Positions 1 through 27,996 of a DNA stretch of 27,996 nucleotides are shown piece after piece (within the stretch, counting starts at the first letter, position 1; each line of letters opens with the position of its first letter). This DNA comes from a bacterium (GTDB taxonomy: Bacteria > UBA10199 > 2-02-FULL-44-16 > DYJF01): assembly GCA_041739675.1 (NCBI GenBank), contig JBGSNL010000036.1:1-27996 (forward strand). Reading direction: 5' to 3'. The position numbers and the translations under genes were made by a program. The notes under the pieces are model-generated. The model saw only the letters and a list, made by a program, of their open reading frames with translations. It made no database searches and was not told the DNA's origin.

Positions 1-230
1 TATGACGAGGTTCGCCTCGGTTTTTGCGACGTCTGATTCCTTTGAAGTGGTATTAAAACGGGTTCCCGGATAGACATGGATGAGGGTTTCCTGGCAGGCC
101 TTCTGGATCTTAGTGTCGGATGCCAAAATCTGTATGCCAAACGCGGCTGTAGCAGCCATTCATCCTCCCGAGGTAACGGCGATTTTACCCGTTTTAGAGC
201 CGACTTGCAAGGTTTGAAACCACTTTTTAC

Positions 231-257
231 GCAACTTTTAGCCGAATTCGGCGATAA
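231..257 (+). promoter_or_regulatory. Putative alternative-sigma (sigma28-like -10) promoter, GCAACTTTTA-N11-CGATAA
   Basis: Same motif and spacing at 24224-24250; both copies lie 21-31 nt upstream of an orphan ATG; the -10 part resembles FliA GCCGATAA. Confidence 0.55.
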
Positions 258-288
258 GTGATCGAGACAACTCTCGATATAAAATTTT

Positions 289-2664
289 ATGGCAGAAATA
301 GATCCAAAGTCAGGGGTACCGCCTACCGGCGGGCCGGGCGCTCAGGAAGTGTCCGCGCTTGTGCGGGAGACTGCGCCTGTGTCGCCGTCTGCGCCGGACG
401 CTGTGCCGGAAGGGTCGTCCTCCACGGCGGATCAATACCGGCTAACTTTCACCGATGATGAGGAGGGCGCGCGTTTTCTCGACCAGTTCGGTCAAGACTT
501 CAACGGGGTTTCATTTGGATTCTGGAGACGGTATATGAACGTACCGCCCGAACTTCGAACCTGGCTCACGGACAGGATGATGGAGGTCAAGAACACTCTT
601 GGGCTTCTCACATATTTCCAGGAGGAGGGCGTGACGCCGGAGATGAAGGGTCAGCTGGCGGCGATCGTCGACCGTCTTGAAGTGATCGTCCATGACCTGC
701 AATCGCCCTATTTCGACAACGGTTCTCTATCGCTGCTTGGCCTTGAGCGTTCGCAGAATAAATTGTTCCGCGCGGGCCATAGCTCGATGATGCGCGTCAA
801 CATAAACATGACGGACGCCAATAAGCGCAGTCAGGCTCTGGGCACGGCATTCAAATATGTCGTTCTGGAATGGCTGCAGCGCGAGTTCGGGATCAGGAGT
901 GTCTCGGTGAACCCGGAAGGCACCTCTTTCCTCGTAATAAATGTTACGCCCGACGAGATTTCCTGCGCACTCAGACGCTTCACGCAGGAGATCAAATTGA
1001 AGCTCGAGACCGAAGAAATTCAAAAGCGGTACGGATTCGATTCTACGCTTCTTGATCGCTTCACGCCCTCATCTGCGGCCATGGTCATGGATCTCACGAC
1101 CGAGGGGTTTGCAATTACCGAAACTTTGATGACCGGCGACAGGCGAATGATCATGGATCTTCAAAACAAGATCATAACCCTTATTGAAGATGCGCAGCGC
1201 CTTCTTGCCGTTGGAACCACACTTATTGAAAAAGAGGGGCCCGAGGCATTCGGAATGAAGGCTATGTTCGGCGGAATGAGTGTCTTCAATGCCGCCGATC
1301 TGCCGATGACCCCGCAGATGACCGGCTACGACAGACTTCAGATGGGGCTCCGCATCGGTCTGGGCTATGTGCCTGCCGCAGAATACGTCTCTCCGCTCGA
1401 TGATAGAATGATGATATTTCCCGCGGCTGACGGCAAACTAACATTTCATCCCCGCTTTGCGCACAACTACGGATTGCTTTATGCGCTGGCGATGGCAAGA
1501 CTCAAGGACGCCGTAAAGAAAATTCAGGACGCCGCGACCCCGGAGCAGACCGAGGCGGCGCTAATCACGCTCAAAGATGCGGTCGAATCGTTCACGATCA
1601 TTTTTACGATCGGCGAAATTGCCCGCACTAATCCGAGAAACCGTCTTTTCACAAAATGGATACAAAATGTGGAGCTGCACGACGGGACGAAGAAAGCTGA
1701 ATACTATTTTCTCGAAGAAGTCTCAATGATGACAGGGCCGAACATGCATAACGTGCATATGACGGTTTGGGAGATAGATTCGTTCAAGGCCTATTCAAGC
1801 GTTTATCCGGTGGACGAGACCGATTCGAATTTCTGGGGCATTTTTGATCAATTCGTCTGGGTCGCCAAGGAACGGGGGATCGACCCTCCCGTCATGACTC
1901 AGATGGCGGGCGACCTCGTGGCCGTGGCAATTTCTACGGTCGACCAGCAGGGCAGATCAGTGGATCTTGCGGATTTCATAAGCCGCGTACAAAAAAGGAT
2001 TGCGGGCGTCTATGGTAACAAGAAGTTTCAAGACACAAGAAAGGTCGAAGTTCCGAACGGACACGGCAACCGTGTTGAGAGGCAGCCTTTGTGGCTTGTC
2101 GGCGACGAGTTTGTGGCATCTTGGACACAGCCGCCGGGCAGCAGACCCTATCTTCGCACTTTATCAGTCTCGGCCGTGGGTGCCACGATCCCCATACCAA
2201 GAACCTCCCTCGATATAGCGCCTTTTTTTGCAATAATGGATAATCTGGCCCGGCGTGTGGATACTTTGAAAGACGAGACATCGCCGCAGAAGGGTCAATA
2301 TCGAATTGTATCGACCGAACAGACGGAACTGCAGGCAGAACAGGCACCGATATCGTCCGTGACGGGATATTACATCCCGAGGGAGGTTTCATCCCACTCT
2401 GCCGAGCTCGTTTCGTTCATTGCAAGAATCGACGACGAGCTGACGGAAATCTGGGGCGAGCCGTGGTCGAGCTTGAGCGCAGACGTCAAAAGGGCTTTTT
2501 CCGTTCGACTGATCGCAATGATGAGGGGGCGCCAGATACGGCCGGTTCTGGATAACAATGTGGCCCAGCAGGTTTTCCGGCAGATAGGCCATGCCATGCC
2601 GCGCATACCGCAGACGCAAATTCTGTTGGCACCTGTCCTTCCCAGAGTGGGCGTAACTCTTTGA
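289..2664 (+). CDS. Large hypothetical protein with one or two degenerate GGDEF/cyclase-like domains
   Basis: 791-aa ORF; Pro/Ser-rich N-terminus; VWEIDSFKAY...QMAGDLVAVAI...TLSVSAVGA resembles GGDEF DIDxFK...RxGGDEF...TxSxG. Confidence 0.75.
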   Translation: MAEIDPKSGVPPTGGPGAQEVSALVRETAPVSPSAPDAVPEGSSSTADQYRLTFTDDEEGARFLDQFGQDFNGVSFGFWRRYMNVPPELRTWLTDRMMEVKNTLGLLTYFQEEGVTPEMKGQLAAIVDRLEVIVHDLQSPYFDNGSLSLLGLERSQNKLFRAGHSSMMRVNINMTDANKRSQALGTAFKYVVLEWLQREFGIRSVSVNPEGTSFLVINVTPDEISCALRRFTQEIKLKLETEEIQKRYGFDSTLLDRFTPSSAAMVMDLTTEGFAITETLMTGDRRMIMDLQNKIITLIEDAQRLLAVGTTLIEKEGPEAFGMKAMFGGMSVFNAADLPMTPQMTGYDRLQMGLRIGLGYVPAAEYVSPLDDRMMIFPAADGKLTFHPRFAHNYGLLYALAMARLKDAVKKIQDAATPEQTEAALITLKDAVESFTIIFTIGEIARTNPRNRLFTKWIQNVELHDGTKKAEYYFLEEVSMMTGPNMHNVHMTVWEIDSFKAYSSVYPVDETDSNFWGIFDQFVWVAKERGIDPPVMTQMAGDLVAVAISTVDQQGRSVDLADFISRVQKRIAGVYGNKKFQDTRKVEVPNGHGNRVERQPLWLVGDEFVASWTQPPGSRPYLRTLSVSAVGATIPIPRTSLDIAPFFAIMDNLARRVDTLKDETSPQKGQYRIVSTEQTELQAEQAPISSVTGYYIPREVSSHSAELVSFIARIDDELTEIWGEPWSSLSADVKRAFSVRLIAMMRGRQIRPVLDNNVAQQVFRQIGHAMPRIPQTQILLAPVLPRVGVTL

Positions 2665-2713
2665 TATCTTGGACAAACTTTCTATTGGCAGCGGCCGTTC
2701 GGTCGTGTTAAGC

Positions 2714-3817
2714 ATGTCCGCTATGCGACACTTCCTTCTCATATTCATAAGCATCATTTTTGCCGTTCAAAACATTCCCGCTGCTTCGGCCTTCGATCAG
2801 GATGAGGAGCTTGTCTGGCTCTCGATGGAGGGACAGAAGAGAATTTTTGAGCGGAAATACGACAGCGCGCTTCAACTGTTCAAGAATGTTCAAGTTGAAT
2901 ATCCCATGTCGGCGCTTGGTTATTTCGGCGAGATGGCGGTCTATGAAGTGCGCATGCTTGAAAAAGAGGATTTTCATCTGGAAAATGAGTTCATGGATGC
3001 GGCAAAGCGCGGCGAACAGGTCGTTGGAAAGGTCAGGCAACTCTACGAGCCATCCGATCTCGATCTTTTCTTTGCCGGCGGCTTCATAGGTCTGGAGGGT
3101 TTTTTCAAGGCGCGCCACGGATGGTGGTGGGGCGCATACACGCGCGGAAACATTTCACGCCAGATATTCAACACGATACTCAAAAGAAATCCGAACTTCA
3201 TCGACGCCGAATTCGGGCTGGGCATGTACACCTACTGGCGCTCGGTTTTCACAAATGAGATAAAGAGTCTTCCGTTCTTCTCCGACAATAGGGCGGAGGG
3301 AATTGCAACTGTCGAGAAAGTTGCAAGAGAGGGAAGACTTGCCAAGGAAATGGCGCACGTTAATCTCGGCATCATCTACTTTGAGGAAAAAAGATACGCC
3401 GATGCGATCAAAGTGTTTGAGGATTATCTGGCGCGTTTCCCGCAAAACGTTCTGCTGCATCAGTTTATGGGACGCGTGCTATTGGCGGACAAACAATACG
3501 ACCGTGCTATCGCCGAGTTCAAAAAAATCATCGCGCTCGATCCTTCAATAAACAAGTCCCACTATTTCATTGGGACAGCAATTCTTGCCGAGGCGAAAAA
3601 AGAGCGGCTGCCCGAGGCTGAAAAAGAATTTCAGATTTTTTTAAATGTGACGACCGACCGCCTGTGGAGATCCTACACACTCTACTGGCTGGGACAAGTC
3701 TATGAGAGACAGGGCAATACCGAGAGCGCAAAGCAGTATTATGAAGAGGCGCTCTCGCTCAACAGCGGTCTCAAGGGCGCAAAATTGAAGCTCAGAGGTC
3801 TGGGCGGGGGAATATAG
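2714..3817 (+). CDS. Secreted tetratricopeptide-repeat protein
   Basis: Signal-peptide-like MRHFLLIFISIIFAVQNIPAASA; TPR motifs (AHVNLGIIYFEEKRYADAI, LYWLGQVYERQGNTESAKQYYEEAL); start is 2714 or 2723. Confidence 0.85.
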   Translation: MSAMRHFLLIFISIIFAVQNIPAASAFDQDEELVWLSMEGQKRIFERKYDSALQLFKNVQVEYPMSALGYFGEMAVYEVRMLEKEDFHLENEFMDAAKRGEQVVGKVRQLYEPSDLDLFFAGGFIGLEGFFKARHGWWWGAYTRGNISRQIFNTILKRNPNFIDAEFGLGMYTYWRSVFTNEIKSLPFFSDNRAEGIATVEKVAREGRLAKEMAHVNLGIIYFEEKRYADAIKVFEDYLARFPQNVLLHQFMGRVLLADKQYDRAIAEFKKIIALDPSINKSHYFIGTAILAEAKKERLPEAEKEFQIFLNVTTDRLWRSYTLYWLGQVYERQGNTESAKQYYEEALSLNSGLKGAKLKLRGLGGGI

Positions 3818-5089
3818 ATGGGCATCACAATAGTGCAAAAAAGCGATCTCACTAAGAAAAGGCCCGATGCCTTGAAGGCCCTGATCCTTGCCGGCGGCGC
3901 GGTGACCGGCGGGTCGTTCAAGGCGGGCGGGATAAAGGCGCTCAACGATTATCTTTCAAATTTCAAAGTGACCGATTTTGATATTTACGTGGGCATCAGC
4001 TCGGGAAGCCTAATCGCGGCGCCGCTGATGGGCGGCATAAAACCTGAATCGATACTCAAGAGCCTCGACGGAAAGTCGCACCATTTCAGCGCGCTCACTT
4101 CGTGGCATTATTACAGGCCGAATATTGCGGAGTGGATCTCAAAGCCTCTTTCATTTCTGGGAAAAATATTCGCCTCGCCGGTCTCGCTCTTGAAAGGGGG
4201 CACGCTCGATCTGCCTTCTCTCATCTCGTGGCTCCCCTCCGGTGTCTTTGATAACCGGCCGATCGAACAGTATCTGCGCGAAAACATAGAGCGCAACGGC
4301 CTGACAAACGACTTCAAAACGGCCTATCGCCTGACCGGAAAGAAACTCTACATCTGCGCGATGGCGTTAGACGGCGCCAGGCGCGTGATCTTCGGCCCCG
4401 ATGAAAAAAACGACGTCACGATCTCCGAGGCGGTTCAAGCATCCACGGCGATGCCCGGTTTTTACAAACCGGCGCGCATAAATGGTGTCGATTACGTCGA
4501 CGGCGGCGTGCAGGAGACCGCGAACATCGACATCGCGATCAAGAAGGGCGCCGAGCTTGTCATCTGCTACAATCCGTTTCGTCCCTACGATCCCAAAAAA
4601 TTCGAAGAGCGCATAAATAAGGAGAAGGACAGAGATCGTCTTTCCGAAAGCGGAGTGATGGCCGTTTTGAATCAGATATTCCGCGCCTTCTTTCATACGC
4701 GGCTTCATGTGGCGCTAGATAATTTCAGAAACGATCCCAAGTTCAAAGGCGACATCATTCTCATCGAGCCGCGCCCCGACGATCTGGCGTTTTTCGGTTT
4801 GAATCCGCTCATTCTCTCGAACCGCATCGAGGCCGCGAGCCTGGGTTTCAAGTCGGTGCGCAATTCGATCGAAGAAAGATTCGATGAAGTGAAGGCGATC
4901 TTCGCCGCCTACGGAATCGAGATGACGAAAAAGGGAGTTGAAGAGGAGTTTGAAAAGATCGAAAAGCCCGACGTGAGCGAGACGGAGCTCCAACTTCTTT
5001 TAGAGGGCAGTAAGAGAAGAGCCAAAGATGCAAAGAAGCAAAGAAAAAAGGCCAAAAAAATCCATGGAGCAAAGCAGCCTCAACTTTGA
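3818..5089 (+). CDS. Patatin-like phospholipase family protein
   Basis: Gly-rich LAGGAVTGG, nucleophile motif GISSG (GxSxG), catalytic YVDGG. Confidence 0.92.
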   Translation: MGITIVQKSDLTKKRPDALKALILAGGAVTGGSFKAGGIKALNDYLSNFKVTDFDIYVGISSGSLIAAPLMGGIKPESILKSLDGKSHHFSALTSWHYYRPNIAEWISKPLSFLGKIFASPVSLLKGGTLDLPSLISWLPSGVFDNRPIEQYLRENIERNGLTNDFKTAYRLTGKKLYICAMALDGARRVIFGPDEKNDVTISEAVQASTAMPGFYKPARINGVDYVDGGVQETANIDIAIKKGAELVICYNPFRPYDPKKFEERINKEKDRDRLSESGVMAVLNQIFRAFFHTRLHVALDNFRNDPKFKGDIILIEPRPDDLAFFGLNPLILSNRIEAASLGFKSVRNSIEERFDEVKAIFAAYGIEMTKKGVEEEFEKIEKPDVSETELQLLLEGSKRRAKDAKKQRKKAKKIHGAKQPQL

Positions 5090-6410
5090 CGCGCCGTTTG
5101 AAGAGGGAATTCCGGCCCGGAAGGAACGCGAGGCGATTCCCAAGACGCACAAGGTGAAGGCCAGGGCCGAAGTCGAGGTGGAGGCCGAGGCCGTGGTTGT
5201 GGATGTGGACGTCCCAGCGGAGCCGCATATATTCACGGTCTCCGAGCTCACCTTTTCGGTGAGGGATCTTCTGGAGAACCGTTTTCCAGATGTGTGGGTG
5301 ACGGGCGAAGTCTCCAATTTCAGGAATCCCGAACACAAACATTACTATTTCTCCCTCAAAGACGACCAGAGCCAGATGCGCGCGGTAGTCTTCAACGGAA
5401 AGCAGCGCATACCGTTCAACCTTGAAGACGGCCTTGAGCTCATCTGCCACGGAAAGATCAGTGTCTACAGCGCGCGCGGCGAATATCAGATAATCATCGA
5501 TCACATGGAGCCCAAGGGGAAGGGCGCGCTTCAGCTAGCCTTCGAGCAACTCAAGAAAAAGCTGGAGGCGGAGGGGCTTTTCGCGAAGGAGCGGAAAAGA
5601 GCGCTGCCGTTTCTGCCGCGCAAAATAGGCGTGGTGACCTCCCCAACAGGCGCCGCGATTCGCGATATCATAAACGTCCTTACAAGAAGATTCCCCACGA
5701 TTGAAATTCTTTTGAACCCCGTGAGGGTTCAGGGCGACGGCGCAGCGGCCGAGATTGCTGAGGCGATTGCCGAGATGAATTTGCGCGGTGACATCGACCT
5801 CCTGATAGTCGGGCGCGGAGGCGGCTCTCTTGAAGATCTGTGGGCCTTCAACGAAGAGGCGGTCGCCCGCGCGATCTTCGCGTCCGAAATTCCCGTGATC
5901 AGCGCCGTCGGGCATGAGATCGACTTCACGATCGCAGATTTTGTCGCCGACGTGCGCGCGCCGACACCTTCGGCGGCGGCCGAGATTGCAGTTCCGAGAA
6001 AAGAGGATCTGGAAAATGAGATAACCGATTTCAGGCGCCAGCTTTTCATCGCGATTAAAAACGATCTGCAGACAAAATGGTCAGACGTGCAAAAACTCAA
6101 GGGGAGAATCATCGATCCATCGCGCCGCTTTCCCGATCTCATCCTCCGGCTTGACGGATTTGCCGAGCGCTTGAGACTCGCTGTCACGGGCCGGTTCCAG
6201 GCCTGGGAGCAGCTCCTGTTGAAGCTGGGTAGCAATTTGAAGCATCTTTCCCCCATGCACATCATGGAAAAAGGGTACGCAGTGGTCACCGCAAAGGGAG
6301 TGGAAGGGCCGATTAAGTCCGCAAAATCACTTAAAGAAGGGGCGGGCGTGGACATCAGGTTTTATCAGGGGTTTGCGGCCGCAAAGGTCACGAAAATCAT
6401 TGACGGATAG
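5064..6410 (+). CDS. xseA: Exodeoxyribonuclease VII large subunit
   Basis: VWVTGEVSNF, HYYFSLKD, IGVVTSPTGAAIRDI, RGGGSLEDLWAFNEE, SAVGHEIDFTIADFVADVRAPTPSAAAE; start uncertain. Confidence 0.97.
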   Translation: MEQSSLNFDAPFEEGIPARKEREAIPKTHKVKARAEVEVEAEAVVVDVDVPAEPHIFTVSELTFSVRDLLENRFPDVWVTGEVSNFRNPEHKHYYFSLKDDQSQMRAVVFNGKQRIPFNLEDGLELICHGKISVYSARGEYQIIIDHMEPKGKGALQLAFEQLKKKLEAEGLFAKERKRALPFLPRKIGVVTSPTGAAIRDIINVLTRRFPTIEILLNPVRVQGDGAAAEIAEAIAEMNLRGDIDLLIVGRGGGSLEDLWAFNEEAVARAIFASEIPVISAVGHEIDFTIADFVADVRAPTPSAAAEIAVPRKEDLENEITDFRRQLFIAIKNDLQTKWSDVQKLKGRIIDPSRRFPDLILRLDGFAERLRLAVTGRFQAWEQLLLKLGSNLKHLSPMHIMEKGYAVVTAKGVEGPIKSAKSLKEGAGVDIRFYQGFAAAKVTKIIDG

Positions 6411-6449
6411 GCATGTTTTGAACGATAAGACCCAACCTGTGAGGTGGTC

Positions 6450-6677
6450 ATGGCAGAACGCACATTCGAACAGTCGATGGAAGAGCTTGAAAAAGTGGTG
6501 AGGCAGCTGGAGAAGGGCGAGCTTTCGCTCGATTCCTCCGTCGCCGCCTTTGAGAGCGGCATCAAGCTCGCGAAAGAGTGCGAGAAAAAACTCACCGAGG
6601 CAAAGGGGAAGGTGGAACAGTTGGTGAAAGACGAATCGGGCAAGACCCGCGCCCAGACCTTCGAACCCAAGGATTAA
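6450..6677 (+). CDS. xseB: Exodeoxyribonuclease VII small subunit
   Basis: FEQSMEELEKVVRQLEKGELSLDSSVAAFESG; follows xseA; GAGGTGG RBS upstream. Confidence 0.96.
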   Translation: MAERTFEQSMEELEKVVRQLEKGELSLDSSVAAFESGIKLAKECEKKLTEAKGKVEQLVKDESGKTRAQTFEPKD

Positions 6678-6679
6678 AA

Positions 6680-7561
6680 ATGAATCTGGAATCCTATCTC
6701 AAAAGTAAAAAGAGCGAGGTTGAATCGGCGCTGACGAGATCTCTCTCGGACGAGACGATCCCCGCCACTCTCAAAAAATCCATGGAATACAGTTTGTCGG
6801 CTGGCGGCAAAAGGCTCCGCCCGATACTTGTCATTGCCGGCGCGGAGGCGGTTGGAGGTGCTGCGCGAAACGTTATGCCGATAGCTCTGGCCCTTGAGAT
6901 GATACACACATTCTCTTTGATTCACGATGACCTTCCCGCGATGGACGACGACGACCTGAGACGCGGCAAACCCACGAACCACAAAGTGTTCGGTGAGGCT
7001 ACGGCCGTGCTTGCAGGAGACGGTCTTCTTGCCGAAGCCTTTTCCGTTCTGACAAGACACGCGAAAGATTCCGATCCCGCACGCCTGGTCGACGTGATAG
7101 GCGACATCGCGGATGCGACCGGCGCGCGCGGTATGACCGGCGGCCAGCAGATCGACATGGAATCGGCGGGCCGACCGCTTTCGGAAAACGAGCTTTCAAG
7201 GCTCCACGCGATGAAAACCGGAAGGCTCATCACCGTTTCGGCGACAAGCGGCGCCAAATACTGCGGCGCGAAGGCGGAGCAAATAGAGGCGCTTAAAAAA
7301 TACGGGGAATCTATAGGTCTCGCGTTCCAGATCGCCGACGACATTTTAGACATAGAGGGAAATCAGGAGGAGATAGGGAAAGACGTGGGAAGCGATGTTG
7401 AAAAAGGCAAGGCGACCTATCCCGCGATCATAGGGCTTGATGTGTCAAGGCAGAAGGCCGTGTCCCTTGTGGAACAGGCGGTAAACGCGCTTTCAATTTT
7501 CGATGTGCATGCCGATCCGTTGAGAGAGATTGCAAGGTATATAATCGAGCGGAGAAGCTAG
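6680..7561 (+). CDS. ispA: Farnesyl diphosphate synthase / polyprenyl synthetase
   Basis: GGKRLRP, first DDxxD motif SLIHDDLPAMDDDDLRRGKPTNH, second motif FQIADDILD; xseA-xseB-ispA order. Confidence 0.95.
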   Translation: MNLESYLKSKKSEVESALTRSLSDETIPATLKKSMEYSLSAGGKRLRPILVIAGAEAVGGAARNVMPIALALEMIHTFSLIHDDLPAMDDDDLRRGKPTNHKVFGEATAVLAGDGLLAEAFSVLTRHAKDSDPARLVDVIGDIADATGARGMTGGQQIDMESAGRPLSENELSRLHAMKTGRLITVSATSGAKYCGAKAEQIEALKKYGESIGLAFQIADDILDIEGNQEEIGKDVGSDVEKGKATYPAIIGLDVSRQKAVSLVEQAVNALSIFDVHADPLREIARYIIERRS

Positions 7562-7987
7562 ATGAAACATTTTTTTCATGAGATAAGCATCGCGACTACG
7601 AAACCAATCGAGTTCATCGACGTCACCGATCGCGTGCGCGAGGCGGTGGGAAAAAGCGGAATAAAAAACGGTATCGTCAGCATCTTTTCGAATCACACGA
7701 CGGTCGCGGTGAGAATCAACGAGAGGTGTTCAAGACTTCAGAAAGATATGGAAGCGCTTCTGAGAGAGATGGTTCCGGAAGACAGGCCGTACCGCCACAA
7801 TGAAACGACCGCAGACGGCCGCGGCAACGCGCACAGCCATCTCATGTCGCTTCTCATGGGCGGCTCGGAGACGGCACCTGTCAAGGGCGGCAATGTCCAT
7901 CTCGGAACGTGGCAGTCGGTATTTTTCATCGAACTTGACGGGCCGAGAAGTTCCAGAAAACTCACGGTAACCGTTGTGGGAGTTTAA
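7562..7987 (+). CDS. yjbQ: YjbQ family (UPF0047, secondary thiamine-phosphate synthase) protein
   Basis: HTTVAVRINE, NAHSHL, LGTWQSVFFIELDGPR. Confidence 0.92.
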   Translation: MKHFFHEISIATTKPIEFIDVTDRVREAVGKSGIKNGIVSIFSNHTTVAVRINERCSRLQKDMEALLREMVPEDRPYRHNETTADGRGNAHSHLMSLLMGGSETAPVKGGNVHLGTWQSVFFIELDGPRSSRKLTVTVVGV

Positions 7988-9384
7988 TGGACAGAGAAGA
8001 GAGAAAAGGATTTTTTGCGGACGAGTCGTCGCTTAATCTCGAGGACCATGTGATAGAGACATACTGGTTCGAGACGCCGTCCGAGCCTGAAGCCGCCGCG
8101 GCCTCGCTTTGCCGCGAGCAGTCCACGGCGCAGTGGCAGCGGGTGGGTTCAGATGAGGATCTGCGCCCCGTTTACGCCGCGAAAGTGATCGGCCTTGAGG
8201 TTCTGGAAGTTTCCAGCCAGCCTTCATTTGAATCGCCCTTCAACAAGGGCGAAAGATTTTCCCGCTGCCGCGTGAGAATCGCGCACCCGCACAGAAATTT
8301 CGGCGCAAAGATCCCCAACCTCATCACCGCAGTTTGCGGCGAGGGCGCTTTCTTCACTCATCATATAACTGCGATCAAACTTTTGGATCTCACTTTTTCC
8401 GAATCGTATCTTCGGGGTTTTGAGGGGCCCAAATTCGGAACCGAAGGGATAAGGAAAATTTTGAACGTTAAGGACCGCCCAGTATTTTTCGGTGTCGTGA
8501 AACCCAACATCGGGCTTAACCCCGCCGATTTTGCGGATCTTGCTTATGAGAGCTGGCTGGGCGGGCTGGACGTGGCAAAAGACGACGAGATGCAGGCCGA
8601 CACTGAAGTTTCCCCGCTTGAAAAACGCCTTGAGCTCGTCAATTCAAAAAGGATCGAGGCGGAACAAAGGACGGGCGAAAAAAAGATTTTTCTGGCGAAT
8701 ATCACCGATGAAGTTGGCCGTCTCATCGACCTGCACGATCTCGCCGTAAAAAACGGCGCGGGCATGGTGATGGTAAACGGTATGACAACGGGCCTTTCGG
8801 CGGTGAGGATGCTCGCGAAACACAGCGCGGTTCCGATCGTCGGCCATTTCGATTTCATAGCGCCGTTTTCGAGGCTCCCTTTCTTCGGCGTCTCGACTGT
8901 AGTCATGACGAAACTTCAAAGGCTCGCGGGCTTCGATGCGATCATCATGCCGGGCTTCGGATCGCGAATGATGACGGAAGACGAAGACGTTCTTGCAAAT
9001 GCCGATATCTGCGCCGCAAAGCTCGGGCATTTGAGGCGCGTGCTTCCCGTGCCGGGCGGAAGCGACTGGGCGGGCACGCTCCGAGAAGTTTACGACAAAC
9101 TCAGGACGATAGATTTCGGTTTCGTTCCCGGTCGCGGTGTTTTCGGCCATCCAATGGGCGCGGCCGCCGGTGCGAAGAGTTTGAGACAGGCGTGGGAGGC
9201 GATCGCCCTTGGAGTTGGTTTGGCCGAGTATGCAAAGGACAAAGCCGAGCTCAGAGAGGCGATAGAGTTTTTCGGAAAGGGAAGGGTGCCGTATGAAACG
9301 TCTGGCAATTTGTCTGATTCTGATGACGGCGTTTATCCCCGCAAGCTGGGCAAAGGATCCCGCAAAGATCTGGGAGGAGTTTGA
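7987..9384 (+). CDS. RuBisCO-like protein (form IV), resembling the Chlorobium-type IV-Photo clade
   Basis: EQSTAQW, GPKFG, FGVVKPNIGL, GGLDVAKDDEM, LQRLAG, LPVPGG, GRGVFGHPMGAAAGAKSLRQAW; residues equivalent to K177 and K334 replaced by N and R. Confidence 0.95.
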   Translation: MDREERKGFFADESSLNLEDHVIETYWFETPSEPEAAAASLCREQSTAQWQRVGSDEDLRPVYAAKVIGLEVLEVSSQPSFESPFNKGERFSRCRVRIAHPHRNFGAKIPNLITAVCGEGAFFTHHITAIKLLDLTFSESYLRGFEGPKFGTEGIRKILNVKDRPVFFGVVKPNIGLNPADFADLAYESWLGGLDVAKDDEMQADTEVSPLEKRLELVNSKRIEAEQRTGEKKIFLANITDEVGRLIDLHDLAVKNGAGMVMVNGMTTGLSAVRMLAKHSAVPIVGHFDFIAPFSRLPFFGVSTVVMTKLQRLAGFDAIIMPGFGSRMMTEDEDVLANADICAAKLGHLRRVLPVPGGSDWAGTLREVYDKLRTIDFGFVPGRGVFGHPMGAAAGAKSLRQAWEAIALGVGLAEYAKDKAELREAIEFFGKGRVPYETSGNLSDSDDGVYPRKLGKGSRKDLGGV

Positions 9385-9877
9385 GCGCGTCTATGTCCAC
9401 GCGGACTATCACCGCGCGCTCGATACAGCCCACGAAAAATTAGATCCGGCAAAACTTAAGGGTTTCGTCGTCCTCATGAAGGACGGCATCCCCGCCGAGC
9501 GCGCTGCGTTCTACATAGGCTGGGGCGATTACGATTACAGAGGCGTTACAATCGACGGCGAGAAAGTGACGACGCGCAGGGGAAAACCTTACGCTCTTTT
9601 GCAGGCTGGCGATGTGCTGGCGATCTCTGATACGGATCATCTTGGGCGCTCACTCTATCTCAAGCTCATAACGCCTGAGGTCTACATCCCCGCCGACAAG
9701 GCGGACAAGAAGCATCAGTCATGTGTGACCAACGACATCATATTCAAACTGCCGAAGGATGTTTATAAAGAGGACAACGCTGAAAAGGCCATGGAGCTTC
9801 TGGGCGAATGGTTCAAACCCTTCACGAACATCGATGACGCAAAAAATTTCGCGTCGACTCTGGCAAAAAAAGATTAG
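9293..9877 (+). CDS. Secreted hypothetical protein
   Basis: Signal peptide MKRLAICLILMTAFIPASWA; purine-rich upstream sequence; fills the gap to the next gene. Confidence 0.8.
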   Translation: MKRLAICLILMTAFIPASWAKDPAKIWEEFERVYVHADYHRALDTAHEKLDPAKLKGFVVLMKDGIPAERAAFYIGWGDYDYRGVTIDGEKVTTRRGKPYALLQAGDVLAISDTDHLGRSLYLKLITPEVYIPADKADKKHQSCVTNDIIFKLPKDVYKEDNAEKAMELLGEWFKPFTNIDDAKNFASTLAKKD

Positions 9878-9885
9878 GGGGAAAC

Positions 9886-10368
9886 ATGATGAAAGATCTG
9901 ACTGCAGTTGAGGTCGTGGGAATTGCAATAGGCAAAGAGCGCGAATCCCAGGATCTCTATAACAGGATGGCGGCAGAGATCAATAATCCGATCGTCAGAG
10001 AGAAGTTTATCTCTCTTTCGCGCGAAGAGAAGATGCACGAGGAAATTCTGACGAAAATATATCAGAAGATGACGGGCGAGGCGAAGCCTGCTCAATCGAA
10101 GGTCAAGTTCAAGCCCACTCCTCTGCCAAAGCCCGACGCAGCGTTGGACGAGCTTTTTGTTTTTGCCATCGAGCGCGAGCGCGAGGCGCAGCGCATGTAC
10201 ACTCAGGCGGCGGAGGTTTCAACGGATCAGAGTGGAAGGCGCACGTTTCAATATCTTGCCGATTTCGAGCGCGGCCACGAGATTCTTCTATTGGCGGAAT
10301 TTGAATCCTACAAGAGAGACAAAAACTGGTACGCGGATATGCCTGACATCCAGCTGGTCGGGCCGTAA
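9886..10368 (+). CDS. Rubrerythrin/ferritin-like di-iron protein
   Basis: Twice-repeated AIxxE...Y...ExxH (AIGKERESQDLY...EEKMH; AIEREREAQRMY...FERGH). Confidence 0.9.
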   Translation: MMKDLTAVEVVGIAIGKERESQDLYNRMAAEINNPIVREKFISLSREEKMHEEILTKIYQKMTGEAKPAQSKVKFKPTPLPKPDAALDELFVFAIEREREAQRMYTQAAEVSTDQSGRRTFQYLADFERGHEILLLAEFESYKRDKNWYADMPDIQLVGP

Positions 10369-10373
10369 GACGC

Positions 10374-10506
10374 GATCATAATCTTAATCGTAATCATAAT
10401 CCTAATCGCTTTTTCATCGCAATTTATCGCATCTTATCGCTTTGGAGCGATTAAAGATAAGAGCGATTAAGATGAGGATTAAGATTTAGATTAGGATTAA
10501 GATTAA
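10374..10506. repeat. Inverted hexamer array (AATCNT)n ... (GATTAR)n with central ATCGC repeats; long imperfect hairpin
   Basis: gatcat aatctt aatcgt aatcat aatcct aatcgc is complementary to gattaa gatgag gattaa gattta gattag gattaa gattaa. Confidence 0.85.
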
Positions 10507-10663
10507 GAACACAGCGATTTTCCCCCTGCCTCGTGCATGTAACCATTCAATATCATTTATTTAGCAATACCGCGGCCGAAAGGGGCTCAAAACAGACCTT
10601 CCACAAAAATCCATTTTGAATGATTTCAACGATTTACAAGCAGGGGAATGGGCACTTTATCCT

Positions 10664-11431
10664 TTATCCTACGGCTGGAACGCCGCCTTTGTCCGTCAGC
10701 GGTTGTTCCTTTCCATATTTCACAACGAGTCTCTTAACTACGCAGGTCATATATTCAGTAATGGCATCTCTATATCTGACATAATCGCGTGGCATAATTT
10801 TTATTTTCTCACCCACCTTGTATTTCTTCCAAGGGCATGCTTTTAGAAAACTCGCATCGACAACCGAAGCATTGTGAACGATAATATTTCTAACATTATA
10901 TAATTCATAAATGTTTTTCTTAACTTTCCTATCTACGTGCCCCGCTACGTGGAAAACATCCAATAGCGTTTCAAATTTATCTACACCTCTTTTTACATTT
11001 GCATTTACACTACGCTCAAGTTCTTTAACCAAATAGTAGTATTTATCATTGTCATCAAATAATTCATATTCTGCCCAAGGGATCTTAATCTTAGAAATGA
11101 CTTCTTTTTTAGCACTTGACTGTCTGTATTTGAGCAACCATACGACTAACTTATCAATAAGACTTTCAAGGCCGCTCCATACTGACACTAGAGCTAGTGA
11201 ATGCAGAAACGGATATTTATCTTTGATTTCGCCTTTCGCAAATTGTGCCATTTCTCTTGCTCTTTTAACTTTAGCCTCATTTGTTTGTCCAGTCTGCAGT
11301 TGTTCCAACTTCGCTATTTCCAGTACTAACTTATCCATTTTACTAATACTGTTTATGCCACTAATACATAATACCAACAGTCTTGAGACTTCATCAACAT
11401 GACGCAAAAAATCTTCAAATAATCTTCTCAT
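10664..11431 (-). CDS. Hypothetical protein with HEPN-like RNase motif
   Basis: 255-aa AT-rich helical ORF; RNIIVHN (RxxxxH) near the C-terminus, upstream SGLES helix. Confidence 0.7.
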   Translation of the reverse strand: MRRLFEDFLRHVDEVSRLLVLCISGINSISKMDKLVLEIAKLEQLQTGQTNEAKVKRAREMAQFAKGEIKDKYPFLHSLALVSVWSGLESLIDKLVVWLLKYRQSSAKKEVISKIKIPWAEYELFDDNDKYYYLVKELERSVNANVKRGVDKFETLLDVFHVAGHVDRKVKKNIYELYNVRNIIVHNASVVDASFLKACPWKKYKVGEKIKIMPRDYVRYRDAITEYMTCVVKRLVVKYGKEQPLTDKGGVPAVG

Positions 11432-11520
11432 ACGATACCTTTCACCAGATACATGATACGTCGTAATAGTGAACTATGTTGAATATAGCTCGCAGCGAGA
11501 GCGCACGTATTTATGTTGGA

Positions 11521-11562
11521 GCGTTGCACTTGACTCTTGAATTCATCAACGTCCCCTTTATC
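11521..11562. repeat. 42-bp intergenic direct repeat, copy 1
   Basis: gcgttgcacttgactcttgaattcatcaacgtcccctttatc; 36/42 identical to 12079-12120. Confidence 0.9.
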
Positions 11563-11581
11563 AATTTGCTCCGTCTTACGA

Positions 11582-12067
11582 TTAGTCACCTTTAGCGTAT
11601 TCTGTTCCATTTTTATACCAGGTACAGTCAAATCTCCCTTCAGTAATATTAATATATAGGCCTAGTTGATATTGGTAGTTTCCTGATTTTTCGGTTAGTA
11701 GCTCAAGCTTTTTTGCATCACAATCATCTCTCTTCTTATCTTTCTTCATTTCAACAACCAAGAGGTTATTGTCGCCACCCGAGCGATTACGTCGATGAAC
11801 GATGATATCTGGAAAGATTACATTGTTCTTTTTCTGCTCGTCGCAACCCGTGATACCATCCAGTCTCTTCCGCATATCCTCGTCTCGATCATACTCACAA
11901 TCAACGTCCCAGCCCGTAATATTCCGCTCAAGATGAACGGCAAGACGGTGAGCTGTTGATCGCTCATGAACAACAGAGAAATCTAGTGGACGATCTTCTT
12001 TCTTTAAGTCTTCAATAGCTCTTTTTATAGCGACTTGTATTTCTTCAGTTGACATTGGCGCCTGCAT
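11582..12067 (-). CDS. PD-(D/E)XK nuclease-fold protein
   Basis: HERSTAHRLAVHLE...DVDCEYDR...FPDIIVHRR...LLVVEMKK. Confidence 0.75.
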   Translation of the reverse strand: MQAPMSTEEIQVAIKRAIEDLKKEDRPLDFSVVHERSTAHRLAVHLERNITGWDVDCEYDRDEDMRKRLDGITGCDEQKKNNVIFPDIIVHRRNRSGGDNNLLVVEMKKDKKRDDCDAKKLELLTEKSGNYQYQLGLYINITEGRFDCTWYKNGTEYAKGD

Positions 12068-12078
12068 TTTCTGGCCTC

Positions 12079-12120
12079 GCGTTGCACTTGACTTGTGAAT
12101 TCACCAACGGTCTCTTTATC
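12079..12120. repeat. 42-bp intergenic direct repeat, copy 2
   Basis: gcgttgcacttgacttgtgaattcaccaacggtctctttatc. Confidence 0.9.
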
Positions 12121-12141
12121 TGCGAAACAATCCGGCGACTA

Positions 12142-13538
12142 TCATTTTGGCAAGGCGGGAAAATCAACGATTTTCCCAATACTATTCTTTATAGCATCAC
12201 GACAACTTTTTGCAAAAGTTTCACTTTTTGACTCTTTTACATATTTAGCAACTTGGAAAAAGTCGGCGGTTCTTACTAAAACACAATTTGATGTCTTCGC
12301 TGTATTGATACATTTGGTCGTAAATTGCTCTGCTCGTTCAGATGGTTTCTTAAGCCGAAAACCATTTCCGAACAAAATACCAGTTGCGGGGTTTTCGACC
12401 TCATCTCTTTGCAAATCTTCTTGAATATTTACTGCCAATTGTCTGAATTTATCAATGTTAATTGCAGAAGTATCTTTACCCTCGGCCTCGCCAATAAACC
12501 GATCTCCTTCTGGCGAAGTGATAACATGGTCTAGCTCAAGATTTCCGTCGTTGAAATGTTCTGCCTTATATCCCAAAATCTCCAATGCTGTGCTAATTGC
12601 ATTTTCCAGTATTTTTCCTTTCTCAAAAAGCAAATCCCTCAACCTGATCTCTTGATCTGCCCTTGCCAATAACTCATTCTTTTGCAAAATGAGCTTCTCG
12701 ATTTCTTTCGTTTTCTTTTCAATCTCCATCTGTAAAACCTGCTCTTGGGCTAATTGAAAATCTGCATGGCTTGTCCAAGCTGGCGGCGGGGTTCTGTCTC
12801 CGCCCTTACGAAGAGCTTTGTCTATATCTACAAGTGTTTTAACTAAAGACTTTCCAAATTGTACTGCCTCTTCTGTCCAGTATTGTTTCTTTTCTTTACC
12901 CTTACCTCTGTATTCGGTAAATTTGTGCTCGTCGTATTTTATGAAGGGCAAGATCACAAGATGCCCACTGTTAACTTTGTAAATTGCTCCTAGAATTTTG
13001 TTTTGTCTTTGCCAGTGAAAATTACTCGCGCTCCCTCCGGGTTCTCTACGTAGAGTCGATATTCCAAATTGCTCTTAAACCTTTCGTAAAAATCACTAAA
13101 TAGCGACTCTCCAGAAAATTCAATATGTTTCCCAGAAGATGATGTTAATGTGCCTATATCAATCGGAATAAAATCATAATTACTATATTTCTCCGTGCCA
13201 TACAGGTTTTGTCCTTTTTTCTCTATGGAGACACTATGTGCTAAACTTATTTCTTCCTTTTTGGTCAAAAGTATAAAGACAGTTTTCCCAGCGTTTAGAC
13301 AATCTCCTATTTCCTTTTTCAAATGGGCGATTTTTTGTTTATACCTTCTCGAAGTCTCAACGTTATAACAACCCCCATCGCTTGGAGTGAAACTTACCCA
13401 ATCGCCCCTTGGCTCTAATGAATCTGGAGAAATCAATAAAATATCAGCGTCCATCAAGGACTGGTCGTTGTAAAAATCGACATAAGTTTTATCAAATGTT
13501 GGTATTGTGTACCCGATTGTGAATATTTGTTTTTCCAT
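12142..13538 (-). pseudogene. Frameshifted gene (~465 aa if fused): N-terminal domain, coiled coil and restriction-endonuclease-like C-terminal domain
   Basis: ORF 13538-12990 ends TGKDKTKF*; one more A at 12996-12999 gives TK-ILGAIYKVNSGHLVILPF, continuous with ORF 12957-12142; C-terminal ELDHVI...GEAEGKD. Confidence 0.75.
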
Positions 13539-13588
13539 AATTTATTCTAGATCGCCTTTCCCGATGTTGAACGACTTGTAACGGAGCA

Positions 13589-13639
13589 AAGCATAAAATG
13601 ATATTTACCGGCGACTATTTACTCCCCCCGCCACCGCAT
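13589..13639 (-). promoter_or_regulatory. Possible sigma70 promoter region for the island genes (TTGCAA-17-TAAATA)
   Basis: Minus strand ttgcaa tgcggtggcggggggag taaata about 70 nt upstream of the 13538 start. Confidence 0.3.
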
Positions 13640-13666
13640 TGCAAGCGGCGGGAAAGGAGCGAAAAC

Positions 13667-13738
13667 AGTAGGTGGCATGTAGTAGGTAGAATGTGGGGAG
13701 GGGGCACACGGGCCCTTCGAGGGGCTCAGGGCGAACGG
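13667..13738. repeat. Heptamer repeats plus a REP-like half site downstream of the minus-strand four-helix-bundle gene
   Basis: agtaggt ggcatgt agtaggt agaatgt; cccttcgaggggctcagggcgaacgg shares CCTTCG-N4-GCTCAGG with 17473-17489. Confidence 0.55.
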
Positions 13739-13741
13739 AAT

Positions 13742-14077
13742 TCACCGCATCAGTGCCCAGAGCATCTTGCTCACTTCCGTAAGGCGGGATTTCACAGAGC
13801 TTGCTGCAAGCGGCGTCATTACGCCGAAGGATGATGTGAGATCAATGCATGCAGACACTTCAACAGCTGACGCCCTAGCGATTTCGAAGAAGCGGCGGCG
13901 TTCAGCCGAGCTTCGACGCGCGTTGCCTTCCGCGATATTGAGAACCACTGACGCGATTGCGCGGCGCAGCTGATCATATAGATAGCCGAGCCCACGGGGC
14001 CACCTGGCACCCTCCTTGCTTAACTCCTCTGCTAACTTGACTGCACCCTGGTAGCACTTCAGTTTTTCGTGCAACAT
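13742..14077 (-). CDS. Four helix bundle protein (23S rRNA intervening-sequence protein / Avd-like family)
   Basis: HEKLKCYQ, DQLRRAIASVVLNIAEGNAR, RRFFEIARASAVEV; AGGAGG RBS 5 nt before the ATG at 14077. Confidence 0.92.
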   Translation of the reverse strand: MLHEKLKCYQGAVKLAEELSKEGARWPRGLGYLYDQLRRAIASVVLNIAEGNARRSSAERRRFFEIARASAVEVSACIDLTSSFGVMTPLAASSVKSRLTEVSKMLWALMR

Positions 14078-14089
14078 AAACACCTCCTA

Positions 14090-14146
14090 GTTTGTCATTT
14101 TTTGCTGCCCTCTCATAAGGGTGGAGGGCAGCAAAAAATGACAAAC
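14090..14146. repeat. Perfect 23-bp inverted repeat with 11-nt loop between divergent paralogs
   Basis: gtttgtcattttttgctgccctc-tcataagggtg-gagggcagcaaaaaatgacaaac. Confidence 0.95.
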
Positions 14147-14160
14147 CAAAAGGAGGAATC

Positions 14161-14496
14161 ATGAATCACGAAAAACTGGAGTGCTACAGGCAGTTGGTTT
14201 CAATTGCAGAGGAGGTTGCAAGGAGGGTGGCCAGGTGGCCAAAAGGCCATGGGGATCTTGTTGATCAGCTGCGCCGCGCCACCACGTCCACTATTCTCAA
14301 TCTCGCGGAAGGCAACGGAAAGCGGAGGCGCGGGCGCGAACGCTACTTCTTCTTCCGAATCTCGCTTGGCTCCATTGCCGAAGTTGCGGCTGCACTTGAT
14401 CTTGCTCGCGCATTCGGTCTTGTCGAAGTCGCCGAGCTGGATTCCCTCAAATCGCGGTTGCGGCTGGCGTACGTGCAGATCAGAGCTCTACCGTGA
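14161..14496 (+). CDS. Four helix bundle protein (23S rRNA intervening-sequence protein / Avd-like family)
   Basis: HEKLECYR, DQLRRATTSTILNLAEG, FFRISLGSIAEV; AGGAGG RBS. Confidence 0.92.
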   Translation: MNHEKLECYRQLVSIAEEVARRVARWPKGHGDLVDQLRRATTSTILNLAEGNGKRRRGRERYFFFRISLGSIAEVAAALDLARAFGLVEVAELDSLKSRLRLAYVQIRALP

Positions 14497-14628
14497 GCTC
14501 TGTTCTCTTCGCTCTGTTGCTCAGTTCACGGTTCTCTGGCTCTTTTCTCTGCTCTCTGATGGTTACTGCGATGACAAGGCGATGTCACAGCGATGGAAAA
14601 GCGATGAAAGTGCGATGGAAAATCGATT
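14497..14628. repeat. Pyrimidine-rich ~7-nt repeats followed by an 11-nt-period GCGATG array
   Basis: gctctgt tctcttc gctctgt...; GCGATG at 14568, 14579, 14590, 14601, 14612, degenerate at 14623. Confidence 0.8.
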
Positions 14629-14636
14629 TGCCGAGT

Positions 14637-15953
14637 CTATCTCAAAAATTCAGTCACTATCTGCTTCAGCGTCGGTTCCCCGATCTCTTCCAGTTCATAT
14701 CGAACGCGGAGCGCCGGTTTATCTATTTTAATTACGCGTCTTAAATCGATCGGGCTTCCAACGAGGACCACATCCGCCGGTGTTGCTTTCACCGTTGCTT
14801 CAAGATCTTTCAGCTGATCTTTGTAGTATCCCAATGCCGGGATCAGTTTTCCAAGATGCGGGAATTTTGTGTATGCATCTTCGATCGAGCCTACCGCATA
14901 GGGCCTAGGATCCACAATCTCTGCTGCCTCGCATTCATCCGCACATACCATCCCCGCTCCATAGCTCATCCCTCCATGCGTGAGCGTCGGGCCGTCTTCA
15001 ATGACCAAAACTTTCTTGCCCTTGACCAGCTCCGGTTTATCGACCGATATCTGCGAGTCGCCTCTGATCACCTTTGCCGTTGGATTGCACTGCTTGATAT
15101 TTTCCCAGACGATATTGAGCTGCTCGGCGGAGGCTTCCTGATATTTGTTGATTACGAGAACGTCCGCGGTCAGGAAATTCACCTCTCCGGGGAAATATGA
15201 GCGCTCGTGTCCCGGGCGGAGCGGATCCAGAACCGTGATTTCAAGATCGGGCGCGACAAAGGGCATATCGTTGTTGCCGCCGTCCCAAACAATGATGTCC
15301 GCCTCTTTTTCCGCCTGGCGCACGATTTTTTCGTAATCGATGCCCGCATAAACCACGAGCCCTCGGTCTATGTACGGCTCATACTCTTCGCGCTCCTCGA
15401 TCGTGCAGTTGTGGCGGTCCATATCTTCAAATGAAGCGAAGCGCTGAACCGCTTGGGAGACGAGGTCGCCGTACGGCATCGGATGCCTTATCGCCACGAC
15501 TTTCTTGCCCATATCCTTCAGAATTCCCACCAGCTTTCTCGCCGTCTGGCTCTTGCCGCAGCCCGTCCTTATCGCGCACACGGAGATCACGGGGCACTTT
15601 GCTTTAATCTGCGTCTGCTCGGGGGACAAAAGCATGAAATTTGCGCCGCCCGCCATCGCCTTAGACCCTTTCTGCATCACGTATTCGTGCGGGACATCGC
15701 TGTAGGAGAAGACGACCATATCGACGGATTTCTTTTTTATGAGGTTTGTGAGCTCGGATTCGGGATAGATCGGAACTCCCTTGGGATAGAGCTTGCCCGA
15801 AAGTTCCGGCGGATATTTTCTTCCCTCGATCTTGGGTATCTGCGTCGCCGTGAAACAGACGACGTCATATTGGTCGTTCTCACGGAAATATGTGTTGAAG
15901 TTGTGAAAATCGCGACCAGCCGCACCCATGATCAGGACCCGCCGTTTTGTCAT
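14637..15953 (-). CDS. Cyclic 2,3-diphosphoglycerate synthetase-like P-loop GTPase
   Basis: IMGAAGRDFHNFN, P-loop RTGCGKSQT, RHPMPYG, WDGGNND, EDGPTLTHGGM. Confidence 0.85.
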   Translation of the reverse strand: MTKRRVLIMGAAGRDFHNFNTYFRENDQYDVVCFTATQIPKIEGRKYPPELSGKLYPKGVPIYPESELTNLIKKKSVDMVVFSYSDVPHEYVMQKGSKAMAGGANFMLLSPEQTQIKAKCPVISVCAIRTGCGKSQTARKLVGILKDMGKKVVAIRHPMPYGDLVSQAVQRFASFEDMDRHNCTIEEREEYEPYIDRGLVVYAGIDYEKIVRQAEKEADIIVWDGGNNDMPFVAPDLEITVLDPLRPGHERSYFPGEVNFLTADVLVINKYQEASAEQLNIVWENIKQCNPTAKVIRGDSQISVDKPELVKGKKVLVIEDGPTLTHGGMSYGAGMVCADECEAAEIVDPRPYAVGSIEDAYTKFPHLGKLIPALGYYKDQLKDLEATVKATPADVVLVGSPIDLRRVIKIDKPALRVRYELEEIGEPTLKQIVTEFLR

Positions 15954-15964
15954 AGAACCTCCGC

Positions 15965-17419
15965 TTATACCTTTCGACCGACAAGTTTATTGTAAAGTTG
16001 CTGATATTCCTCAGCCGAGCGGTCCCACGAAAAGTCCGCCGCCATATCGTTGGCGACGAGCTTTGTGAAGGACTTGGGCTGTTTGTAAACTCCCATGGCC
16101 CTGTCGATTGCCGCTGTGAGGGCATCCGCCTTGTAATCCGCGAACTTGAATCCCGTTCCACGACCGGCCTTCGGTTCGAATTCGGCGACGGAATCGTCGA
16201 GTCCGCCCGTCGCCCTGACGATGGGGACCGTTCCATACTTCATGCTTATCATCTGATTCAGGCCGCAGGGCTCGTAATGCGACGGCATAAGGAAGAAATC
16301 CGAACCCGCTTCGATGAGATGCGCCAGGCTGTTGTCGAACGCAAGGGCGAGGCCCATATTTTTTGGATATTGCTGCGCCAGCTGTTTCAGCATCTGATGA
16401 TACTTTGCTTCTCCGGTTCCCAGGATGACAAGCTGGATATCCGATTTCATTAGCTGGGGCAGCGCCTGCTCTAAAAGATCGAATCCCTTTTGCGAGGCGA
16501 GCCGCGAGATGATGCCGAAAAGCGGCACTTCGGATCGCACGGGGAGCTTGAAGTGGCTCTGGAGCTTTTCCCTGCAGATCTGTTTGCCGGCCATGTCGGC
16601 AGGCGTGAATTTTTTGGGGAGAAGCTCGTCGGAGGCCGGGTTCCATTCCGCGTAATCTATTCCGTTGAGGATTCCGTAAAGATCTTTCTTCCTTTGGGCC
16701 AATGCACCTTCAAGACCGCAGCCGTACTCCGGCGTCAATATCTCCGCCGCGTATTTTTTGGAGACGGTGGTGATCGCGTCGGCATAGACGATGCCCCCCT
16801 TGAGGAAGTTTATCTTGCCGTAGAATTCGAGCTTGTCGAACGTGAAATATTCCCAGCCCAGCCCCAGAAGCGGCATATCCAGATGCCAGAAGACTCCCTG
16901 ATAGCCCAGGTTATGGATAGTCAGCACTGTCTTTATCTTCGCCAGCTTTTTGTGATCGCGGTAAAGAGTTTTTAAATAAACGGGAACGAGAGCGGATTGC
17001 CAGTCGTGGCAGTGGACTATGTCGAAATTTTCATTGAGTTGCTCCAACAGCGCTATCGCCGCCTTTGAAAAAAAGACGAAGCGTTCGGAATTGTCCGGGT
17101 AGTCGCCGTCTACCGTCTGATAGAGTTCTTCGCGGTCGAAATATTTGGGCTGGCTGATGAAATAAGCGTCGACGTTTTGCGCCACTTTCACTGTGTGTAT
17201 CTCGCCGGCCACTTCCTTCGTGCCGACCATTACCTTGACCGTTTTCTTGAGCGGCTTGATCCCGAATTTTTTTGCGGAGATCTTCTTGTAGTAGGGCATG
17301 ATGACGGAAACCTTGGCGCCCGCCTTGGCTAAAGCGCGCGGAAGCGTGCCCGCCACGTCCGCCAGGCCTCCCGTCTTCGCGAACGGAACAACCTCGGATG
17401 CTATCATTGCTATGTTCAT
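15965..17419 (-). CDS. glgA: Glycogen synthase
   Basis: SEVVPFAKTGGLADV, HCHDWQ, TIHNLGYQG, PSHYEPCGLNQM; start at MNIAM. Confidence 0.97.
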   Translation of the reverse strand: MNIAMIASEVVPFAKTGGLADVAGTLPRALAKAGAKVSVIMPYYKKISAKKFGIKPLKKTVKVMVGTKEVAGEIHTVKVAQNVDAYFISQPKYFDREELYQTVDGDYPDNSERFVFFSKAAIALLEQLNENFDIVHCHDWQSALVPVYLKTLYRDHKKLAKIKTVLTIHNLGYQGVFWHLDMPLLGLGWEYFTFDKLEFYGKINFLKGGIVYADAITTVSKKYAAEILTPEYGCGLEGALAQRKKDLYGILNGIDYAEWNPASDELLPKKFTPADMAGKQICREKLQSHFKLPVRSEVPLFGIISRLASQKGFDLLEQALPQLMKSDIQLVILGTGEAKYHQMLKQLAQQYPKNMGLALAFDNSLAHLIEAGSDFFLMPSHYEPCGLNQMISMKYGTVPIVRATGGLDDSVAEFEPKAGRGTGFKFADYKADALTAAIDRAMGVYKQPKSFTKLVANDMAADFSWDRSAEEYQQLYNKLVGRKV

Positions 17420-17430
17420 TTTTCCCCCTG

Positions 17431-17523
17431 TGTCATTCTGAACGAAGTGAAGAATCCCGGTATCATTGGGATCCTTCGCTTCGCTCAGGATGACATGAAA
17501 TGTCATCCTGACATTTCATGTCA
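17431..17523. repeat. REP-like palindromic element with overlapping extra inverted repeats
   Basis: tgtcattctgaacgaagtgaagaatccc...gggatccttcgcttcgctcaggatgaca (17431-17495); tgacatgaaatgtca-tcc-tgacatttcatgtca (17491-17523). Confidence 0.88.
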
Positions 17524-18532
17524 CTTCCGTGTCCCTCAAAAACTGCGCCGATATTTCGGGTGCGGTCGGGTTGATGTAGAATCCGCTTCCGCGCTCGAAG
17601 CCCGCGAGCCTCGTGATGCGCGGAGTGATCTCTATGTGCCAGTGATAGTACGTGAGATCGGGCATCACGACGGGCGAGGAGTGCAGCATGAAATTGTACG
17701 GCGGATTTCCGAGCGCCTTGTCCAGTTTTTTGAGCGTCTTCTGGAAGACGGACGCGAGATTTTGTATCTCGTGCTTTGTCGCATCTTCGAAGTGGGCGTC
17801 GTGTCTCTTGGGAAGGATCCACATTTCGAAGGGGAAGCGCGGCGCGAACGGGCATATCGCGATGAAGTCCTCGTTTTCAAGGACGATGCGTTTCTGGTCC
17901 TCGATCTCCTGCGCGACTATGTCGCAGTAAAGACAGCGCTCCTTGTAATCGTAATATTCCTTCGAACCGGCAAGCTCTTCTATCACCGCCTTCGGGATGA
18001 TGGGCAGCGCGATGAGCTGCGAGTGGGAATGCTCGAGTGATGCGCCCGCTCTGAAGCCGTGGTTCTTGAATATCAGGATGTAGCGGAAGCGTTTGTCCTT
18101 TTTCAGATCCATCGTGCGGTCGCGGTACGACCACAAAACGTCCTGGAACTGGGCCTCGGAAAGGTTGGCCAGGACTGCGTTGTGGTCCGGTGTTTCGATT
18201 ATGACCTCGTGCGCGCCGACGCCGTTCATCGTGTCGTAGACGCCGTCCCCCCTGCGGTTTATGTTTCCCTCGATCATCAGCGCCGGGAACTTGTTGGGGA
18301 CGACGCGGAGCGTCCAGCCCGCGGTGTTGGGCGCGCCTCCGCCCGGACGATATGCCAAAACCTCCGGCGGCGTGACGTGCTCGTTGCCGTAATCGAACGG
18401 GCAGAACTTCGGTTTCGCGTCAGGGGCCTTCGGCGGCTCTTCTTCTCTTTTCAGATCGGTAGGGCGCTGCGAGCGTTCCGTTGAAATGATCACCCAACGG
18501 CCTACGATCGGGTCCTTCCTCAGCTCGGGCAT
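17516..18532 (-). CDS. galT: Galactose-1-phosphate uridylyltransferase family protein
   Basis: MPELRKDPIVGRWVII, RVVPNKFPAL, GAHEVIIE, FKNHG..AGASLEHSHSQ (HxHxQ). Confidence 0.92.
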   Translation of the reverse strand: MPELRKDPIVGRWVIISTERSQRPTDLKREEEPPKAPDAKPKFCPFDYGNEHVTPPEVLAYRPGGGAPNTAGWTLRVVPNKFPALMIEGNINRRGDGVYDTMNGVGAHEVIIETPDHNAVLANLSEAQFQDVLWSYRDRTMDLKKDKRFRYILIFKNHGFRAGASLEHSHSQLIALPIIPKAVIEELAGSKEYYDYKERCLYCDIVAQEIEDQKRIVLENEDFIAICPFAPRFPFEMWILPKRHDAHFEDATKHEIQNLASVFQKTLKKLDKALGNPPYNFMLHSSPVVMPDLTYYHWHIEITPRITRLAGFERGSGFYINPTAPEISAQFLRDTEVT

Positions 18533-18561
18533 AAAATGTTCCTCCTTAGGGAAGCGCTTGA

Positions 18562-20685
18562 TTACAATGATTCGAGCGAAATGCAAACTGAAAAGTTTGC
18601 CTTGTTATCCTTGTCCCAGACGGGTTTCCAGCTGATCCAGATATTGGAACCCTGGTAAAGCTTGTCAAATCCCTTTTCGGACTGGGATATCGTTTCGATA
18701 GGGAAAAACATCCATCTGGCGGCTGGTTCCGTCTTGATGTGCACGCGGAACCCGAACGCCTCGTCCACTAGACTCAGCTCTTCCGAGACGGGGATGGTTT
18801 CTTTCGCGTCCATCAGGACTTTTCCGCGCGCGGTCTCGCCCCATTTGTAGTATCTCCCTTGATCGTGGCCGGCGAGCAGCGTCATGTTGAGCTCCGTCGC
18901 AAAAAGAATCTCGGGAAAATCGGAAGAGGAGCGGTGCAACGTGAAGCGGGCCTCGATCGTTTTTTCATCGTCCACGCGGTATTCTTTTTTCAACCTGAAT
19001 ATCTTCGACTGCGCCAGCGCCGCTTCGCATTCAAGGCTCACATGCGCCTGATGTTCTTTGTGCTGATGCGAGATCATCTTATAGTCTCTGTAGCCGAAAT
19101 CTACGAGCTCCTCGTGGCGGCCCCATGTCAGATCCTGCCAGTTCACCGACTCCGGAAGAATATGATCTATGAAAGAATGGCGTGGATGTTTGTCGTAGAT
19201 GAGATATTGCCCCATGCCGCGTATGTCTTTTCCGATCTCATGGATGGAGGGGATGTCGTTCTGTGCCCCGCCGTGGGAGCTTTCCTCCGCCGGACGGTGG
19301 TAGGCCTCGAATCTTCTGGCCAGCGTGTTCTGCAGATTGAACGCGGCGGGGCGATATGACAGCTCGACCATGGAGCCGCCCCTCTTTGGCGAGATTATCG
19401 CTTCGATCTTGGGCGTCCTGAAGAGAGCCTCCTTGCCCATGCAGTGGTCGACGTCCTCGATGCAAAGATCGATATAAGGTTTCGAACCGTGGATCTTTTC
19501 GTCGACCATCATCTCTGACTTGAGAAGGTTTTCATACAGCGCATGTCTCAAGTGGCTCAAGTAGAGACCGCCGAAGAGGCCGTGCCAGTAGGCGCAGTTG
19601 CACTGGCCGCGATAGAGCGCGGCGCGCGCTTCGGGGAGCTCTCCCAGCTTTTTTTCCGCATCGTCGATGCGGTCGGATACGTAGAGCATCTTTTTGTGTA
19701 TGAGGTTGCTCTCCGGATATTTTGAGAGGAAATTGTCGAAAAACCCGCCGCGAAGGAAAGTGGATGCGAGCTCCCACACGCCGGAACTCTTGAGGATCCT
19801 TTTCACGTTTTCGTATCTGAAGATCGCGTCTGCCGGCATGGCCCACTCGAGCATCTCCTGATATGACGCGGTAGGGAGATAGATCGTCTTCATGGGGCAT
19901 TTTCGCGACATGAACTCGGAAAAAGTGGTCGTAACTATTTTGTCGCGGTTCTTCGTGAGCTCCGCGAACAATTTTTCGAGCCAGCCTTTCTGTATCACCC
20001 ATTCATATGTGCCGGGCCAGACGCCGAATTTTTCGCCGTCGTCGCCGTATGTGATGCCGACGCCGGGAGCCGCCTGTCCGAGAGAGATGAGATGCGATAT
20101 CACATCCTCCACAGGCTTGAACGGAATCATGTAGCGCAGCCTTTGGTCGGAGGGGAATATCGCAAGCGTTTTGCCCGCGCGCTCGGTGAGATAATAGTTG
20201 AGAAGAGTTGGTTCGGTGAGCCCCGCATGCCTGAAGTGCTCGTCGTCTAATATCGTGTACTCCATGCCGGCGTCAGGCAGAAGCCCCGCAAGCGAAGGTT
20301 CCCACACTCGCTCGGCCAGCCACATCCCCTTGGGCGTGACCCCCGTGTGGGACTTCCAGAACTCCTGCATCATTTTGATCTGGCCCAAGGCATCGGCCGG
20401 TTTGAGTATTGGGAGAATGGGCTCGTAGAAACCGCCGCCCATAATTTCTATCTGGCCGCGTTTCACAAGGCGAACGAGAGTTGGGATGTAATTGGGCTCT
20501 TTTTTCACGGCCCAATCGAGAAGGGGGCCCGAGTGGTGAAGTGATATTTTTATATCAGGGTGTCCATCAAGAAGATTCAGTATCGGCCAGTAGCAGTTCT
20601 TGAACGCCATGGCGAACACGTGATCAAAATTTCCCACAGGCTGGTGGTGATGGATGCCCAGAAGAAGATAAAGTGGCTCCGGCAT
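18562..20685 (-). CDS. GH57 4-alpha-glucanotransferase / alpha-amylase
   Basis: HHHQPVGNFD, GMWLAERVWEP, DDGEKFGVWP, QCNCAYWHGLFGGLY, C-terminal ETISQSEKGF. Confidence 0.92.
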   Translation of the reverse strand: MPEPLYLLLGIHHHQPVGNFDHVFAMAFKNCYWPILNLLDGHPDIKISLHHSGPLLDWAVKKEPNYIPTLVRLVKRGQIEIMGGGFYEPILPILKPADALGQIKMMQEFWKSHTGVTPKGMWLAERVWEPSLAGLLPDAGMEYTILDDEHFRHAGLTEPTLLNYYLTERAGKTLAIFPSDQRLRYMIPFKPVEDVISHLISLGQAAPGVGITYGDDGEKFGVWPGTYEWVIQKGWLEKLFAELTKNRDKIVTTTFSEFMSRKCPMKTIYLPTASYQEMLEWAMPADAIFRYENVKRILKSSGVWELASTFLRGGFFDNFLSKYPESNLIHKKMLYVSDRIDDAEKKLGELPEARAALYRGQCNCAYWHGLFGGLYLSHLRHALYENLLKSEMMVDEKIHGSKPYIDLCIEDVDHCMGKEALFRTPKIEAIISPKRGGSMVELSYRPAAFNLQNTLARRFEAYHRPAEESSHGGAQNDIPSIHEIGKDIRGMGQYLIYDKHPRHSFIDHILPESVNWQDLTWGRHEELVDFGYRDYKMISHQHKEHQAHVSLECEAALAQSKIFRLKKEYRVDDEKTIEARFTLHRSSSDFPEILFATELNMTLLAGHDQGRYYKWGETARGKVLMDAKETIPVSEELSLVDEAFGFRVHIKTEPAARWMFFPIETISQSEKGFDKLYQGSNIWISWKPVWDKDNKANFSVCISLESL

Positions 20686-20713
20686 TTCGTCCCCCGATTT
20701 CGTCGAACGTTTG

Positions 20714-22879
20714 TTACACCGTCCACATCTTGAGCTCGTAGGTTTCGTCAGGGACCTCGAAGTGGATGTGCGAGTATCTCCGCACTTCGATTCCCTGCCT
20801 GACAATTGCGATCACGAGCGTCAAGTGTTCCCCTTTTTTGTATCCCAGCTCGGCGAACGGACAGCTCATTTCATAAACCTTCCCGATTGCGAATTTTATT
20901 GGATAGTCGCCGCCCCTGAAGCCCTCTTCGGGTTCGTTCACGGCAGCAAGCCTGTAGTTGCCGTCCTCCTTATGAAGGCGGAGCTTGTACTGGGTTTTTT
21001 CATTGTGCACGTAGAACATGAGTTCGTCGCCCTCGCCCAGGACAAATCCCTTCTCGTCGTCTATCGGATCGATTCTCAAGAAGAAGGCCTCCGGGTTGAA
21101 GCCGAAATAGATCGTCTCAAAAAGCTCCTCCGACTGCGCCATCGTGCCGCCGAATCTGCGGACGTTGATGCGCGTGGCGTTTATCCACTCGAAAAACGAG
21201 GAGGGCATGCCGTCGATGACGGGATCGATGAACGCCGGCGGATTGATAATGGCGGCCTCGCGCTCTTCGTAGCGGTAGATCGGGTTGAAAAGATAAAGGG
21301 GCAGGTCGCGCTTCAAAAACGTGAACGTATTTTTCAGATGCGTCCTGAATATGCGGTCGAAGTCACCTTTGAATGCGCTGTCGAAGTCGTCATCGAACCA
21401 CCAGAACCAGTCGCTGCCGCAGGCGGCGGAAAACGAATCGACCGCCTTCATGTGTGTTGGATCTTTCGTGTCCCCCGTCCTCGGCGAGATATGGCTGCCA
21501 AGCTCGTCGATGGTCCGTTTGAGGTACGTCCAGCCCTGATTTTTCTGGGCCTTGCCTATCCAGATTGCGAAGTTGGCGCTTATCCACGAACCGGTGTGGA
21601 GCTTGGTTATCGTCGTATCGGGTTTGTTCGCCGCGATGAATTTCCCGATGGATGTCGTCTTGATCTTTTCTTCCCTGATTTTCTGGAACAGATGCGTGAG
21701 AAACGGCCTGCCGCCTTCGGGGTAGTTTTCCCACGGATTTTCGCCGTCCAATATCACCGTTACAATGTTTTCCTTGTTCGTGGGGCAGGCGCTCGCGATC
21801 GATTTTATCCGCCTTATGAAATCGTTGGCAGCGTCCTCCTGCTTCATCCGGTAATATGAAAAACTGATCAGGTCGGAAAGTTCCCTGTCTCGGAAAACCA
21901 TTGCCACGCGTGCGTCGCCATGCTCGGCGAGATACGGTTTGTAGATGAGCTCGGCGCGGCTGCCCTTGACGCCCGACGACATGAGAACACCCTCGTCGGT
22001 TGCGATCCATGAGATCTCGGCTTCGGAGAGAAATGGTATCATCTCGGGGCAGACCGAACCTTCCGCGGGCCACATCCCGTGAGGGCGCTGGCCCGTAAAC
22101 TCCTGCATATATTGAACGGCCTTTGAAACCTGATAGCGCGCATGCGCGGAAGCGGTCATGCGCGGAGGCAGCGGCGTTTTTTTCATTGCGCGCCTGGCAT
22201 AGTCGGTATCGATCAAGAGCGGGAGTATGGGGTGGAAAAAGGGAGTGGTCGAAAGTTCTATGTTCTCGCTTGAAGCCACTTTTTTGATCGTGTCCACCAG
22301 CGAGCGCAGTATCTGCATCTGCGTCGTCAAGACGAACTGTTTGTCCTCCTCCGTGAAATGGCCGCGCGCGAGCAGTTCCTGTATCTGCGGCACCTCCTCG
22401 CGTGCCTTGAAACCGAACCACACGAGGTTGTAGAAAACCTGTATATCCAGATAATCCTGCGTCGAGAAGAAACGGATCGCCTCGTCGTAATCGACTTTTG
22501 AGGGATCCATCCCCCGCCTCTCCATCAGATTCCAGTAGTTGGGGCAAGGGCGGATCATATGATCGTAGTTGGCCATGAAAAAATGTCTGAGAAGGAAGGC
22601 CTTCTGCTGGGCGTTCAGCGCCTCCGCGGGAATTCTTGTATGATCGAGAAACGCGTCGCTTTTCCCCTCTTCGGTATATTCGCGGAGCTGCATTATGAGA
22701 GACGGCACGAAGTTGATAGTTGCGCCGACGTCGGGCATAGATTCGTGCAGCCTCACCATGTCGTAGTATGAATGGATTCCGTGAAGACGGGCCCATGGCA
22801 TCGAACTTTCGCCTGTGAGCATGTCGCGGTAGTAGGGTTGGTGCATGTGCCACAGAAAGGCGATGCTTAAGTGTTGCAT
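20714..22879 (-). CDS. GH57 glycoside hydrolase (amylopullulanase-like)
   Basis: FLWHMHQPYY, HPILPLL, GMWPAEGSV, ILDGENPWE, GSDWFWW. Confidence 0.92.
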   Translation of the reverse strand: MQHLSIAFLWHMHQPYYRDMLTGESSMPWARLHGIHSYYDMVRLHESMPDVGATINFVPSLIMQLREYTEEGKSDAFLDHTRIPAEALNAQQKAFLLRHFFMANYDHMIRPCPNYWNLMERRGMDPSKVDYDEAIRFFSTQDYLDIQVFYNLVWFGFKAREEVPQIQELLARGHFTEEDKQFVLTTQMQILRSLVDTIKKVASSENIELSTTPFFHPILPLLIDTDYARRAMKKTPLPPRMTASAHARYQVSKAVQYMQEFTGQRPHGMWPAEGSVCPEMIPFLSEAEISWIATDEGVLMSSGVKGSRAELIYKPYLAEHGDARVAMVFRDRELSDLISFSYYRMKQEDAANDFIRRIKSIASACPTNKENIVTVILDGENPWENYPEGGRPFLTHLFQKIREEKIKTTSIGKFIAANKPDTTITKLHTGSWISANFAIWIGKAQKNQGWTYLKRTIDELGSHISPRTGDTKDPTHMKAVDSFSAACGSDWFWWFDDDFDSAFKGDFDRIFRTHLKNTFTFLKRDLPLYLFNPIYRYEEREAAIINPPAFIDPVIDGMPSSFFEWINATRINVRRFGGTMAQSEELFETIYFGFNPEAFFLRIDPIDDEKGFVLGEGDELMFYVHNEKTQYKLRLHKEDGNYRLAAVNEPEEGFRGGDYPIKFAIGKVYEMSCPFAELGYKKGEHLTLVIAIVRQGIEVRRYSHIHFEVPDETYELKMWTV

Positions 22880-22904
22880 ATGTGCGGATATCCCCCGTTC
22901 AGGT

Positions 22905-24143
22905 TTATTTTTCGGGTTTTATGACTGCCTTCTTCGGTATGACTACAATGCCTTCCGGCGATACGGTGAAACGTTTTTTGTCCTTGGCCGGCTCGTAACC
23001 GATGATCGTGTTGGGCGGTATTTCGACGTCCTTGTCTATGATGGCGCGCCTGATCTTCGAATAGCGGCCGACGTTGACGTTGTCAAACAGGATCGATTCG
23101 TCAACCTGCGAATAGCTGTTTATGCGCACGTTGGGCGAGATGATGGAGCGGTTGATTCTTCCGCCGCTGATGATCACTCCGTCGCAGACGAGCGAATCTG
23201 TTGCCATACCGACGCGGTCGGAGGCCTCGTCGGCGAAGACGAACTTTGCCGGAGGGTTAGTGTCCCGCGCCGTGTGTATGGGCCAGTAGTTGTTGTAGAG
23301 GTTGAACGTCGGCGAAACGGAAACCAGATCCATAGATGCGTGCCAGTACTGGTCTATTGAACCCACGTCGCGCCAATAACTTTTCTCGCGCTCTGTCATC
23401 CCCGAAATTGTGTTGTCCAAAAAGTTGTAGACCATGACCTTCGCCTTGCGGAAAAGCGAGGGTATGATGTTTTTTCCAAAATCGTGCTCGGAATCTTTAT
23501 TTTCCGCATCCTGTTTCACGGCTTCGGAGAGGATGTCCGAGCGGAAGACGTATATGCCCATGGAGCAGAGCGCCTTGCTGGAGTTGCCGGGCATCGGTTT
23601 CGGGTGGGAAGGTTTCTCTTCAAAATCTACCATGCGCCAGTCGTCGCCCGCGGCGATTATGCCGAATGAAGAGGCGGCCTCTACCGGCTGCGGGATAGCG
23701 GCAACGGTGACGTCGGCCCTGTTTGCATGATGGAACGCAAGCATGTGGCGGACGTCCATCCTGTAGATGTGATCGCCGCCGAATATGCACACTGTATCAG
23801 CGTGGCGGTTTTCAATGTGGTGAAGATTTTGATAGACAGCATCGGCGCTTCCCTTGTACCACGAGTTACCGGTGCGCATCTGCGCGGGAACCGCGTCGAT
23901 GAACTGGTCGAGTATCGGCGGGAGATACCAGCCGTGTTTCAAATGGCGCAAAAGAGAGTCGGCCTTGAACTGTGTGAGCACTATGATACGGTGAAGACCG
24001 GAGTTTGCGAGATTGGATAATACGAAGTCGATGATGCGGTAGTGGCCGCCGAAAGGAACGGCAGGTTTCGCCCGTTCGCTTGTCAGCGGTCTCAGCCGCT
24101 CCCCCTGACCTCCGGCTAAGACAATGGAAAGGCAATTTGGCAT
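22905..24143 (-). CDS. glgC: Glucose-1-phosphate adenylyltransferase
   Basis: LAGGQGERLRPLT..RAKPAVPFGG, GSADAVYQN, GDHIYRMD, FEEKP, YWRDVG. Confidence 0.97.
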   Translation of the reverse strand: MPNCLSIVLAGGQGERLRPLTSERAKPAVPFGGHYRIIDFVLSNLANSGLHRIIVLTQFKADSLLRHLKHGWYLPPILDQFIDAVPAQMRTGNSWYKGSADAVYQNLHHIENRHADTVCIFGGDHIYRMDVRHMLAFHHANRADVTVAAIPQPVEAASSFGIIAAGDDWRMVDFEEKPSHPKPMPGNSSKALCSMGIYVFRSDILSEAVKQDAENKDSEHDFGKNIIPSLFRKAKVMVYNFLDNTISGMTEREKSYWRDVGSIDQYWHASMDLVSVSPTFNLYNNYWPIHTARDTNPPAKFVFADEASDRVGMATDSLVCDGVIISGGRINRSIISPNVRINSYSQVDESILFDNVNVGRYSKIRRAIIDKDVEIPPNTIIGYEPAKDKKRFTVSPEGIVVIPKKAVIKPEK

Positions 24144-24223
24144 CGTTTAAACGGCCCCTAAAGGCCCGAAAGACATAGTAAATAAGGGTTGCAAAGGCAA
24201 TAAAAATCGCATCTAAAAAGTAA

Positions 24224-24250
24224 GCAACTTTTAAGGTTATCTCCCGATAA
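24224..24250 (+). promoter_or_regulatory. Putative alternative-sigma promoter, GCAACTTTTA-N11-CGATAA
   Basis: Identical architecture to 231-257. Confidence 0.55.
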
Positions 24251-24271
24251 TGAGTTAGAAAGGGGTATTTT

Positions 24272-25747
24272 ATGGATCCAATCACGGCAGGTGCACTTGT
24301 AGTCACGGGTTTGGTTCTTATATTTGGCGGTGGCGGCTGCGACGAATACAATCCCCCCGATTATGACGGATATAACCCCACTGATGGTGGTGACGTGCAT
24401 GAAGACGGAATCGATGCGGACTTTGGCGAAGTGGAGGGCGGCGATGACGCCGATACGGAAGGCTTGGACGGTGACGGCGACGGCGGCGATGTCCCGGATT
24501 GCTCGACGCCAAGAACAGCCTTGGGCATCAACGACAGTTATGCGAACACGGAATTTGCATATATCCCGTGCGACCATAAAGACATGCAGATCTGGGGCGA
24601 CAGCCTCGTCGGCGCGTGCGGCTATCCGCTGAACAAAGTTTTCGCGTGCCAGATACAGTCCGAGGATACTCCGACATTTCCCAGTTTCATGGTATCCACA
24701 AACTGTGACACCGCATTCAACCTTGAGCCCATCGGCGAATTTCCGGACGGCTCGTCCGGCGAAAATCATCCAAGAGGGCTTTTGAATCTGAACGACGGCA
24801 GGGTCGCACTGCTCTATGATACGGTCGGCGACTACTACCAGACGAGCGTTTCGGTCCGGTTGGAAACTTCATTTGAAAATGCACAGCCGGATTTCGCCCT
24901 GCCTTATGCGATGGAAGTGAATAGCGGCAGCGATGTCGTTACGGTTCTGACGGCCGGTGCGAAAGGTATGGCGTTCCTGCAGTCAAACCTGTTCATCATA
25001 ACGGAGAACTTTGACGACGTGGAGGCAGTGTATCGCCGCGGCACTCTGATCTCCGTGAGGCCTGAAAGCATAACCGACACCGATTTCGACCCGACCGACC
25101 TGGGCGCAATCTTCACGAATGGAAGAAATCCTTCAGCTATCGCCGCAATTGACAATCACACACTTGCCGTTCTGAACGCGCACGGCACCGACAGCGAAAT
25201 TCCCTCAGAGGCGAGCGCTGTTGAGTTGGAGCTTGCATGCAGGGACGATTTGAGGGCGCGCAACTTGTGCGAGCAGCCCTATGCCACGCTAGATATTATA
25301 GATGTGACGGAACCGGCCAATGCGGTCATGGTGCGTACAATTGAGATCGGCGATGTAAAATTGCAGTCTCTACCCAACCTCCCGATCACGGAGGATGGCC
25401 AAACAGCGGTTGTCGGCAGCGTCAATGTTCCGCCGACGATCTACGCCGTTCCGGTTGACGGCACGACGGCTGTCAGATCTGTGACTCTTCCCGCGACCGC
25501 GACGGGCGAAATAGCCTCCATCGCGCTGACCACGGGGACACCTGAACTTGCGCTTGTCAGTCTCACGAGCGGCCAGCTCTTTGAGATCAATTTGTCTACC
25601 ATGGCGGTTGCCGGCGAGGAGACCTATCTGGGCGTCAGGGCCGGGGCCTCCGTATTCAATCCGGACGGCGTTCTGTACTCGGGCGTGAGAGGGCCGTGGT
25701 GCGGGCCGGCAGACGACTCCAGGATCATCGCGGTCGATCCGTACTAG
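24272..25747 (+). CDS. Acidic putative lipoprotein, possible beta-propeller
   Basis: Hydrophobic N-terminus ending GGGGC; Asp/Gly-rich linker; beta-rich segments (NPSAIAAID, LDIIDV, LFEINL). Confidence 0.75.
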   Translation: MDPITAGALVVTGLVLIFGGGGCDEYNPPDYDGYNPTDGGDVHEDGIDADFGEVEGGDDADTEGLDGDGDGGDVPDCSTPRTALGINDSYANTEFAYIPCDHKDMQIWGDSLVGACGYPLNKVFACQIQSEDTPTFPSFMVSTNCDTAFNLEPIGEFPDGSSGENHPRGLLNLNDGRVALLYDTVGDYYQTSVSVRLETSFENAQPDFALPYAMEVNSGSDVVTVLTAGAKGMAFLQSNLFIITENFDDVEAVYRRGTLISVRPESITDTDFDPTDLGAIFTNGRNPSAIAAIDNHTLAVLNAHGTDSEIPSEASAVELELACRDDLRARNLCEQPYATLDIIDVTEPANAVMVRTIEIGDVKLQSLPNLPITEDGQTAVVGSVNVPPTIYAVPVDGTTAVRSVTLPATATGEIASIALTTGTPELALVSLTSGQLFEINLSTMAVAGEETYLGVRAGASVFNPDGVLYSGVRGPWCGPADDSRIIAVDPY

Positions 25748-25790
25748 ATAAGTTGACTTTGCCTTTCAATTCGAGATAGCAAACCTCCGC

Positions 25791-26669
25791 ATGAAAGAGC
25801 TCAGAATAATTGCGCCTGCAAAGGTTAACATAGTCTTGCGCGTTCTGGGGAAGCGCCCCAACGGTTACCACGATCTTTTCATGATCATGGAAAAACTTTC
25901 GCTGGCCGATGAGATCGTTCTGGAAGAGGCGAAATCCGGAATCGAGATCTTCTGCGATGGCTTCTCCGACGCCGGCATGCAATCCGAAAAAAATCTCGCC
26001 TTTCGCGCAGCGCAAGCCTTCAAAGAAGCGACCTCCGAAAAATCGGGCGTGAAAATCCACCTGAAAAAAAGAATTCCTATAGCCGCAGGTCTTGGCGGCG
26101 GATCGAGCGATGCCGCGGCGGTCTTGAGGGGGCTCAATACTCTCTGGCGGAAAAACTGGGACGCGGAAAAGCTTGCAGGGCTGGGTTCCAAGCTGGGCGG
26201 CGACGTGCCTTTTTTCTGCTTTGGCGGACCTGCCATCGCTGAGGGGATAGGAGATGTCATTACCCCCATTCGCAAACTTCCTAACATCTTCTTTTTACTC
26301 ATAAATCCGGGATTTGCCGTGTCCACGCCATGGGTCTATCAGCAGTACGATAAGTTGGCGGAAAAAGAGAAGTCTTTCGAATTGACAGTGAAGGACAAAG
26401 ATGTTAGCAACGCCGGGCTTTTTGAAGAATTCTGCGATGTTACCTCAAGACTTGAGAACGATCTGGAAAAGGTGACTATCGCTTCGTATCCTGAAATCGG
26501 TGAGATCAAGAGCTATCTTGATAACCACGGGGCAAGAGGGTCATTGATGTCCGGAAGCGGCCCCACTGTTTTTGGGATATTTGAAGACGAGAAAACGCGG
26601 AATGATGCGCTTATAAATATACCAAAGAAAAACTGGAAGGCTTTTCCGGCTGAAAATTTCACGCTTTGA
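25791..26669 (+). CDS. ispE: 4-diphosphocytidyl-2-C-methyl-D-erythritol kinase
   Basis: APAKVN, KRIPIAAGLGGGSSDAAA, LGGDVPFF, MSGSGPTVF. Confidence 0.97.
   Translation: MKELRIIAPAKVNIVLRVLGKRPNGYHDLFMIMEKLSLADEIVLEEAKSGIEIFCDGFSDAGMQSEKNLAFRAAQAFKEATSEKSGVKIHLKKRIPIAAGLGGGSSDAAAVLRGLNTLWRKNWDAEKLAGLGSKLGGDVPFFCFGGPAIAEGIGDVITPIRKLPNIFFLLINPGFAVSTPWVYQQYDKLAEKEKSFELTVKDKDVSNAGLFEEFCDVTSRLENDLEKVTIASYPEIGEIKSYLDNHGARGSLMSGSGPTVFGIFEDEKTRNDALINIPKKNWKAFPAENFTL
26382..26410 (+). promoter_or_regulatory. Possible internal sigma70 promoter in ispE for tRNA-Gln/prs
   Basis: TTGACA-17 nt-TAGCAA with a TG extended -10; weak -10 match. Confidence 0.35.
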
Positions 26670-26671
26670 TT

Positions 26672-26742
26672 TGGGGCGTCGACAAGCGGTAAGTCACCAG
26701 CCTTTGGAGCTGGCATCGGAGGTTCGAATCCTCCCGCCCCAG
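26672..26742 (+). tRNA. tRNA-Gln (anticodon TTG), CCA not encoded
   Basis: TGGGGCG/CGCCCCA acceptor stem, CCAGC-CTTTGGA-GCTGG anticodon arm, GGTTCGAATCC T-loop; typical ispE-tRNA-Gln-prs position. Confidence 0.97.
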
Positions 26743-26776
26743 CAAAAATTTTGCGCGGCAAAAAAGGGAGAACGAC

Positions 26777-27721
26777 ATGTATCCCAACAACATCAAACTT
26801 TTTTCGGGCAACTCAAACAAGCCGCTGGCGGAGGCGATCGCCAAGGCGATGGAGATGCAGCTTGGCAACTGTCTTGTCACCAAATTTTCCGACGGCGAGA
26901 CGTGGGTCGAGGTCAACGAGAACGTTCGCGGCCGGGATATCTTCGTCATCCAACCGACATCCGCGCCTGCCAACGAGCATCTGATGGAGCTTCTAATAAT
27001 GATCGACGCCATGAAGCGCGCGTCGGCGGATCGTATCACAGCCGTGATTCCATATTATGGTTACGCCAGACAGGACCGTAAGGTCTCTCCGCGCACGCCC
27101 ATCAGCTCGAAACTCTGCGCCGATCTTTTAACCGCCGCCGGCGCTCACAGGATACTCACGATGGATCTTCACGCCGGGCAGATTCAGGGTTTTTTCAACA
27201 TCCCGGTGGATCACTTGTTCGCAAAACCGGTTCTGATAGAACACATCAAGAAAAACATCACCAACGGGCTGGTTGTTGTCGCCCCCGACGCAGGCGGAGC
27301 CGAAAGGGCGCGTTCGTTCGCAAAACTTTTGAACTCGCCCATGGCGATGATCGACAAGCGCCGTTCGAAGCCCAATGAGAGCGAAGTGATGCACATCATA
27401 GGCGAGGTGGATGGCAAGAAAGCGGTTATCATCGACGACATCATCGATACGGGCGGCACGATCGTGAAGGCGGCCGAGGCGATAAAGAAAGCGGGCGCGA
27501 CCGAAGTCTACGCCTGCTGCACGCATCCGGTGCTGTCCGGCAAGGCGGTGGAGAACATAACGGCATCTTGCATCAAGGAGATGATCGTAACTGATACGAT
27601 AGGGTTGTCCGAGAAGGCGGCCGCGTGCGACAAGATAAAAGTGTTGTCGGTCGCAAAACTTTTGGCAGAGGCGATAAGGCGCATTCACGCAGCCGATTCC
27701 GTCTCATCTTTATTCGTCTAA
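26777..27721 (+). CDS. prs: Ribose-phosphate pyrophosphokinase
   Basis: [37 protein letters not shown]. Confidence 0.98.
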
Positions 27722-27742
27722 ATATTTTTTAAGGAGGTTTAA

Positions 27743-27996
27743 GTGGAAAGAATCAAACTTCAGGCAGAAAAACGCGATACAAAAACGAAGGGCGATGTCA
27801 GGCAGCTAAGGCTCAAGGGCAAGGTGCCGGCGGTCCTTTACGGGAAAAAGCAGGAGCCTGTCACGCTAGTCGTCGACGAGACGGAGCTCTTGAAGGCCAC
27901 GTCCACGAAGGCTGGCTTCAACGTCATTATGGACCTCAATGTCGCCGGCGGAAAGCCCACCACGGTCCTTGTCCGCGACTATCAGGCCCATCCCAT
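27743..27996 (+). CDS. rplY: 50S ribosomal protein L25/Ctc (5' part, runs off the window)
   Basis: GTG start after AAGGAGG; translates MERIKLQAEKRDTKTKGDVRQLRLKGKVPAVLYG...VRDYQAHP; follows prs; absent from the ORF track. Confidence 0.93.
   Translation, partial: MERIKLQAEKRDTKTKGDVRQLRLKGKVPAVLYGKKQEPVTLVVDETELLKATSTKAGFNVIMDLNVAGGKPTTVLVRDYQAHP

Follow-up and report, generated by a model that had tools for sequence, protein, structure and literature searches.

A Photo-clade RuBisCO-like protein encoded in the dxs slot as a predicted source of DXP in bacteria without detectable Dxs

How does a bacterium that keeps the MEP pathway obtain DXP if dxs is not found in its genome? The question is raised by a contig of 27,996 nucleotides (the whole stretch of DNA analysed, hereafter the window), in which yjbQ and a gene for a RuBisCO-like protein (RLP) follow ispA. 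On the forward strand, which carries all window genes named here, xseA (5028–6410; TIGR00237, 464 bits) and xseB (6450–6677; TIGR01280, 80.3 bits, cut-off 35) mark the 5′ side of the slot. They are followed by ispA for farnesyl diphosphate synthase (6680–7561; NF045485, 382 bits, cut-off 275), by yjbQ of an RLP-linked UPF0047 subfamily (7562–7987; TIGR00149, 132.7 bits, cut-off 67.75; PF01894, 133.4 bits, cut-off 27) and by the RLP gene (7987–9384; PF00016). The profile scores match the gene set of the original prediction, including ispE of the MEP pathway (25,791–26,669; TIGR00154, 242.8 bits, cut-off 138.7), a consumer of the predicted RLP product. Translational coupling, also proposed there, can be read in the sequence: the ispA stop abuts the yjbQ start (TAG-ATG, 7559–7564), and yjbQ overlaps the RLP gene in TAATG (7985–7989).

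That the pair fills the dxs slot is shown directly by comparing gene orders, which read xseA-xseB-ispA-dxs-tlyA in the Desulfobacterota genome G099 (L263) and xseA-xseB-ispA-yjbQ-RLP-tlyA in the host's relatives G022 (L281) and G028 (L282). The neighbourhood is kept in relatives: of the 44 RLP-bearing genomes among the first 61 class members searched, 38 have no more than 1 kb between RLP and ispA, which exceeds chance. The host RLP frame extends about 33 residues beyond the RLP domain, which ends near 9285, and overlaps the next gene (9293–9877) by 92 bases. Relatives also show variable C-terminal tails and an overlap, and a frameshift was rejected on these grounds. The overlapping gene encodes a 194-aa protein with a signal-peptide-like start and no Pfam or NCBIfam match. 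Within the order, it is a conserved 3′ neighbour of RLP at many loci, missing where tlyA is next, and its product is probably outside the pathway.

The observation that no dxs follows ispA was confirmed, and it extends to the rest of the host genome (94.6% complete, 88 contigs), where no dxs exceeded the cut-off. The sole match was a 610-aa transketolase whose C-terminal half resembles Dxs. We also rejected a dxs that is split or divergent, as tblastn with two Dxs proteins returned only this transketolase (25%). Furthermore, genome G007 (100% complete, three contigs) gave no dxs-model match at E ≤ 0.001, in a first-pass search that weak matches could escape. The host encodes Dxr and IspD–H, with IspH recognised by tblastn only (33%, E 6e-38), and also ThiG and PdxJ. 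Across the class, dxs is present in only 13 of 63 members of at least 90% completeness and at most 5% contamination, all of them incomplete to some degree and related to each other, so that such counts overstate independence. At the same time dxr is kept in 59/61 genomes and HMG-CoA reductase, the only mevalonate-pathway gene searched, occurs in 0/61; a mevalonate pathway was hence rejected as the reason for the absent dxs. Together with the conserved neighbourhood, these counts favour a Dxs-independent DXP route tied to the locus, as originally put forward. Elsewhere, 172 of 181 Dxs-less species with the MEP pathway were left without explanation (PMC10663253).

Which reaction might the RLP catalyse? 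Its best matches are PDB 1TEL/1YKW (544 bits) and 2QYG (511 bits), the next RLP scoring 220 bits. By sequence it is a Photo-clade (IV-Photo) protein and not a member of the R. rubrum MTA-shunt clade, as judged from its best matches. In an unrooted FastTree phylogeny that left out other RLP clades, it groups with homologues from Chlorobiota (56–59% identity) and Chromatiaceae. The KDDE metal motif is kept (K198-D199-D200-E201). Compared with form III RuBisCO 3A13, Glu119 stands for Asn, Asn174 for Lys and Phe288 for Arg, and the loop-6 Lys is lost. Phe288 replaces the arginine of the RuBisCO His-Arg, so that the second-phosphate arginine is missing, and the phosphate loops are kept. With its carboxylation residues replaced and 234 bits against TIGR03326 (cut-off 497), the protein does not qualify as a bona fide RuBisCO of forms I–III. 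The MtnW/YkrW enolase and OiaX models likewise stayed below cut-off (TIGR03332, 172 of 513.6 bits; NF007095, 202 of 409; NF042437, 233 of 700).

The clade bears on the MTA-isoprenoid shunt, which the original prediction had invoked and in which the RLP would isomerise methylthioribulose-1-P, with YjbQ standing in for the cupin methylsulfurylase. In the window, a profile search revealed no cupin methylsulfurylase beside the RLP. An RLP with a small neighbour does resemble the RLP and cupin of R. rubrum, and mtnP and mtnA are present. However, the Photo-clade RLP2 of R. palustris did not detectably turn over methylthioribulose-1-P, and deleting it gave no phenotype in the reported tests (PMC5893883); an earlier thesis is cited there for a slight turnover of the methylthio analogue. 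SAM decarboxylase (PF02675), which stands for the polyamine-linked source of MTA, was found in just 3 of 63 class genomes and not in the host; MTA may have other sources. Moreover, a sulfurylase would still be needed in relatives that carry dehydrogenases instead of RLP (see below) and at eight RLP loci without linked YjbQ. We thus consider the shunt very improbable here, and this part of the prediction is not supported. The Photo-clade reaction has been called unresolved (PMC5893883, PMC3368242); the former paper does not mention deoxyadenosine and does not cover a 5-deoxy substrate.

On balance, we lean towards a Photo-clade RLP that supplies DXP without Dxs from a predicted substrate, 5-deoxyribulose-1-P. 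5′-Deoxyadenosine, a by-product of radical-SAM enzymes, would be converted to 5-deoxyribulose-1-P via MtnP and MtnA, and the RLP would shift the carbonyl (a predicted 1,3-shift) to yield DXP for the MEP pathway, ThiG and PdxJ. As the predicted substrate is a 5-deoxy compound and an isomer of DXP, no sulfurylase would be needed. In the host, MtnP (TIGR01694) and MtnA (TIGR00512) both exceed their cut-offs, and mtnP follows rlmN, as in G035. Overall, mtnA was found in 60 of 63 class genomes and mtnP in all five tested. A class II aldolase (MtnB or DHAP shunt) is absent from 38 class genomes, being present in only 25/63, and from all seven Chromatiaceae; it was rejected as a required upstream step. 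The host itself carries such an aldolase, which could compete for substrate.

Flux speaks against this reading. The host encodes squalene-hopene cyclase and an HpnH homologue, i.e., a large isoprenoid demand, and salvage flux may be low; 5-deoxyribose disposal was judged so in B. thuringiensis (PMC6079011). The problem would vanish if the locus made DXP de novo from central metabolism, with YjbQ, or LsrF and a reductase elsewhere, combining DHAP with a two-carbon unit into a deoxypentulose or pentanedione phosphate, which the RLP would then isomerise or tautomerise. In agreement with this, and also with our preferred reading, lsrF lies directly 5′ of RLP in 23 of 24 Chlorobiota loci, the remaining one (L118) has yjbQ in place of the aldolase/SDR-lsrF of the others, and lsrF lies 5′ of or flanks the A-type dehydrogenase in eight class genomes. 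However, LsrF was not found in G000 (the host, where it could have topped up the pool), G007, G009, G046 and G065; not found in the host or in four of five genomes by family search, it was rejected as a universal upstream step. The accessible parts of the literature searched record no aldolase activity of YjbQ, and mtnA is nearly ubiquitous in the class, in most genomes without another known outlet. De novo synthesis is therefore worth keeping in view as an unlikely alternative.

YjbQ itself belongs to a family with nine solved homologues. On clustering, the 35 RLP-linked YjbQs, drawn from three phyla, form a group that excludes 18 of the 19 unlinked sequences. The idea of a functional RLP–YjbQ pair thus stands in so far as YjbQ is a co-inherited, accessory subfamily, but not as an obligate partnership, since YjbQ is missing between ispA and RLP in 8 of 38 linked loci. 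As a guess, it would boost substrate supply in an aldolase-like manner or correct a wrong C3 epimer.

The original prediction also expected RLP and dxs to be anti-correlated. This was not seen: RLP occurs in 9 of 13 genomes with and 34 of 50 without dxs, and this independence counts against our preferred reading. The informative anti-correlation is with a pair of Zn-dehydrogenases (A and B), which often occupies the same slot and from which RLP is nearly mutually exclusive. Among the 63 genomes, 42 have RLP only, 19 have dehydrogenase B only, one has both and one neither. The single genome with both (G042) was rejected as a real exception; its RLP lies away from ispA in another cluster and departs at five otherwise near-invariant sites (Glu44, Gln49, Asn174, Asp199, Arg383). 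The one with neither (G071) has dxs, and all 50 dxs-less genomes carry RLP or the pair. In 15 genomes added after the hypothesis was formed, dehydrogenase B was present in 6 of 7 without RLP and in none of 8 with it. Both states are found within families f6 (even within one genus), f11, f16 and f19. In RLP-less relatives, dehydrogenase A would oxidise the substrate to 3-hydroxy-2,4-pentanedione-5-phosphate, which dehydrogenase B would then reduce to DXP. LsrF, a thiolase for which this intermediate is the substrate on record, is often encoded next to dehydrogenase A.

Retention of RLP with or without dxs would also fit a mere disposal of 5-deoxyribulose-1-P or another by-product by RLP and the dehydrogenases. 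DXP would then stem from prey, from a host organism or from a thiamine enzyme with a second function, for which the partly Dxs-like transketolase described above is a candidate. Variants of aceE, yajO and ribB are known to bypass Dxs (PMC5462960, PMC8791446). Yet this would leave unexplained why two unrelated modules sit by ispA, idi or ispH-shc-hpnC, and G007 gave no dxs match within the limits of its first-pass search; we regard disposal as decidedly unlikely. Of 80 metagenome loci with relatives of dehydrogenase B, 50 have them next to hpnC/D, the usual order being ispH-shc-hpnH-hpnA-hpnG-ADH-ADH-hpnC; these loci carry no taxon names, and it is the gene order that suggests they are acidobacterial. 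Squalene-hopene cyclase is present in 5/5 dehydrogenase genomes and in the host, which lacks the pair, and the pair was rejected as a mere hopanoid marker. In acidobacterial-type clusters, it may nonetheless serve hopanoid side-chain reduction.

Outside the class, RLP again meets isoprenoid genes, with the order pufM..yjbQ-RLP-idi in 9 of 10 Chromatiaceae-type loci; in Rhodobacter, dxs presumably lies 3′ of the puf genes. No phototroph context surrounds the host RLP, and dxs is present in each of the 17 genomes tested from Chromatiaceae and Chlorobiota. Might the RLP instead have an unrelated role in sulfur metabolism, stress or sugar catabolism, its place after ispA being inherited gene order? 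The C. tepidum Photo RLP was described as acting in stress response and sulfur oxidation (PMC5893883), near relatives from Chloroflexota and Desulfobacterales sit in sugar-catabolic clusters, and synteny within one class counts as one event. Against this stand the repeated switches between RLP and dehydrogenases within families, the full coverage of dxs-less genomes and the independent idi linkage, which make such a role scarcely credible.

Taken jointly, these observations may tentatively point to a widespread, native and thiamine-independent MEP entry via 5-deoxyribulose-1-phosphate, reached convergently by Photo-clade RLP (with YjbQ) and the Zn-dehydrogenase pair, although we would not yet back so wide a claim. 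This entry would have replaced Dxs as main DXP source in this class and would feed pigment isoprenoids in green and purple sulfur bacteria; with LsrF reversed, DXP would arise from acetyl-CoA and DHAP without CO2 loss. One assay would bear on three questions, the Photo-clade RLP reaction, the Dxs-less MEP bacteria and the role of 'ug2' (see below). If true, a native thiamine-independent feed at the usual MEP bottleneck could be of use in terpenoid engineering.

Several known systems resemble this arrangement. The host fits the Dxs-less MEP bacteria of Marshall et al. (2023), as Dxr and IspD–H are present and Dxs and HMG-CoA reductase were not found. Known IV-Photo RLPs (C. tepidum 1TEL/1YKW, R. 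palustris RLP2 2QYG, A. vinosum Alvin_2545) share its active-site motifs, whereas their hosts are phototrophs with dxs and the present gene occupies the dxs slot of a genome without it. The Zn-binding alcohol dehydrogenase 'ug2' is known from hopanoid clusters of acidobacteria, and its description assigns it no function (PMC5462960); it corresponds to the dehydrogenase-pair homologues directly 5′ of hpnC, and we predict that it forms DXP as one half of a redox pair. The 5-deoxyribose/DHAP shunt (DrdK or MtnP, DrdI/MtnA, DrdA/Ald2) shares the first two steps to 5-deoxyribulose-1-P (PMC6079011, PMC13474568) but finishes with aldol cleavage, for which the aldolase is as patchy in the class as described above. 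The MTA-isoprenoid shunt of R. rubrum and R. palustris (MtnP, MtnA, DeepYkr RLP, cupin methylsulfurylase) has the same upstream enzymes and product, and the R. rubrum RLP makes the same net carbonyl move by two carbons; it differs in RLP clade, methylthio substrate and sulfurylase, and in the host the route apparently serves as the main one and not as a side branch. According to a review that cites North et al. 2020 on this point, 5′-deoxyadenosine is turned into DXP by a similar pathway (PMC8791446), so this reaction may already be in print for another enzyme. An assignment of Photo RLP, YjbQ or the dehydrogenase pair to DXP synthesis was not found in the literature searched, which mostly excluded subscription papers. 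Finally, laboratory bypasses (YajO, RibB variants, AceE variants, FSA; PMC8791446) also yield DXP without Dxs, but they are promiscuous or mutant activities of unrelated proteins, whereas the arrangement described here is conserved and native.

The RLP locus is a genuine, conserved occupant of the dxs slot, the position after ispA. Sequence and profile searches matched the genes, coordinates and junctions first described, i.e., TAG-ATG at 7559-7564 between ispA (6680-7561) and yjbQ (7562-7987), and TAATG at 7985-7989 between yjbQ and the RuBisCO-like protein (RLP) gene (7987-9384, forward strand). The conservation check suggested in the original prediction gave a positive result, with RLP less than 1 kb from ispA in 38 of 44 RLP genomes of our first set. 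At seven of these 38 loci, RLP directly follows ispA without an intervening yjbQ; in G008, the yjbQ position is taken by two small unrelated genes, which we read on its contig C30 as a nucleotidyltransferase/HEPN-like pair. The six unlinked genomes comprise two apparent contig breaks, two with yjbQ-RLP elsewhere and two without yjbQ beside RLP. The order is xseA-xseB-ispA-dxs-tlyA in genome G099 and xseA-xseB-ispA-yjbQ-RLP-tlyA in G022 and G028, and in the dxs-bearing class genomes inspected dxs lies away from the slot. Downstream, RLP and the next gene share 92 bases (9293-9384) in the part encoding the RLP C-terminal tail; this next gene encodes an unannotated 194-aa protein (9293-9877) kept after RLP across the order at 34-63% identity, and the RLP tails of 10-30 residues vary between relatives. 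Further on, after a rubrerythrin-like gene, short intergenic TAATC-type units, with their reverse complements coming next, form an imperfect inverted repeat (10376-10510). A second, divergent YjbQ-like gene (source genome, C30, 27645-28175; 47 bits, under the cut-off) precedes a PhoH-like gene and has weak homologues across the class.

The lack of Dxs in the source genome (1.9 Mb, 94.6% complete; the window is its contig C34) and in most of its class is real. Genome-wide searches, by the dxs model and with two Dxs protein queries, matched only a transketolase, and dxr, ispD, ispE, ispF, ispG, an IspH homologue, thiG and pdxJ are present. Profile searches of 61 class genomes found dxr in 59, dxs in 11 and HMG-CoA reductase in none. 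In a high-quality set of 63 (the first 61 plus 15 added, minus 13 that were <90% complete or >5% contaminated), 13 carry dxs. Marshall et al. (PMC10663253, in excerpt) count 181 of 4,400 species lacking Dxs alone, 172 of them unexplained. In G040, G047 and G059, dxs lies beside a class II aldolase gene (a fragment in G047) or convergent with lsrF-dehydrogenase A; this aldolase occurs in 12/13 dxs-positive and 13/50 dxs-less genomes, a comparison confounded by family.

The suggested anticorrelation of RLP with dxs is absent (RLP in 9/13 dxs-positive vs 34/50 dxs-less genomes). Among 16 RLP-less genomes with an ispA locus, three of these loci being interrupted by contig ends, nine carry Zn-dependent medium-chain dehydrogenase genes after ispA. 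These enzymes form two clades, A and B; eight loci, two of them in G065 and G066, have them right after ispA. With an orthologue threshold of E<1e-100, clade B occurred in 13/17 RLP-less vs 1/44 RLP-bearing genomes of the first set; the RLP-less genomes without B were either incomplete (67, 80 and 87%) or dxs-positive. Among the genomes added later, B was in 6/7 RLP-less (the seventh has dxs) vs 0/8 RLP-bearing ones. In the high-quality set, 42 genomes have RLP only, 19 B only, one both (its RLP is aberrant) and one neither, and all 50 dxs-less genomes carry RLP or B; kin are not independent, and we attach no p-value weight to these counts. Four families and one genus contain both states, which requires several switches. 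A clade-A partner was seen in most B genomes, though not in G056 and G062, and the source genome has neither A nor B. The dehydrogenase pair, nearly mutually exclusive with RLP, is a candidate second Dxs bypass.

The original prediction drew on the MTA-isoprenoid shunt of Rhodospirillum rubrum, which uses a DeepYkr-clade enzyme, for a possible RLP-based route to DXP. A place for this RLP in that shunt was not borne out: we assign it by sequence to the Photo clade, because over the whole domain it scores 544 bits against the C. tepidum RLP and 511 against R. palustris RLP2, vs 220 for the next-best RLP and 178 for form III RuBisCO, falls below the cut-offs of the RuBisCO III, MtnW and OiaX models, and differs from form III in its active site. 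Relative to form III, KDDE and the phosphate loops are retained, and Glu119 replaces Asn, Asn174 Lys and Phe288 an Arg that we take to bind the second phosphate, which fits a mono-phosphate substrate with a non-polar end. The aberrant RLP of the genome with both, G042 (C24, 98434-99732), is divergent, with five conserved sites lost, in a cluster with genes that read as nucleotidyltransferase-like and CDP-alcohol-transferase-like. For RLP2, activity on methylthioribulose-1-P was undetectable and function was left open in the excerpted text of Miller et al. (PMC5893883), which also cites a thesis reporting slight conversion after long incubation.

Only a redox-neutral reaction can be common to an RLP without adjoining reductase and to an oxidase plus reductase pair; the substrate of both should therefore be an isomer of the product. 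5-Deoxyribulose-1-P differs from DXP, the product normally made by Dxs, only in a carbonyl two carbons away, and excerpts of PMC6079011, PMC6302742 and PMC13474568 describe its formation from 5'-deoxyadenosine via MtnP and MtnA. mtnA was detected in 60/63 genomes of the class and in all 17 from outside it; mtnP was in 5/5 tested, SAM decarboxylase in 3/63 and class II aldolase in 25/63; the source genome has ~29 radical-SAM-motif frames. RLP would move the carbonyl by two carbons. The dehydrogenases would oxidise C4, giving 3-hydroxy-2,4-pentanedione-5-phosphate, and reduce its other carbonyl to yield DXP. The LsrF family name names this dione as substrate, and LsrF yields acetyl-CoA and DHAP. 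Clade-A genes adjoin lsrF in eight genomes (G023, G030, G031, G035, G042, G055, G074 and G059). A with LsrF would only degrade, and B would make DXP; G059, with dxs and lsrF beside A and without B, is as expected from this.

We consider it quite probable that the locus provides DXP in one way or another; for the route from 5-deoxyribulose-1-P we have only a slight preference. The source genome is small and likely makes hopanoids, judging from squalene-hopene cyclase and HpnH homologues (C83, 5823-7685; C82, 57955-58950), and LsrF was not found in it. Salvage flux may be small for such a cell. De novo synthesis of DXP at the locus is hence a less likely rival to salvage; YjbQ is probably an accessory.

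In the top 80 of 591 metagenome loci with clade B, 55 encode two dehydrogenases of this kind and 50 carry an hpnC/D gene, the usual order being ispH-shc-hpnH-hpnA-hpnG-A-B-hpnC (HpnG under its cut-off). The B gene is 'ug2', given no function in the excerpted Sinninghe Damste et al. (PMC5462960), where 6/31 acidobacterial genomes miss dxs. Five pairs lie outside hopanoid clusters on AT-rich contigs, and look-alike clusters from Acidobacteriota, Cyanobacteriota, Melainabacteria, Nitrospirota and Chloroflexota appear in the protein atlas.

In the top 80 of 438 GTDB loci with RLP, nine of ten Chromatiaceae-type loci read pufM..yjbQ-RLP-idi, the tenth having idi nearby; at the nine loci noted in purple sulfur bacteria, lipA often follows. 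In Chlorobiota, lsrF directly precedes RLP in 23/24, and yjbQ takes its place in the remaining one. An aldolase/SDR fusion accompanies 21 of these 23 (two end early), and the order aldolase/SDR fusion-lsrF-RLP-SDR, often after bchF, recurs at 23 loci. This order suggests deoxypentulose-phosphate chemistry for C. tepidum-type RLPs. YjbQs encoded beside RLP (35, drawn from three phyla) group separately from 18 of the 19 sampled YjbQs that lack this linkage; the remaining one sits on a long branch. dxs in 17/17 phototrophs tested, and homologues of Chloroflexota and Desulfobacterales within sugar clusters, count against a single role for RLP; four such clusters hold RpiB-like genes, one in frame with RLP (L076). 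Conversion of 5'-deoxyadenosine to DXP by another enzyme may already have been published, going by a review (PMC8791446). Compared with the known RLP-isoprenoid shunt, we predict the RLP locus to be a new variant, whose job a second, unrelated enzyme set would do in relatives.
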